A stretch of 64,000 nucleotides of DNA, from NCBI GenBank assembly GCA_963666315.2, contig CAXXHG010000038.1, forward strand, positions 1-64,000. Reading direction: 5' to 3'. Position 1 is the stretch's first letter. The number at the start of each line of letters is the position of its first letter. Source of the stretch: Candidatus Binatia bacterium (GTDB lineage Bacteria > Desulfobacterota > Binatia > Bin18). The translations under genes were made by a program, and so were the position numbers. The notes beneath the pieces were generated by a model. It was given only the letters and a program-made list of their open reading frames with translations, made no database searches and was not told where the DNA came from. This document shows, in pieces, positions 1-64,000 of the stretch.

Positions 1-1477
1 TCCTGAACGCATACTGGAGCGCATCGTTCAGCTCGTCCGCGGTATGCACCGCGCGCCCTTCGACACCAAAGCCTTCGGCCAGCTTCACAAAGTCGAATTC
101 CGGTTTGTCCAAACTTGTCAGCGACAGACTGGCATCACCCGGTGTCATCTTGGCACGTTCCAGCTCCCAACGCAGGATGGAGTAAGCACGATTCTTACAG
201 ATAATAGTCGTCAGGTTTTGTTTCTCACGCGCCATGGTCCACAAAGACTGTATCGTATAGAGCGCTGAGCCATCGCCTTCGAGACAAATTGTTGGACGAT
301 CCGGTTCTGCCGCCGCTGCTCCGACTGCACACGGTAGACCCTGGCCGATCGAACCACCGGTGAGGGCCATATACGTAAACGGCGGCGCCCCACCTGCCAT
401 ACCGTGGTAGGCAAACCCCGCTGTCGCGCCTTCATCCATCACAATCGCCCCTTCGGGTTGGGCAGCCGCAAGTGCCTGACACATATGAGCCGCAGTTAGT
501 GGGCCGGTCGGGGACTCCGGACGTGGCTGGGCCGGAGCCTGGCGGACCGGCGGCGCATCCAGGGCGTCTGCTACAGTCATGAGCGCTGTAGCCGGATCAA
601 CGTTGGGGCTACACAGCTGGATGATGTCTGCGTCTTCCGCACACAGGCTGCTGCGCGTATCGGGATAACCAAAAAACGCAACCGGCTCAGGCGGGTAGGG
701 GATTTTATCCGGAGAAATCAAGCCTATGCCGCGATCCTGAATGGGTGGAAAGGTCGGCGTGAGGACACGGCAGCCGGTCGCCCGCTGAATGCGGTCCGCT
801 GCCTGCAAACCGGCGGTTCGGAGTGCGCTGCCACTCAGTACCAGAGCCGCCTGGCCCGAACGCAGCGCTTTGGCCGCTCGCTCGGTTTCGCTCACACTCG
901 GAAACGCAGGCTCAGTAATCGTGGGCTTCTCCGGTTTGGCTCTGACCCTGGCCCATTGCATATCTCCTGGCAGAATCAGCGTGGTTGGTCCGGTCGGCAA
1001 TTGCGCCGCCCGGAAGATAACCTCAGCCATATCTTGGCCGACCGTCTCCGGGCTTTTTGAGGTAAGTACGAACTGCGACATGGGCTGGGCCAGCGTAGCA
1101 ATATCCGCTGTCAGCGGTGCGTTGGCTGCAATATGCCACGTAGCATGTTCACCCACGATGGAGACCACGGGCGAGTGTGCTTTGCGCGCGTTGTGCAGAT
1201 TCGCCTGCCCGTTGGCTAAGCCTGGCGCTAGATGCAGCAAAGCGAGCGCCGGTCGTCCGCTGACGCGCGCATAGCCGTCCGCCGCACCCGTACACACGCC
1301 CTCAAACACAGCCAAGATTGAACGGATGCTTGGGCAACGGTCAAGCGCCTGAACCAGATAGAGTTCGGTTGTGCCCGGATTCGCAAAGCACACGTCGATG
1401 CCGGCGGCAGCGGCGGTCTGAATGGCGAGTTCCGCGCCGGTCAGTGGTTCGGCGGCTGTTTGTGACTCCAGCGTCAT
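1..1477 (-). CDS. ThDP-dependent enzyme, acetolactate synthase large subunit-like (3' end runs off the window)
   Basis: Manual translation from ATG 1477 (GGAG RBS): MTLESQ..DVCFANPGTTEL..FEGVCTGAADGYAR, then TGGSIGQGLP..EGDGSALYTIQSLWTMARE (ThDP-binding GDG motif). Not in the ORF track because it is open at the edge; continuity of the middle not checked codon by codon. Confidence 0.85.
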   Translation of the reverse strand, partial: MTLESQTAAEPLTGAELAIQTAAAAGIDVCFANPGTTELYLVQALDRCPSIRSILAVFEGVCTGAADGYARVSGRPALALLHLAPGLANGQANLHNARKAHSPVVSIVGEHATWHIAANAPLTADIATLAQPMSQFVLTSKSPETVGQDMAEVIFRAAQLPTGPTTLILPGDMQWARVRAKPEKPTITEPAFPSVSETERAAKALRSGQAALVLSGSALRTAGLQAADRIQRATGCRVLTPTFPPIQDRGIGLISPDKIPYPPEPVAFFGYPDTRSSLCAEDADIIQLCSPNVDPATALMTVADALDAPPVRQAPAQPRPESPTGPLTAAHMCQALAAAQPEGAIVMDEGATAGFAYHGMAGGAPPFTYMALTGGSIGQGLPCAVGAAAAEPDRPTICLEGDGSALYTIQSLWTMAREKQNLTTIICKNRAYSILRWELERAKMTPGDASLSLTSLDKPEFDFVKLAEGFGVEGRAVHTADELNDALQYAFR

Positions 1478-1513
1478 ACGGTGTCCTCTCCTTGTTTACG
1501 TCTGCACATTGCT

Positions 1514-2365
1514 CTAGGGGCGAGTTTCCCGGATCTCATTCAGAATGGGCTCTACAAACTCGATGCAGCGCTCGGGATCTTCACTCATCGGAAAGTGGCC
1601 TAACCCCTGCATGGTTTGGTATTTGGCGCCTTTGATCCGTTCGGCCAACTCTTTCGACTGCGCAGGCGTACTGGCCCAGTCATATTCGCCGGTCAGCAGA
1701 TAGACGCCCACTTTGGAAGTATCGATTTGCTCGGCTGTTTCCCGCAAGTCATGATCGACCGAGTAGTAGTATAAGTCGCCTTTAAAAACTGGCGGTGCGC
1801 CTTGGCTATACACCCACACGGTCTCGCGGCGGTATTTCTCCGGAGCCGTTGGAGCCATAAGCCCGTACATCGACATGGACTTGAAAGCATTGCTGACCCT
1901 GGGGTGATTCCACACATCCCGCCAACCACCGGGAGTATAGAGCGCGGCCTCAAGACCGATGACGGCCCGGAATTCATCCGGATAGTGCAAGGCCAGATCT
2001 GTGGCCAGATGTCCGCCGATCGAGCTGCCCATATATATAGGACGATCCAGTTCGAGCGCCTTACTCAGGCTGACGGCAACCTGCATCAGAAAATCTTTGG
2101 TTAGTTTGTACTCTTCTTTCCACCATTCTTTTTCTATGGGAGGGAGAGACTTGGCATGATACGGCAGGTCATACGAGATCATCCGAAAGTTTTGTGTCAG
2201 GCGTTCGTGTTCCAGAAAATGCCGCCACTGCCTGCCGTCCGCCCCTGCTGTGTGCTGACACAGGACGGGTATGCCTGAGCCGCTCTCTTCAAAGTACACA
2301 CGATATTCAACCTCATCGATACTGAGATACACATAGCGTCCAACTGCTTGATCAAAACGTGCCAT
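1514..2365 (-). CDS. alpha/beta fold hydrolase
   Basis: HTAGADG oxyanion region, DLPYHAKS, GSSIGG nucleophile elbow, GEYD acid, GHF catalytic His. Confidence 0.85.
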   Translation of the reverse strand: MARFDQAVGRYVYLSIDEVEYRVYFEESGSGIPVLCQHTAGADGRQWRHFLEHERLTQNFRMISYDLPYHAKSLPPIEKEWWKEEYKLTKDFLMQVAVSLSKALELDRPIYMGSSIGGHLATDLALHYPDEFRAVIGLEAALYTPGGWRDVWNHPRVSNAFKSMSMYGLMAPTAPEKYRRETVWVYSQGAPPVFKGDLYYYSVDHDLRETAEQIDTSKVGVYLLTGEYDWASTPAQSKELAERIKGAKYQTMQGLGHFPMSEDPERCIEFVEPILNEIRETRP

Positions 2366-2394
2366 ACTCCAGTCCTCCGTTAGGCGGTATGCGT

Positions 2395-2784
2395 CTAGAC
2401 GTTATGCGTCACTGCGCGCATGACATCAAAAAAGCGGCGGATGGCCGGGTAATAGGCGTACACCTTTTCTAGGTCGCCACCCACTTTAAACCCGTGATGG
2501 ACCGTTGCTCCCCACAAATCGAGATAAAACGGCTTCGGCACAAGTTCGAGGAATTTATCCCATTGCTCAGCCGGGGCGTGGATCTGAATGTCAGATGGCA
2601 CGAGTAGATCAAAGTCCTGATAGCCGCGCTCAATTTCCGTCACCTGGCCGTTTTGAATCCGAATGAGGAGGGCGCTATTGCCCATATCGAGTTTCAGGTT
2701 GGTATTCCAAAACCGGGATGCCAGCTGAAACTCCGGGTCGTTGTTGAGTGCCTCTTGCAGGCGCGTGGTACGGCTCGCGTCCAT
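2395..2784 (-). CDS. SCP2-like (sterol carrier fold) hypothetical protein
   Basis: 129 aa, GGAG RBS; 'ALNNDPEF...W...IQNGQV...DIQIHAPAEQW...KVGGDL' pattern resembles SCP2-like domains. Confidence 0.55.
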   Translation of the reverse strand: MDASRTTRLQEALNNDPEFQLASRFWNTNLKLDMGNSALLIRIQNGQVTEIERGYQDFDLLVPSDIQIHAPAEQWDKFLELVPKPFYLDLWGATVHHGFKVGGDLEKVYAYYPAIRRFFDVMRAVTHNV

Positions 2785-3069
2785 ATCCGGCTCTCCTCTT
2801 CATTATGGCTACTTGCGGCTAGTCGTGTAGATATCGAAGTCGCGTGCTCAGAGCCTCTGTGTCATACCACAACGCGAGACGGTAGTCAGCCGAGTTTCGC
2901 AAACGTTACGAAAACCTTGCCCGACCTAGACAAGTGCCAGGCTTGGCTGTCTCTGTGTTGCTCTCTATTTCTCAGCATTCGCAGAGCAGAACGCTTCCTC
3001 TCGACCACAACACTGGACGATGTGCTACGAGGAGGAGGCAACAACACTACCGGAGACGAAAGGACAGGT

Positions 3070-4103
3070 ATGGAAATCGGACTGTATGCAACCTCCCACG
3101 GCACCGGCTATCGAGATGATACCAACTTCTTCTTATATTCGTTGCCAGCTAATCAACTTCTCCCTATCCAAATGGCGCAAGTGGCTGAGCAGGCCGGTTT
3201 CCACTCGCTGTGGTTTCCAGACCATGTGTGTATGCCCATGTTCTCAGAGAGTGAGCATATGTGGCCAATGTCTCGGGGAGTCGGGCGTATGAGTCCAGAC
3301 ACACCATGCTGGATGCTGCGGTCACCATGGGAGCGGTCGCAGCCCGTACCACAACACTGAAGCTGGGAACCAGTGTCTTAGTCGCCCCGTATCGTAATCC
3401 ACTCAGTGATGCGCGCCAGTTTGCAACGATTGATCAGCTATCAAATGGACGGCTTCTCTTTGGGGTTGGGACGGGTTGGTTGCAGGAAGAGTATCCGATA
3501 TTGGGCCTGGATTACAAAGACCGGGGGAAACGCACTGAGGAGTGTATTGAAGTGTATAAACGTGCCTGGTCGGACGATGTGGTGTCCTTTGAGGGCCAGT
3601 TTTATTCGTTCTCGGATGTTTCTATGGACCCCAAACCTGTGCAAACCCCACGACCACCCATTCTGTATGGCGGCGTCACGCCTGCGGGTGCTCGTCGAGC
3701 GGCCCGTTTGTGTGACGGGTTTAATCCTATTTTTCCAGACCCGTACGCACAGCCTGAACGCTATGCAGACCTCCACGACCTGATCCGAAGAGAGTTAGAC
3801 CTTAGAGAGCGGGATCCATCCGACTTTGGCATGATGTGTATTAGTTCGGCCCGTCTCACCTCAGCGGATGATCCGTTAGCCCAAGAAAGGCCGCGGCGAA
3901 TTTGCACTGGCAGCGCGGAGCAAATATTGGATGATTTGTCCCGTTTTGCCGCAGCAGGCTACTCTCTTGTCGTGCTCTTCTTCGACTGCCTGTCTTCACG
4001 TGAAATATCGGAGTGGGATGATCAGATGCGACGCTTCGGAGAAGAAGTCATTCCTGAGGCAAAGAAAATAGAGGTAAAGGGCGGTTGGAATACAGCGCTA
4101 TAG
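3070..4103 (+). pseudogene. LLM-class (F420/flavin-dependent) oxidoreductase, frameshifted near 3258
   Basis: MEIGLY..AEQAGFHSLWFPDHV in one frame; LGTSVLVAPYRNP..GRLLFGVGTGW..PKPVQ in another frame; CATATGTG suggests an AT duplication. Confidence 0.8.
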
Positions 4104-4294
4104 AGCCTGAACAAAGGGACGCCTATAGAGATTGGGAGATTGGCATACGCCTGGTCTGGCGTATCGGGATGACGAGAATGTGCTTGCGCGCGACTGCTTG
4201 AGGCGGCTGCCTGTGTAACACCACGCGCCACCGATTCCGAAGCTTAGGAAAAATACGGACTCAATGATGGCGGAGAATTCCCGATTAAACAATC

Positions 4295-5816
4295 ATGTTC
4301 GGAAAACGGTTTGGGATTGGAACACGTCTCAGCGTATTGGTCTGTGCCCTTGTTATACTTTCGACCGGAGCGGTTGATATCGCGACATATCACCAGATCA
4401 GTTCGGTGCTGGTCAAGCATGAACTCAAAGAATTGAGTCTGGAAGCCAGAGTGGCTGGGGTGTGGCTTAATGGCGACATTGGTACACTCCGCAACGATGT
4501 TCTGTCGCTGGCCGGCACTCCTCCCATCCAGGGTGTTATCCGAGCACGAGAGCATGATGGGATCGATCCAGTCGATGGCTCAAGCGTGGATCTGTGGCAG
4601 AGTCGCCTTGCAGTGATCTTTACCCAGGTCATGCAGGTCAAACCGCACTACTCGCAAATTCGCTACATCGGACAGACTGACGCAGGACGAGAGATTGTCC
4701 GTGTCGAACGATTCGGCGAGACTATTCGTACCGTGCCTGAGGCGGCCCTGCCGCAAAAGGGACGGCGGGGTTATTTTCAGGACGCGCTCAGCGGCATGCC
4801 CGGTTCGGTGTCCCTGTCTGAGATAGCCCTCAACCGAGAACGTGGCCGGATTGCCGAGCCGCATACCCCCGTGCTCAGGGCTGCTGTAGCTGTCCACGAC
4901 TCTGTGGGGGAGCCATTCGGTATTGTCATTATCAATATGGACATGCGTTCACTCTTCAAAACCTTACGGAGGGAGGTCGCTAAAGGACACAGCCTCTACA
5001 TCACCAACGAGAGAGGCGACTTCCTTGTTCATCCCGATCCAGCCAAGACCTTTCGTTTCGAATGGGGACAACAGTTTCGATTGCAAGACTTCTTTCCCTC
5101 TATCCACTCCACATTTGCTCCTGGTACAGAACACAGAGAGACCTTGATACCCCCAGTTCAAAAGCTGGCCTGCAACACGCTAACCTCCGTGGGCCACCGG
5201 GCTGATGGGAAACGCTTTGTTGAGTCTGGTATGGCAGCCTGTCTGGTCAAACCGGCGCGTCAATCGTAGCTCTTCGATACTTTAGTTGCTGTTTGGAGAA
5301 CAGCCCAGAACGGAGACAGCCTCAACCGGTCAATGAAACAGGGCGAAAAAGAGGCATTGCGCATGCAGGCCGAAGTTCCGCGCCCCGCACTCCATGCGCG
5401 CATCCTTTTAGCCGAAGATAATGTGGTGAACCAAAAAGTTGCAGTCCGGATGCTGGAAAAGCTGGGCTGTCGGGTGGACGTGGCAGCCAATGGCAAAGAA
5501 GCAGTCGAGATGTTGGCGCAAATGCCGTACGACCTGGTATTCATGGACTGCCAAATGCCCGAGATGGACGGCTATGAATCCACAGGCGAGATCCGTCGTC
5601 GCCAGAAGGAACAGTCTAGAGAGAAGCAGGCTGTGATGGCGCGGGTCCCGATCATTGCAATGACAGCGAATGTCATGCAGCGGGATCGCGAAAAGTGTCT
5701 TGACGCAGGCATGGATGACTACGTGAGCAAACCGATTACTCGTAAAGACTGTTCTTGAACGTTGGGGCAAGGCTGCAGCCGACCCGAATGCGCCCGCTGA
5801 TCCAGTAGCCGCATGA
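4295..5816 (+). pseudogene. Degenerate hybrid sensor kinase: TM + Cache domain fused by deletion to receiver-domain remnants
   Basis: Cache-type sensor (QIRYI..GREIVRV; PVLRAAVAV; YITNERGDFLVHP) jumps to a REC tail (ACLVKPARQS*LFDTL, in-frame TAG 5267-5269), then a REC domain ([23 protein letters not shown]) with a frameshift near 5750. No HisKA/HATPase. Confidence 0.75.
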
Positions 5817-6065
5817 CGCTCCCTCCTTTCTTTCCTCTGGGTCATTAGGCGTTAGGCCGGCTTTTTCCCTCTCTCCTCCTAGGCCCACTCCATCAGTTGA
5901 ATCGAGCCATCAGCGGCGACGAACAGTACCGCCCGCAGGCGCTCCCGTAAGGGTGGTGGGGAGACACTCCAAAAAATGCTAGGTCTCAGACGATTGTAAC
6001 AGCCGTTGTGGGTCACGCTTTGGCTTAGGCCGAGTGAATACCCAGTACACGAAAAGAGGGCAACG

Positions 6066-7211
6066 ATGAAATCCCCAGTTTGCGACATGCTTGGTATTGA
6101 GTTCCCGCTCATCGCCTTTACGCATTGTCGAGACGTTGTTGTGGCAGTATCCAAAGCCGGTGGGATGGGCGTATTCGGGGCCGTATCGCATCCGCCTGAA
6201 AGTTTGGAAGAAGAACTGTGCTGGATAGACAAGCACATCGATGGCAAGCCCTACGGCATCGACCTGATTGTTCCGAACAAGATTGCAAAAGAGAGTCTCG
6301 GCGGACTGACCAGCGAAAAGGTCAAGGCCGCCATTCCTGAAGAGTATTTTCAGTTCGCGGCTGGGATTCTGGCGCAACATGATATCCAATCGGAAGGTCT
6401 GTATACCTTCCGGGATGAATCGTTCCGGACGAGTCTGAACATGCAGGCCAGCGGGGCGGCAGAAGTGCTGGAGGTCGCCTTTTCTCATCCCATCAAGTTA
6501 GTTGCGAATGCGCTGGGGGTGCCGCCCAAGGTCATGCTGGAGATGGGGAAGCAACACGGTGTGCCGGTCGCGGCACTAGTGGGAGCGAAAAAGCACGCCA
6601 TCCGGCAGGTGGAAGCCGGCGTTGATCTGCTTGTTGCCGCAGGCGGAGAGGCGGGCGGACATACTGGGGAGGTTTCGACGTTGGTGCTGATCCCGGAAAT
6701 CTGTGAGGCCATACAACCTTTTCGGAATGTGCCGATTTTGGCGGCAGGCGGAATTGTGACCGGCCGCCAAATGGCGGCGTGTATGGCCATGGGTGCGGCC
6801 GGCGCCTGGACGGGATCGGTATGGCTGACGACAAGCGAAGCGGAAACGAACCCGATCGTCAAGGAAAAGATGATCCAGGCGACCTCGGGCGATACGGTCC
6901 GCTCCAAAGCCCGAACCGGCAAGTTTTCACGACAACTGAAGTCGTCTTGGACGGCCGCCTGGGAAGCGGAAGGCAGCCCGACGCCCCTGGCCATGCCGCT
7001 TCAGTCTTTGGTGAGCGAACCCGCCCTGCGTGAAATTGACACACTGTCCCAGCGCGGCCACGCGGGCGCAAAAGAATTGGCGACGTATTGGGTGGGACAG
7101 GGCGTTGGACTCATGAACCGCCAGATGTCGGCTGGCGCGGTGGTTCAGGAGTTCAAGGAAGATTTCTTGAATGCCTGCGTGCGTCTGTCCGATGCCTTGG
7201 ATGCCGAATAA
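6066..7211 (+). CDS. Nitronate monooxygenase family flavoprotein
   Basis: GIEFPLIAF, AAGGEAGGH, AAGGIVTGR, GAWTGS motifs; ATG 6066 after GAGGG. Confidence 0.88.
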   Translation: MKSPVCDMLGIEFPLIAFTHCRDVVVAVSKAGGMGVFGAVSHPPESLEEELCWIDKHIDGKPYGIDLIVPNKIAKESLGGLTSEKVKAAIPEEYFQFAAGILAQHDIQSEGLYTFRDESFRTSLNMQASGAAEVLEVAFSHPIKLVANALGVPPKVMLEMGKQHGVPVAALVGAKKHAIRQVEAGVDLLVAAGGEAGGHTGEVSTLVLIPEICEAIQPFRNVPILAAGGIVTGRQMAACMAMGAAGAWTGSVWLTTSEAETNPIVKEKMIQATSGDTVRSKARTGKFSRQLKSSWTAAWEAEGSPTPLAMPLQSLVSEPALREIDTLSQRGHAGAKELATYWVGQGVGLMNRQMSAGAVVQEFKEDFLNACVRLSDALDAE

Positions 7212-7279
7212 GCGGCACCGGGGCGAGCGGGACAGGGCGCACTACTCATGTGTGGTGAGATAGGATTGAGGAGGAGGAG

Positions 7280-7729
7280 ATGCCCAACATCGTGCATCGG
7301 ATTGGTGTCGACGAGACGACGCCGGAACACGCTTATCAGGCAGTCGCAACACGAGACGGCATTGCCGCATGGTGGACTGAGCAGGTCCACGGCGACTCCA
7401 AGGTGGGGACTGTCCTCCAGTTTCGTTTTGCCGAGGACGGCTCCGATTTTGAAGTTCTGGAGCTCACGCCGTTTTCGCGCGTTCGCTGGAAGTACGCGGC
7501 TGGTCCGCCGGAATGGCTGGATACACAAATTCACTTCGATATCAGTGACCAGGAGGGCGAAACGGTTATTCTCTTTAAGTACTGTGGCTGGCGCGAAGAG
7601 GTAGAATTTATGCATCACTGCAGCACGCAGTGGGCCTATTTTCTCGTCGGTTTGAAGGAGCTGTTAGAAGGTGGCCACGGAACGCCGTATGGGCCCCGGT
7701 CTCAGCCCATCAGCCGCTGGTCCAGATAA
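7280..7729 (+). CDS. SRPBCC/AHSA1 domain protein
   Basis: IVHRIG..AYQAVAT.DGIAAWW, GPPEWLDT.I.F, W.YFL..LKELLE; strong GGAGG RBS. Confidence 0.85.
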   Translation: MPNIVHRIGVDETTPEHAYQAVATRDGIAAWWTEQVHGDSKVGTVLQFRFAEDGSDFEVLELTPFSRVRWKYAAGPPEWLDTQIHFDISDQEGETVILFKYCGWREEVEFMHHCSTQWAYFLVGLKELLEGGHGTPYGPRSQPISRWSR

Positions 7730-7802
7730 CCGCGATCCCGACTGCTCCACGACTACTCTGATAGCAGACCACAAAGATAGGACTCACGGCGGGCGGAAAT
7801 CA

Positions 7803-7828
7803 TCAGGAAGCTCTCAGAGTTTTCTCAG
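7803..7828 (+). promoter_or_regulatory. Three TCAG direct repeats at 11-bp spacing, candidate winged-helix regulator binding site
   Basis: TCAG at 7803, 7814 and 7825, about 30 bp upstream of an OmpR/PhoB-type wHTH gene. Confidence 0.45.
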
Positions 7829-7859
7829 GGGCTTGGCCAGCCAAAGGAAGGAACCCAGC

Positions 7860-10687
7860 GTGGCAGTAGCAGACGTTGTGCACTTTGGTGACTACCGGTT
7901 GGATATGCCCAAAGCGTTGAGCGTATTGGACTATCTGGTGACCCGGCCTGGGCAGTTGGTGACCAAAGACGAACTGTTCGTGGCCGTGTGGCCCGAGGCG
8001 GTGGTGAGTGAGGGGACGCTGGCGGAATGTATCCGCGGGGTGCGCAGGGCCTTAGGGGAGACGGCGCGGGCGCCGCGCTACGTGGAGACGGTCCATCGGC
8101 GTGGCTACCGCTTTATTGGGCAGCTGGCAAAAAGCGCAGTCGCGCCGTCTCCGCCGCCGCGTACCCGGTTAGTCGTGGGCCGGCACGCGCCAGGTGGTGT
8201 TTGTGGCGGGCGAGGCGGGGATCGGGAAGACGACGCTGGTGGAAGCCTGTGTGGAGCAGCTGCAGGGCGACGGGAACTGCTGGGTGGGGCAGGGGCAGTG
8301 CATTGAGCAATACGGAGCCGGCGAGGCGTATATGCCCGTGCTGGAAGCGTCGGGCCGTTTGTGTCGGGGCCCGGATGGCCAGCGGTTTGTGGAGTTGCTC
8401 GGCCAGCACGCACCGACGTGGCTGGTGCGGATGCCCACCTTGCTGCAGGCTGAAGAGTTCGAAGCGCTACAGCGCAAGACGGCGGGCGCGACGCAGCAGC
8501 GCATGTTGCGTGAGATGGCCGAGGTGCTGGAGGCCCTGACTGTTGAGAAGCCGCTCATCCTCGTGCTCGAGGATCTGCACTGGAGCGACTATTCGACGGT
8601 GGAACTCTTGGCCACTCTGGCCCGGCGGCGGGAGGCCGCACGGCTGTTGGTGTTGGGGACATATCGGATAGTAGAAGTGAACCAGGGAGAGCATCTCTTA
8701 AAGCGGGTGAAGCAAGAGTTACAGGTGCACGGCCAGTGTGAAGAACTGGCCCTAGACTTTCTGAGCCAGGGGGCGGTTGGGGACTATCTAGCCCGGCGGC
8801 TCGGACAGGATACGCTGCCCGCCAGTTTGCCGAGCTTCATCCATCGGCACACGGACGGCAACCCGTTATTCGTGGTGGGGGTGACGGAGGACCTGGTTCA
8901 GCGAGAGATCCTGACCCAGCACGACTGGCAGTGGGACCTGAGCGGGGGGTTGGGTGAGGAGAGTATCCATGTCCCGGAGGGGCTGCGGCAATTCGTTGAG
9001 CAGCAGTTAGAGCAGCTCAGTGGCGCGGAACGGGGCCTGGTTGAGGTGGCGAGTGTGGCCGGGGTCGAGTTTTCAGCGGCGGCGGTCGCGGCCGGGATTC
9101 ACCAAGACTCAGAAGAGGTAGAAGAGCACAGTGTGCGGGCTTAGCGCAGCGGCAGCACTTTCTGGTAGACAAGGGGACGGCGGAGTGGCCGGATGGAACG
9201 GTGGCGGCGCGCTACGGGTTCATCCATGCCTTATACCAAGAAGTGTTCTATGCGCGGCTGACGCCGGGCCGCCGGAGTGGATTGCACCTGCGCATCGGAG
9301 AGCGAGCGGAAGGGGCGTACGGCGCCCGTACCGAGGAGATCGCGGCGGAACTCGCCATGCACTTTGAGCGCGGACGGGACACCCAGCGGGCGGTGCAGTA
9401 TCTACAACTCGCGGGCCAAGGCGCCGTGCAGCGCTCGGCGAATGTGGAGGCGATCACACATTTGACACGTGGAATTGCCCTGGTCCAACCCCCCTGCCGG
9501 ACAGCTCGGAACGCCGCGAGGAAGAACTCTGTCTGCAGGTAGGCTTGGGGTTACCTCTCTCGCTTACCAAGGGCTGGGCTGCCCCGGAAGTGGAACAAGT
9601 CTACAGCCGGGCACGGGAACTGTGTGCGCAGATCGGAGATACCCCGCAGCTTTTCCCAACGCTGAATGGGTTGTTCGCCTTTTATCTAATGCGAGCAGAA
9701 TACAAGACGGCGCTCGAGGCGGCAAAGCAGCTCCTCAGCCTGGCCCAGCGCGCAGAAAATTCCGGCCCCTTGCTGGAGGCTCATGATGGAATCGGGTTGA
9801 ACTTAATGATGCTGGGAGAGTTTGTCTCTGCCCGCGAGCACCTTGAAGCGGGGATGGCCTTCTACGATCCTCACCACCACTGCGCTCATATTGCCCTGTA
9901 TGGGCATGACCCAGGGGTGGTGTGTCTCAACTATTCCGCTTACGTTTTAGGGATTTTGGGCTACCCGGACCAAGCACTGGAGACAATCCACCAGGCCCTC
10001 TCCTTGGCCCGGCAGTCTAGTTGCCCCTTCAGCGTGGCCTGGGCCCTGAACATGGTGAGCTGGGTCCATCAGGGTCCTCGGGAGGGGCAGGCAGCCCAGG
10101 AGCAGGTGGAGGCGGGCATTGCGCTCTCTACTGAGCAAAGATTTGCGTACTGGTCGGTGTGGGGAACTCTCTTGCGCGGCTGGGCACGGGCTGTGCAGGA
10201 GCAGGCTGGGGAAGGGGTGGCGCTGATACGCCAGAGCCTGGCTGCCCACCTAGCCACAGGATCGGGACTGGCACAATCGAATCCTTACCCTGCTCGTAGA
10301 GGCCCACGGGAAAGCCGGCCAGGCTGAGGAGGGGCTGGCAGCCGTGGCCGAGGCCCGAGCCTTCGTGGGCCAGACTGAAGAGTGCTACTACGAGGCGGAA
10401 TTGTATCGACTCAAGGGGGAGTTGAGTTTGCAACAATTCAAAGTTCAAGGTCACAGGTCGAAGAGGAAGCGGAAGCTTGTTTTCAGAAGGCCATCGCTGT
10501 TGCCCGCCGGCAGAGCGCCAAATCCTGGGAGCTGCGCGCCGCTACCAGCGTCGCTCGGTTGTGGCAGCAACAGAGGAAGGTAGCAGAAGCGCGCGACCTC
10601 CTCGTTCCTGTTTATAATTGGTTTACGGAGGGGTTTGAGACGGCGGATTTGCAGGATGCGAAGGCATTGCTGGAGGCCCTGTCCTGA
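7860..10687 (+). pseudogene. Winged-helix + AAA ATPase (STAND-like) + TPR regulator, multiply frameshifted
   Basis: wHTH (LVTKDEL..VWP..YVETVHRRGYRF), Walker A GEAGIGKT, EDLHW, GNPLF, FIHALYQE, C-terminal ELRAATS..WFTEGF.T.DL, split over six ORF-track pieces. Confidence 0.85.
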
Positions 10688-10903
10688 CACAACGCTCCCC
10701 ACCTTGTCTGTCTGTTGACAGAAATAATACCGTCTCTTTTTGATGCCTATCCATTGCTGTCCTTGCCACTCGCCCTACAAGACACGCCTGACTATGTCGC
10801 AATTCGCTCTCGCATTTCCCTTACTCCGCTTGACTCTCGTCCCAAAATCACATGAACTGTCAAAAGTTCTATCTCTATTCTATCTCTATATAAGGAGGCC
10901 AGC

Positions 10904-11749
10904 ATGCAACTAGGTGTAGTGATGTTTGCGACCGATTACGCCATTCGGCCGGACGATTTTGCGAAAGAGTGTGAGGAGCGGGGATTCGAGTCGGTGTGGT
11001 TTCCGGAACACACCCATATTCCCGCCAGCCGTAAGAGCCCGTTTCCAGGCGGCGGCGATTTGCCCAAAGATTATTGGCATACGCATGACTTGTTTACCTC
11101 GCTCATGGCCGCCGCGGCTGCAACCAAGACGATCAAGGTCGGCAGCGGCATCTGCCTGGTCATCGAGCACGACCCGATTAAGCTGGCCAAGGAAGTCGCC
11201 ACCGTGGACCAACTGTCCAACGGTCGGTTGCTGTTCGGCATCGGTGGGGGCTGGAACGCGGAAGAGATGGAGAACCACGGCACGCCGTTTAACCGGCGCT
11301 GGAGGGTCTTGCGCGAAAAGATCGAGGCCATGAAGGTTATCTGGTCGGAAGAAGAGGCCGAATATCACGGCGAGTTTGTTAATTTCGATCCCATCTGGTC
11401 CCATCCCAAACCGCTCCAAAAACCGCATCCGCCGATTCTGCTCGGCTCGCATACCGAGAGCGGCTTGAATCGCATTGCCAAGTATTGTGACGGCTGGATT
11501 CCCATTGGCGCGATGATGCCTGACTTCAAAGCCTCGATCGGCGACCTGCGTGTACGCGTGGAAAGCGTCGGCCGCAAGGGGGCGGACATTGGGGTGTCAA
11601 GCTTTATGGCCCCTGCCGAGGAACCTGTGCTCCAGCAGTATCAGGAGATGGGCGTTGAACGCGCCATCTTTGGCGTACCGTCCGAGGGCCGTGACAAGGT
11701 TCTGCCCATTCTGGATAACTACGCGAAGCTGATTCCCAAGATGGCCTAG
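10904..11749 (+). CDS. LLM-class probable F420-dependent oxidoreductase
   Basis: GFESVWFPEHTHIP, GRLLFGIGGGWN.EE, PKPLQKPHPP, DGWIP. Confidence 0.88.
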   Translation: MQLGVVMFATDYAIRPDDFAKECEERGFESVWFPEHTHIPASRKSPFPGGGDLPKDYWHTHDLFTSLMAAAAATKTIKVGSGICLVIEHDPIKLAKEVATVDQLSNGRLLFGIGGGWNAEEMENHGTPFNRRWRVLREKIEAMKVIWSEEEAEYHGEFVNFDPIWSHPKPLQKPHPPILLGSHTESGLNRIAKYCDGWIPIGAMMPDFKASIGDLRVRVESVGRKGADIGVSSFMAPAEEPVLQQYQEMGVERAIFGVPSEGRDKVLPILDNYAKLIPKMA

Positions 11750-11787
11750 CCACATGGTGGCGTAGCCATGGAGTCGCCGAACCAGGC

Positions 11788-11820
11788 CGTAGGCTTGTTA
11801 TCCCCAAGGGCAAGCCTACG
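11788..11820. repeat. REP-like / terminator palindrome
   Basis: CGTAGGCTTG...CAAGCCTACG perfect 10-bp inverted repeat containing GTAG, downstream of a stop codon. Confidence 0.55.
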
Positions 11821-12034
11821 AGATCATCCCCTCCAGCTCGCCCGAAGATCGCACTCTCCCTTCCATCTGAGGGCGGGGAGAGTGTGCTGGAGGTTGAGAG
11901 GCTGAGATGAGTACCGCACCACATTGTGTAGTTGTGGGAGTTGGACCGGGTTGAGGCATGGGTTGCGTGCGTCGATTTGCTGCGGGCGGCTATCGGGTGT
12001 CGATGATCGCCCGACATGCGCAGTTTACATCGGT

Positions 12035-12295
12035 ATGAAAACATTCCTCCTTGTCTTTGCCCTGGCCGTTATTGCTCTCTCCTTTGCCACAGCCCGCTTT
12101 CCGCAGGATGCCCAGGCCCCTGGCGCAGAACAGGGCAGTATGGCGTGGCATCGGCAAGTAGAGCACCAGCACAGACAGGAGCGCTATTTCCATGAGGTGC
12201 AGGAGCGGGCCATCCAGCAGCAAAGCAGATCCACTCGTACTATCTCTGCGAAGAGTGCGAACCGCGATTCTCGACTCACGGAAAAAGACCAGTGA
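12035..12295 (+). CDS. Small secreted hypothetical protein
   Basis: MKTFLLVFALAVIALSFA signal-peptide-like start, Q/H/R-rich tail; weak RBS. Confidence 0.45.
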   Translation: MKTFLLVFALAVIALSFATARFPQDAQAPGAEQGSMAWHRQVEHQHRQERYFHEVQERAIQQQSRSTRTISAKSANRDSRLTEKDQ

Positions 12296-12421
12296 TCCCC
12301 CAGTGCGTCCGCAGTGCCGAATCGTTCCTGCTCCGGGAACAACTCACTGAGCTGAAACCAAGGGAGTTTGCCTGGTATACCGCTGTCCGATATAAATGGA
12401 GCGTGGAGGGGCTGGCCTGGA

Positions 12422-12710
12422 ATGGGGATACGAAATTTCAAAGATCGAGAAACCGAGGACATCAACTACGGGAGAGTGTCGAAAGGAGCCTTGGGACTAC
12501 TGCCGAATAAGTTGCACTGACAGGCTCAGGTCAAGTTGGCCCGTCTTGGAGCAGCCTTTTCGCTACAAGATCTGCGAGACCATCGTTGAGGCTCTGAGGG
12601 GAAATCGTAAGGGCCAGTATAGTATCCGCATTAATGATCAGTATCGCATTTGTTTTCTGTGGGAGAATGAACAGGCTGAGGAGGTTGAAATCGTTGATTA
12701 CCATTCATGA
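12422..12710 (+). pseudogene. higB: HigB (RelE/ParE family) toxin, disrupted
   Basis: MGIRNFKDRETEDI... with in-frame TGA 12518-12520, then a frameshift before EALRGNRKGQYSIRINDQYRICF.W...VEIVDYH. Confidence 0.85.
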
Positions 12711-13012
12711 CGCCATGGAGAAAAGAAATGGGTAAAATTCATGTCACACCCGTCCATCCAGGGGAAGTATTGCAGGACGAGCTAGAGGAAATCGGTCTGA
12801 CGCAAACGGCCTTGGCAAAACATATCAGTGTCCTCCCAAAAACCGTGAACGAAATCTGCCAGGGCAAGTGCGGCATTAGCGCAGAGATGGCAATGAAGCT
12901 GTCGAAGGCGTTAGGAGCTAGTCCACAGTTTTGGCTCAACCTCCAGAATAACTGGGAGATAAGTCGATTGGATGAACGTGCCTTTAGCGGGATTCAACCC
13001 GTCGCGGCTTAG
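12707..13012 (+). CDS. higA: HigA antitoxin (Xre HTH)
   Basis: PVHPGEVL, TQTALA, ISAEMAMKL, SPQFWLNLQ. Confidence 0.9.
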   Translation: MTPWRKEMGKIHVTPVHPGEVLQDELEEIGLTQTALAKHISVLPKTVNEICQGKCGISAEMAMKLSKALGASPQFWLNLQNNWEISRLDERAFSGIQPVAA

Positions 13013-13124
13013 TTGTTGGTGCCTCTGAGCAATGGAAGTGCCGCTCTATTCCATATGGAGGGGCGTATTGCTATAGTCCCCACCCCTCAACGGATAAGAT
13101 TATCTGTGAGGATAAGAACCGCCG

Positions 13125-14534
13125 CTAGCCTTTAGGCTTTGTCATATCTGCAGGCCGGACCCATTCGTCAAACTGATCGGGGCTGAGATGCCCAAGGGAC
13201 AGGGCCGCCTCGCGCAGACTGCTGCCGTCTTTATGCGCCTTCTTGGCAATCTCGGCTGCCTTCTCATAGCCGATATGCGGGTTGAGCGCGGTTACGATCA
13301 TAAGTGAATCGCGCAGGTGTTCCTCAATCCGAGGCGTGTTGGGTTCGATACCCACCGCGCAGTGATCATTGAATGCGTTGCACGCATCCGCAATCAGCTG
13401 CACGGATTCAAGTAGATTATGCACCATCACTGGCTTGAAGACATTCAGCTGAAAGTTGCCCTGAGAGCCGCCAAAGGCTACGGCGGCATCATTGCCAAAC
13501 ACCTGTACCGCCACCATGGTCATGGCTTCGGACTGGGTTGGGTTCACCTTGCCGGGCATGATGGATGAGCCTGGCTCATTCTCTGGGATCAGGATCTCGC
13601 CAATTCCAGCCCGTGGTCCGGAAGCCAACCAACGCACGTCATTAGCAATCTTCATCAGCGCTCCGGCCAGGGTACGTAATGAGGCACTCGCTGTGACCAT
13701 CGCGTCATGTGCAGACAATGCCGCAAATTTATTAGGCGCTGACGTAAACGGACGGCCTGTCTCTGCCGCCATCTTGGCTGCGGCCAAATCCCCGAATTGG
13801 GGGTGCGCGTTTAAACCGGTCCCCACGGCAGTGCCGCCTATGGCCAACTCACACAGACTCGGGATGGTGCGCCGGACGTCGGCCAGAGCCCCGTCGAGTT
13901 GGGCCACCCAGCCGCTGATCTCTTGGCCTAAAGTAATCGGCGTGGCGTCCTGCAGATGGGTGCGTCCGACTTTGACTACGTCCCGAAACTGTTCCGCCTT
14001 GGTGTGGAGTGTATCGCGCAGCCGGCTGACGGCAGGAAGCAGCACGTCTTCGAGCTGCTCGACGGCGGCGATGTGCATAGCGGTGGGAAAGGTATCGTTG
14101 GAGCTTTGGCCCCGATTGACGTCGTCATTGGGATGAATCGGCTTCTTTGACCCCATCTCGCCCCCGGCCAGCTCAATGGCCCGGTTAGAGATGACTTCGT
14201 TGGAATTCATATTAGTCTGCGTACCTGAGCCGGTCTGAAAGACGACTAAGGGAAAGTGATCATCCAGCTGTCCTGAGATGACCTCGTCTGCCGCCTGAAC
14301 GATAAGATCGACTTTTTCTTGGGGTAGCTGACCGAGTTCTCCATTGGCCAGCGCTGCGCCTTTCTTGAGTACGCCCAGGGCACGGATGAGCGGCCGGGTA
14401 AAGCGAAAGCGCTCTACTCCGATCGGGAAATTATTACGCGAGCGTTCGGTTTGCGCTCCCCAATAGCGGTCGGCCGCTACCTCAATAGCCCCCATACTGT
14501 CCGTTTCTGTTCGGGTTCGTGGTTGGTCACTCAT
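13125..14534 (-). CDS. fumC: Class II fumarate hydratase
   Basis: [31 protein letters not shown], signature [11 protein letters not shown]; ATG 14534 after AGGAGG. Confidence 0.97.
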
Positions 14535-14770
14535 CAAGCTCCTCCTGCGCAATAGCTGTGTTTGTGTGTGCTTGTCTGTGTTCAGTCTGGGTTCAATCTG
14601 CCGCGCGGACCGCTGAGATGGACTGCCCGCTGCAGACAAGGTCCTTACCACGCTTGGAATCTCCCGCCAAGACGGTATGACACCTCAGGCTCAGCCTGGC
14701 CTAGACAGATTTGGTGGATTTTGGCAAATTATCTCGTATCCAACCCTTTTAGACTTCTTTGTTAGAGATT

Positions 14771-15700
14771 ATGCACATTGAAACCCTCAAAGCCTTCTGT
14801 GATTTGGTTGAAACTGAGAGTTTTTCACTCGCGGCATCGAAGAACTTTATTACCCAATCTGCCGTTAGTCAGCAGATCCGCAGCCTCGAAGGGCACTACA
14901 ATTGGGAACTGGTCGAGCGTTCGAGCAGATACCTCCGGTTGACTCAGGCCGGAAAAGCTGTGTACCAGGCTAGTAGGGAGATCATCCAAAAATATCGGGA
15001 GATGGAAGAGAGTCTTCAGGCTCTCTCGCATTCAGTAGGCGGCACAGTGCGGGTGGCCACAGTATACAGTGTCGGATTGTATGAGCTTTCTTCTCCTCTC
15101 AAAAGATATCTGCGGACCTTCCCGGAGGCTGAGGTCCACCTCGCATACACCCGAGTCAACAAGATTTACGAAGCCGTGAGTCGAGGGGATATTGACCTGG
15201 GCATAGTCGCCTATCCTCGCAAACGCCCACAGATTCAGATCACTCCCTTTCGCAAAGATCGTCTCGTATTGGTCTGTGCCCCGCAGCATCCTTTTGCCCA
15301 GTTGAAACGCCTCACGATGAAGCAGTTGGACGGGGAGAAGTTTATTGGTTTCGAGCGTGATGTCCCTACTCGCCGAGCTCTAGACAGAATTTTCCGCCGG
15401 CACCGTGTCAAGGTGCAATACATCGCAGAGATGGACAATATTGAAACCATTAAACGGGTCGTCGAGATTGGGTCGGGCGTTTCTATCGTGCCAGAACTCA
15501 GTATTGTCCAGGAGGCCAAAAATGAAACCCTCAAGGCGATCCAAATCTCGGATGAGATAGTGATGCGGCCACTGGGGATCATCGCCAAGCGGGGCCGGCG
15601 TTTAACACTCGCGGTACACGAGTTCGTCAAGTTTTTGAAGGGAGAGTCCCAGCCAGGTACAACACAAGAGTCAAACCAGGCGCTCCAAGCCACGCTGTAA
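14771..15700 (+). CDS. LysR family transcriptional regulator
   Basis: SFSLAA..FITQSAVSQQIRSLE HTH, LTQAG, substrate-binding domain. Confidence 0.93.
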   Translation: MHIETLKAFCDLVETESFSLAASKNFITQSAVSQQIRSLEGHYNWELVERSSRYLRLTQAGKAVYQASREIIQKYREMEESLQALSHSVGGTVRVATVYSVGLYELSSPLKRYLRTFPEAEVHLAYTRVNKIYEAVSRGDIDLGIVAYPRKRPQIQITPFRKDRLVLVCAPQHPFAQLKRLTMKQLDGEKFIGFERDVPTRRALDRIFRRHRVKVQYIAEMDNIETIKRVVEIGSGVSIVPELSIVQEAKNETLKAIQISDEIVMRPLGIIAKRGRRLTLAVHEFVKFLKGESQPGTTQESNQALQATL

Positions 15701-15960
15701 TCTCACGTCAGAGTTTAGCCCTTCGCTGACAAACGGACCATAGGGCCCTGTCCGCATGCAGCCGATAGCTTTCCGTGTTGCTGCTCTCTCACGCAGGGAC
15801 AGCTGTCTGCAGGGGTCCGTCTCTATCGGGCTAGACAGGCCCGGCAAATTTTGGCATTCTGCCCCCTGCTCTGCTTTTGGACGATAGGAAAGCATTTTTG
15901 TGGCGTGTAACGTGGTCTTCGTCCGTACCCTGTCACACATGACCATTTGGAGCATAAGGT

Positions 15961-16908
15961 ATGGCACGTAAGAAAATTGTACTGATCGGCGCGGGCAACA
16001 TCGGCGGCACACTCGGTCACCTGTGTGCCCTCAAGGGACTCGGAGATGTCGTTCTGTACGACGTGATTGACGGACTGCCCCAGGGCAAGGCCCTGGATCT
16101 TCTCGAAGCCGGGCCAATCGAGGGTTACGACGTCAACCTCACTGGGACTACGAGTTATACTGATATTCAGGATGCCGACGTCTGTATTGTAACCGCTGGG
16201 CTGGCGCGCAAGCCAGGCATGAGCCGAGACGACCTGCTTGGCATCAACTGTAAAATCATGCGGGAGGTCTCGGAGAACATCGCAAAATATGCTCCCAATA
16301 GCTTTGTCATCGTTATTACCAACCCGCTCGACGCAATGGTGACGTTGGCCAAGCGGGTCACGGGGTTTCCCAAGAACCGGGTCGTTGGCCAAGCCGGGGT
16401 GCTTGACTCGTCGCGCTATCGGACGTTCATCGCCCAAGAGCTGAACGCGTCCGTCCGCAACGTCACGGCTATGGTCTTAGGTGGGCACGGCGATGATATG
16501 GTGCCAGCGCGCAGCTACTGCCAGGTGGCCGGTATCCCGATCGAGCGGCTGATCTCATCCCAACGCCTCGATGAAATCGAGAATCGAGTGCGTCAAGCTG
16601 GAGGGGAAATCGTGGCCCTCCTCAAGACCGGCTCAGCGTTCTATTCTCCGGCTTCGGCAGCGATTCAGATGACTGAGGCGTACCTGTACGACAAGAAGCA
16701 GATCCTGCCCTGTGCCGCCTACCTCGAAGGAGAGTATGGGATCGAGGGTGTGTATTTTGGCGTGCCAGTGAGCATCGGCGCCGGGGGTGTCGAGCGGGTT
16801 GTGGACATTGCGTTGAGCAATAAAGAGAAGCAAGCGATGCAGCTGTCGGTCAGCCATGTACAGGATCTGGTCGCAGCGATGGACAACGTGTTGGCGCAAA
16901 GCACATAG
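15961..16908 (+). CDS. mdh: Malate dehydrogenase (LDH-like)
   Basis: [34 protein letters not shown]. Confidence 0.96.
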
Positions 16909-16981
16909 CTTCAGAGAGGGGAGACACAGACGGCGGGATTCTGTCCCTCTCTCTCTATACTTAATCTCATTAAGAGGAATA

Positions 16982-18736
16982 ATGGCACCCGTGCATGACA
17001 TACTCATTATAGGGGGCGGAGGAGCTGGACTCCGCGCCGCCATCGCCGCCGCCGAGATCAACCCTCAGCTTGACATCGCGCTTGTCTCTAAAGTCTATCC
17101 GATGCGGAGCCATACGGTTGCGGCTGAGGGCGGCACGGCCGCCGTCATTAGAGAGAATGACAGCCTGGAAGACCATATTAACGATACGATTACTGGCTCC
17201 GACTGGATGGCGGACCAGGATGCGGTCGAGCTCTTTGTCAATGAAGCCACAGCCGAGCTCATCCAATTAGAGCACTGGGGGTGCCCCTGGAGCCGCGAGC
17301 CCGACGGCAGTATTGCCGTACGCCCGTTTGGCGGGATGCGGATCGAGCGGACCTGGTTTGCTGCCGACAAGACCGGTTTCCACCTGCTTCACGCGTTGTT
17401 CCAAACGTCCCTTAAGTACACCACAATCACGCGCTATGACGAGTATTTTGCTACTACACTACTAGTGGAAAACGGCCGCTGCCAGGGAGTGACGGCTGTT
17501 GAGCTGCGCAGCGGTATGGTGCAGCCAGTTCTCGCCAAGGCAGTTATTATGTGTACGGGCGGGGCTGGCCGGATCTTTCCCTTTACGACCAACGGCTCCA
17601 TCAAGACCGGCGATGGGATGGCCTTGGCCTACCGGGCTGGAGTGCCGCTCAAAGACATGGAGTTCGTCCAGTACCATCCTACCGGCTTGCCAGGGACAGG
17701 GATTCTGATCACCGAGGCCGCTCGTGGCGAGGGGGGGATTCTCGTCAATAAGAACGGCTACCGCTACCTGCAGGACTACGATCTCGGCAGGCCGCTTGAT
17801 GTGAATGACCCGAACCATCCGCAGAAACGGACGATGGAGCTCGGTCCACGGGACAAGCTGTCCCTGTGTTTTGTCAAAGAGCAGGACAAGGGCAACACGA
17901 TACCGGGACCGTACGGTGACGTGGTGTATCTCGACATCCGTCATCTGGGGGAGCAAAAGATCGATAAGAAGATCCCGTTTGTACGCGAGCTGTCCAAGAA
18001 CTACGCAGGCATCGACCCAGTGTATGAGCCCATTCCGGTCCGTCCGGTGGTGCACTATATGATGGGTGGGATCCATACAGATATCGAGACGGCGACCCCA
18101 CTGCCAGGCCTCTTCGCCGCTGGCGAGTGCGCGTGTGTCAGCATCAATGGGGCCAACCGGCTCGGCTCAAACTCGCTCACCGAGCTGTTGGTGTTTGGTG
18201 CCCGGGCAGGCCGTGCCGCCGCAACGTTCGTGCAAGAACAGCCAGCGTGTGACACGCCGGCCCTCGAGGCCCAAAGCAAAGACGAGCAAGCGCGCATCCA
18301 GAAGCAGTTCATCAACAAGACGGTTGGTACGGAGCGCATCGCTAGCCTACGCACCGAGATGACAGCGACCATGGAGGCAGGGGCTGGCATGTATCGCACC
18401 GAGGCATCACTGCAAGAGACGTGTAATAAGATATCTGAGCTCAAGGAGCGATTTGCCAATATCACCCTTGATGATCACAGTTTGACGTTTAACACCGAGT
18501 TGACCGCAGCGCTGGAGCTGGAATGCATGCTCGACGTGGCTGAGACTGTTGTGTATTCTGCTTTAGCACGGACAGAGTCGCGCGGCTCTCATCAGCGCAC
18601 TGATTACCCCAAGCGTGATGACGACAAGTTCCTGGCCCACTCCTTGGCGCACCGCACAGATGGCCCGCCACGCATCGAGTATCTAGATGTCGTGATCACC
18701 CGCTGGCCCCCTGCTGAACGAAAGTATGGAGATTAG
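16982..18736 (+). CDS. frdA: Fumarate reductase flavoprotein subunit
   Basis: [22 protein letters not shown] (covalent FAD His), [28 protein letters not shown]. Confidence 0.92.
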
Positions 18737-18738
18737 TC

Positions 18739-19485
18739 ATGGTTGAGCCCAGCATCACGCTCGAGGTTTTCCGGTACCGGCCAGAGATCGAGCAAGAACC
18801 GACCTTCCAGACCTATACTGCGCCGTACCGCGAGGATTGGGTTGTCCTGGATGCGCTTAACTACCTTAAGGATGAGGTCGACGGCAGTTTATCCTACCGC
18901 TGGTCTTGCCGTATGGGCGTGTGCGGCAGCTGTGGCATGATGGTCAATGGCGAGCCGAAGCTCACCTGCGCGGCCTTCCTCAAAGACTACTACCCAGCAC
19001 CGATTCGTGTGGAACCGCTGGCGAATTTTCCGGTCGAGCGTGACTTGGTCATCAATATGGATGACTTTATGCACAAGCTCAAGGACGTTCAGCCCTGGAT
19101 CATCCGCGACCAAGAGAAACCAGTTTCTGAGGGTGAATATTTGCAGAGTCCAGCCGAACTCGCCACCTATAAACAGTTCAGCATGTGTATCAACTGCATG
19201 CTGTGCTACGCTGCCTGCCCCGTGTATGGGCTGGACCCCTCCTTTATTGGCCCGGCGGCGATTGCCCTAGCCCAGCGCTACAACCTCGACTCGCGTGATC
19301 AGGGCCAGGATGCGAGGCGAGAGGTGATCTCACAGCATGAAGGGGTGTGGCAATGCACCTTTGTGAGTGAGTGTTCTGTAGTCTGCCCCAAGGACGTGGA
19401 CCCAGCCGGTGCAATCCAGCAGGCCAAGGTTTCCGGAGCGATTGACTGGTTCAAGTCTGTGCTCATGCCGAGGGGATCGCAATGA
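18739..19485 (+). CDS. frdB: Fumarate reductase iron-sulfur subunit
   Basis: [34 protein letters not shown]. Confidence 0.92.
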
Positions 19486-19871
19486 GAGAACCGTATCGGC
19501 GTCCGATGTCCTCTACGACGTGGTGGCTGAGCAAGCGCATTTATGTGCTCTTTATGCTACGAGAGCTAACTAGTGTATTGATTGCTGCCTTTTTAGTCGT
19601 GTACCTGATCCAGCTTGCCCAGCTTGGGCAGGGGGCTGAGGCCTATACGGCATTTGTCGAGCGGCTTGCATCACCAGGCTGGATCATTTTTCATCTCCTT
19701 GTGCTCATTGCCGCGCTCTACCATAGCATCACCTGGTTCAACCTGACCCCACAAGTCATCGTCCTGCGTTGGGGAGAAGAGCAGGTCCCGCCCGTCTTTA
19801 TCGCTGGCTCCCACTATGTTGCGTGGCTGGCTGTCTCGGTTGCCATCGTGTGGATCGTCGTGGGGAACTGA
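19482..19871 (+). CDS. frdC: Fumarate reductase membrane anchor C
   Basis: PYRRPMS..WW, FMLRELT, HSITWF; 3 TM helices; ATGA overlap with frdB. Confidence 0.88.
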
Positions 19872-19875
19872 AGAC

Positions 19876-20223
19876 ATGCCAAAGTCGGGTGAAGCCTTTT
19901 GGTGGTCTCTCTTTTCAGCTGGGGGGATGGTCGCTGCTCTCCTCCTGCCCATTCATGTCTTGCTGAGCGGGATAGCGGCTCCACTGGGCTGCGTATCAGC
20001 AGAGGCGTTTGGACGTCAGATGCAGGCTTTGGTCTCGCATCCGCTGACAAAGATATACCTGTTCGTGCTTTTTTCTTTGACTTTTTTCCACTGTGTGCAC
20101 CGCATCCGGCATACCCTGTATGATACCGGTTTGAGGGAATATCAGACACCTATTGCGGTTATCTGCTATGGGATGGCTCTTATTGGCACGGTCGCAACTG
20201 TCTTTGTCCTGTTGGCGATTTAG
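19876..20223 (+). CDS. frdD: Fumarate reductase membrane anchor D
   Basis: S.E.FWWSLFSAGG, HRIRH; 3 TM helices. Confidence 0.88.
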   Translation: MPKSGEAFWWSLFSAGGMVAALLLPIHVLLSGIAAPLGCVSAEAFGRQMQALVSHPLTKIYLFVLFSLTFFHCVHRIRHTLYDTGLREYQTPIAVICYGMALIGTVATVFVLLAI

Positions 20224-20358
20224 GCAGCTGAGATCGCCAAGAAGGCCCATAAAGAAGGAACGAGCCTCAGGCAAGCGGCGACGACCCTCGCCTATGTTAC
20301 CACCGAACAGTATGACCAGTGGGTCCGACCGGGAGATATGGTCGGACCCAAGGCTTAA
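20224..20358 (+). pseudogene. fumC: C-terminal remnant (44 codons) of a second fumC
   Basis: [44 protein letters not shown]; 27 of 44 residues identical by manual count to the C-terminus of the intact FumC in this window. Confidence 0.9.
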
Positions 20359-20396
20359 CCCTCTACTGCCAAGCTGTTGATCTATACAATCACGCG

Positions 20397-20699
20397 TCAC
20401 ACTGGCAACTTGGTCATCACCTGCAGGGTTTCATCTTCGATACATTCTTCAATCACGGGCACCCATTTCTGGAACTCGGGGTCTTGAGACGCGATTTCCA
20501 GGGTGGTCTGGACTGAGTTGGCATCGGGAACCTCCCACACGTCAACGACGGTGTTCAAGCGACCGATGACGTTGAAATAACTCCCGTGCAGCTTCCAGCC
20601 ACCGTGCTTTTCCACAAGCGGCGCAAGGCCGCTGAGCATCTCCGTAAACTTCTGTACCTTGCCTGCCCGCAGTTTGATGTGTGCAAATACATACGCCAC
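20397..20699 (-). CDS. NIPSNAP-like dimeric alpha/beta barrel protein
   Basis: GWKLHGSY..VIGRLNTVVDVW, DPEF..W; GAGG RBS, GTG start. Confidence 0.7.
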   Translation of the reverse strand: MAYVFAHIKLRAGKVQKFTEMLSGLAPLVEKHGGWKLHGSYFNVIGRLNTVVDVWEVPDANSVQTTLEIASQDPEFQKWVPVIEECIEDETLQVMTKLPV

Positions 20700-20924
20700 A
20701 ATACTGCCCTCCTCTGTAAAATAGATTCTCAGACGGAAGAAACGTAGCGCAAGGGATGGAGCGCGGTCAAGGTTTTTTTGGTCAAATCGTTATTATTCTA
20801 GATTAGAATCCTCTTCGTGCGTTGCGCACGAAGAGGATTCTACGATCACCACTCAAGTGGCCAGATAATCGTAGCCGTGCTACGGGAAGGGTGCAAAAAA
20901 TACCACTCAGGAAGGGAGAGCAGG

Positions 20925-21684
20925 ATGGATCTAGGTCTCACTGGCAAAAAAGCAATTATCACAGGTGGCAGTCGGGGTATTGGGCGAGCTATCGCCGACC
21001 CTTCTTTTGGCGGATGAAGGTATGTCCCTTGCGATCTGTGCTCGTAAAGCTGAAGGGCTGCAGGAGGCAGAAAACGAGCTCAAAGCCAAAGGTGTTTCTG
21101 TCTTCTCGAAAGCCGTCGATGTCAGCAAAGCAGATGACTACAAGTCTTTTATTACTGAGGCGGCTGAAGCGCTGGGTGGTTTGGATATCTTTGTCCACAA
21201 CGTCAGCGCCATGGTCGGCCTGGATGAGAAGGGGTGGGAGCGCAGCTTTCAGATTGACATGATGGGTGCGGTGCGCGGGATTGAGGCCGCTCAGCCGTTC
21301 TTAGAAAAGTCCGAAGCTGGCAGCGTTATCTTTATTGGTACAACAGCCGCACTCGAAAACTTTGGTCCGCCCAATTCGTATAGCGCACTCAAAGCTGCAT
21401 TACTCGCCTACACCAACGACCTCGGCCAGGCCCTTGCCCACAAAGGTGTTCGGGTCAATACCGTCTCACCCGGCTCCATTTATTTTGAAGGCGGCACCTG
21501 GGACCGGGTGGAAAAGAATATGCCCGACTATTTTGAGCAGGTACGTAAATCTATTCCGTTTGGTCGTTTCGGAAAGCCGGACGAAGTGGCCCGTGTAGTG
21601 GCCTTTATAGCTAGCCCGGCTGCTGGTTGGGTGACGGGGACCAACATTATTGTTGACGGTGGCCAGCACAAAGGGGTGGACTGA
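20925..21684 (+). pseudogene. SDR family oxidoreductase, frameshifted near 21000
   Basis: MDLGLTGKKAIITGGSRGIGRAIA in one frame; YSALK, RVNTVSPG, VDGG in another. Confidence 0.82.
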
Positions 21685-21722
21685 GAAATTCGATTACAGT
21701 GAAAGAACACCTCTTTCCATAG

Positions 21723-21878
21723 TGCCGTGTCTATATCGAATTGTGCACGTCTACGCGTTCATGCTTCGACGGGCTCAGCACGAACGGGTCTTGGTCGGCG
21801 ACTCTTTTTCCGTTCGCCCTGGGCTTGTCGAAGGGGAACGGCGATAACACAATGCACAATTTCAGAGTAGACACGGCA
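21723..21878. mobile_element. Nested palindromic MITE-like element
   Basis: TGCCGTGTCTA/TAGACACGGCA outer IR, AATTGTGCA/TGCACAATT, and inner CTTCGAC.GGCTCAG..CGAACGG / CCGTTCG.CCTGGGCTTGTCGAAG IR. Confidence 0.55.
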
Positions 21879-21910
21879 GGAGGGTGCGCCTTGCACATGG
21901 AGCACTGGGT

Positions 21911-21940
21911 GTCGGGTACGCTCCGCTAACCCGACCTACA
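21911..21940 (-). repeat. REP-like sequence (GTAG + palindrome)
   Basis: Minus strand reads GTAGGTCGGGTTAGCGGAGCGTACCCGAC. Confidence 0.6.
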
Positions 21941-21974
21941 GGATTGGCCTAACTTGACGGAGATAGTGAAAGCG

Positions 21975-22193
21975 CTAATTGCGATCAGCCCAATTCTTTC
22001 CCTCTTGGAGGGCATAATCGTCTGCTTCTTCTTCACTGGTAAACGTCTGTTCGCTTTCACGGAGCGGAAAGAATTCATCGACTATCCCATCGATCAACCG
22101 AAAGACCCGTGCTACTGGCTTCCACTCACCCGTATCAAGCTGTTTTGATCGCGGTTCAATGTAAAAGCCTTCATATTCTTCGGTGTCACGCAT
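21975..22193 (-). CDS. Small acidic hypothetical protein
   Basis: 72 aa, EEYEGFYIE..GEW..TFTSEEEA..YAL..GK.W; follows the glutaredoxin on the same strand. Confidence 0.65.
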   Translation of the reverse strand: MRDTEEYEGFYIEPRSKQLDTGEWKPVARVFRLIDGIVDEFFPLRESEQTFTSEEEADDYALQEGKNWADRN

Positions 22194-22229
22194 GTTGAGA
22201 CTTCTTTCTAGGGATGAGGATTGAGGGAG

Positions 22230-22475
22230 TTATGAGGCCTGAAGTCCCAACAGTTCCTGGAGCTTGGCCTTATTGAAGCCAACGATGACTTCCTCGTCGA
22301 CGATAATTACCGGTAGATGCACCCGGCCTGGGAGTTGTTGGAGGCGTTCTTGGGCGGCTGTGTCTGTCGTCACATCGTAGGCTGTGAAATCGATTCCTGC
22401 CTGTGAAAGAAACTCTTTCGCCGCTTTGCACGAGCCTCAGGTCGGTGTGGAGTACACTGCGACGCGTTTGTCCAT
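22230..22475 (-). CDS. Glutaredoxin/NrdH-like protein, probable selenoprotein (UGA = Sec13)
   Basis: MDKRVAVYSTPT-U-GSCKAAKEFLSQAGIDFTAYDVT...HLPVIIVDEEVIVGFNKAKLQELL; TGA at 22437-22439 sits in the CxxC position; GAGGT RBS. Confidence 0.85.
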
Positions 22476-22611
22476 AGGTTACCTCTTGATCGTTTATCGG
22501 GTACCCACAAGAGGTACCCTACAGCTGTGTCTATTATCGTCAAGCAGCTTCTGCGGTCAAGAAGCCCGGTATCCTTGGCCTGGCAGCTCATCTTCAGTAT
22601 AATCAAAAAAT

Positions 22612-25600
22612 ATGAATCGGATCTCGGTTGTAGTACTCGGTTGCTTTGGATTGGTGTCTGTTCTCTCCTCACCGGCGTTCCCGGAGCAGTCTCCCGATAA
22701 AGAGGGATCTCTACCAGGCGCTCATACCCACGGAATTGCATCTCCGAAAACAGATGAGCCCAACGCTTGGAAAGAAGCCGAGTTGTTGACCCATATTCGC
22801 CAGGTCACGTTTGCCGGCAGGCGGGCTGGGGAGGGATATTTCAGCCCGGATGGATCTCAGCTGATCTTTCAGAGCGAGCGCGCCGGCGACAATCCTTTTT
22901 TTCAGATCTACCGTATGAACTTGCAGGACGGTGCAACCCTCAGAATCTCGCCTGGAACAGGCAAGACGACGTGTGCCTGGTTTCATCCTCTTCAAGAAAA
23001 AGTCCTCTTCGCCTCAACGCACGAAGACCCGGATGCGCACAAAAAGCAGCAAGCCGAGGTCGAACGACGTGCCTCAGGAAAGAAGCGCCGCTATGAATGG
23101 GACTTTGATGAACACTACGACCTGTTTGAAGCAGATACACACGGACACAACCTACGCAACCTAACGAACGCGAAGGGGTATGATGCTGAGGGTTCTTGGT
23201 CACCGAACGGACAGCTCATAGTCTTTACCTCAAATCGGCATACCTATGCGGAAACCCTGTCTGAGGAAGACCGGGAGCGTTTTGCCCAGGACCCATCGTC
23301 TCAGATGGATATTTATCTCATGCGGCTCATGCGGACCGACGGCTTAGGGGTACGCCGCCTGACAACGGCCCTGGGCTATGATGGCGGGCCTTTTTTCAGT
23401 CCGGATGGAAAACGCATTGTGTGGCGGCGCTTCTCACCCGATGGTGCACGGGCAGAGGTCTGGACGATGCGTATCGACGGGACGGACAAAAAACAGATCA
23501 CTCGTCTGGATGCGATGTCGTGGGCACCCTACTTTCATCCGTCCGGCGACTATCTGATCTTTACGACGAATCTGCATGGTTTTGATAATTTCGAGCTATA
23601 CATTGTGGATACATACGGCCGCGCTGATCCTGTTCGTGTCACGCATACCAAGGGCTTTGACGGACTGCCTGTGTTTGCTCCGGACGGAAATCGGCTGGCT
23701 TGGACCAGGAGCCGGACGGCGGACAAAAAAGCCCAGATTTTCTTTGCGCACTGGAACGACGCCGGCGCGCGCTGTTTGCTTGGACTTGCGCCGCAGCTGC
23801 CCTCCACCTCTGCGATTCGGACGTGTGAGTTGCGCCGGACCGTTACTGATCTAGCCTCCGAGAAAATGGCCGGCCGGTTGACGGGCACAGAAGGAGAAAG
23901 GCTCGCAACCGAGTACGTCGCCGCTATCTTGGCAAGAAGTGGCCTCGAACCAGCCGGAGATAACGACACGTTTTTTCAGTCTTTTGAGTTCACTGCGGGC
24001 GTATCCCTCGGCCCAAAGAATATCTTGGGTCGATACGTTGGTACGGAACGAGCGGACGAACGGAGGTATGTGATCAACACAGACTGGCGGCCGCTTACGT
24101 TCTCTAAGATTGGTGACTTTGATCCGGCGGCAGTGGTCTTTGCCGGCTACGGCATTGTCGCTCCGGAAACGGATGCATACGAGGAATACGATTCCTTTGT
24201 TCATCTGGATGTGGCGGATAAATGGGTGCTTGTTTTCCGCTATCTGCCTGAAGAAATAGACGCCATACACCGCCAGCATCTCAATCGCTATGCCAGCTTG
24301 CGCTATAAAGCCATGGTCGCTCGGGACCGTGGCGCGCATGGTCTCATTATTGTCAGCGGCCCGAATACCACAGTCAAAAACCAATTGGTCACACTATCAT
24401 TGGATGCGTCTCTTGCCGGGGCGAGTATAGCCGCAGTGTCCATCACGGATGTGCTTGCCGACAAGTGGCTCCGTCAGGCGGGAAAGTCGCTGAGAGATCT
24501 GCAAACTGCGCTTGATACAGGCCGGCCGATGGCCGGATTCCCCATAACAGACCTGAGGCTTGGGGCCGCTATTGATATTCGGCAAGAGAAACGAAATGGG
24601 CGGAATGTGCTCGCACGTTTGCGTGCTAGCTCGGATACACCAGCGACCGGCATGGTCGTTGTTGGTGCGCACATCGATCATCTTGGCAACGGCGTAGGAA
24701 ATGGATCGCTGGCGCGTGAGGGGGAAAAGGGTCAGATCCATTACGGTGCAGATGACAATGCGTCCGGGGTGGCCGCCGTGCTGGGGATTGCTCAATCTCT
24801 TGCTAGGCAGCAGGCGCAAGGAGAGGGTGTCCTTCAAGGGGGGAACGGACTTAAGCGAGATATCCTGTTTGCCTTCTGGTCTGGGGAAGAAATGGGTCTG
24901 CTCGGATCAAGTCATTTCACCAAGACCTTTGGCCAAACGGGAAAAGAGCCTGAGCGGCTCTCGCCTGATATTGTGGCCTATCTCAATCTGGATATGGTTG
25001 GCCGCTTTGATAAGGCCCTGGTTCTCCAAGGCGTAGGCTCAAGCTCGATTTGGCCGAGTGCCATTGAGCACCACAATGCGCCTATCGGCCTCCCGCTGAC
25101 CTTGCACAACGACAGCTATCTGCCGACTGATGCGACGGCGTTTTATCTCAAGGGTGTCCCTATTTTAAATGCGTTTACCGGTGGGCATGCGGAGTATCAC
25201 TCCCCACGCGATACGGTGGAGAAGCTCAACTACCCTGGTCTTACAAAAATCACGCAGCTGATGGCAGGGTTGACGCGATCAGTAGCAAACCGCGCAGAGG
25301 TGCCCGACTATAGAGAGATGGAAAAGCCCCACAGTCCTGCTGGCCGGGTCCGGCTGCGGGCCTACTTGGGAACGATTCCGGACTACACCCAAGGGAGTGT
25401 CACTGGGGTGCAACTCTCTGGTGTGGCAAAAGGCGGACCCGCAGATCTGGCTGGAGTCCAAGGCGGTGATATTGTTGTGACGTTGGCGGGCAAGACGGTA
25501 GAAAATATTTATGATTACACCTATGTGGTCGTTAGTTTGAAAATTGGTGAGCCGGTTGGCATTGCTGTGTTAAGAAATGGTCAGCGGGTCGAGTTGACTA

Positions 25601-25623
25601 TTACGCCTGCGTCGCGGGAATAA
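22612..25623 (+). CDS. Secreted M28 peptidase with TolB-like (PD40) repeats, PA and PDZ domains
   Basis: Signal peptide, repeated FSPDG/WSPNG/FHPSG, GAHIDH, GADDNASG, SGEEMGL, NLDMVG, YH; C-terminal YLGTIPD..GGPA PDZ. Confidence 0.9.
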   Translation: MNRISVVVLGCFGLVSVLSSPAFPEQSPDKEGSLPGAHTHGIASPKTDEPNAWKEAELLTHIRQVTFAGRRAGEGYFSPDGSQLIFQSERAGDNPFFQIYRMNLQDGATLRISPGTGKTTCAWFHPLQEKVLFASTHEDPDAHKKQQAEVERRASGKKRRYEWDFDEHYDLFEADTHGHNLRNLTNAKGYDAEGSWSPNGQLIVFTSNRHTYAETLSEEDRERFAQDPSSQMDIYLMRLMRTDGLGVRRLTTALGYDGGPFFSPDGKRIVWRRFSPDGARAEVWTMRIDGTDKKQITRLDAMSWAPYFHPSGDYLIFTTNLHGFDNFELYIVDTYGRADPVRVTHTKGFDGLPVFAPDGNRLAWTRSRTADKKAQIFFAHWNDAGARCLLGLAPQLPSTSAIRTCELRRTVTDLASEKMAGRLTGTEGERLATEYVAAILARSGLEPAGDNDTFFQSFEFTAGVSLGPKNILGRYVGTERADERRYVINTDWRPLTFSKIGDFDPAAVVFAGYGIVAPETDAYEEYDSFVHLDVADKWVLVFRYLPEEIDAIHRQHLNRYASLRYKAMVARDRGAHGLIIVSGPNTTVKNQLVTLSLDASLAGASIAAVSITDVLADKWLRQAGKSLRDLQTALDTGRPMAGFPITDLRLGAAIDIRQEKRNGRNVLARLRASSDTPATGMVVVGAHIDHLGNGVGNGSLAREGEKGQIHYGADDNASGVAAVLGIAQSLARQQAQGEGVLQGGNGLKRDILFAFWSGEEMGLLGSSHFTKTFGQTGKEPERLSPDIVAYLNLDMVGRFDKALVLQGVGSSSIWPSAIEHHNAPIGLPLTLHNDSYLPTDATAFYLKGVPILNAFTGGHAEYHSPRDTVEKLNYPGLTKITQLMAGLTRSVANRAEVPDYREMEKPHSPAGRVRLRAYLGTIPDYTQGSVTGVQLSGVAKGGPADLAGVQGGDIVVTLAGKTVENIYDYTYVVVSLKIGEPVGIAVLRNGQRVELTITPASRE

Positions 25624-26979
25624 ATGGGACGCGCATTAAATCCCATATGTATTCAAGTTTCCCCTCACCCCAAAAGGGCGAGGAGATTTTTACCTGGTTT
25701 GCTGGTTAGCCTGCTCCCTCTTTTCATACTCTGCTGCTCATCTTTTCTGACGAGCAGCGCAGCCAGTGATCGCCCGCTAGCCTGGATCGCCCAGGGACCC
25801 GGAGGACAATCCGTCGTGCGGGCTGTCACGACGGAAGACGCTTGCCCTGCTGTGCGTGTTGACACACAGCCCTACCCATTGCGGATACGCGCTCGTCCGG
25901 TGTCGTCATCGTTCCCGATCTTGATCTGTGAAGCCACACTACCAAGCCATACGACTCTCGTCACAGTTGAGGGCGTGTTGCTCTCCCTGCCGAAATCTCA
26001 GCCCGAGAAGATCGTTATTCTTGGCGACACGGGCTGTCGAGTCAAAGGCCGACTTGCCCAAGCCTGCAATGATCCTGACGCGTGGCCGTTTGCACGGATA
26101 GCCCTAAGTGCTGCCGCTTGGCAGCCGGACCTGGTCATTCACCTGGGCGACTATTTTTATCGTGACTCGCCATGCCAGATTGGGAATGTCTCTTGCGCCG
26201 GTAGTCCGTGGGGCGACAACTGGGCGGTGGCTCAAGCCGACTTCTTCTCTCCAGCAAGACCCTTGCTACAAGTCGCGCCCTGGATATTCGTGCGGGGAAA
26301 CCATGAGGCCTGTGGTCGGACTGGAGAGGCGTGGTTTCGCTTGCTCGATCCGCGGCCTCTGCGTGAGTACTGTACCGACGAGACCCAACCGTATGTTGTG
26401 CCATTCGGAGAACGAGACCTCTTCGTGCTGGATTCGACGAATGCTCACGATAGTGTTCCCCACCCAGAGAGCGTCACCTACTTTGCACAGCAGTTCGTTA
26501 CATTGGCGGAGCAAAGCAAAAGGCCGGCCTGGCTCCTCTCTCACAAACCGCTGTGGGCGTTCGGTTCCTTGGGACAAGAGAATGGAGTCGATACGCTTTT
26601 TCGGACCAATCCAACACTTCAGGCTGCTGCTCGGCAGTCTTTCGCGCCGACAATTGAATTGATTCTTTCAGGCCATCTCCACAAGGTCGAGTTTTTGCAG
26701 TTTGCCCAAGGTCGGCCGCTCCAGTTTGTCGTTGGCAATGGCGGAGCCTTGCTCGATCCTCCCCTCAGCATGCCTGTGGTGGGAATGAAAATAGCAGACC
26801 GGCAGGTTGTTGGCGCGGAAGTACTCGCTGAGTTTGGATATGTAACCCTGGAACGTGATGGGGAAGGCTGGATACTGACCCCACGCGATGTGCACGGGGC
26901 TGCTCAGAAAATCTGTCAGCTCACGAATGCAGGCCTGGCGTGTGCTCCTCCAAGCCGAGTAGCTCGCCCACGTCAGTAA
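25624..26979 (+). CDS. Metallophosphoesterase (calcineurin-like)
   Basis: GDTG, GDY, RGNHE, SH, SGHLH motifs; N-terminal hydrophobic segment. Confidence 0.85.
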   Translation: MGRALNPICIQVSPHPKRARRFLPGLLVSLLPLFILCCSSFLTSSAASDRPLAWIAQGPGGQSVVRAVTTEDACPAVRVDTQPYPLRIRARPVSSSFPILICEATLPSHTTLVTVEGVLLSLPKSQPEKIVILGDTGCRVKGRLAQACNDPDAWPFARIALSAAAWQPDLVIHLGDYFYRDSPCQIGNVSCAGSPWGDNWAVAQADFFSPARPLLQVAPWIFVRGNHEACGRTGEAWFRLLDPRPLREYCTDETQPYVVPFGERDLFVLDSTNAHDSVPHPESVTYFAQQFVTLAEQSKRPAWLLSHKPLWAFGSLGQENGVDTLFRTNPTLQAAARQSFAPTIELILSGHLHKVEFLQFAQGRPLQFVVGNGGALLDPPLSMPVVGMKIADRQVVGAEVLAEFGYVTLERDGEGWILTPRDVHGAAQKICQLTNAGLACAPPSRVARPRQ

Positions 26980-27700
26980 CCACAATGTCGGCGCCATTTT
27001 GTTTGAGCAAATCCCCGTGGCCTCGGCGATCCACCCCGATAACTAAACCGAAGTTGCCGGCGCGACCTGACTGGACCCCAGATATGGCATCTTCAATGAC
27101 GACCGCGCGTGATGGCTGAACGTCGAGTTTTTGGGCTGCGGCAAGAAATAGATCCGGCGCCGGCTTGCCTACGAGGTGTTCCTGAGCAGCGGTGTTTCCA
27201 TCAACCCGGACCTCAAGCAGCTCAATAATCCCAGCGGATCGTAAAACCAACTCGCAATTTGTGCTCGCTGTGACGACTGCCGTTTTCATTCCGATCTGTC
27301 GGACGTAGCGGGCCAGGGCGACCGTGCCGGGGAAAGCCTCGACGCCGTCGGCGGCAATGACTGCGTTGACTGCGGCGTTCTTGCGATTGCCTAATCCACA
27401 AATGGTTTCCCAGTCGGGGAGGGCGGCCGGGCTGCCTTCCTGCAGATATATCTGGCGCGATTCTAGAAAACTGCGCGCCCCGTCATAGAGTGATTTCCCG
27501 TCAACGTAGAGATTATAATCGGTCTGAATGTCAAAAGGTCGGAATGGGAGGTTTTGAGCTTCGGCACAGCGGCTGAGGAAGGTGTCAAACATTTGCTTCC
27601 AGCATGCTGCATGAATTTTCGCTGTTGCCGTCAGTACCCCATCAAGATCAAAGAGGACGGCATCAAATCGGTCTGGGGTAATGGGCTTGAAATAACTCAT
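26921..27700 (-). CDS. HAD family hydrolase, beta-phosphoglucomutase-like
   Basis: FDLDGVLT, GKPAPD, IEDA; overlaps the convergent gene by 59 bp. Confidence 0.88.
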   Translation of the reverse strand: MSYFKPITPDRFDAVLFDLDGVLTATAKIHAACWKQMFDTFLSRCAEAQNLPFRPFDIQTDYNLYVDGKSLYDGARSFLESRQIYLQEGSPAALPDWETICGLGNRKNAAVNAVIAADGVEAFPGTVALARYVRQIGMKTAVVTASTNCELVLRSAGIIELLEVRVDGNTAAQEHLVGKPAPDLFLAAAQKLDVQPSRAVVIEDAISGVQSGRAGNFGLVIGVDRRGHGDLLKQNGADIVVTDVGELLGLEEHTPGLHS

Positions 27701-27970
27701 ACTCTGATGCTTCTGCTAACTATCCCCTCTTCACTCTCCACCCAGCCCTAGAAAGCGTCAGCATATCATAGTTCTGATACGATTGTTACTCGAACAGGTC
27801 ATCCATATTTCATACTAGAGATACTTTCATGACATCCCGGTGTTCATAAGTCTGTGCCTCTTCGATCTTTTTTGGTGGCTACGGCCCTGTCTGCATTTTT
27901 TTTCGAACTAAACACCCGCTCAAACGTTTGTGTCTCTAAACGTGGGAATCAGTGTACAAAGGAGTGTCAT

Positions 27971-28330
27971 ATGTATAAACGAATTATCACAGCCGTTGTC
28001 GTCGCAAGCGTGTTTTTCTTGCCTGGTTCGAGCTGGGCGTGGGGCGGGCATCATGGTTACCACCATGGTCACGGATACGGGTATGGCTATGAGATTCCTT
28101 TACTTGCGGGGACGTTAGGAGTTGCAACCGGTATCCTGCTTGGCAGTGCGCTTGCACGTCCCGCTCCTCAGCCGGCTCCTGCGTATGCACTGCCGCCCGG
28201 TGATTCGCATCAATATGGCTATAGTTCGGGATATGACGCTGGGGTGCGTGAAGGCCGAAGAAAACGCTACCAGGATGCTTGGCAAGACGGCTACGACGAA
28301 GGGGTGCAGGCTGGTGAGACCGGGAAATAG
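27971..28330 (+). CDS. Secreted Gly/His/Tyr-rich hypothetical protein
   Basis: AGGAG RBS, signal peptide ending SWA, GGHHGYHHGHGYGYGY, GYD.GV repeats. Confidence 0.7.
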   Translation: MYKRIITAVVVASVFFLPGSSWAWGGHHGYHHGHGYGYGYEIPLLAGTLGVATGILLGSALARPAPQPAPAYALPPGDSHQYGYSSGYDAGVREGRRKRYQDAWQDGYDEGVQAGETGK

Positions 28331-28498
28331 GACTTTCCGAGAGTGCTGGCTGTCGGATCCGGGTCGCAGCTGCGGCGTGAGGTGGCGCAAACGCTGGAAG
28401 AAGTGTGACAGGCGGCCGGCGCGATCCGTATCTTGGCCCACGAACTCCAGCGTCAGCCGGATGCCCTCCTACGGGGTAAAGGGAAGCCCAAGAGATAA
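28331..28498 (+). pseudogene. C-terminal remnant of a PqiB/MlaD-family gene
   Basis: SQLRREVAQTLEEV*QAAGAIRILAHELQRQPDALLRGK; in-frame TGA 28406-28408; directly upstream of pqiC. Confidence 0.7.
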
Positions 28499-28521
28499 GA
28501 GACACAGGACAGGGGTAGGGC

Positions 28522-29145
28522 ATGCACGTGCGGTCGTTGCGGTTCATCTTTATAGCAGGCAGTCTTCTGATCGGCCTGAATGCGGGCTGCAGTCGAACCC
28601 AGCCTCCGACAATCTACGCGCTGGCGTCCCTGTCGCCCGAGACGAGGGCAAGCACGCTGGATCTGCGTGGCACCACGCTGGCCGTCGGTCCGGTGCAGTT
28701 GCCGGAGTATGTGGACCGCCCACAAATTGTGACCCAAGAGAGCCAACATCGCTATGAGTTGGCGGAGTTCGACCAGTGGGCGGAACCGATAGAGGATAAT
28801 TTCTCTCGTGTTTTGATGGACAATTTGTCCAATCTGCTCAGCCCGGTGCAGATCGCGGTGATCCCGTGGCAAAGTGATTTGCCCTCTGCCTACCGGGTGC
28901 AAGTGGACGTGACACGGTTTTCCGGGGCAGTAGGCGCAGAGGCGGCGCTACCGGCGCGCTGGTATATTTTTGGCAACGAGGCCATGACGGTGCTGGTGAC
29001 GCGCCAGTCCAGTTTTAGTGAGGCGGTCAGCGATCAAGAGTACGAAGCGTTGGTGGCGGCGCTGAGTCGCACGGTGGAATCACTCAGTCACGCCATCGCT
29101 GCTGAGATCAAAGCGCTCCAGGAGAATGCGGCGCCTACGCCATAG
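28522..29145 (+). CDS. pqiC: PqiC family lipoprotein
   Basis: Lipobox NAGC, VGPVQLPEYVDRPQIV, WAEP. Confidence 0.85.
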   Translation: MHVRSLRFIFIAGSLLIGLNAGCSRTQPPTIYALASLSPETRASTLDLRGTTLAVGPVQLPEYVDRPQIVTQESQHRYELAEFDQWAEPIEDNFSRVLMDNLSNLLSPVQIAVIPWQSDLPSAYRVQVDVTRFSGAVGAEAALPARWYIFGNEAMTVLVTRQSSFSEAVSDQEYEALVAALSRTVESLSHAIAAEIKALQENAAPTP

Positions 29146-29355
29146 CTCGTGGTGACATACGAGATAGAGTATTCTCGCTTACGACAGAGTTGCCGCCATC
29201 GTCGTCTCCAAGCCCGCGCAGACGCCAGCTTTTACAATCGACGACACTCAGGGTACCTCTCTTGGGCATATTGTCACACGGCTGCTTGAACCCAAGCCAT
29301 ATTCTTGACAAGTAGACGCTGGGTGGATTAGCGTGGGCCACAGGAGGGTCTGCTT

Positions 29356-29619
29356 CTGTCCTCGTCGCATCTATTCGCGCTCGCGTCTGTCCCGCTCGGT
29401 CTTCTTATTGGTGGCATCTTATTGATCGGCATTGGGGACCTGTTTCTGGCTGTTCGTGAGATGACACTCAATAGCAGGGATAGCGTCAGTTCCGACGCGG
29501 CATGGTTAAAGCACGACTATACCGGGCTACGCGTTGCGGGCTGGCTTCTTATCGTCTGCGGAGTCCTGACCGTACTCGGCGGGATAGTGATGGCCTACTT
29601 CGCTGTCTCGTCGCTGTAG
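29356..29619 (+). CDS. Small two-TM membrane protein, possible CTG start
   Basis: AGGAGG 29342-29347 followed by in-frame CTG 29356; two hydrophobic helices. Confidence 0.5.
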   Translation: MSSSHLFALASVPLGLLIGGILLIGIGDLFLAVREMTLNSRDSVSSDAAWLKHDYTGLRVAGWLLIVCGVLTVLGGIVMAYFAVSSL

Positions 29620-29850
29620 CCTTGGATCTCCCAGAAAATTGATGATGGGCATTCCCGACTGATCGGGTGGATTCACCTGGGACTGTTCACGGCGAATCTC
29701 AGCTGAGGAAACGTAAATGTTTCGTATTTTTAGTAGGTTACGGGCTTTGTGGAAAAAGGGATAGGCCGGCGCGGCCCTTGCTCTAGCACATGATATCGCA
29801 CGCCGTGTGGTTGACGGTGGAGTATATTTGGAAATGGAGCTGCTTACGAC

Positions 29851-30144
29851 ATGCGCCTGAACATTCCTCTTCTTGTGTGTATTGGTTTCCTTACTCTGGT
29901 TACTGTTCCTCTGGTGAAGGGATCGCAAAAGGCTATCCCATTTATCACCATTGCCGAGCCTCCTATTGGGACGCAAACGCTGGAGCCTCTGTATGAGAAG
30001 CCGATTGTCTTTTTTCGAGAAGAGGCCGACGTGCTCGTATTTCACCCAAATGGAGACATTATCCACCGAGGCAGAAAAGTGACGAACGACCAGGAGATCG
30101 TTCTGGCTTTGCAAGAACTGCTGTATCTCTCGCCGTGCCACTAG
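29851..30144 (+). CDS. Small exported hypothetical protein
   Basis: GGAG RBS, N-terminal hydrophobic helix. Confidence 0.5.
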   Translation: MRLNIPLLVCIGFLTLVTVPLVKGSQKAIPFITIAEPPIGTQTLEPLYEKPIVFFREEADVLVFHPNGDIIHRGRKVTNDQEIVLALQELLYLSPCH

Positions 30145-30600
30145 AGTGGCGCGACGATTTCTACTCTTCTCTGAAATAAGGAAGAAAGACGAGCGGCAAA
30201 GTCGCATCTCACAGGACGGCATTAACGCCTACCGCTCTTTCGTGCACCCCCTTAGCATCGGTCCGGTTCACTGTCCCTTTAATCCTTTCCTGTGGTTCCT
30301 GCTGGTGTCCCCAATAACGAGAAAAGTGCTGTAAAATGTGCCTGTTGCCGCTGTCTCAGGGGGATAAGCTCTTTTCATCAGGGTGGTGGTGTGGTAGGGG
30401 TGAGCCGTCTGTACGGCCTTGTACGGCGTCGAACAGGACCACCATACTGGGGAGAGAGGACTGTCTTATACCTATGGGTAGACCCTATCAGTGAGACATC
30501 GCCTATGCGTTCAGACTGATATTTCCACGGCTTGAACCGCACCTCGGGAGCCCGACATCGTCGGATCTTGAGTCCGGACAAGAAGAAAGGAGGCACTCTA

Positions 30601-31392
30601 TTGGCAGGCATACAATGGAAGGAAGAAAAATTACAGGTTGGTGATACTGAACTGACTGTTATCCAGGGAGGCTCGGGAAGTCCTTTAATAGTTCTGCATG
30701 AAGAGCTTGGTCATCCCGGCATTACCCGTTGGCACGAGGAAATGGCCCGCGATCATACGGTCATGATCCCGCTCCTGCCCGGATTTGGACGGAGTCCGCG
30801 GGTTGAATGGGTGCGCGATGTGCGCGACATGGCCGGCCTGTATGGACATATCCTCAGAGAGCATAATCTTGCGCCGGCGAATGTGATCGGCTTCTCGCTG
30901 GGAGGCTGGATAGCGGCTGAAATGGCGGCCTGTAACGCGGCACAATTGCGGCGTTTGATCTTAGTCGCACCCTTTGGGATACGTCCTCCAGAGGGTGATA
31001 TCTGCGATATGTTTCAGGTCACGGCCAAGGCCTATTTGGATACCGGCGTGCATAATATTGAAGGCACGCCCGAGTTCGCAAAACTGTATGGCGGCGAGCC
31101 GAACCCGGAACAGTTCGAAGCCTGGGAAGACGCCCGGGCCGAAGGTGCGCGTATTGCCTGGGTGCCGTATATGTTTAATCTGAGTTTAGGACCGCTACTC
31201 GAATGCAGCGATACCGTCCGGACTTTGATCATGTGGGGGAAAGAGGACCAGATCGCGCCGGTGAGCGCGGCTGAGGTCTACCAGAAGTCTATCGCCGGAT
31301 CGGAACTGGTCGTCCTCGATGGGTGTGGCCACCGTCCCGAGGTTGAGCAGGCTGATACGTTTGTTGAGAAGCTGCGCCGCTTCCTGGCGTAG
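30601..31392 (+). CDS. alpha/beta fold hydrolase
   Basis: AGGAGG + TTG start, PGFGRS, GFSLGG, WGKED, GH. Confidence 0.85.
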   Translation: MAGIQWKEEKLQVGDTELTVIQGGSGSPLIVLHEELGHPGITRWHEEMARDHTVMIPLLPGFGRSPRVEWVRDVRDMAGLYGHILREHNLAPANVIGFSLGGWIAAEMAACNAAQLRRLILVAPFGIRPPEGDICDMFQVTAKAYLDTGVHNIEGTPEFAKLYGGEPNPEQFEAWEDARAEGARIAWVPYMFNLSLGPLLECSDTVRTLIMWGKEDQIAPVSAAEVYQKSIAGSELVVLDGCGHRPEVEQADTFVEKLRRFLA

Positions 31393-31399
31393 CCCTCTT

Positions 31400-31430
31400 G
31401 CCATGCCTTCACTTGTAGTGAGGGCATGGC
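31400..31430 (+). terminator. Stem-loop after hydrolase gene
   Basis: GCCATGCCTTCAC-TTGTA-GTGAGGGCATGGC; no clear U-tract. Confidence 0.5.
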
Positions 31431-31657
31431 GTAACGGCTGATCTTCTGATCTTGTAATCTCCTACTCTTGGGTTCATCCTTCTACCGATGGTGCGCATCC
31501 TTATATAGTTCGTTGGTGACAATGCTCTACCGCCAGGTTTTTCCTTTGAAGGTTCACATTCGTATAGATGCAACGCATCCGTACGGCGCTGGGGCAAGGG
31601 GCGAGGAGCGGTGGCCGTGTCTGGTGCGTCGGGTGCCGGAGCGTTTTTTTCTAGTGT

Positions 31658-33017
31658 GTGGGGAAGGGGAAAGCGACGGAAGACGGGGGCAAGGCGGCGG
31701 TGGAACGGGGTGAGAAGCTGGGGAGTCTGTACAAAAAGCTGAGGCAAGCAGGATCCCAAACTGGATCTAACAACCGAGAACACCTGGAACGCGCGCATGA
31801 GACACTAGGCCGGAACGGACCCGTCGAGCCGGTCTCTTCTGTACTGTCTCAATTCAATCCCTCCACACTTCTGCAGGCGGCATTTGCTCATGTGACTGAC
31901 GCAGTTGTCACTGTTGATGCTGATGCAACCGTGTGCGGCCTTGATCCGGTCGCTGAGCGGTTGACCGGCTGGACGGAACAGGCAGCGTGGGGGCGTGGTG
32001 TGGCTGAGGTGATCTGCCTGCTCGCACCACTAGAATCGCACAGCACCGAGAGGCTGATTCCTCGGGTTCTGCACAGCGGAGAGGCGGTCTCTCTTGCTGA
32101 GCAGAGTATCCTCGTGCAGCGAACCGGGGCACCCCTACCTGTGGTTGGGCGCATTGTCCCTATTGCAGACAAGGCCGGGCCACCCCAAGGGGCCATGCTG
32201 CTCTTTCGAGATGCCTCAGAGCGACAGCGTATCGAGGACGAACTCCTGTCTGCAAAGGAGGACGCTGAGGCGGCCAACTGCCCCAAGACCGAGTTTTTGG
32301 CCACCATGTCGCATGAACTCCGTACTCCGCTGAGTATCGTGCTTGGGTATACCGAATTGCTGGCTGAGGGAGAATTCGGACGCTTGCTCGACGCCCAGGC
32401 TGAGACCTTGCAGCGGATCACACGTAGCGCCCACGAACTGCTCGACTTGATTACTGCCGTGCTCGATCTTGGGCGTTTGGATACGGGCCAGATGCCGGTA
32501 GATATGAAAGAGATCAACCCGGCTGATTTACTGCAAGAGATCAAAACAGAAACGCAAGACCTGGAAAAACAATCTGGACTCTAAGGTGGTCTGGAGAGTG
32601 AAGCCGGATCTGCCTCTCATTCATATTGACCCCTGGAAATTGAAAGTGATTGTGAAAAATTTAATCGGTAATGCGGTCAAGCTTAGCGAGTCAGGCGGAG
32701 TGAAAGTCGATGCCCAGGCCAGTGGGGAAGGTGTTGAGATCCGAGTCGAGGATACCGGGAAAGGCATCCCCCAGGATTCGCTCGTAGAGATTTTTGAGCT
32801 TTTTCGACAGCTTAAAAATACGTCAGCACGACATTTGAACGGGACGGGGCTGGGCTTGCACATCGTCAAACGGCTGCTCGACCTTGTGGGAGGACAGGTC
32901 GCGGTAGAAAGTGAAGTCGGACGCGGTTTGACCTTCTGTGTCTGGGTGCCGACCCCACATAACAAGCTAGGCCAAAATGACACGCAAGATGCGGAAGACA
33001 CGGACGCATCCTCCTAA
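31658..33017 (+). pseudogene. PAS-HisKA-HATPase sensor kinase, frameshifted near 32584
   Basis: PAS (AERLTGW), MSHELRTPL H-box; HATPase (NLIGNAVK, DTGKGI, GTGLGL) in a different frame. Confidence 0.8.
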
Positions 33018-33039
33018 TACCAAACAGACATTATCGACA

Positions 33040-34191
33040 TTATCGATAGGACGTATATTCCCGCCCGAAGGCTTCTCTGGCAACAATGCCCTTCATAATC
33101 TCGGGGGTCCCGTCCCCGATTTCGAGCCCGACGACGTCCCGCCAGCGCTGTTCTAGCGGGACGTCCATATTATAGCCGTAATGGCCGTGCAAGATCATGC
33201 AGGCGTGTATGGCTTCGGCCGACACCTTGGGGCCCAGCCATTTGGCCATGGCTGCTTCTTTGGTGTGCTTGAGGCCCTGGTCCTTTAACCACAGGCATTT
33301 GTATGACACTAGGCGCGCCGATTCGAGCATGGTCAAATGCTCGGCGACTTGAAACGCCACGCCCTCGAACGTGGCTAACGGCTTGCCGAAGACCTTCCGA
33401 CCCTTGGTATACTCAATCGTTTCGTCAATAGATTGCTGCGCGGCACCGATGCAGGCCAGGCCGATGATTGCGCGGTTGAAGTCAAAAGCGACCATAGCCT
33501 GATAAAAGCCTTTGCCTTCTTCGCCGACCAGGTTGCGGGCGGGAACGCGAACCCCGTCAAAAAATAATGATCCGCGTTGGGTCAACCGTTCCCCCGGAGA
33601 CTGGTATACCTGACGGCTCACGCCTGGCGCGTCGAGCGGCACGAGAAAGGCCGACACGCCGCGTGCGCCGGTGTCTCCGGTACGTGCAAACACAATGCAG
33701 GCATCCGCATAGCCGGCAAACGTAATCGAGGCTTTCTCTCCGCTGATGATATAATCATCGCCTGTTTTTTCCGCATGGGTAGTGATATTGGCAGCGTCTG
33801 AGCCCGCATTTGGCTCAGTCAAACCAAAGGCAATAATGGCATCGCCGGTGGCGTGTTGGGTCAACCATTCCGCCTGCACCTCGGGATGGGCATAATCCGC
33901 TAATAACTCCGAGGCAATGAGGCCGAGTTGGATATATAAACTGTAGTTGAAATCCCCCCGCGACAGTTCTTCGGTCATCAGCCCGCAGGTGACGTAGTCG
34001 GCCATCTGCCCGCCGAATTTCTCGGGCACGCGCAAACCCAATATTCCCAGTTGAGCGGCTTCCTTAATGAGTGCGCGCGGAATCTTCTCGCCGCGATCCC
34101 AGCGATGGTAGTTGGGCGCGAGTTTATCTTTAGCGTATTGGCGTAGGGTTTGTTGCAGTAAGAGCTGGTCTTCCGTGAAGGTAAAGTCCAT
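33040..34191 (-). CDS. Acyl-CoA dehydrogenase (cyclohexanecarboxyl-CoA dehydrogenase-like)
   Basis: LTEPNAGSD, GEKASIT, R..FG, HGHYGY, IGDGTPEI. Confidence 0.9.
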   Translation of the reverse strand: MDFTFTEDQLLLQQTLRQYAKDKLAPNYHRWDRGEKIPRALIKEAAQLGILGLRVPEKFGGQMADYVTCGLMTEELSRGDFNYSLYIQLGLIASELLADYAHPEVQAEWLTQHATGDAIIAFGLTEPNAGSDAANITTHAEKTGDDYIISGEKASITFAGYADACIVFARTGDTGARGVSAFLVPLDAPGVSRQVYQSPGERLTQRGSLFFDGVRVPARNLVGEEGKGFYQAMVAFDFNRAIIGLACIGAAQQSIDETIEYTKGRKVFGKPLATFEGVAFQVAEHLTMLESARLVSYKCLWLKDQGLKHTKEAAMAKWLGPKVSAEAIHACMILHGHYGYNMDVPLEQRWRDVVGLEIGDGTPEIMKGIVAREAFGREYTSYR

Positions 34192-34290
34192 GCGTATTGT
34201 CCTGACGGATTGCCTTATCAATTGAAAGAATACGGCTCATGGTACGGACCGGGCTGAGACCGTGCAAGGTGGACGCGCTGTGTTCTGCCT

Positions 34291-35556
34291 CTACTGAAAC
34301 CGAGATAATGACCGCTGCAAAAGAGAGACAGGCAGCAGACGGATTGCACGTTTGAGGCGCCCGGTCTGAAAGAGCAGCACCACGAGCGTGATCCAGAACA
34401 CATGCACCCCGATAGCCGCAACCCAAAGAAACCAGGCCAGTTTTCGAAAGATGGAAGCTGCCAGAATAAAGATCGAATAGTCGCGACTGACCAAGCCGGA
34501 AAACATCTTTTGGAGCAGCTGGTCTTGCCACGTCGTCGCCTGGTTCTCGAACGTGTCCGTCTTCTGTGCGATCAGGACACAGGGGAAAGAAAAAACGGTT
34601 CCAGCCGCCAGCAGGCCGCCGAGAAAAAGGGCCGATTGTATTTCTCCTTGTGTCCAGACCGCAAAGCCGAGCCCGAGGAAGGTTGCAATATGCACGACTG
34701 TATCGAGTGTGATATCGAGCCATGCTCCAAGCGGCGATTCGAGGAATTTCATGCGAGCGACTTCGCCATCAACGCAGTCGACTATGGCGGACAGCTGTAA
34801 AAGCAGGGCCCCCAGCACGAAGCCCCAATAGCCTGCTTGAAAAAAACACGCAGCGCCGAGCAGACCGATGAGACAAGACAGCAGCGTGATCTGGTTCGGG
34901 CTGAGAGGCGTACGCAGGAGCAGCCGGGTCAAGGAGCGGGAGAGGGTTCGATTCAGATAGGTATCAACAAAACCGTCCCGCGGGTTCTCTAAAGAGCGCA
35001 GGAGGATGTCTTCGCCCCTCTGCACAGAGTCTGAAGAGGAGAGTTTATAGACTGAATGAGACGGCGCGGAAAACTCTGCGATCTTTTCCGCAGAGCCCGT
35101 TTCTTTTGCTGAGCCTTCGGATGCGTGGATTCGGGCGGCGAGTTTGAGCGCGGACCGATCGCGCGGACCCAGCAGGAGGGCATAGGTTCCGTCCTGTGCT
35201 TTGACTCCCCATGTCTCTCCTGATTTTGCCGTCCGATCGAGATTCTGCGCCAGGGATGGCTGAAAAAGCGTGTGGAGAGAAAAGTACAGACAGTGTTCGT
35301 GGGCCCCCGTAGGGAGTGCAGTCGGGATATCGGCAAGACGTGTCCAAACGACCTGTGCTGTCAGCCTTTTTTCATCTTTCAGCTCTTCCTGCAGCTGGGT
35401 GGTACCGGTGTCTCCCCGGGTCAGGATGTAGCACGTCTGTGCTCCTGCGCGTTGGGCAGTCAAAAGGGCACGCTTGAGAAGCGACACACCTCCAACTGAT
35501 GTCAAAGGAGAGATCTGGTTGGTAACAGGGATAAGAATGCAAGCGGCTGTGATCAT
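34291..35556 (-). CDS. CDP-alcohol phosphatidyltransferase with N-terminal NTP-transferase-like domain
   Basis: SPNQIT, DCVDGEVAR..S.LGAWLD signature; N-terminal VGGVSLLKR. Confidence 0.85.
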   Translation of the reverse strand: MITAACILIPVTNQISPLTSVGGVSLLKRALLTAQRAGAQTCYILTRGDTGTTQLQEELKDEKRLTAQVVWTRLADIPTALPTGAHEHCLYFSLHTLFQPSLAQNLDRTAKSGETWGVKAQDGTYALLLGPRDRSALKLAARIHASEGSAKETGSAEKIAEFSAPSHSVYKLSSSDSVQRGEDILLRSLENPRDGFVDTYLNRTLSRSLTRLLLRTPLSPNQITLLSCLIGLLGAACFFQAGYWGFVLGALLLQLSAIVDCVDGEVARMKFLESPLGAWLDITLDTVVHIATFLGLGFAVWTQGEIQSALFLGGLLAAGTVFSFPCVLIAQKTDTFENQATTWQDQLLQKMFSGLVSRDYSIFILAASIFRKLAWFLWVAAIGVHVFWITLVVLLFQTGRLKRAIRLLPVSLLQRSLSRFQ

Positions 35557-35790
35557 AATGCGAAGCTCTGAGGGACGGTAAATCGGTGATTATAAAGACA
35601 AGTGTGTTGCCTGGCAATTTCCCTCTTATAAATAATGCCTCGCAACGCCTCTCAACATCTCCTGAGCACGGAAGTTCCCAGATGCTCACACGTGCTCAGA
35701 TTCCGTGGTATGGAAAGCGCTGCGCGCGCAGTCCTCTTGTGGCTCAAAGAGGTATTTGGTGTAATAGCCCAGCATTACAAGGAGGCAGAT

Positions 35791-37011
35791 ATGGCACAGG
35801 AAGAGCTGAAGCACGTTCTGGATGGCTACAAGGTCCTTGATTTCACTCAGGTATTGGCCGGCCCGACAGTCACTCGGCTGATGGCGGAAATGGGCGCGGA
35901 GATCATCAAGGTTGAGCTTGCTCCGAAGGGGGATCTCTCGCGTGGCCTGCCGTTTTTGCGGGATGGTCGGAGCGGCTATTTTATCCAACAAAATAGGGGC
36001 AAAAAGAGTCTCTGCATGGATGCCAGAAATCCTAAGGGGTTGGAGATTTTGAAACAGCTGGTGGGGAAGGTCGACGTTGTTGTTGAGAATTTTGCGCCTG
36101 GGGCAATTGGGCGGCTCGGGCTGGGTTACGAAACGGTGAAACAGCTGAATCCACGTGTGGTGATGCGTTCGGTGTCGGCGTTTGGCCAAACCGGACCGCT
36201 CTCCAAGTTGCCTGGTTATGACTATATTGCGCAAGCCTATGCCGGCGTGACCTATATGATCGGCGAGCCTGACGGCGCGCCGTATTTCCCTATGCTGGGT
36301 ATTGGTGATGTCAGTACCGGGGTGCATGCCGTTGCCGCAATTGCCTGCGCGCTGCTGTATCGTGAACGAACCGGCAAAGGCCAGCATCTCGATATCTCGC
36401 TGCTTGACGCCTACTTCCACTGTCATGAGATGAACGTGGAGCTGTATAGTGCGAGCGGAGGGGCGATCAAACCCAAGCGGTCGGGCACGCAGCACTACGC
36501 ACTTGCGCCTATCGGTCTCTTCAAGGGGCGGGAAACCTATATTTTTATCATGGCCCTGGCCCACCAGTGGGTGCCCTTTTGTAAAGCCATAGGAAAACCT
36601 GAGCTGGCTGAGGATCCGCGCTTTGCGGACAATGCCGACCGGGTGAAGAATATATCCGAGTTTGTCAAAATCGTTGAGGCCTGGATTACTTCAATGCCGA
36701 GTGACGAAGCAGCGGTGCATGCCTTGGAGGAGGCGCGTATTCCGGTTGCCCCGGTGCTCTCGATCGAACAGGCCATCAACCATCCGCATCTCCAATACCG
36801 GCGCACGGTGCGACGGATAACTGATCGTGCGTTTGGTGAGGTCGACATCCCAGGTATGCCGCTCAAATTCTCAGAATTCCCAGAGGAGCTGTCCCTTGAC
36901 GCTCCCTTCTTAGGAGAACACAACGCGGATATTCTGACACATTATTTGTCGTATGCGCCGGATCAGATCCAAGCGCTGGAGGGCGAAGGCGTGCTCACCC
37001 GGGAGAGTTGA
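35791..37011 (+). CDS. CaiB/BaiF class III CoA-transferase
   Basis: VLDFTQVLAGP, NRGKKS, ENFAPG, PGYD, APFLGEH. Confidence 0.92.
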   Translation: MAQEELKHVLDGYKVLDFTQVLAGPTVTRLMAEMGAEIIKVELAPKGDLSRGLPFLRDGRSGYFIQQNRGKKSLCMDARNPKGLEILKQLVGKVDVVVENFAPGAIGRLGLGYETVKQLNPRVVMRSVSAFGQTGPLSKLPGYDYIAQAYAGVTYMIGEPDGAPYFPMLGIGDVSTGVHAVAAIACALLYRERTGKGQHLDISLLDAYFHCHEMNVELYSASGGAIKPKRSGTQHYALAPIGLFKGRETYIFIMALAHQWVPFCKAIGKPELAEDPRFADNADRVKNISEFVKIVEAWITSMPSDEAAVHALEEARIPVAPVLSIEQAINHPHLQYRRTVRRITDRAFGEVDIPGMPLKFSEFPEELSLDAPFLGEHNADILTHYLSYAPDQIQALEGEGVLTRES

Positions 37012-37161
37012 GGAATCGGCGGCGAGACGGGGGAGAGTGCGGGGACGAATGAGATTCTGCGCGGTGTGATTGGCGAGCGGGTGCTCGAGTTGCCCAGGAG
37101 TCGCGAGTGAGCCGCTAACCCAGTTCGGTGCATCTCCGGATACACGAATAGAGAGCCTGTT

Positions 37162-37866
37162 GTGACCAAGGAGCGAGCGATCACCACCATCCTCTTTGAC
37201 GCGGGTGGGGTGCTCGTTCATCTTGACTATTATTTCCTCACGCGTCGGCTGCGGGCTGCGGGGATTACTGTGATCTCACGTGATGTGCGTCGAGCCGAGT
37301 ATGCTGCCAAAGCAGAGATTGATCGCAGTTTTCGCGAGGTGCTCCCCAGCACTGACGAAACGCGCCGACAGCCTTACTTCTCCGTCCTACTCCAGCAGCT
37401 TGGGATAGAGGCGGGAGCAGCACATCGACTCCTTCAACAGTTTGATGCAGAACATCGAAAAGATAATTTATGGCGGCTCCGATTGCCTTCAACCCCACGT
37501 GTCCTGGCCGACCTATGTGCCCGCGGAATCACCTTGGGGGTCATCTCAAACGCGGATGGACGGATAGGCGCGATTCTTAAGACAGCAGGCATGGCGCATT
37601 TCTTCGACGTTATTATTGATTCGCACGTCGTGGGTATGGAAAAACCTGATCCTACAATTTTTCAGATCGCTCTGGATCGGATTGGGGTTAAAGCTGAGCA
37701 CGCCCTTTTCGTGGGTGACATCTATGCTATTGACGTGCTTGGGGCTGCACGGGCGGGGCTCCGGCCTGTTTTGTTTGACATGCTCGGCGAGTATAAGGAC
37801 GTGAGGTGCAAGAAGATTCAACATCTTCGTGAGCTGTTATCTTGTATTGAAGAAACGCAGCTCTGA
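37162..37866 (+). CDS. HAD-IA family hydrolase
   Basis: FDAGGVL, ISN, EKPDP.IF, VGD...D. Confidence 0.85.
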   Translation: MTKERAITTILFDAGGVLVHLDYYFLTRRLRAAGITVISRDVRRAEYAAKAEIDRSFREVLPSTDETRRQPYFSVLLQQLGIEAGAAHRLLQQFDAEHRKDNLWRLRLPSTPRVLADLCARGITLGVISNADGRIGAILKTAGMAHFFDVIIDSHVVGMEKPDPTIFQIALDRIGVKAEHALFVGDIYAIDVLGAARAGLRPVLFDMLGEYKDVRCKKIQHLRELLSCIEETQL

Positions 37867-37885
37867 CAAAGACAGAGAGGGCGAT

Positions 37886-38635
37886 ATGGCAGACCGACTC
37901 AAGGGGAAAGTGACCTTAATCTCCGGCGGGGCGCGTGGACAGGGCGCTGTTGAGGGCGGGCTCTTCACCCGAGAAGGGGCCCAGGTTGTCCTAGCCGATG
38001 TTCTTGAAACCGAAGGGAGGCAGACCGCACGGGCGATCTGCGCTCAGGGTGGCGAGGCGACATTTGTGAAACTGGACGTGACACGTCCGGAGGATTGGCA
38101 AAAAGCGGTTGATACCGCAGTCAGCGTGTATGGCAAGCTCGATATCTTGATCAATAACGCCGGCATTCTGCAGATGGAAGGACTGGAAGACATCTCCCTA
38201 GAAGTGTGGGAACGAGTCATGGCGGTCAATTCGACCGGCGTGTGGCTAGGGATGAAGGCCGCGATTCCAGCCATGCGGAAAGCCGGCGGTGGATCGATTG
38301 TGAATATTTCATCCATTTCCGGCTTGGTGGGAACCGGCATGCAGACTGCCTACCAGGCGAGTAAAGGCGCGGTGCGGATTATGACCAAGACGGCAGCCGT
38401 GCAATATGCGCCTGAGGGTATTCGGGTGAACTCGGTGCATCCTGGTCCCGTTGATACACCGATGGTCTCAGGACTGGATAAAGAATTGTGGCAGATGTTT
38501 TTGAACAGCGTCCCGCTGCAGCGGGCGGGAACTGCGGAGGATATCGCTCTGGGCGTTTTGTATCTCGCTTCTGATGAATCGTCGTACGTGACCGGAACTG
38601 AGCTTGTCATTGATGGTGGCTTCACAGCTCGCTAA
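37886..38635 (+). CDS. SDR family oxidoreductase (3alpha,20beta-HSD / cyclopentanol dehydrogenase-like)
   Basis: SGGARGQG, NNAG, YQASK, RVNSVHPG. Confidence 0.92.
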   Translation: MADRLKGKVTLISGGARGQGAVEGGLFTREGAQVVLADVLETEGRQTARAICAQGGEATFVKLDVTRPEDWQKAVDTAVSVYGKLDILINNAGILQMEGLEDISLEVWERVMAVNSTGVWLGMKAAIPAMRKAGGGSIVNISSISGLVGTGMQTAYQASKGAVRIMTKTAAVQYAPEGIRVNSVHPGPVDTPMVSGLDKELWQMFLNSVPLQRAGTAEDIALGVLYLASDESSYVTGTELVIDGGFTAR

Positions 38636-38750
38636 AAGCTTGGCGAGTATGGCATCTCTATGAGAGTCGTTTGACACAGGCGACGGGCTTGGACTAGGAT
38701 GCGGACCTGCCGGTTCTCAATTGGTCGTAACCACCAAATAGGAGGGTTTT

Positions 38751-39536
38751 ATGGCGGACGGGAAAGTAAAACGGATGTGGGCGTTGCCAAATGCGGAATT
38801 GACGGTTCCTCAATCGCTGCTCATGCACGGTGGTTCCGAGGACCTGGTGACTATACCGTGTCCCGCGTATCTCATTGAGCACGACAAGGGTTTAGTCCTT
38901 TTCGATACCGGTTGTCATCCTGCGGTGGCTGATGATCCCGTGGCCCACTGGGGACCGTTTGCCGAGCATTTGCAGGTGTCCTATCCCAAGGAAATGCTGC
39001 TCGACAGGCAGATCCAAGCGCTCGGCTACAAGATGTCGGACATTAAATACGTCCTGATTTCCCACCTGCACCTCGATCACACCGGCTATATGCACGCCTT
39101 CCCGGATGCCAAATTCCTGATCATGCAGGATGAGCTGCGGTATGCCTACTGGCCCGATCCGCATCTGCGGGATGTGTTTGTGTTTAAGGACATCGTCCCC
39201 ACGCGTGGCTTCCAGTGGCTTGAACTGAACGGAGATTTCGATGTATTCGGCGACGGCAGCCTGAACCTGCTCAAGACGCCGGGTCATACGCCCGGAGAGA
39301 GTTCGCTGTATGTACGCCTGCCCAACCGCTCGATTCTTCTGGCTGGAGATACGCTGCATTTGCGCGAACAGTTCAATACGCTGTCAGGCATGCCGCTTGA
39401 TACAGATCCCACCCTATCGTCGTTGTCGATCCAGCGTATCCGGGCGATGCGCGACTTGCACGAGTGCACGGTGTGGATCGCGCATGATCCGGAAGACTGG
39501 GCCGAATTTCCCCACGCACCCACGCCGATCGAGTAG
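38751..39536 (+). CDS. N-acyl homoserine lactonase family metallo-beta-lactamase
   Basis: FDTG, SHLHLDH, PGHTPG, GD, HD motifs. Confidence 0.85.
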   Translation: MADGKVKRMWALPNAELTVPQSLLMHGGSEDLVTIPCPAYLIEHDKGLVLFDTGCHPAVADDPVAHWGPFAEHLQVSYPKEMLLDRQIQALGYKMSDIKYVLISHLHLDHTGYMHAFPDAKFLIMQDELRYAYWPDPHLRDVFVFKDIVPTRGFQWLELNGDFDVFGDGSLNLLKTPGHTPGESSLYVRLPNRSILLAGDTLHLREQFNTLSGMPLDTDPTLSSLSIQRIRAMRDLHECTVWIAHDPEDWAEFPHAPTPIE

Positions 39537-39550
39537 AGGGGCAAGCGACT

Positions 39551-40120
39551 ATGCCACTGTACGAATACCACTGCCCGGGGTGTGACTCCGTCTTTGAAGA
39601 GCTGTGTTCTTTGCACGAGGCGTCAAAGAAGAAGCCGTGTCCGAGCTGCGGCAAAAGGGCCCCCCGGATTGTATCGGCGTTTGCCATAGCGCGGGGGGTG
39701 AGTGGAGAGCCGTTCGATCCGGTGATCGCTTCTCAGAAAAATTCATCTGATCCACGCCCTTTGTGCATGCAACATGCACAGATTCCGCTGGCCTGCCATA
39801 TGGACGAATATTCGGTGAAGCGATTTGCCGCGCATGCGTCAGGACGTGGGAACGCATTTGACGACAAGCTGGCTGAGGCGAAGGAGGTGTGCAAACAGCG
39901 CGGACTTGCGCAGCCTAAGTACGCGCCTGCGACGCATGGGCATGATCATGACCACGGACACGCGCGTGGCCCTGATCGCAACTTCCGTCGGCATGGCCAA
40001 AGTCAGGTCAGTGCCACCGATGATAGACATGGCCATGCCCCCGCGGGCTCTCACCGCCACGGGAAAGGCAAGACCGAGAAGACCAAGACGCGGACCAAAC
40101 AGCAAATGCATGCGCATTAA
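39551..40120 (+). CDS. FmdB-type zinc-ribbon protein with His-rich tail
   Basis: MPLYEYHCPGC..FE..CPSCG; HGHDHDHGH tail. Confidence 0.8.
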   Translation: MPLYEYHCPGCDSVFEELCSLHEASKKKPCPSCGKRAPRIVSAFAIARGVSGEPFDPVIASQKNSSDPRPLCMQHAQIPLACHMDEYSVKRFAAHASGRGNAFDDKLAEAKEVCKQRGLAQPKYAPATHGHDHDHGHARGPDRNFRRHGQSQVSATDDRHGHAPAGSHRHGKGKTEKTKTRTKQQMHAH

Positions 40121-40147
40121 GGTGCCCCTTGAGTGTGGAATAGTATG

Positions 40148-40180
40148 AAAGGGCGACCGTTAGGTCGTCCTTTTTGTTTT
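40148..40180 (+). terminator. Rho-independent terminator
   Basis: AAAGGGCGACC-GTTA-GGTCGTCCTTTTTGTTTT. Confidence 0.85.
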
Positions 40181-40273
40181 CGTGGTTTGAGGTAGACTGA
40201 ACCGCAAACTCGGTTTATCGGTTGTAAGCATGCTCCCGCACGCATGGGGGTGCAAATCAGGAGGGAGAGGGAA

Positions 40274-41131
40274 ATGGCAGACTTCGGTATCGTTACAATA
40301 CCCACCCACTATGCGATTCAACCCGTAGAATTTGCGCGCTGGGCGGAAGAGAACGGTTTTGAATCATTGTTCTTTGGAGAGCACTCGCATATTCCCAGTA
40401 GCCGCAAAACGCCTTTCCCCTTGGGTGGCGAACTGCCCCGATATTATAGTGAGTTCTATGACCCTTTTGTGGGACTTACTGCAGCGGCGGCGGTGACGCA
40501 AAAGCTCAAGGTGGGGACGTCGGTCTGTCTGGTGCCCGAACACCACCCGATCAACCTGGCCAAAAGCACGGCCTGTCTCGACCGTGTGTCGAATGGCCGC
40601 TTCCTCTTTGGCATAGGCGCGGGCTGGAATGCCGAGGAGATGGGCGATCATGGCGTCGCTTTCAAGGATCGCTGGAAAGAGACCCGCGAACGCGTGCTGG
40701 CAATACGGGAAATCTGGACCAAAGATGAAGCGGAATTCCACGGTCAATTTGTCAATTTTGACCCCATATGGTGCTGGCCCAAGCCGGTTCAAGCCGGAGG
40801 TCCGCCCATTTTGATGGGAGCGGACTCTCGGTGGGTGCCCAAGCGTATCGCCGAGTACTGTGATGGCTGGATTCCCATTGATCGACCTTATTTAGCAACT
40901 GGAGTAGCCGCCATTAGTGAGCAGATGGACCAATTCGAAAGATCTATGGATCAGTTTGATCTGAGTGTTCTCACCGGAGACGCCTTTGGGGGAAACTCCA
41001 TAGAAAGTCGCATTCCGGAGCTGATTGAAATTGGTGCGAACCGCATTCTGTTTCTTGTCACTCCTGACAAACCTGACGCGCAGTGGCCTATCCTAGAAAA
41101 GTACGCAAAGCTGATCAGGACGTTCCTGTAA
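40274..41131 (+). CDS. LLM-class probable F420-dependent oxidoreductase
   Basis: GFESLFFGEHSHIP, GRFLFGIGAGWN.EE, PKPVQ; close paralog of 10904..11749. Confidence 0.88.
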   Translation: MADFGIVTIPTHYAIQPVEFARWAEENGFESLFFGEHSHIPSSRKTPFPLGGELPRYYSEFYDPFVGLTAAAAVTQKLKVGTSVCLVPEHHPINLAKSTACLDRVSNGRFLFGIGAGWNAEEMGDHGVAFKDRWKETRERVLAIREIWTKDEAEFHGQFVNFDPIWCWPKPVQAGGPPILMGADSRWVPKRIAEYCDGWIPIDRPYLATGVAAISEQMDQFERSMDQFDLSVLTGDAFGGNSIESRIPELIEIGANRILFLVTPDKPDAQWPILEKYAKLIRTFL

Positions 41132-41137
41132 GGCCGT

Positions 41138-41635
41138 ATGCGCTTGGCTCGCTGCTCTCTTTTGACCGCTCTAGCCCTGTGTATAAGCATGCAGTCGGGC
41201 TGCTATTTTTCCGCGGGCGGAACAACCTTCCACCAACAGGCCGGCCCTAGCGGGAGCGGGTTTATTACTGCTATGGAAGAAAACGGACGCTGGGGGCTTG
41301 ACGGTCCACTGTCGCAAGTCGGTGATGTGATTGAGCGCTCGGTATATCGGTATTTTGTCAAAAGTCGATCGTTTTGCTTGTTCTCTTCCGAGCAGGACTC
41401 TCGTCTCGGAGCTCCGTATCCCTACGGGCGGTATAAAATCACTGCGATCCGAGAAGTGAAGACTGAAAAGCGGCGAGCAGCCTATCGTGCATTACTCCCA
41501 AGTGAGCGTCGATCCGGCATGAGGCGGTACTATATAAAGCCCGGTGTAGATAGACTAATCCGCGTTGACTATCATGGCTTGAACTGGCTCGAATTTAAAA
41601 CGAGCAACGGCTGCAGAAGGTCGCCTCGTACATAA
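41138..41635 (+). CDS. Hypothetical protein, possible lipoprotein
   Basis: Hydrophobic N-terminus ending QSGC; fills the gap between co-directional genes. Confidence 0.55.
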   Translation: MRLARCSLLTALALCISMQSGCYFSAGGTTFHQQAGPSGSGFITAMEENGRWGLDGPLSQVGDVIERSVYRYFVKSRSFCLFSSEQDSRLGAPYPYGRYKITAIREVKTEKRRAAYRALLPSERRSGMRRYYIKPGVDRLIRVDYHGLNWLEFKTSNGCRRSPRT

Positions 41636-41648
41636 GGAGTAGGACTGC

Positions 41649-42067
41649 ATGGCTGAAGTCACAAATTTCCCTCGACCCGTTCCGAGTATTGACGATCAAG
41701 AGTTCTGGGATGGTTGCAATCGCGATGAGCTGCTCATGCAGCGCTGCAGTTCGTGCAAGAAATTTCGGTGGCTGCCGAAACCCATGTGCCCACACTGCAA
41801 CGCGCTAGAGCACGAGTGGGTCAAAATGAGTGGCAAGGGCAAGGTGTTCTCGTGGACGATTATTGTGCACCCGGTCCACCCTGCGGCAGTTGAGAAGGTG
41901 CCATATAATGTGGCCCAGGTGCAGCTTGATGAAGACCCGGATTTAATTTATGGTGACCAGCTTGGTGGACGTCAAGAATGAAGATATTCAGATGGACATG
42001 CCGGTCGAAGCAGTGTTTGTCGAGCACGAAACCTGGAGTGAAGATTGCGAAGTTTCGCCCTGTGTAG
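41649..42067 (+). pseudogene. Zn-ribbon/OB-fold (DUF35) protein, frameshifted
   Basis: FWDG..ELLMQRCSSC..CPHC..G.VFSWT..PY; continues MVTSLVD..MPVEAVF in another frame, and KFRPV* after a second shift. Confidence 0.8.
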
Positions 42068-42075
42068 GACCGCGT

Positions 42076-42219
42076 ATGCAACTCGAACTCGAAGGCAAGA
42101 TCGTCATTGTTACAGGTGGCAGTAAAGGCAGAGGCCGCGCCGGGGCTGTTGGTTTTCTTGCCGAAGGCGCTGCTGTCCTCGTGCGCGCTCGAGGCCAAGA
42201 GTCCAGGGCCGAAATATGA
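42076..42219 (+). pseudogene. N-terminal fragment of an SDR
   Basis: [26 protein letters not shown], stops after about 47 codons. Confidence 0.75.
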
Positions 42220-43037
42220 GTCGTATGCCAACAAACCCGCGTCTCATGAAGCGCATCTTGTCCCCGTTCATCGTCAACGAAGTGCACAAAGTCGGCCTCA
42301 AGCGGATTGTTGTCGGTCTCTCCGGAGGCGTAGATTCGGCGCTGAGTACATGTCTAGCGGCTGAGGCGCTCGGGCCGGAGAACGTGCTTGCGGTAAAAAT
42401 GCCGTACAAGACTTCTAGCCAGGAGAGTATTGAACACGCGGACTTAGTAATTGCAGCGACTGGTATTGCGTCGATGACGGTTGATATCTCCGCCCAAGTT
42501 GATGCCTATTTTACGCGCTTCGCCGATGCCAATAACCTGCGCCGCGGTAATAAGATGGCACGCGAGCGGATGACTATTCTGTACGACCAGTCTGCACGCT
42601 GGGATGCGCTTGTGCTTGGTACGAGCAATAAAACTGAATTGCTCCTGGGCTATGGGACGCTGTTCGGCGATATGGCCTCAGCTCTTAATCCGCTTGGAGA
42701 CCTGTATAAGACCCAGGTCTGGGCGTTGTCAGACTTCGTCGGTGTTCCCAAACCTATTGTGACAAAACAACCCTCCGCAGATCTATGGGCTGGGCAGACG
42801 GATGAGGAAGAGCTTGGTTTTTCGTATCAGGACGTTGATGAGCTGTTGTACTTAATGGTCGATCAACGTTACTCAAGTGAAGAACTGCTTGCTGCCGGGT
42901 TCCACGCACCATTCATCGATCAGATCACCCAGCGCATCATGAACTCGCAGTATAAGCGCCGCCTGCCGGTGATAGCCAAGGTTTCCCAACGGACTATTGA
43001 CCGCGACTTTCGTTACGCCCGTGATTGGGGCCGCTAA
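42216..43037 (+). CDS. nadE: NH3-dependent NAD+ synthetase
   Basis: [36 protein letters not shown]. Confidence 0.93.
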
Positions 43038-43038
43038 C

Positions 43039-43872
43039 GTGCCCGGCTCCCTTTACATCATTGCGACACCGATCGGTAATCTTGAAGATATCACCCTACG
43101 CGCCTTGCGCGTACTCAAAGAGGTTGACCTGATTGCGGCGGAAGACACCCGCCATACCAGAAAATTGCTCTCGCATTACGAGATTGCAACCCGGCTGACA
43201 AGCTACCATGACCACATCGAAGCAAGCAAAGCTCCGGTGCTGGTGGCGGAATTGCAGTCAGGAAAAAATATCGCCTTGGTCAGTGATGCTGGTACGCCGT
43301 GTATCTCCGACCCCGGCTATCGTTTGGTGAAAAGTGCAGCAGAGGCGGGTATTGCTGTTATTCCGATTCCTGGCCCGTCCATGCTGACGGCGCTCCTGAG
43401 CGTTGGTGGTTTACCTACCGATCGTTTCGCCTTTGAAGGATTTCTGCCTGCGAAAAAGAGTCAGCGTCAGAAGATATTGCAGGGACTCCAGCGTGAAGAA
43501 CGTACTTTGGTTTTCTATGAATCTCCGCACCGGCTAGTCAGTACACTCACTGATCTCGAAGGACTTTTTGGTGACCGTCAGCTAGTGCTAGGGCGAGAGT
43601 TCACCAAGAAGTTTGAGGAAATCCGACGTGGAAAAGTGAGGACCGTCCTTGCGGATTTATACGGGCGACAAGTGAAAGGAGAGGTGGCGCTGTTGGTATC
43701 CGGCTGGGACGGCCGGGAAGAAGCATCTTCAGAGCTAGCGGCGCAAGGGCTCATGCAGCAGCTTTTGACACAAGAGCTGCCGCTTAAGGAAGCGGCGCGC
43801 ATTGTCAGTGAACAGTGCGGAATGTCAAAACGTGAGGCCTATACACTAGGCATAAAAATAAAGGCCAGCTGA
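43039..43872 (+). CDS. rsmI: 16S rRNA (cytidine1402-2'-O)-methyltransferase
   Basis: LYIIATPIGNLEDIT.RA, AEDTR, SDAGTPCISDPG, YESPHR. Confidence 0.95.
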   Translation: MPGSLYIIATPIGNLEDITLRALRVLKEVDLIAAEDTRHTRKLLSHYEIATRLTSYHDHIEASKAPVLVAELQSGKNIALVSDAGTPCISDPGYRLVKSAAEAGIAVIPIPGPSMLTALLSVGGLPTDRFAFEGFLPAKKSQRQKILQGLQREERTLVFYESPHRLVSTLTDLEGLFGDRQLVLGREFTKKFEEIRRGKVRTVLADLYGRQVKGEVALLVSGWDGREEASSELAAQGLMQQLLTQELPLKEAARIVSEQCGMSKREAYTLGIKIKAS

Positions 43873-44197
43873 AGATGGCACGATACCGATACTGCAGCCA
43901 CAATGCTCCAGCAACAAAGAACAGGCCCTTGACTTGACTCTTCAAAAAAGAGTACTAGGAGGGAGACAGACGGGTTTGGGGAAGTTTGTGGTTAGGGAAT
44001 GTGGTCCACCAGACACCCGAATGGAGGCCGCCTACCACTATGCGAAACCAGGAGTCTACAGCTAGCTCCTCGCCTTCAGGTGAACATAAGCAGTTTGCTT
44101 ATTCTGCTTGCTCTGCTCTTTCCGGCCTGATCGCCTTCCCTGTCGTCCTTCCTTTCCTCGGCTTTGATTATTCCTTAGACGCTGCAGGAGGAAAGCC

Positions 44198-45103
44198 ATG
44201 AGCCAGCTCCGGCGCATTATTATTGGCCATGATCTGGGAGCAGGTTCTGAGAGCGCGGTGCAATCTGCAGTCGCCCTCGCCTCTCGCTATGGTGCTGCCC
44301 TGCGTTTCGTCCATGTCATTGAGCCGGTCCATACGTACCAGCGCTTATCGCACCCGTTCACGCCTCCGTACACTCCGGAAGAACTGGCGCAACAGGCCGG
44401 GGCAAAGCTGGAGGCCCTTGTCAGCAGCCCGGCTTTCGTCTCGCTGCATGCAGAATATGAGGTGCGCGTAGGGAAACCTTTTGTTGAACTCATCCTAGCC
44501 CGGCGTGCGTGGCAGGCCGACCTCATTATCGTTGGTGGACCGATAGACCAAGCTGGCCCCTTGCTGGGTGGAACAAGTGAGCGGCTGGTACGCAAGGCTC
44601 TGGTCCCGGTTCTCATTACAAAACGGCCCCTGTCTGCTGCTACCAAAACCTTCTTGCTGCCCACAGATTTTTCTCCCGCATCAAAGCAAGCGGCGCAGGA
44701 GGCGTTAACCCTTGCCGCGAGTTTTGACGGGCGGGTGATCTTCTTCCACGCCATAGACCTCTCCTACGGGTACGGGGCTGTGGTTGGGGCCGACATGCCG
44801 GCTTTCTCACCCGCTCCGCTCTTAACAGAGGAAGATATCGAAGGGGAATGGCAGGCTTTTCTTGCCGATCTTCCGCTCCAGGATATCTCCTGGGAACGTC
44901 GCACAGTGAGTGGACCCGCGGGGACTTCTATTGTGAACCAGGCAGACGAGTGTCAGGCCGATGTCATTGTGATGAGCACCCATGGCCGGAATGGACTCAC
45001 CCATATGCTGTTAGGCAGTGTGACCGAAGAGGTTGTACGAACGGCGCACAGCCTCATCCTGACCATTCGACCGGGTGCATTTCAGTTTGAGCTGCCGCAA
45101 TAA
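44198..45103 (+). CDS. Tandem universal stress protein
   Basis: Two USP domains: DLIIVG..LGGTSERLVR and PTDFS..HGR.G..LLGSVTEEVVR. Confidence 0.92.
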   Translation: MSQLRRIIIGHDLGAGSESAVQSAVALASRYGAALRFVHVIEPVHTYQRLSHPFTPPYTPEELAQQAGAKLEALVSSPAFVSLHAEYEVRVGKPFVELILARRAWQADLIIVGGPIDQAGPLLGGTSERLVRKALVPVLITKRPLSAATKTFLLPTDFSPASKQAAQEALTLAASFDGRVIFFHAIDLSYGYGAVVGADMPAFSPAPLLTEEDIEGEWQAFLADLPLQDISWERRTVSGPAGTSIVNQADECQADVIVMSTHGRNGLTHMLLGSVTEEVVRTAHSLILTIRPGAFQFELPQ

Positions 45104-45349
45104 AAGTGGCGAAAAAACGAAGTGTCATGACGCTTGGCTGGGCGTAGCACGAACTCGTTTCGATTGGCGTATGCCTGTCTTGCTCCTAACGAAAAACAGC
45201 GGCAAGAGGAGGGAATATGGAAGTCACCCAAACAAAGGCTACCGAGTCGAGTCTTGCGGCAATTTCTTCAACAGAACTTTCGCAACTCCTCCAAGAAGGC
45301 ATTGTTGCCCGCGTTCCGCCGACATCGGGCGAAAATTGGCCGGCAGCAT

Positions 45350-46238
45350 CGCCCGGTGGCACGCTTTCGCTCGCACATTGTGTCGCTTTGGAGTGCACGT
45401 ACTCTTTATACCATCCTATCCCAAGCTGCCGGGGCTCGTGTATCCAGCTGATGCGGGATTTGTGTTCGCTCTAGATACGCCTATCCCTCTCCGTAGCTAG
45501 ACTTTTTATTTGTCTAATCTTTTACCGTCCCGGGCCGGCGAACAGCCCGTATATAAAAAATTTCTCGAACAGTGCGGCCTATGTCCGATGCTGGTGAACC
45601 CACGCTTCGACGGGGAAGCTGATTTCTTTCCAGCCGGGGCGTATTATCTTTTTACGTACGGCCGCCTTGAGCGACAGCGTTTCCGCTTGCGTTTTGGCTT
45701 GCTTCCATACTAGCGAGTCTACGGATTTCGCACCGATTTTACGGTCCTGAGTGAGCTACAACAGCGCGTGGCAGATACCGAAATTATTCCGCTCGAACTC
45801 AGGAATGAAGCCCACTATCACGGCGATACCGTCCTGCGTGCTTTCGGTCCGGGACGCCGTTTTCTCTTAGCCTATCTCGATGGGTTTACGCCAGCTGCCG
45901 CTGCCTGTCTCCGGGATCTCTTCCAGGGCGATCTGCTCCCACTTTCCTGTGCCGATGCCGCTCTGTATGCGGCCAACTCGTTTACGCTCGAACAGAACGG
46001 TCGAGCCTATCTGTTTATGCCAGACGGTGTGAGTGCGGCGCTCCAGGTCCAGGTGCGCGAGCGTAGGGTTGAGCCGGTGCTCGTTAATGTATCCGAATTC
46101 TTACGCAAAGGCGGCGGAGCGGTGTAATGTATGCTAGGCGACCTTGGCCCTCATGAGGAAGAGGAACTCAGTCCGGAGCAGCGGGATTTTCGTCGAGAAC
46201 GAGACTATCGCAATTTGTTTGGGACAGTAGGCATATAA
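45350..46238 (+). pseudogene. Amidinotransferase / arginine deiminase-related (pentein) protein with three in-frame stops
   Basis: One frame: WHAFARTL..LPGLVYPADAG..*..FDGEADF..*..YHGDT..SEFLRKGGGAV*CM; stops at 45498, 45711 and 46125; 5' end uncertain. Confidence 0.75.
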
Positions 46239-46273
46239 ACGTTGGAGTCTAGGGTCTTTCCAGACACCCTCCG

Positions 46274-46702
46274 CTACTGTTGGATGTACTCCCTCAAATA
46301 TCGATTCTCAAATTCAGTTGCTTCGAGCTGAGCTTTCACCACATCCCCTATAGAAATCAGGCCTTCGAGGCGGCCTTCATCCAAGATAGGGAGATGACGA
46401 ATACGGTTTTGCGTCATGACTCCCATGATATAGCCGACCTCATCGTCCGGAATGCTAATAATGAGGTCTTTGGTCATGACCTGCTGTACCAGGGTAGTTT
46501 TCACCTGCTCACTGCGTGCCGTACATTCGCGTAGAATATCTCGCTCTGTGATGATGCCGATTACCTGTCCTTGGTCGTCGAGGACTATGAGCGATCCAAT
46601 GTGGTGGGTGATCATAGTTTGCATGGCTGTATGAACTGTGACGTCTGGTTGAATGCTGATCACGTTTGTTTCCTTGGCGCGAAGGATGTCTTTGACTTGC
46701 AT
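46274..46702 (-). CDS. CBS domain protein
   Basis: GIITERDI, RIRHLPI, LISIGDVVK. Confidence 0.92.
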   Translation of the reverse strand: MQVKDILRAKETNVISIQPDVTVHTAMQTMITHHIGSLIVLDDQGQVIGIITERDILRECTARSEQVKTTLVQQVMTKDLIISIPDDEVGYIMGVMTQNRIRHLPILDEGRLEGLISIGDVVKAQLEATEFENRYLREYIQQ

Positions 46703-47116
46703 GGCTGTCTGACCTCCTGGAGCACAGTGTCCGTCTCCTGTTCCGCCCTCCTGACCCTCTGTATCACTAGGTGATAGATTGTAACCTCGATCTTTTGTCA
46801 GACAAAGTCAAGAAAAAATGCCCCGGCCTCTTGACTCTTATTGACTGAATGCTAGCAGGAAATGGTACAGAGCTTGTAGGCGGTTGTGGTACGGGGATGG
46901 TGGCAGCCTCTTCAAGTAAGGAGGGCCCCAGGCCGTGGTAGACCAGGGGTTATCATATGACTCCTGTCCTACGGACAAGCGTGCCTTTCGCGGCGCCATT
47001 GTGCGTCGGGCCCTTCCCGGTGCTCTTCTTCTCCCGTCCCATTTCTTTTTTCCACACACCTCTAGGTTCACCCGCGAAGTAGCTCAAAAGATTTGCGGCT
47101 CAAGAAGAAAAGAAGA

Positions 47117-47485
47117 ATGACACGCCTAGAACAATACGACGGTGAGCATGGACGGAGTCGAAAGCCTCGGCCCCGAGTTGCCGCTCTCGATCACGGTGAT
47201 TTTGCCTTAATGTGCGCGGTTCTTGAGGATGCCTTGAAATGTTTTCAGCATCAGCTTGTTCCGGGCAGCAAGCGTGAGCAACGCCTTGCGCAAGAAGCCG
47301 AAGAATGGCTCTTTGCGGACGATGCGCGCTGGCCATTTTCCTTTGTGAATATCTGCTCGGCCTTGGACCTGAGTCCTGAACGTGTTCGTCTTGGGCTTGC
47401 GCGTTGGCGTCACCGGGCGAGCTTTGAGCAGCACTTGCAGAAGACTCATCTCAGCTCTCCCCAGGACCGTGGGAAATATCATTAA
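47117..47485 (+). CDS. Hypothetical protein
   Basis: Protein-like helical pattern LMCAVLEDALKCF..EAEEWL..WPFSF.NIC.AL.L.P..VR; function unknown. Confidence 0.65.
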   Translation: MTRLEQYDGEHGRSRKPRPRVAALDHGDFALMCAVLEDALKCFQHQLVPGSKREQRLAQEAEEWLFADDARWPFSFVNICSALDLSPERVRLGLARWRHRASFEQHLQKTHLSSPQDRGKYH

Positions 47486-47505
47486 TGGAAATGACGGAGA
47501 TCGCT

Positions 47506-48387
47506 TTAGCCTTGCAGGAATTCAAGCAGCATACGATTGATCTCATCCGGTTTTTCTTGATGGGTAAAGTGTCCGGCATCTGCGATAATTTCTTTCCGCA
47601 GTCCTTTGGGGAAGTATTGTTCTATGCCATCACTGAGTTCGACTCCGATGCAGCCGTCTTTGGCCCCGTGGAAGTACAGAGTCGGGACCTGAATCGGATC
47701 CCCGGTTAACACATGTTCTTGGATGTCCGCCAATTCCGGCACATGGTGGGCCGGATTCAGGGTGTGGCGATAATAATTGAGCGCGGCTTGGAGAACGCCC
47801 GGCTTCTTAAACGTCTCTTTCAGTGCGGCCATCTCCTCGGGGGGATACTCCCAGCCCGGAGACCAATCTTGCCAGATGCGTTCAATAAACGCGAAGTCGT
47901 TCAGCGCAACCGCGTCATCAGCAAACGGCATCTGGAAAAAGAACATATACCACGATCGGCGCTGCTGAGCCTGGCTGGTGATGAAAGACTCAAGGAGGCC
48001 AGGCCCGTGCGGAACCGCAATAGTGACCAGCTTGGTAATCTTTTCCGAGGCTATGACTGCGGCCGCATGGGCTGCTGCCGCGCCCCAATCGTGTCCGATC
48101 AAAACGCATGAACCTCCGCCCAGCTGGTCGATGAGCGCAAGAGTATCCTGCACGAGTGCGGCTGCCTGATACGGACCGTTGGGCGGAACGTCTGTTGGCG
48201 CATAGCCGCGCAAGTACGGGGCAACGGCCCGGTAGCCGGCTTTGGCAAGCACCGGCAACTGGTAGCGAAACGATGGGGCGTGATCTGGAAATCCATGCAG
48301 ACACAGCGTGAGCGGCCCCTCGCCCAGTTCAAGACAGTGAAAGGTCAGGCCGTTGGCTTGGACGGTCGTATTCTTGAACACCGACAT
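47506..48387 (-). CDS. Epoxide hydrolase-like alpha/beta hydrolase
   Basis: LHGFP, RGY, GHDWG, SWY, YYR, GHF. Confidence 0.9.
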   Translation of the reverse strand: MSVFKNTTVQANGLTFHCLELGEGPLTLCLHGFPDHAPSFRYQLPVLAKAGYRAVAPYLRGYAPTDVPPNGPYQAAALVQDTLALIDQLGGGSCVLIGHDWGAAAAHAAAVIASEKITKLVTIAVPHGPGLLESFITSQAQQRRSWYMFFFQMPFADDAVALNDFAFIERIWQDWSPGWEYPPEEMAALKETFKKPGVLQAALNYYRHTLNPAHHVPELADIQEHVLTGDPIQVPTLYFHGAKDGCIGVELSDGIEQYFPKGLRKEIIADAGHFTHQEKPDEINRMLLEFLQG

Positions 48388-48398
48388 GGCTGCCCTCC

Positions 48399-49616
48399 TT
48401 ACTGAGGAATAGTCCTGTTTTCTCGCAATTTTGCCATCTCTTCCCATGAATATCCGGCGGCCAAGAGAACTTCTTCTGTATTTTGCCCAGGCTCAGGTGC
48501 GGCGTGTCGAATGGTGGCTGGTGTCTCACTGAAATCGACCGGACTGGCTACCATTTCGATTTGCCGGCCGGAAGAATGGGCGACCGGAACAAACGCACCG
48601 TTCGCTTTTGTCTGAGGGTCATTGATGACGTCTTCAACTGTTTGGACCGGTCCCCAGAACAAGCCCGCAGTGTCGAGCAGGAGCGCCCATTCTGCTTGTG
48701 TTTTTTCCACGAAGATGGGGTCTAGGAGGGCTATCAACTCTGCAGCGTTCTGGCTGCGCAGGGCAGTATCCGCAAAGCGTGGATCATGCGTTAAATCCTT
48801 GCGATCGATGGCCTCACAAAATGTCGGCCAGTGCCGGTCACTTTGCAGCATGACCAGATAGAGCCATTTCCCATCTTTGGCTTGGTAGCAATTGAACAAT
48901 GGATTGCCCGCAGCCTTTCGGCTCATGCGCGGAATATCTTGTCGTGTGAGCAGCGCGGTTTGAATATCAATGGAATTGACCCATACAGCTGTCCGGTACA
49001 GGGACAAGCCGACTTCCTGGCCGACTCCGGTTCGTTCTCTGGCAAACAGGGCTGCCGAAGTCGCTGCAGCGACACTCAGCGTGGTGGTGTGATCGCCCAT
49101 GCCGGGCCTCTGACTCGGTGGCGGGGCATCGGGTTCGCCCATAGTAGCCATGATGCCGGAACGGGCCCAAAAACCGGCATAGTCAAAAGCCGCTCGGTCA
49201 CGCTCCGGCCCGGTCTTGCCATATCCCGTCACCCCGACATAAATCAGCTTGGTATTATGGGCGCGCAACGTCTCGTAATCGAGATGATAGCGCTCCAGGG
49301 CGCCCGGCCGCAGATTCGTCAAGAACACATCTGCATCTTGGATGAGCCGATAGACGATAGTCTGCCCTTCTTCCGTGCGGATATTGACGGCCACACTTTT
49401 TTTATTGCGATTGTCTATTTCAAACGCACCATTAATCGTGAGACCAGAGCTGGCTCCAATTCCAGTGGTGAGAAACCCGCGAAAGGGATCGCCGCCATCA
49501 GGATCTTCGATTTTGACAACGTCCGCACCCCAGTCGGCCAGGATGGCTCCCCCTCCGGGGCCGGCGGCCCACATTGCGACTTCAACAACCTTGATCCCTG
49601 TAAGCGCTCCATCCAT
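48399..49616 (-). CDS. CaiB/BaiF class III CoA-transferase
   Basis: AAGP, DWGADVVKIE, NRNKKS, AFD, APEPGQ. Confidence 0.92.
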   Translation of the reverse strand: MDGALTGIKVVEVAMWAAGPGGGAILADWGADVVKIEDPDGGDPFRGFLTTGIGASSGLTINGAFEIDNRNKKSVAVNIRTEEGQTIVYRLIQDADVFLTNLRPGALERYHLDYETLRAHNTKLIYVGVTGYGKTGPERDRAAFDYAGFWARSGIMATMGEPDAPPPSQRPGMGDHTTTLSVAAATSAALFARERTGVGQEVGLSLYRTAVWVNSIDIQTALLTRQDIPRMSRKAAGNPLFNCYQAKDGKWLYLVMLQSDRHWPTFCEAIDRKDLTHDPRFADTALRSQNAAELIALLDPIFVEKTQAEWALLLDTAGLFWGPVQTVEDVINDPQTKANGAFVPVAHSSGRQIEMVASPVDFSETPATIRHAAPEPGQNTEEVLLAAGYSWEEMAKLRENRTIPQ

Positions 49617-49694
49617 GTTGAGCCCCCTTATGTCTGCCTGCTTCTCTCTGCTCGGGCTATGCCTGATCCACTGGCATAGTGTCAAGGGCGAGGA

Positions 49695-50138
49695 CTAGGA
49701 GGACAGATATTGAACCGTAGCCCTGGCAACCGGGCTAAAGGCCTCAGCTACGGTGTCCGTCAGTTCTGAGAGTGGCACCCAGCGCCGCTGCCGGTCGGTT
49801 TCGTATGCAGTCACTGCTCCTGTGACTTGAGCGGCAAAGAATGAGAAGCGGTTCGTTTTCCTTTTCCCTTCGAGCTCGAGCACTTTGAGCAACGGCCCGG
49901 TCTCGATGATATACCCACTTTCTTCCCTACACTCTCGGGCTGCAGCCTGCTCGAGTGTCTCTCCGGGATCGACCGTGCCGACCGGGAAGATCCATGAATC
50001 GTGATGTTGCCGAGCGGTAATGATGAGAATTTCATAACTCCGCTGCGCTGCCCGGCGGTATGCCACAACGCCGGCCTTTTGGCCTTCTACACGAGTAGGA
50101 TGTTGAGAGGCCTCTTGTTCCGTCATTTGTGTTGCCAT
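49695..50138 (-). CDS. NUDIX hydrolase
   Basis: GTVDPGETLEQAAARECREESG Nudix box. Confidence 0.9.
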   Translation of the reverse strand: MATQMTEQEASQHPTRVEGQKAGVVAYRRAAQRSYEILIITARQHHDSWIFPVGTVDPGETLEQAAARECREESGYIIETGPLLKVLELEGKRKTNRFSFFAAQVTGAVTAYETDRQRRWVPLSELTDTVAEAFSPVARATVQYLSS

Positions 50139-50266
50139 GAGTTTTCTTTATTTCGGACAACGATCGGTGACACCGACTCCTCGGGGACCCGAGTCCTCGG
50201 GGCATCTGCTTGTCCATTTGGGAAGTCTATCGTATTACCCATCGGAATACTTGTGGGGAGTTGGCT

Positions 50267-51712
50267 ATGAGCATCAAGACTGTCCGTTTCGACGAGGGTC
50301 GAGATAATGGGGCTAACGCCCCATCCGCAGGAGGAGTGAGATTGCATGCCTTTGTCATTGCCGGTACACACAGCGGTGTTGGAAAAACCACTGTTACGTT
50401 GGGGCTGCTTGCCGCCTTACGCAAAAGAGGTCTCGCCGTCCAGCCGTTCAAAGTCGGGCCGAATTTTATTGACCCTGGCCATCATACCACCGTGACCGGT
50501 GTGCCCTCCAGAAATCTCGATGGCTGGATGCTGTCACAAGAATATAATCAAGACACGTTTAGACACAATATTCAGCGTCATGACGTTGGAGTTATCGAAG
50601 GGGTGATGGGCCTTTTCGATGGTTATGACGGCAAGAGCGAAGCCGGCAGTACGGCCGAAATGGCCAAATGGCTTGGCTTGCCGGTTATCCTTGTTGTGGA
50701 TGCCTCGGCCATGGCGCGGCGTACTGCCGCGTTGATCCACGGTTTTCAAAGTTTTGATCCGAACCTCAATGTTACAGGAGTAATTTTTAATCGCATTGGC
50801 GGTCCCGGTCATCTGCAATATCTTTGTGGAGCACTTGAGGGGAGGCCGGATATCGTAGTGCTGGGTGGATTATCACACACCGCAGACATCACCATCCCTG
50901 AACGACACTTAGGACTGGTGACTCCGGAAGAACATCGATTAGGCGCGGAAAATATTGGGCGTCTGGCGACTTTCATTGAAGACAAAGTCGACCTTGATCG
51001 CCTGCTTCGGACTACGCAGTTTACCCAACCCCCAACTCCTGTTTCGCCATCCTCTACGGCGAACAGGGAGAGGCGGCGAGACAAGCGTGTCCGTTTCGGC
51101 ATCGCCCGCGATGAGGTCTTCTGTTTTTATTATCCGGAGAATCTGGAACTCTTAGAACGAGCGGGTGCTGCGCTCGTTTTCTTCAGCCCGCTGCATGACG
51201 TGCACCTACCACCGGACCTGCAGGGCATCCACCTGGGCGGTGGCTACCCGGCGGTGCATGCCGCTCAACTCTCATCAAATGTAACCATGCGCCAAGAAAT
51301 AAAAGCATTCATTGAAGACGGCAAGACCGTGTGTGCGGAGTGCGGTGGGTTTATGTATCTGACCCGGGGGACACGGACTACGCAGGGAAAATACTTTCCC
51401 ATGGTGGACATTTATCCAACGGTGGTCCGCATGTTGTCGCGCCGCAGCGCGCTGGGATATACCGAGGTTGAGATAGCCGCCACAGAAATGGATTTTCCTC
51501 CGCTACGGCTGCGCGGGCACGAATTTCACTACTCCGAATCAGAGCAGGACATAGCGCGTGACACGATCAAGACGATCTACCAAGTTCGTCAGCGCCCGAC
51601 GGACCCGCCTCGGTCTGAAGGCTATGTCTACAAACGCTGCCTCGCGAGTTATGCGCATCTACATTTTGGGAGTAATCCGGAATTTGTGGAGCGTTTGGTT
51701 TCGGGAACATAG
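50267..51712 (+). CDS. cobB: Cobyrinate a,c-diamide synthase
   Basis: SGVGKTT, FKVGPNFIDP, IEGVMGLFDG, ERHLGL, FYY.EN, AECGG, GHEFHYS; start uncertain (50267/50336). Confidence 0.92.
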   Translation: MSIKTVRFDEGRDNGANAPSAGGVRLHAFVIAGTHSGVGKTTVTLGLLAALRKRGLAVQPFKVGPNFIDPGHHTTVTGVPSRNLDGWMLSQEYNQDTFRHNIQRHDVGVIEGVMGLFDGYDGKSEAGSTAEMAKWLGLPVILVVDASAMARRTAALIHGFQSFDPNLNVTGVIFNRIGGPGHLQYLCGALEGRPDIVVLGGLSHTADITIPERHLGLVTPEEHRLGAENIGRLATFIEDKVDLDRLLRTTQFTQPPTPVSPSSTANRERRRDKRVRFGIARDEVFCFYYPENLELLERAGAALVFFSPLHDVHLPPDLQGIHLGGGYPAVHAAQLSSNVTMRQEIKAFIEDGKTVCAECGGFMYLTRGTRTTQGKYFPMVDIYPTVVRMLSRRSALGYTEVEIAATEMDFPPLRLRGHEFHYSESEQDIARDTIKTIYQVRQRPTDPPRSEGYVYKRCLASYAHLHFGSNPEFVERLVSGT

Positions 51713-51809
51713 TTTTCTTGTCTGATAATTCCGCTGAATCTCTGTTTGCTCCGCTTGCACTGTTTGCAACGCTTGACACTTACGCAACCCTCCGATACCA
51801 ACGGTCCTG

Positions 51810-51998
51810 AATCTCGCTTGAGGTGCCCATACGGGGTGAAAAGGGAAGTCGGTGCGAAGCCGACGCGGTCCCGCCACTGTGATGGGGGAGCCTGTCTCTA
51901 TTACGCCACTGCCTGCCAAAGCAGGTGGGAAGGCTGAAGACGGGTGCTGAGGTTTGAGCCTCTAACCCCCTAAGCCAGGAAACCTGCCTGAAGCCATG
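51810..51998 (+). promoter_or_regulatory. Cobalamin riboswitch
   Basis: GGTGC..AAAAGGGAAGTCGGTGCGAAGCCGACGCGGTCCCGCCACTGT..GCCACTG..GGGAAGG..AGCCAGGAAACCTGCC (B12 box), upstream of a TonB receptor. Confidence 0.95.
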
Positions 51999-52162
51999 AA
52001 CCGGCCTCTCCGCGGAGAGAGAAAGGGTTCAGCGTGTTATTTCATCGAGTCGTGTCCCACCGCCTGTTCCATATAGGCAGGCCTGCGGCACGATCTTCTC
52101 AAGTTTTTCAACACGACTGTTCCTGTTTCTCTCCTGGCGGAAGGCTTCCACGAGGAGGGAAG

Positions 52163-54235
52163 ATGGAAAAGATGAGAGATCGGGTGTGTGTATTCTTTTT
52201 GGCCTTCTTTTTATATGGACTGCATGGCGCGCCTGTCCTTGGACAGACACCGCCCGAGCAGGCAGAGGCGCAACCCGAAGAGTCAAGCGGACAACACGCC
52301 CCGCAGACCCCGCAGTCTCAAATGGAAACGCTGCAGACAGCGCCGCTGTCCGCCAAATTGAACGAAGTGATAGTCACAGCAACCAAACTTGAAGAGCCGG
52401 TCGCACACACGACACACGCAGTGTCGGTTATCACTCAAGAAGAAATCGAGCAGCGGCAAACAACCGACGTCTTCGAGCAGCTTCGTGGTGTGCCCGGTTT
52501 CAATATTATCCAAACGGGCAGTCGCGGGGGGACGACGACGTTACAGTCGCGCGGGGGGGAGTCTGACTATAACTTAGTTTTGATCGACGGAGTGAAAGCC
52601 AACCTCGCGGGTGGGGCATTCAATTTCTCTAATCTGACAACGCTGGGTGTGAATCGGATTGAAATCGTACGTGGCTCGCAAAGCGCGCTGTATGGGTCGG
52701 ATGCTATGAGTTCCGTCATTCAGCTTTTTATACCGCGAGGGCAGGCCGCACCGCACGCCTATCTCCGTTTTCGTGGCGGCAACCATGGGACCCTTGAAGA
52801 GCAGGCCGGCGTGTCGGGCGGGACGAATGTCTACGGCTATAATCTCGCTGTAGAGCGCGTTGATAGTGAAGGCATACTGTCAAAAAACAGCGACTACAGT
52901 AATACGACCATTGCGTCGCGTTTTGATCTTGATCCGAGCGATACGCTGCAGCTCACCTCAACCTTGCGTTACAACGATAGCCGCTTTCACTTTCCGACCG
53001 GTGGAGCCGGCGACCGCTTTGATCCTCTTGATCCAGGCCAGTACCAAGATAGCCGCCGCCTGATCCTGGGCCCCAGAGCGGTCTATCAACCGACTTCGTG
53101 GTGGCGCCACAAGCTCCAGCTTGGAATATTGTATGAATGGCGTACGTTTCGTGATGCTTTTGATGGAGATGCCTTTGATCCTTTCGGTTCCTTTGTGAGC
53201 AACACGAGGGAGCGGCGCCTGTCGGCGGATTACTCATCTGATTTTTTTCTGCCTCCAGTTTGGGAGGTGCTGCCCACCTTTACGCTTGGCGGCTATATTG
53301 AGGACGAACATCTGAACCAAAAATCAAACGCAGCTGGATTTATTGACCGGGTTAGCCCGAGCAGGAATGCGCAGTCGTTCTATTCTCAATTGCTGTTGGA
53401 ATGGCGTGACATGCTCTTTATTACGTCTGGGTTTCGATTAGACGACGGGTCTACGTACGGCACGCATGTCAATCCGCGTGTCTCGGCTGCCTTTATTATT
53501 CCCGGACTCCGTACCAAGTTGCGCGCTGGATATAGCACGGGCCTGAAGGCTCCGACCTTTGTTGAGAACTTTGGAACCGGCAGCTCGTTCTTTCAGGGCG
53601 ACCCGAATCTTGACCCAGAAGAATCCAAAAGTTGGGAAATCGGAGCGGAGCAGCCGCTTGAGTTCGCCAATCTCGCCGCCGAGTTGAGCCTGACCTACTT
53701 CTCTACTGAATACAAAAATATGATCGCCTTTGTCTTTCAGGGCGGACCGGATTTCTTGAATATTCAGCGCGCCCGCAGCCGAGGCCTGGAAGTGGGCGTA
53801 CGCGCTTTTTTGAGTCACGGCTTTTCGGTGCGTGGCTCGTATACCTATTTAGAGACCAAGGTGCTTGATGCCGGAATGGCAGGCGGGCCAGCCTTTGTGA
53901 ACGGCGAATCCTTGGTGCGGCGGCCCGAACATGTGGGCTCGTTTACGCTGAACTATAGTCGCGACCGCTTGAATGCCAATTTCCATCTCTTTTTAAAAGG
54001 CCACGTGACTGATCTGGACTTTAGCCAAGACTTCTCTTCCCGTCGTATTCGACTAGGCGGTTATACGCGCGCAGACCTCGCGGTTGCCTATCGCCTGTTT
54101 GAGAATCGCTGGGGCATTCGGGCCTTGGTGTTGGAGGGCCAAGCCAAAAATCTGTTTGACGAAGACTATGAGGAAGTCTTTGGCTTTTCGTCAGCAGGTG
54201 CTACGTTCCTGGTTGGATTTCGGGCCGAATTCTAA
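52163..54235 (+). CDS. TonB-dependent receptor, BtuB-like
   Basis: Signal peptide, TonB box EVIVTATK, plug LVLIDG..RIEIVRG.QSALYGSDA, NL.PEES, NLFD..Y, terminal F; under a B12 riboswitch. Confidence 0.9.
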   Translation: MEKMRDRVCVFFLAFFLYGLHGAPVLGQTPPEQAEAQPEESSGQHAPQTPQSQMETLQTAPLSAKLNEVIVTATKLEEPVAHTTHAVSVITQEEIEQRQTTDVFEQLRGVPGFNIIQTGSRGGTTTLQSRGGESDYNLVLIDGVKANLAGGAFNFSNLTTLGVNRIEIVRGSQSALYGSDAMSSVIQLFIPRGQAAPHAYLRFRGGNHGTLEEQAGVSGGTNVYGYNLAVERVDSEGILSKNSDYSNTTIASRFDLDPSDTLQLTSTLRYNDSRFHFPTGGAGDRFDPLDPGQYQDSRRLILGPRAVYQPTSWWRHKLQLGILYEWRTFRDAFDGDAFDPFGSFVSNTRERRLSADYSSDFFLPPVWEVLPTFTLGGYIEDEHLNQKSNAAGFIDRVSPSRNAQSFYSQLLLEWRDMLFITSGFRLDDGSTYGTHVNPRVSAAFIIPGLRTKLRAGYSTGLKAPTFVENFGTGSSFFQGDPNLDPEESKSWEIGAEQPLEFANLAAELSLTYFSTEYKNMIAFVFQGGPDFLNIQRARSRGLEVGVRAFLSHGFSVRGSYTYLETKVLDAGMAGGPAFVNGESLVRRPEHVGSFTLNYSRDRLNANFHLFLKGHVTDLDFSQDFSSRRIRLGGYTRADLAVAYRLFENRWGIRALVLEGQAKNLFDEDYEEVFGFSSAGATFLVGFRAEF

Positions 54236-54253
54236 GGACAGGTGTAGGAGCGC

Positions 54254-55351
54254 ATGGCTGTCATGGGCCGCGTGAGTTCATCATCCGAGTCCCTTTTGCT
54301 GTCGCATGAATCAGCCGCTGTCTGGAAAAAGAGCTGGCTGATTCCTCTGTTCGGCGTACTGCTGGTGGTTTCCATCGCCGTTGCTACGGCATTAGGCGCT
54401 GTGACCATTCCGCTACTCACAACAACGCGCTTGCTGACGTACGGGTTGTTGCAGCTGCCGATTGACGGGGATGAGCGGACTCTGGCAACGATTGTGTATT
54501 TGATTCGACTCCCGCGTGTTCTTGCTGCGGCTTTGGTGGGGGCCAGCCTTGCGCTGGCCGGGACCATGATGCAAGGGCTGTTTCGCAACCCGCTGGCTGA
54601 CGCTGGTCTCATCGGCGTGTCCAGCGGCGGCGCGCTGGGCGGGGCACTGGCGATTAGTTCAGGTTTTGCTATGGGGTCATCCTTCCTGCTCCCCTGCGCA
54701 ACATTCGCCGGCGCGCTTATCTCTGCCTTTGGCGTCTACCTTTTTGCCGCTCGCCAAGGCGAGACCTCGCTCACCAACCTCCTGCTGGTCGGGATCGCCC
54801 TGAACGCCATTTGGGGCTCGCTGACCACCTTGGTTCTAAGTTTCGCTCAGGACTATGAAATCTCCAGGCAGATTTTTTTCTGGCTGATGGGCGGCCTCGA
54901 CGGGCGCGGCTGGTCACATGTCCAGATGGTTTTCCCGTTTGTGGTGATCGGCTTTGTCCCAGCCTTTTTTTTGAGTCGTGACCTGAATGTTCTGCTGCTA
55001 GGCGAAGAAACGGCAATGAGCCTAGGGATCAATGTCGAGTATGCCAAACGACTCTTGCTCGTGTTCGCTTCCCTCCTCGCCGGGGCGGCTGTCGCCATCG
55101 CCGGGACCATAAGCTTTGTCGGCTTGGTGATTCCACATATAATGCGCCTTATCCTCGGTCCGAATCATCGTCTCCTTTTGCCTGGCGCAACGCTAGGCGG
55201 TGCCATATTCCTTGTCTGGTGCGATCTGTTTGCACGGATGGTCATTCCATCCGAGGAACTCCAGCTGGGTGTTATTACGGCCGTTGTCGGGGCGCCGCTC
55301 TTTTTACATCTCCTGCTCAGACAGGATAAAATTCAGCGTAATCCGGCATAA
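54254..55351 (+). CDS. FecCD/BtuC family ABC permease
   Basis: RLPRV, QGLFRNPLAD, LGEETA.SLG, GTISFVGL. Confidence 0.92.
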   Translation: MAVMGRVSSSSESLLLSHESAAVWKKSWLIPLFGVLLVVSIAVATALGAVTIPLLTTTRLLTYGLLQLPIDGDERTLATIVYLIRLPRVLAAALVGASLALAGTMMQGLFRNPLADAGLIGVSSGGALGGALAISSGFAMGSSFLLPCATFAGALISAFGVYLFAARQGETSLTNLLLVGIALNAIWGSLTTLVLSFAQDYEISRQIFFWLMGGLDGRGWSHVQMVFPFVVIGFVPAFFLSRDLNVLLLGEETAMSLGINVEYAKRLLLVFASLLAGAAVAIAGTISFVGLVIPHIMRLILGPNHRLLLPGATLGGAIFLVWCDLFARMVIPSEELQLGVITAVVGAPLFLHLLLRQDKIQRNPA

Positions 55352-55356
55352 CGAAT

Positions 55357-56154
55357 ATGACCGATTTGGCCTTTTCACTCGATCAGGTGCGTTATACGCC
55401 AGATCATACGCTGATTCTGGACGATGTCAGTCTGGATGTTTCTCGCGGACACTGGGTCGGTATTCTGGGCCCGAATGGCGCAGGCAAATCGACGTTGCTG
55501 CGGATTATGGCCGGTGTGTTGCCTGCCTCGTCTGGTCTTGTTCTTTTCGAAGGTAAGGTTGTAGACCAATGGTCAACTCGTGAGCGGGCAAAGCAGCTGG
55601 CCTTACTGCCGCAGCGGACAGATCTCTCGTTTCCCTTTCGGGTGAGAGAAGTCGTTGCCATGGGCCGCACGCCGTATCTTGAGCGTTGGCAAAACGAAAG
55701 CAAGGCAGATGAACGGATAGTCGAGCAGACCATGGCGCTGACAGAAATCACTCGTCTTGCCGACCGGAATGTCATGACGCTGTCAGGCGGTGAATTTCAA
55801 CGGGTCATGCTGGCGCGGGCGCTCGCCCAGCAGCCGGCCTTTCTCTTATTGGACGAGCCGACAACAGGCCTGGACCTGCGTCACCAGTTTGAAGTAGTCG
55901 ATGTATTGACGACGCTGGTCCAGCAAGGCGTCACCATCATCACCGTGCTGCATGATCTCAACGTCGCCGCGTCTGCCTGCGTGTCGGTTGTGCTGCTCCA
56001 ATCCGGGCGGGTGTATGCGGCTGGGCCGCCGCAAGACGTCTTGACTGTTGAAGCCATTCGCGCTGTGTATGGGGTAGATGTTGTCTTAGGGGAAAACCCG
56101 GAGACCGGAGCACTACAAATTATTCCGCTGCGCGTTGCCCGGCCTACTGGCTAG
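55357..56154 (+). CDS. ABC transporter ATP-binding protein (BtuD/FepC/HmuV-like)
   Basis: GPNGAGKST, LSGGE, LLDEPT, LHDLN. Confidence 0.93.
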   Translation: MTDLAFSLDQVRYTPDHTLILDDVSLDVSRGHWVGILGPNGAGKSTLLRIMAGVLPASSGLVLFEGKVVDQWSTRERAKQLALLPQRTDLSFPFRVREVVAMGRTPYLERWQNESKADERIVEQTMALTEITRLADRNVMTLSGGEFQRVMLARALAQQPAFLLLDEPTTGLDLRHQFEVVDVLTTLVQQGVTIITVLHDLNVAASACVSVVLLQSGRVYAAGPPQDVLTVEAIRAVYGVDVVLGENPETGALQIIPLRVARPTG

Positions 56155-56162
56155 ACCTATGT

Positions 56163-56711
56163 ATGGCTCACATTTCGACCGTATCCAACCTTGACGGCAG
56201 CACAACCGAGTACACGGATATTGCCGTTGAGCCCGGCCGTTTAGAGCGGCTCTTGCGCGAACTGTTTGAAGTACATTGGCAGCAGATCGTTTTTGGACCG
56301 TGCATTCAGGGCGCGGTATTTGAAATCCGGCTTACCGCGCAACCAAAAAAAGTGGCTATGCTTGATGGCTATCTCACTGTTGATGCAGGCGCGTGGCATT
56401 TTCATCTGTGCATAGCTGAGCACAATGACGTGCCTGTGCCCGAACTTGCCCAGCAGCGGCAAGTCTCTCGGGCCGCCTTTTTCCAGGACGTTCGTGCCAC
56501 CGGCCATGTCAAAGGCAGTTGGGGCCTGCGGCTGTGGAACGGCTTAGACGAGCAGATGATTACCGTCTTTTTCCCTAATCCGTATCTGACCGAGAAACAG
56601 CAAATACGACGTACTCCCGACTGGAGCCGGCTGGAGCTATGGCAGCAACTCCGACAGAAGTATACCGGCATGGAAGCGAGGGCAGCGCATGATGGACACT
56701 CCCCCGCCTGA
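56163..56711 (+). CDS. Hypothetical protein, possible HutX/HemS-like fold
   Basis: Co-operonic; FGPCIQGAVFE, WHFHLCI, SWGLRLWNG..EQMITVF. Confidence 0.7.
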   Translation: MAHISTVSNLDGSTTEYTDIAVEPGRLERLLRELFEVHWQQIVFGPCIQGAVFEIRLTAQPKKVAMLDGYLTVDAGAWHFHLCIAEHNDVPVPELAQQRQVSRAAFFQDVRATGHVKGSWGLRLWNGLDEQMITVFFPNPYLTEKQQIRRTPDWSRLELWQQLRQKYTGMEARAAHDGHSPA

Positions 56712-57237
56712 CAAGCTCGTTCACGGCCCAAAAGAACAGGATCCGCGTTTGCAACGCCTTGGGTTTCTGATCGGCCACTTTCAGGGTGAAGGCAAGTATC
56801 TGAAAGGAAGCCGACAATTCCAAAAGGACGTCGTCGGCGCGTGGCAAGCTGGTGGACAATTTCTCTCGCTGCGCATGCGTGTCGCCTATCCGCTGAAAGA
56901 CGGGCGGGTGGACGTACATGACGCCTTTGTCGTGGTTGGGCTCAATCCAGCCAACAAACAACTAGAAGCCCGCGCATACACAGACAGTGGCGGGATGATC
57001 GACTACCAGCTTGAGGTGGTAGGACAAGAGATATTTTTTCCTGACCGTCCACCCGGACATCAATCTCAAACTAAAACCCTGCGGGCGCGCGAACAGCGGG
57101 CGCGCAAGGTGCTGTGTCCGCATGAGAACGGCTTTGAAGAGCGGCTGGAGGTGGATTTCGGGACCGGGGACTATGAACCGTATTCTCGCATCATCATGAT
57201 CAAAGAAGAGGGTTCCGTGGTGAGTCCCCAGACTTGA
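56689..57237 (+). CDS. Hypothetical beta-barrel protein (nitrobindin/DUF1579-like)
   Basis: LQRLGFLIGHFQGEG N-terminal motif, beta-strand-rich; overlaps the previous gene. Confidence 0.6.
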   Translation: MMDTPPPDKLVHGPKEQDPRLQRLGFLIGHFQGEGKYLKGSRQFQKDVVGAWQAGGQFLSLRMRVAYPLKDGRVDVHDAFVVVGLNPANKQLEARAYTDSGGMIDYQLEVVGQEIFFPDRPPGHQSQTKTLRAREQRARKVLCPHENGFEERLEVDFGTGDYEPYSRIIMIKEEGSVVSPQT

Positions 57238-57264
57238 TCGCTTGAGACCGAGTCTGGGGACTTT
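57223..57264 (+). terminator. Stem-loop closing the B12 operon
   Basis: AGTCCCCAGACTTG...CGAGTCTGGGGACT followed by TT. Confidence 0.65.
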
Positions 57265-57521
57265 GCTGTACGTGTATGCCCTCGGGCCTTTGCTTCAGCC
57301 TGGAGCGTCTCCCCAGCAAAATCCGAGAGGGTGCTTCGCAGGATTCTTTTAAAACTCTTGGCAGGGCTTTTCAGCTGAGGGGCACTTGCCCGTCTTGGCC
57401 GGACTGGTAGTTGATATGGGCAAGTCGGGCGGCCGTCTCGGTTGTCCGCTATCCAAGCTGTTATGATAGGACGCATCACGTACGGAAAAGAGTCTGGTGC
57501 ACGAGTCGGAAAGGGGAGCTG

Positions 57522-58022
57522 ATGTTACGTCAACGAACAATTTACACCTGTCTGGCCTGCCTTGGTCTGTTTATCGTGGTCGCCGGATGTAGCCCAGCAC
57601 CAGCACAGGACGCGCAATCCAAACTGGCTGCATGGAATGTAGAATATAGTCCGGAGGCATTGCGCAGCCGGGCGGCGGTGGGCGATTTGACAGCCGTGCA
57701 GCTCCTGCTAGAAATCGGCATAGATTTTGATGCTAAGGACCAGCGTGGGGGAACCGCACTCCGCTACGCGGTTACGGGTGGACATCTCGAAATCGTGAGC
57801 GCTCTGCTCGAAGCTGGTGCGGATGTCAATGTTGAAGATAATGATGGTTACACTCCGCTGCGTTATGCGGCCTATAATAATCAGCCGAAAATAGCCGCAG
57901 CGTTATTAGAAAAAGGGGCGGATGTGAACGGTGGCAGCGCAGACGGCTGGACCCCTGAGGCTGTAGCCACGGGCAAAGGTTATCTTGCCGTCGTTCGACT
58001 GCTCAAAGACGCCCAACCGTAA
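57522..58022 (+). CDS. Ankyrin-repeat lipoprotein
   Basis: Lipobox VAGC; repeats G.TALRYA..GHLEIV..LLEAGADVN, GYTPL.YAA, GWTP..VA. Confidence 0.88.
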   Translation: MLRQRTIYTCLACLGLFIVVAGCSPAPAQDAQSKLAAWNVEYSPEALRSRAAVGDLTAVQLLLEIGIDFDAKDQRGGTALRYAVTGGHLEIVSALLEAGADVNVEDNDGYTPLRYAAYNNQPKIAAALLEKGADVNGGSADGWTPEAVATGKGYLAVVRLLKDAQP

Positions 58023-58124
58023 GGCGTATTCCTGACTCGACGCTCGTGTTGAGATGCTGCGCCCGGGTGTCTCAATTTCTTTCTTGTCATTTTTCACTCC
58101 TGGCGGGGCAATGGTCTATCCCGT

Positions 58125-59159
58125 ATGAATCTCGCAAAACGTGAGCAACGTATTCAGACCGTTTGCCTGCTTATTCTGAGCACTGTTGCGGTAGCGGCCG
58201 CCCTGTACTGGCTACGCCCGGTCCTCGTCCCCTTTGTCTTCGCTGTTTTTATTGCCTACGGTTTATTGCCGCTCATTGAACTGCAGGTCCGGCAACTCCA
58301 CCTGCCACGTCCTGTGGCCGTGTGCTCGACGCTCGTCCTCGGCGGAGTCGTCCTGAGTGGCCTCGGCCTGTTGGTCTCCACCTCGGTGAGCCAGTTGCAG
58401 GACAATGCCGATGCCTATCAAGGCCAAATCGAAATATTCGTTGAAAGAATTTCAGCTGTGTTACCCATCGGGAATATGTTGACTAATGGACATCTGCTCA
58501 CACAGCTGTCGATCGGAAACGTCAGCAGTATATTGCTCAACACAACCAACGCCGTTGTTGGGATTTTGTCTCAGGGGCTGCTGGTCCTGATCTTTGTCCT
58601 GTACCTGCTCTTGGGTGGCGCCAGCCGAGAAGAAACAATAAGTGCTGCGTGGACGGATATTGAATCCAAGATTCAGCACTATATTGTGACCAAGGGAATC
58701 ATTTCGCTTGCGACGGGAGGTTTGGTCGGCCTTACGCTGGCAGTCCTCGGTATTGATCTGGCTCTGGTCTTTGGTCTGTTAGCCTTTTTGCTTAATTTTA
58801 TCCCGAGTGTGGGATCAATTATTGCGACTCTACTACCGCTGCCGGTTGTCGTCGTGAGTCCCGATATTTCGGCTACTACCGCGACCCTGGCCATCGTCCT
58901 GCCCGGGCTTATTCAATTTGCCATCGGTAATGTCATTGAGCCTAAGGTCATGGGTGAGGCGCTCGACCTTCACCCAATAGTGATACTTATGGCCCTTATC
59001 GTGTGGGGCATGTTGTGGGGCATCGTCGGTATGCTGTTGGCGACCCCCATGACTGCAATCCTCAAGATCTTGTTTGAGAGGCTGGAACCCATGGCTCCGG
59101 TTGCGCAGGTGCTGGCCGGTCGGCTGGATCGGCTCAAAGCGGAGAATAGAGATGTGTGA
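58125..59159 (+). CDS. AI-2E family transporter
   Basis: Multi-TM; LNFIPSVG, GNVIEPKVMG..L.LHP, WG..GMLLA.P. Confidence 0.9.
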   Translation: MNLAKREQRIQTVCLLILSTVAVAAALYWLRPVLVPFVFAVFIAYGLLPLIELQVRQLHLPRPVAVCSTLVLGGVVLSGLGLLVSTSVSQLQDNADAYQGQIEIFVERISAVLPIGNMLTNGHLLTQLSIGNVSSILLNTTNAVVGILSQGLLVLIFVLYLLLGGASREETISAAWTDIESKIQHYIVTKGIISLATGGLVGLTLAVLGIDLALVFGLLAFLLNFIPSVGSIIATLLPLPVVVVSPDISATTATLAIVLPGLIQFAIGNVIEPKVMGEALDLHPIVILMALIVWGMLWGIVGMLLATPMTAILKILFERLEPMAPVAQVLAGRLDRLKAENRDV

Positions 59160-59207
59160 TCCGTCCTCCTCATCGAGGACATGGAGGATACGGAAGACGC
59201 TCTAGAG

Positions 59208-59390
59208 TTAGCGTCTCCGGTGAGCAGAGAGAAGACGGAGAATGAAGAAGCGATTGACGGAGGAGCAGATCATCGGGATTCTGCAGGAGACGGAAGCGGG
59301 GGCGAACGTAGTAGCGGTCTGTCGGCGACATTAGATCAGTAACGCGACCTTTTTTTAGTGAGACCAGAAGTATGGTGGTCTAGAGTTCAC
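59208..59390 (+). mobile_element. IS3-family transposase orfA remnant
   Basis: ATG 59242: MKKRLTEEQIIGILQETEAG..V..VCRRH*ISNATF, then KYGGLE after a frameshift; boundaries approximate. Confidence 0.8.
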
Positions 59391-59684
59391 ACAGCTCAAG
59401 CGGACTTTCTGGTCGACAGCCGTGTCCGACAGTTCATCTGAAGTTTATATAATCCTTGCTTGCCCGCTCTGCTCTGCCCATCCAGCTAATACTTGCAGCT
59501 AGCTCTTGACCTCAACACACGCTAAGACTGGGGCCTATGAAAGTCAATCGTGCTTCAGCTACAGCACTCCGCCTGGCCCCTTTGCATGCTCCCGTCTTGG
59601 TAACAATCAACGAGAATCGCACGAATCGCGCGACCGTGTTAGCGATGCGGGTCGATGAATTGTTCTGCTTGCAAACCCTGTTGA

Positions 59685-59722
59685 CAACGCGGACGTCGTT
59701 AGGCAACGCGGACGTCGTTAGG
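59685..59722. repeat. Perfect 19-bp tandem duplication
   Basis: CAACGCGGACGTCGTTAGG x2. Confidence 0.9.
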
Positions 59723-59786
59723 ACAGGCAGTGTTATCAGTCTTTCGTGGTGCAGTGCTGGAGTAGCACCCCAAAAAGGACGACCGC

Positions 59787-62700
59787 ATGCATGCGCACAG
59801 CGGACTCATCCGCTATAGTCCAGCTGATCTCGTCGAGTTTCTGGCCTCGCCGTTTGCGACCTGGATGTCGCGTTTCGCGCTTGATCGCCCGGACCGGGTC
59901 CAACCCGATCCCGACCCGCCGGCATTGACCGTACTGGCAGAACGCGGGCGACAGCATGAGCAGGCCTGCGTGGAGCAATTCCGACAGGCAGGACGAGATA
60001 TTTATGTGCCGCCTGAAGGCGCAGCGCGGACGAGTGCAACAGTGGCGGCGATGCGATCCGGCCGAGAAATTATTCATCAGGGTCGTCTCGCCTACGATGC
60101 GGTTCGCTGCTCTTTCATAGGCCAGCCAGATTTTTTGGTTCGTACGGAAGGCGTATCTGACTTGGGGGATTATCACTACGAGGTGTGGGACGCCAAGTTG
60201 GCTCATCACCCTAGCCCTGCCTTCTTGATCCAGTTGTGTTGCTACGCCGATCTCTTGACCATCGTTCAGGCCAGACTGCCAGGCTCTGTCTGCCTGTTGC
60301 TCGGGTCTGGAGAACAGCCTCGTTTTCGGACCGCTGATTATATCTATTACTACCGTGCTCTCAAACACAGCTTTCTTGAGTTCCTGCAGCACTTTGAGCT
60401 AGAGCACCGGCCAGCGCCTGAGTTGGGAGGAAGTTATGGACGCTGGTCTACCACTGCGGCCAAGCTGTTGGGTGCGGCCGACCATCTGAGTCGGGTTGCT
60501 AATATTACGGTGAGCCAGATCAAAAAACTTGGCGCTGCCGGGATAACCACCCTCCAGGCGCTGGCCGAGACCCGGCTCGCACACATACCGAAACTCGACG
60601 ATACCGTCTTTGCTCGGCTTAAAGAGCAAGCCCACTTACAGCTGGTTTCAACCGATACCGAACGCCCAACGTACCGTATTCTGATTCCCCAGTCCTCAGA
60701 GCCTCGCCGAGGACTGGGGCTTCTCCCTCCGGCCTCAGCCGGCGACGTGTTTTTTGACATGGAAGGTTATCCGCTCGTAGAGGGTGGGCTTGAATATCTG
60801 TTCGGTGCCGTTTCGATTCAGCATGATGCCGTCACGTTTCATGACTGGTGGGCACATAACGCTGACGAAGAGCGCCGCGCGTTCAGCGCTTATGTGGACT
60901 GGGTATATGCCCGCTGGCAGGCCGACCCGAGCATGCATATTTATCATTACGCCAATTATGAAATCGCTGCGCTGCGCCGACTAATGGGACGCTACGGGAC
61001 ACGCGAAGCTGAAGTCGACACGTTGCTGCGGTCTGAGGTCTTTGTTGATCTGTATACTATCGTTCAACACGGCCTACGCGTTGGCGAACCGCACTATTCG
61101 ATTAAGAATCTCGAACATTTATATCGTCCGCAACGCTCTGGAGAAGTCACTAGTGCGGTTGACTCCATTGTTGCTTATACGCGTTGGGTGGAGAGTGGAA
61201 AGCCTGCCGACTGGTCGGCATCGCCCTTGCTCCAGGCGATCCGTGTCTATAACCGGGATGATTGTGAATCAACCTGGCAGCTGGCTGCGTGGCTGCGCGA
61301 GCGTCAGCACGAGGCTAGTATCGCCTGGATGCCGAAACACGAGAATCAAGGCGAGGGGGCGGCCGAGGGAGTGGATGAGGCAGATCTGCTTGGCGATCTC
61401 GCGTCGCCGCACGCGCTTGCGCAGACGCTGATCGAAGAGATCCCCCCCGCACTGGAACGCGCAACACATGCCGAGCATTGGCATACACAAGAGCTGCTCG
61501 GACATATGCTGGAATTTCACCGACGAGAAGAAAAACCTGGCTGGTGGGCGATGTTTGATCGTCACGCTATGACCGAGACGGAGTTGGTCGAGGATATCAA
61601 CTGCCTGGGTGGACTGGCCCGGCTGTCACAACCGCCGGAGCAGATCAAACGTTCCCAAGGATTTTGGTATGGCTTTGATCCGAATCAAGACACCAAGCTG
61701 GACACGGGAGCGTCGTGCTATTTTGCGCATGATCTCGGTATCAGAGTGCCGATTCATGTGCTTGACCGAGAGCGGGGGCGTATCTGTCTGAAGTTTGGCC
61801 CAGGTAAACTGAAACAATTCCCGCATGGCACGCCGCCCGACCGGCTGGCGCTGATTCCAGATGAACACGTCTCAGCCAAGGTGATTGAACGAGCGGTCTT
61901 GGCAGTCGCTTTGGCCTGGCAGGAAAAACACGATTTGTCGCCGGCGCTCCAAGACTTTGTCCTGCGTCGTCCGCCACGTTTGACCCAGGAGGGGCTACTC
62001 TCCAGTCAGTCTTCTGCTGATGAGCTAACGCATGAGCTTGTCGCACCAGACGAGGATCTAGTTGATGCCGCAACTCGGCTTGCTGTGTCTCTGGATCACT
62101 CAACCTTGTGTGTGCAGGGGCCGCCGGGCAGTGGCAAAACAACCACCGCTGCGCGCATGATCCTTGCTTTGTTGGATCGCGGCAAGCGCGTTGGGATTAC
62201 GGCCAATAGTCATGCTGCCATCCTGAACCTGATGCGCAAATGTAAAGAGCTACGGGCCGGACGTCTGGCATGTGTAAAAATCGGCGGATCGGAGGAAGAC
62301 GGGTTTTTTGAACTATGTCCGGAAGCACTGTATGCCCAACGAGTCAGGGACGCGCTGCCACGACTCGACCAGATTCAGCTCGTGGGTGGGACGGCTTGGG
62401 CTTTTAGCGACCCCGGCATGCGGGGCAGCCTGGAGTATTTATTTGTTGACGAGGCCGGCCAGGTTGCGGTCGCCAACCTGATGGGCATGGCCGCAGCGAC
62501 CGACAACATCATTCTTGTTGGCGATCAGATGCAGCTCGGCCAGCCCATCCAAGGTTCTCATCCGGGAGAGAGTGGCTTGTCCATCCTCGAATACTTACTC
62601 CAGGGCAGGGCCACCATTCCGGCCGATATGGGGCTCTTTTTAGGCACGACGTGGCGACTCCATCCCAAGGTGTGTCATTTTCTCTCTGATGCCGTGTATG

Positions 62701-63263
62701 AAGGCCGACTCCAGGCTGCAGCGCAAACGACCGAACGCCGTGTTCTGGTCTCGAATACCGCTCGATACGTCACCCAGGAAGCCGGTCTGCTCTTTATCCC
62801 GGTTACACATGCGGGCAACATACAAGGCAGCGATGAAGAGGTCGGTCTGATTTGTGAGTTGGTTGATGAGCTCCTTGGGCGAACACTGACGGACACCCGG
62901 GGGCAGAAGTGCGGACAACTCCAACTGTCCGATATTCTTTTTGTTGCACCGTATAATATGCAGGCCCGCAAACTCCAGGCCGCGCTAGGTCTGCGCGCCC
63001 GGGTGGGCTCTGTGGATAAATTCCAAGGGCAAGAAGCCCCGGTTGTCATTCTGTCTATGTGTGCCAGTCAAGGCGATGGCTCTCCACGCGGCATTGCTTT
63101 TCTGTTGAATAAAAATCGTCTCAATGTGGCGCTGTCGCGTGCCCAAAGTCTTGCCATCGTTGTGGTCAACCCGGTCCTAGCCCGGACGCAGTGTCTCTCC
63201 TTAGCCCAAATGGAGCAGGTCAATCTGTTTTGTCGCGTGATGGAAGAGGGCAGGAGGCCATAA
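59787..63263 (+). CDS. TM0106-family RecB-like nuclease + RNase H-like domain + SF1 (Dna2/Nam7-like) helicase
   Basis: PDFL..EVWDAK..QLCCY; FFDMEG..YHYA.YE..YN.DD; QGPPGSGKT, VDEAGQ, VGD..QL, APYN.Q, SVDKFQGQE, NRLNVALSRA. Confidence 0.92.
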   Translation: MHAHSGLIRYSPADLVEFLASPFATWMSRFALDRPDRVQPDPDPPALTVLAERGRQHEQACVEQFRQAGRDIYVPPEGAARTSATVAAMRSGREIIHQGRLAYDAVRCSFIGQPDFLVRTEGVSDLGDYHYEVWDAKLAHHPSPAFLIQLCCYADLLTIVQARLPGSVCLLLGSGEQPRFRTADYIYYYRALKHSFLEFLQHFELEHRPAPELGGSYGRWSTTAAKLLGAADHLSRVANITVSQIKKLGAAGITTLQALAETRLAHIPKLDDTVFARLKEQAHLQLVSTDTERPTYRILIPQSSEPRRGLGLLPPASAGDVFFDMEGYPLVEGGLEYLFGAVSIQHDAVTFHDWWAHNADEERRAFSAYVDWVYARWQADPSMHIYHYANYEIAALRRLMGRYGTREAEVDTLLRSEVFVDLYTIVQHGLRVGEPHYSIKNLEHLYRPQRSGEVTSAVDSIVAYTRWVESGKPADWSASPLLQAIRVYNRDDCESTWQLAAWLRERQHEASIAWMPKHENQGEGAAEGVDEADLLGDLASPHALAQTLIEEIPPALERATHAEHWHTQELLGHMLEFHRREEKPGWWAMFDRHAMTETELVEDINCLGGLARLSQPPEQIKRSQGFWYGFDPNQDTKLDTGASCYFAHDLGIRVPIHVLDRERGRICLKFGPGKLKQFPHGTPPDRLALIPDEHVSAKVIERAVLAVALAWQEKHDLSPALQDFVLRRPPRLTQEGLLSSQSSADELTHELVAPDEDLVDAATRLAVSLDHSTLCVQGPPGSGKTTTAARMILALLDRGKRVGITANSHAAILNLMRKCKELRAGRLACVKIGGSEEDGFFELCPEALYAQRVRDALPRLDQIQLVGGTAWAFSDPGMRGSLEYLFVDEAGQVAVANLMGMAAATDNIILVGDQMQLGQPIQGSHPGESGLSILEYLLQGRATIPADMGLFLGTTWRLHPKVCHFLSDAVYEGRLQAAAQTTERRVLVSNTARYVTQEAGLLFIPVTHAGNIQGSDEEVGLICELVDELLGRTLTDTRGQKCGQLQLSDILFVAPYNMQARKLQAALGLRARVGSVDKFQGQEAPVVILSMCASQGDGSPRGIAFLLNKNRLNVALSRAQSLAIVVVNPVLARTQCLSLAQMEQVNLFCRVMEEGRRP

Positions 63264-63270
63264 CCAGGTC

Positions 63271-63690
63271 ATGACCACCTTTACCCGCTACACGCTGATC
63301 CAAATCCCTGGTTGGCTCATCTGTGCAATTGTTCTCTGCGCTACTCATATTTGGTTTGAGCTGCCAGTGTGGGCGGCTGCTGGACTGGCTGCCGTTTGGG
63401 TGGGCAAGGACTTTGCCCTGTATCCGTTTCTGAAACATGCCTATGAAACTGATAGCAAAACCGGCGCACAGCGGCTGATAGGCAGCGTTGGAGAAGTGCA
63501 ACAGACTCCTGGCCCGCTGGGTTATATACGCGTGAACGGAGAACTGTGGCGGACTGAGGTGATTTCAGGCGGGAGCCCACTCCGGCCTGGTACTCGGGTG
63601 CTGGTACAAGCAGTCTGCGGGCTGACGCTCCGGGTGATCCCTGTAGATCAAGATGCCCAGTCTGCCCAGCGTGTCCATGACCCTTGTTAA
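63271..63690 (+). CDS. NfeD family protein
   Basis: N-terminal TM helices, LIG.VGEV..GYIRVNGELW..G.RVLV..V.GLTL.V. Confidence 0.85.
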   Translation: MTTFTRYTLIQIPGWLICAIVLCATHIWFELPVWAAAGLAAVWVGKDFALYPFLKHAYETDSKTGAQRLIGSVGEVQQTPGPLGYIRVNGELWRTEVISGGSPLRPGTRVLVQAVCGLTLRVIPVDQDAQSAQRVHDPC

Positions 63691-63699
63691 TCGTCTGGA

Positions 63700-63873
63700 C
63701 TAATCGTCTGGATCGCCGAGTTCTTTATTCCAGGCGTACTTGGCCAAGAAGAGAAATACGCCCCCAATTCCCAACAGCACCAGACCTTTGGGGTCGCTTT
63801 GACGAAAATAGTCGAAGCTCTGCATAAAGCACAGAAAACTTCCAGCAACGAGTCCGATCGCAGTCCCTTTCAT
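63700..63873 (-). CDS. Small two-TM membrane protein (57 aa)
   Basis: GGAGGAG RBS, MKGTAIGLVAGSFLCFMQS..GLVLLGIGGVFLFLAKYAW; below the ORF-track cutoff. Confidence 0.6.
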   Translation of the reverse strand: MKGTAIGLVAGSFLCFMQSFDYFRQSDPKGLVLLGIGGVFLFLAKYAWNKELGDPDD

Positions 63874-64000
63874 AAACGGGCTCCTCCAGCGCCTAGTGTT
63901 GGGCCCATATGCTGGGCGTGAATGCTTGAGTGTCCTATCTCATACGAAGCGTACAACGGTCCAGCATGCCCAAAAAGAGCGGAGGAGTAAAGTTTGGGGC

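Follow-up and report, generated by a model that had tools for sequence, protein, structure and literature searches.

The window, which is the whole stretch of 64,000 nucleotides that was analysed, contains a cobalamin riboswitch followed by genes for a TonB-dependent receptor, a permease, an ATPase and two small proteins (ORF4 and ORF5), and then by a strong hairpin. The features are as follows:

50210..51712, + strand: cobB, cobyrinic acid a,c-diamide synthase (NF002204, 494.5 bits against a cut-off of 254)
51804..52005, + strand: cobalamin riboswitch aptamer (RF00174, 114 bits, E 8.4e-28, model positions 1-189 of 189)
52006..52162, + strand: leader and presumed expression platform, read from the sequence; it links the aptamer to the likely start of the receptor gene
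52163..54235, + strand: TonB-dependent outer-membrane receptor, BtuB-like (Plug PF07715, 1.5e-23; 22-strand barrel PF00593, 8.2e-45)
54254..55351, + strand: FecCD-family ABC permease, BtuC-like (PF01032, 1.2e-89)
55357..56154, + strand: ABC ATPase, BtuD/HmuV-like (PF00005, 4.2e-33)
56163..56711, + strand: ORF4, DUF7676 protein of 182 aa, predicted cytoplasmic (PF24724, 2.9e-63)
56689..57237, + strand: ORF5, 182 aa, predicted cytoplasmic, unnamed family, predicted nitrobindin-like beta-barrel (AF2, Foldseek and VIA-align)
57222..57263, + strand: hairpin, likely terminator, overlapping the ORF5 stop codon (-32.5 kcal/mol, z = -4.98)

The aptamer clears the RF00174 gathering score of 31.5 bits over its whole length and is the sole Rfam match in the window; the whole genome contains two RF00174 matches, the other being located on contig C47. 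The mechanical ORF of the receptor spans 52034-54235, and translation likely begins with the ATG at 52163, closely preceded by a ribosome-binding site (GAGGAGGG) and followed by a signal-like N-terminus. From the receptor to ORF4, successive genes are separated by 18, 5 and 8 nt, and the last two, ORF4 and ORF5, share 23 nt. None of 200 shuffles folded as well as the terminal hairpin, and a weak U-tract (UUUGCUGU) lies directly 3' of it; the consensus terminator scan did not return this hairpin because its loop exceeds the length that the scan permits. The first-pass annotation had described a riboswitch, five tightly coupled genes and a hairpin, and this layout is confirmed by RF00174, the domain matches, the gaps and the folding energy. 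The upstream neighbour, cobB, lies outside the riboswitch-controlled unit, and the order of cobB, riboswitch and receptor recurs in a metagenome locus (L093).

Among NCBIfam models, the receptor scored best against TIGR01779 TonB-B12 (241.7 bits, under the cut-off of 599.7) and reached 175.8 bits against NF007926 (cut-off 836), while the best model for the permease was BtuC NF007081 (299 bits, under the cut-off of 461). The ATPase obtained 288 bits against the corrinoid ATPase model NF007082 (cut-off 537) and 274.5 bits against the heme ATPase model NF010068, the latter passing its cut-off of 261. We infer the substrate of BtuCD from the riboswitch and the neighbouring genes. By its riboswitch and gene structure, the locus is probably a corrinoid import operon repressed through a cobalamin riboswitch and encoding a BtuB-like receptor together with BtuC and BtuD.

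No Peripla_BP_2 gene is present within the operon. The earlier statement that btuF is missing is therefore correct for the operon and wrong for the genome, as btuF was found on another contig (C47:774-1964; PF01497, 107.4 bits), 78 nt downstream of the second RF00174 match (C47:2042-2243, 107 bits) and followed by cobQ (NF001989, 384.7 bits). This BtuF shares 50-52% identity with its in-operon counterparts in G110 and locus L013. In G110, a complete genome of the same genus, the operon consists of riboswitch, receptor, BtuF, BtuC, BtuD and an ORF5 homologue at 47% identity. BtuF from the second riboswitch unit is probably the periplasmic binding protein of the operon in the window.

ORF4 and ORF5 had been said to lack signal peptides, and neither has a hydrophobic N-terminus when judged by eye. 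ORF4 matches PF24724 with 212.7 bits (gathering cut-off 27) over model positions 3-166 of 166; the only other Pfam matches at E up to 10 are PF22684 (E 0.003) and one chance match, and the HemS and ChuX models do not match it at this level. The two motifs previously quoted for ORF4, AWHFHLC and WNGLDEQMITVFF, are both present in the sequence, in which W78-H79-F-H81-L-C83...H87 follows an HxHxCxxxH pattern. Structural comparison of the AF2 model (pLDDT 91.9) by VIA-align gave Z scores of 10.4 for 3na2, 10.1 for 2ph0, 9.5 for HutX 5exv and 9.1 for 3fm2, followed by ChuS at 6.5 and the next unrelated row at 5.0, and Foldseek matched HutX/ChuX/HemS-type structures with a probability of 1.00 and a TM score of about 0.5. 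The initial guess of a HutX/HemS-like protein is thus borne out for the predicted fold, with structural matches sharing just 11-18% identity. E54, D68, Y70, W78, H79, H81, C83, R99, W125, N126, E130, M132 and W154 are identical in all 81 DUF7676 sequences, whatever the gene context, and H87 in 80 of the 81. Aromatic and Arg residues are numerous among these invariant positions, which appears compatible with a large planar ligand.

ORF5 has no Pfam or NCBIfam match at E up to 10, and its profile search against PDB sequences returned 0 matches at the same limit. The motif LGFLIGHFQGEG, from which a nitrobindin-like barrel had been proposed, is present, and the AF2 model (pLDDT 83.4) agrees with this proposal: VIA-align Z scores were 15.4 for the THAP4 nitrobindin and 14.7 for the Arabidopsis nitrobindin over 149-151 residues, though the top match is a non-heme protein, the spirocyclase OlmO (Z 16.9). 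Other non-heme matches are Rv0813 (Z 15.3) and the RsfG anti-sigma factor (Z 13.0). Conserved His residues are H12, H77, H30 and H124. A common fold alone is no proof of function for either ORF4 or ORF5. From sequence and predicted structure, both are putative small ligand-binding proteins of the cytoplasm, each from an uncharacterised family unrelated to that of the other, and a literature search found no published work on DUF7676 or the ORF5 family.

Heme-binding relatives exist for both folds and the ATPase passes the NCBIfam heme ABC transporter model (274.5 vs 261), as would be expected if the operon served heme uptake and utilisation, with a heme receptor, HmuU, HmuV, and HutX-like and nitrobindin-like proteins that both bind heme. 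We consider this highly improbable, given that a cobalamin riboswitch (114 bits) governs the operon, that B12 models are the best matches for the receptor and permease, and that an orthologous BtuF lies with cobQ behind a second riboswitch. Moreover, the Pfam HemS, ChuX and nitrobindin models match neither protein at E up to 10, and the Pfam-scanned neighbours of DUF7676 and ORF5 relatives include no heme-uptake or heme-oxygenase family; the 196 neighbour ORFs of DUF7676 scanned against Pfam contain no heme-utilisation families.

We also analyzed the gene neighbourhoods of DUF7676 in 80 genomes. A same-strand RF00174 match was found within 8 kb upstream of the DUF7676 gene in 34 of the 80 genomes (contigs being cut short in 32 of the 80) versus about 0.17 expected by chance, and the count is 29 of 74 without six genomes flagged as unpublished (G410, G412, G415, G420, G435 and G474). 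At 14 of the 80, at least 7 kb of upstream sequence contains no above-threshold riboswitch, and in five genomes the riboswitch lies 193-292 nt before the DUF7676 gene itself. According to gene lists that we read ourselves, Btu, TonB or cob genes are located on the strand of DUF7676 in 53 of 80 loci; NicO is nearby in one. In addition, DUF7676 stands beside cobalt-type nitrile hydratase on the same strand in seven and on the opposite strand in three of the 80 loci, and these nitrile-hydratase-linked copies lack both a riboswitch and Btu genes in their vicinity. The five closest relatives beyond the clade of the window (70-76% identity) belong to a FUR/ABC-3 metal-uptake cluster; no riboswitch was found on their contigs, among which only that of G404 offers at least 7 kb of upstream sequence. 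A free metal ion is the simpler account of the nitrile hydratase and FUR/ABC-3 contexts.

Comparison with close relatives of the locus revealed one further feature:

56155..56639, + strand: stretch deleted in L090 and L092 (their blastn alignments with the window stop at 56154 and resume at 56640)

Both relatives (87-92% identity) retain just the final ~70 nt of ORF4, directly ahead of ORF5. ORF4 is dispensable in these relatives because it has been deleted there. Furthermore, the ORF4 and ORF5 families occur together in only 3 of 80 DUF7676 loci. The idea that the two form a fixed two-protein system is contradicted by this rare co-occurrence and by the loss of ORF4 in close relatives.

The ORF5 family comprises 134 clusters among 1.84 billion representatives. 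Relatives of ORF5 are located between a riboswitch and cobN in 16 of 79 loci and after cobalt-type nitrile hydratase in 31 of 79. RF00174 matches were detected upstream of the ORF5 relative in 18 of 66 scanned loci, including all 14 scanned loci in which the gene directly precedes cobN, and in none of the 30 scanned nitrile-hydratase-linked loci. The association with B12 riboswitches in other genomes that had been anticipated was hence recovered for both families (34/80 genomes for DUF7676 and 18/66 loci for the ORF5 family). FNR-like proteins fused to CbiG_C adjoin both families.

Most ORF5 relatives are fused to a ferredoxin-like domain, which the ORF5 of the window does not have. Long forms of 300-350 aa, in which the barrel is the C-terminal part, make up about 30 of the 134 representatives, and their N-terminal domain retains four Cys (Cx4C...Cx3C) in the 22 sequences listed. 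Leads to a thioredoxin-like [2Fe-2S] ferredoxin are weak (PF01257 at E 0.006 in one of three proteins; atlas scores 0.82-0.84), this assignment lying under every curated threshold. Such a domain with its four conserved Cys, together with the neighbouring FNR-CbiG_C fusions and the anti-sigma activity of RsfG, whose barrel has an ORF5-like fold, would fit another role of ORF4 and ORF5 in cobalt pathways, e.g., electron transfer, redox conditioning or regulation. We regard such a role as unlikely, as the ORF5 of the window is without the ferredoxin domain, the assignment of that domain is itself below threshold, and ORF4 has no redox motif beyond its His and Cys residues.

All 34 nitrile hydratase alpha genes in the loci of both families carry CTLCSC (CSLCSC: 0), which we take to be the mark of the cobalt-type enzyme. 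Since both families also lie beside this enzyme, which involves no corrin, their common theme appears to be cobalt rather than tetrapyrrole as such. ORF4 and ORF5 could then be free Co(II) binders or chaperones, resembling CobW without its GTPase, that supply or buffer the metal for cobaltochelatase and nitrile hydratase, and many of the adjoining riboswitch-controlled "Btu-like" transporters would import cobalt instead of B12. The three contexts common to both families (B12 riboswitch, cobN and nitrile hydratase), the COG0523 gene that accompanies 18 of the 31 ORF5-family loci with nitrile hydratase, the closest DUF7676 relatives in FUR and ABC-3 clusters, and the HxHxCxxxH motif of ORF4, with core residues identical in all contexts, point in this direction. 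Precedents are also available. In the review PMC7689651, CbtJKL is described as importing Co(II) under a B12 riboswitch, having first been taken for a cobalamin transporter with CbtJ resembling BtuF; cobalt-specific TonB receptors behind B12 riboswitches are predicted; and gene neighbourhood is likewise the basis on which NiCoT transporters are assigned to cobalt. The contexts given for COG0523 in PMC7689651 and PMC2770081 are cobN behind B12 riboswitches, nitrile hydratase clusters and FUR-family metal-uptake clusters.

Several observations make free Co(II) a doubtful cargo, albeit a serious candidate. CbiC, CbiX and CobN were found neither in the genome of the window (G000, 92% complete) nor in G110 (100% complete), and a B12-repressed cobalt importer in this genus would lack a B12 pathway to supply. 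Moreover, cobB flanks the operon and BtuF is co-transcribed with cobQ; DUF7676 accompanies BtuF/C/D, TonB and receptor genes far more often than known cobalt transporters (NicO in 1/80 loci); and the characterised members of the HutX/ChuX/HemS fold among the matches listed all bind heme, not a bare ion. Because the genus is devoid of CbiC, CbiX and CobN, the cargo in this organism is probably an imported corrinoid.

The salvage set of G000 includes cobB, cobQ, cbiZ, cobT, cobS and a PduO-type gene. The genome also carries a cobalt-type nitrile hydratase on contig C40, a NicO-type transporter and a COG0523 gene, and no cobalt chelatase was found in it. A nitrile hydratase in need of cobalt might suggest that ORF4 opens or degrades imported corrinoids in a ChuS/HemS-like manner and releases the metal, e.g., for this enzyme, with ORF5 carrying the product; ChuS, which carries a heme-degrading annotation, is a structural match to ORF4 (Z 6.5), a cobalt chelatase is missing, and DUF7676 adjoins nitrile hydratase in other lineages. 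We find little reason to expect this route, which takes up the cobalt release raised in the first-pass annotation, because ORF4 is closer to the single-domain carriers HutX and ChuX than to the two-domain ChuS, B12 repression would be an odd control for cobalt scavenging, the NicO-type transporter and COG0523 gene are already present, and the nitrile-hydratase-linked DUF7676 genes have neither a riboswitch nor Btu genes nearby.

We therefore tentatively favour, at somewhat under an even chance, a corrinoid import operon with btuF elsewhere, in which ORF4 and ORF5 are candidate carriers of a cobalt centre or corrinoid. ORF4 might bind the cobalt centre via the invariant H79, H81, C83 and H87, and ORF5 via candidate residues among H12, H77, H30 and H124. 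In an organism without corrin-ring synthesis or cobalt insertion, the corrinoid brought in by BtuCD would serve as cargo. Both the ligand and its hand-over are what we infer: the two proteins could hold the corrinoid, or prepare it through ligand exchange or a change of redox state, and hand it on to CobB, CobQ, CbiZ, CobT, CobS and the PduO-type adenosyltransferase. In other organisms, both families may serve the cobaltochelatase CobN and cobalt-type nitrile hydratase.

A broader and more speculative proposal, which we hold to be possible though less likely than not, is that DUF7676 and the ORF5 barrel family represent two unrecognised, nucleotide-independent classes of cobalt-centre chaperones serving every major bacterial cobalt route. 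If so, they would act in the import and salvage of corrinoids, in cobalt insertion by CobN and in maturing nitrile hydratase of the cobalt type; the barrel chaperones would occur alone or as fusions with a [2Fe-2S]-like domain, and the HutX-like DUF7676 would be the corrinoid/cobalt counterpart of cytoplasmic heme carriers. Their recurrent cobalt-pathway neighbourhoods make ORF4 and ORF5 testable candidates for new cobalt- or corrinoid-handling proteins.

With regard to known systems, ORF4 shares its predicted fold with the HutX/ChuX/HemS-ChuS-PhuS heme carriers and with the unannotated structure 3na2 (Pfam LFE_1968-like) at Z 9.1-10.4, and the WHLHC of 3na2 aligns with the WHFHLC of ORF4. As with the heme carriers, the gene for ORF4 directly follows those of a metallo-tetrapyrrole ABC importer, and its product is small and cytoplasmic. 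Unlike them, it is under a B12 riboswitch instead of iron control, has low identity (11-18%) and no HemS/ChuX Pfam match, and the DUF7676 neighbours are cob/btu genes or nitrile hydratase, never heme genes among the neighbours scanned. ORF5 has in common with the nitrobindins (At1g79260, the C-terminal domain of human THAP4, and Rv2717c) a 10-strand barrel that aligns over ~150 residues with Z scores of 13.7-15.4 (E 9e-7 to 2e-4 in Foldseek), but it shows no sequence-level match to them in Pfam or the PDB profile search, its contexts are cobalt-related, and OlmO is closest in structure. The CobW/COG0523 metallochaperones are found in the same trio of gene contexts as both families, a likeness of context and not of family: Pfam detects no cobW (G3E GTPase) or CobW_C domain in ORF4 or ORF5, and the folds are unrelated. 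Compared with the canonical BtuB-BtuFCD system, the operon proteins miss every NCBIfam B12 equivalog cut-off, while the arrangement of a riboswitch-controlled TonB-dependent receptor, FecCD permease and ATPase is the same; here, btuF stands apart in a second riboswitch unit that also contains cobQ, and the operon carries two extra genes for cytoplasmic proteins.

The operon opens with a cobalamin riboswitch, the sole Rfam element in the window (full model), and continues on the same strand with five genes, separated by 18, 5 and 8 nt up to ORF4, which itself overlaps ORF5 by 23 nt. The features are listed below.

Features of the riboswitch-controlled operon (window positions)
51804-52005, +, cobalamin riboswitch (Rfam, 114 bits)
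52034-54235, +, TonB-dependent receptor, mechanical ORF (ORF calling and domain matches)
54254-55351, +, FecCD/BtuC-like permease (domain matches)
55357-56154, +, ABC ATPase (domain matches)
56163-56711, +, ORF4 (DUF7676)
56689-57237, +, ORF5 (unnamed family)
57222-57263, hairpin (-32.5 kcal/mol, z = -4.98)

Translation of the receptor probably begins at the ATG at 52163; a strong ribosome-binding site precedes it and a signal-like N-terminus follows. The hairpin was absent from the output of the consensus terminator scan and was detected instead by folding the strand; none of 200 shuffles folded equally well. The cobB gene (494.5 bits) lies directly upstream of the riboswitch. Given this tight gene order, the hairpin and the upstream cobB, the description of the operon in the first-pass annotation is correct. 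With 274.5 against a cut-off of 261, the operon ATPase passes the NCBIfam model "heme ABC transporter ATP-binding protein", and automatic annotation would therefore probably assign it to heme transport, the B12 riboswitch notwithstanding. Downstream of the operon are genes for an ankyrin-repeat protein with a signal/anchor-like N-terminus (57411-58022) and an AI-2E family transporter (58125-59159); the order ORF5, ankyrin, AI-2E was found again in loci L093 and L094, and an ankyrin gene also follows ORF5 in L007.

The same annotation had noted the lack of a btuF gene, which holds for the operon and not for the genome. The host assembly (4.99 Mb, 92% complete), of which the window is contig C38, contains three Peripla_BP_2 genes and only two cobalamin riboswitches. 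The second riboswitch (C47:2042-2243, - strand, 107 bits) is located 78 nt upstream of the best-scoring Peripla_BP_2 gene of the assembly, btuF (C47:774-1964, - strand), whose product has a membrane-anchor-like N-terminus. It is followed by cobQ (NF001989, 384.7 bits), which is truncated by the contig end, and the two genes form a unit under the second riboswitch (C47:3-2243; loci L001/L005). As this unit reaches the contig end, further cob genes may have been lost from the assembly. The orthologous operon in G110, a complete genome of the same genus, consists of riboswitch, receptor, BtuF, BtuC, BtuD and an ORF5 homologue, and that of locus L013 of receptor, BtuF, BtuC, BtuD and DUF7676. The C47-encoded BtuF is 50-52% identical to the in-operon BtuF of both and stands behind a riboswitch of its own, so btuF has been relocated to a second B12-controlled unit, not lost.

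A search for CbiC, CbiX and CobN gave no match in the host assembly or in G110 (100% complete), and the host assembly has cobB, cobQ, cbiZ, cobT, cobS and a PduO-type adenosyltransferase gene. This gene content points to corrinoid salvage in the genus, and import of corrinoids is the simplest function for the riboswitch-controlled transporter. The assembly also encodes a nitrile hydratase, a COG0523 protein and a transporter of the NicO type. Its nitrile hydratase alpha and beta genes lie on C40 (~22464-23773, - strand), the alpha subunit having a CTLCSC motif, and a second alpha-like match lies on C35. No DUF7676 or ORF5 copy accompanies the C40 genes because each is single-copy in the genome.

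From sequence motifs, ORF4 had been likened to HutX/HemS-type heme carriers and ORF5 to a nitrobindin-like barrel. ORF4 belongs to Pfam DUF7676, which it matches in full length at 212.7 bits; a second, weak match is to LFE_1968-like proteins (E 0.003). Its AF2 model (pLDDT 91.9, pTM 0.87) matched 3na2, HutX, ChuX, Ava_4353, ChuS, HemS and PhuS in Foldseek (probability 1.00, TM about 0.5), and VIA-align, which is independent of Foldseek, gave Z scores of 10.4 for 3na2, 10.1 for 2ph0, 9.5 for HutX, 9.1 for 3fm2 and 6.5 for ChuS, with the next row at 5.0. Neither Pfam nor NCBIfam matched ORF5 with E allowed up to 10, and its model (pLDDT 83.4) is a beta-barrel whose structural matches are OlmO (Z 16.9), THAP4 nitrobindin (15.4), Rv0813 (15.3), Arabidopsis nitrobindin (14.7), Rv2717c (13.7) and RsfG (13.0). 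Thus, both guesses were borne out at the level of fold by Foldseek and VIA-align. Profile searches of the two families against PDB sequences returned no match for ORF5 and nothing significant for DUF7676 (lone match 3na2, E 0.78). Some members of the nitrobindin-like fold, however, do not bind heme. The invariant M170 of ORF5 was considered as a substitute for the nitrobindin proximal histidine, and this idea was abandoned because the nitrile-hydratase subgroup carries Ile at that position.

DUF7676 comprises at least 771 clusters at 90% identity. It was absent from 14 control genomes, and a sample of 400 further genomes from the phylum of the window, G110 among them, gave no match. Outside the clade of the window, its nearest relatives come from MAGs labelled Binatia, Methylomirabilota and Deltaproteobacteria, and this distribution suggests that DUF7676 may have been acquired laterally. 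The best 80 of 218 relatives, from a scan of one genome per species, were taken as the locus set, and their host genomes were searched for RF00174 and PF24724 and the positions of the matches compared. A same-strand riboswitch was present within 8 kb upstream of DUF7676 on the same contig in 34 of the 80 genomes, with ~0.17 expected by chance, which bears out the proposed co-occurrence with cobalamin riboswitches; in five of the 34 it lies directly before DUF7676, at 193-292 nt. Another 14 genomes have at least 7 kb of upstream sequence but no above-threshold riboswitch (in two of them a match below threshold stands where it would be expected, and a third has a riboswitch 12 kb upstream), and in the remaining 32 the contig is truncated. 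Five of the positives (G410, G412, G415, G420 and G474) and one negative (G435) are flagged as unpublished; excluding these six, the count is 29/74.

The neighbourhoods of the 80 loci were classified by our own reading of tblastn and Pfam results, with same-strand gene calls seeded by tblastn.

Gene neighbourhoods of the 80 DUF7676 loci
53/80, Btu/TonB transport or cob genes, same strand (BtuF/C/D, receptor, TonB, BtuR, PduO, CobN, ChlI/D, CbiX, CbiZ, CobD, CobQ, CobT)
7/80, nitrile hydratase alpha and beta, same strand
5/80, FUR-family regulator, ABC-3 transporter and small Oxidored_molyb gene
2/80, AMP-binding/MipA/Rieske cluster
13/80, uninformative context (three with opposite-strand nitrile hydratase)

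Without the unpublished genomes, 48 of the 53 Btu/cob loci remain. In Sorangium cellulosum So0157-2 (L029), the gene order is riboswitch, BtuC, BtuD, BtuF, DUF7676. The relatives closest to ORF4 beyond its own clade (70-76% identity) are those of the five FUR/ABC-3 loci (L008-L012), whose contigs have no B12 riboswitch; DUF7676 shares the operon there with the ABC-3 transporter, the FUR-family regulator and an Oxidored_molyb-domain protein of 160 aa. Whatever the context, a core of E54, D68, Y70, W78, H79, H81, C83, R99, W125, N126, E130, M132 and W154 is identical in 81/81 sequences, and H87 in 80/81. The longer, fused forms found amount to three proteins, none with an informative fusion. In an Omnitrophota MAG (L017; G411 C153), DUF7676 has a B12 riboswitch 1.2 kb upstream, and the genes after it are not Btu genes but encode an FTR1/FtrD-like permease and an ABC system of the FtsX/MacB type. 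An FNR-like flavoprotein (FAD_binding_6 and NAD_binding_1) fused to CbiG_C adjoins relatives of both DUF7676 and ORF5 in cob clusters (L052:2884-4017 and L128:8607-9725; by tblastn also L020, L021, L035, L039, L112 and L123).

The ORF5 family is rare: at 50% identity, 1.84 billion representatives include 134 clusters of it, and among 401 genomes of the phylum it was found in the host genome and G110 only. A metagenome scan yielded 79 loci, of which 66 were scanned for riboswitches, 13 short loci being left out. The ORF5-type gene is directly before cobN in 16/79 loci, with a riboswitch directly upstream in all 14 of those scanned, and stands after a nitrile hydratase set (beta, alpha and a small beta-like gene) in 31/79, where a COG0523 gene is present in 18 of the 31 and a riboswitch in none of the 30 scanned. 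A handful of relatives (L090-L093, L123, L128) are in btu operons. Overall, 18 of the 66 scanned loci have an upstream riboswitch, so the proposed association extends to this family. CTLCSC, the mark of cobalt-type nitrile hydratase, is present in the alpha subunit in 10/10 cases from DUF7676 loci and 24/24 from ORF5 loci, and CSLCSC was found in none of either set. About 30 of the 134 clusters have a length of 300-350 aa and a C-terminal barrel, and their N-terminal domain has four conserved Cys (Cx4C...Cx3C; 22 sequences compared), for which the sole leads are thioredoxin-like [2Fe-2S] ferredoxins (PF01257, E 0.006 in one of three proteins tested; atlas scores 0.82-0.84). That this domain might be DUF7676 was ruled out (hmmsearch E 0.5-2, over an 11-residue stretch only). 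Such ferredoxin-like/barrel proteins of ~320-370 aa (L098:1532-2599, L100:4021-5067, L104:2769-3836, L149:7467-8486 and similar), covered by no Pfam family, are encoded either behind nitrile hydratase genes or with a B12 riboswitch on one side and cobN on the other.

ORF4 and ORF5 had been proposed to act as one system, which the loci do not favour. Both families share a locus in only 3/80 DUF7676 loci (L007, L015, L020) and 1/79 ORF5 loci, the latter on the same contig as L007. Moreover, L090 and L092, two metagenome contigs that share 87-92% identity with the window, pass from btuD straight to ORF5: the alignment runs up to 56154 and resumes at 56640, so that the last ~70 nt of ORF4 are retained (L090:1423-1482 and L092:545-604 vs window 56640-56711), this 3' end of the gene serving as the ORF5 leader. 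Judged from this remnant in the alignment, ORF4 has therefore been cleanly deleted in both, making them natural ORF4 knockouts. Thus, the two families look like independent modules that recur in like clusters and not like an obligate pair, and they may be alternatives to each other.

It is solid that this is a B12-riboswitch-controlled import operon, that btuF is encoded elsewhere under the same type of control, and that two uncharacterised families, whose folds are those predicted, have a statistical link to B12 riboswitches. The best single reading, which we put forward tentatively, is that both proteins bind a cobalt centre, here that of the imported corrinoid. A corrinoid cargo in this operon is favoured by the lack of the corrin-ring pathway and cobalt chelatase in the genus (searched as CbiC, CbiX and CobN), the cobB gene flanking the operon, the linkage of BtuF to cobQ, and the embedding of DUF7676 in btu operons across many phyla. 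Second comes the rather doubtful reading of ORF4 and ORF5 as free-Co(II) chaperones, which draws on the conserved residues being unchanged in nitrile hydratase and FUR/ABC-3 contexts. It also has a precedent: PMC7689651 describes CbtJKL, a BtuF-like riboswitch-controlled system that imports Co(II), and recognises cobalt transporters by the same mix of B12 and nitrile hydratase contexts. Less probable than either reading are corrinoid breakdown, heme handling and a role in redox chemistry or regulation.

The cytoplasmic reception and processing of imported corrinoids in bacteria are poorly known, as is the route of cobalt to CobN and nitrile hydratase where there is no matching CobW. Two families without an assigned function, one a Pfam DUF and the other a rare family without a Pfam model, are here tied to these routes by counts well above chance, and natural deletion variants, precise residues for mutation and culturable carriers (Sorangium loci L029, L033, L034 and L043) are available for their study. 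Corrinoid binding by either protein, if true, would represent a bacterial cytoplasmic B12 carrier on a heme-carrier fold, and Co(II) binding by either a new type of metallochaperone, useful for nitrile hydratase biocatalysis. Both proteins are candidates that can be tested as members of a new carrier class for cobalt or corrinoids. Our literature search, with subscription journals and supplements outside its scope, returned nothing on DUF7676 or LFE_1968-like proteins, nor on HutX-like or nitrobindin-like proteins in B12 regulons. The operon type itself is already known; what is new is the accessory proteins, the three-way cobalt context and the split btuF.
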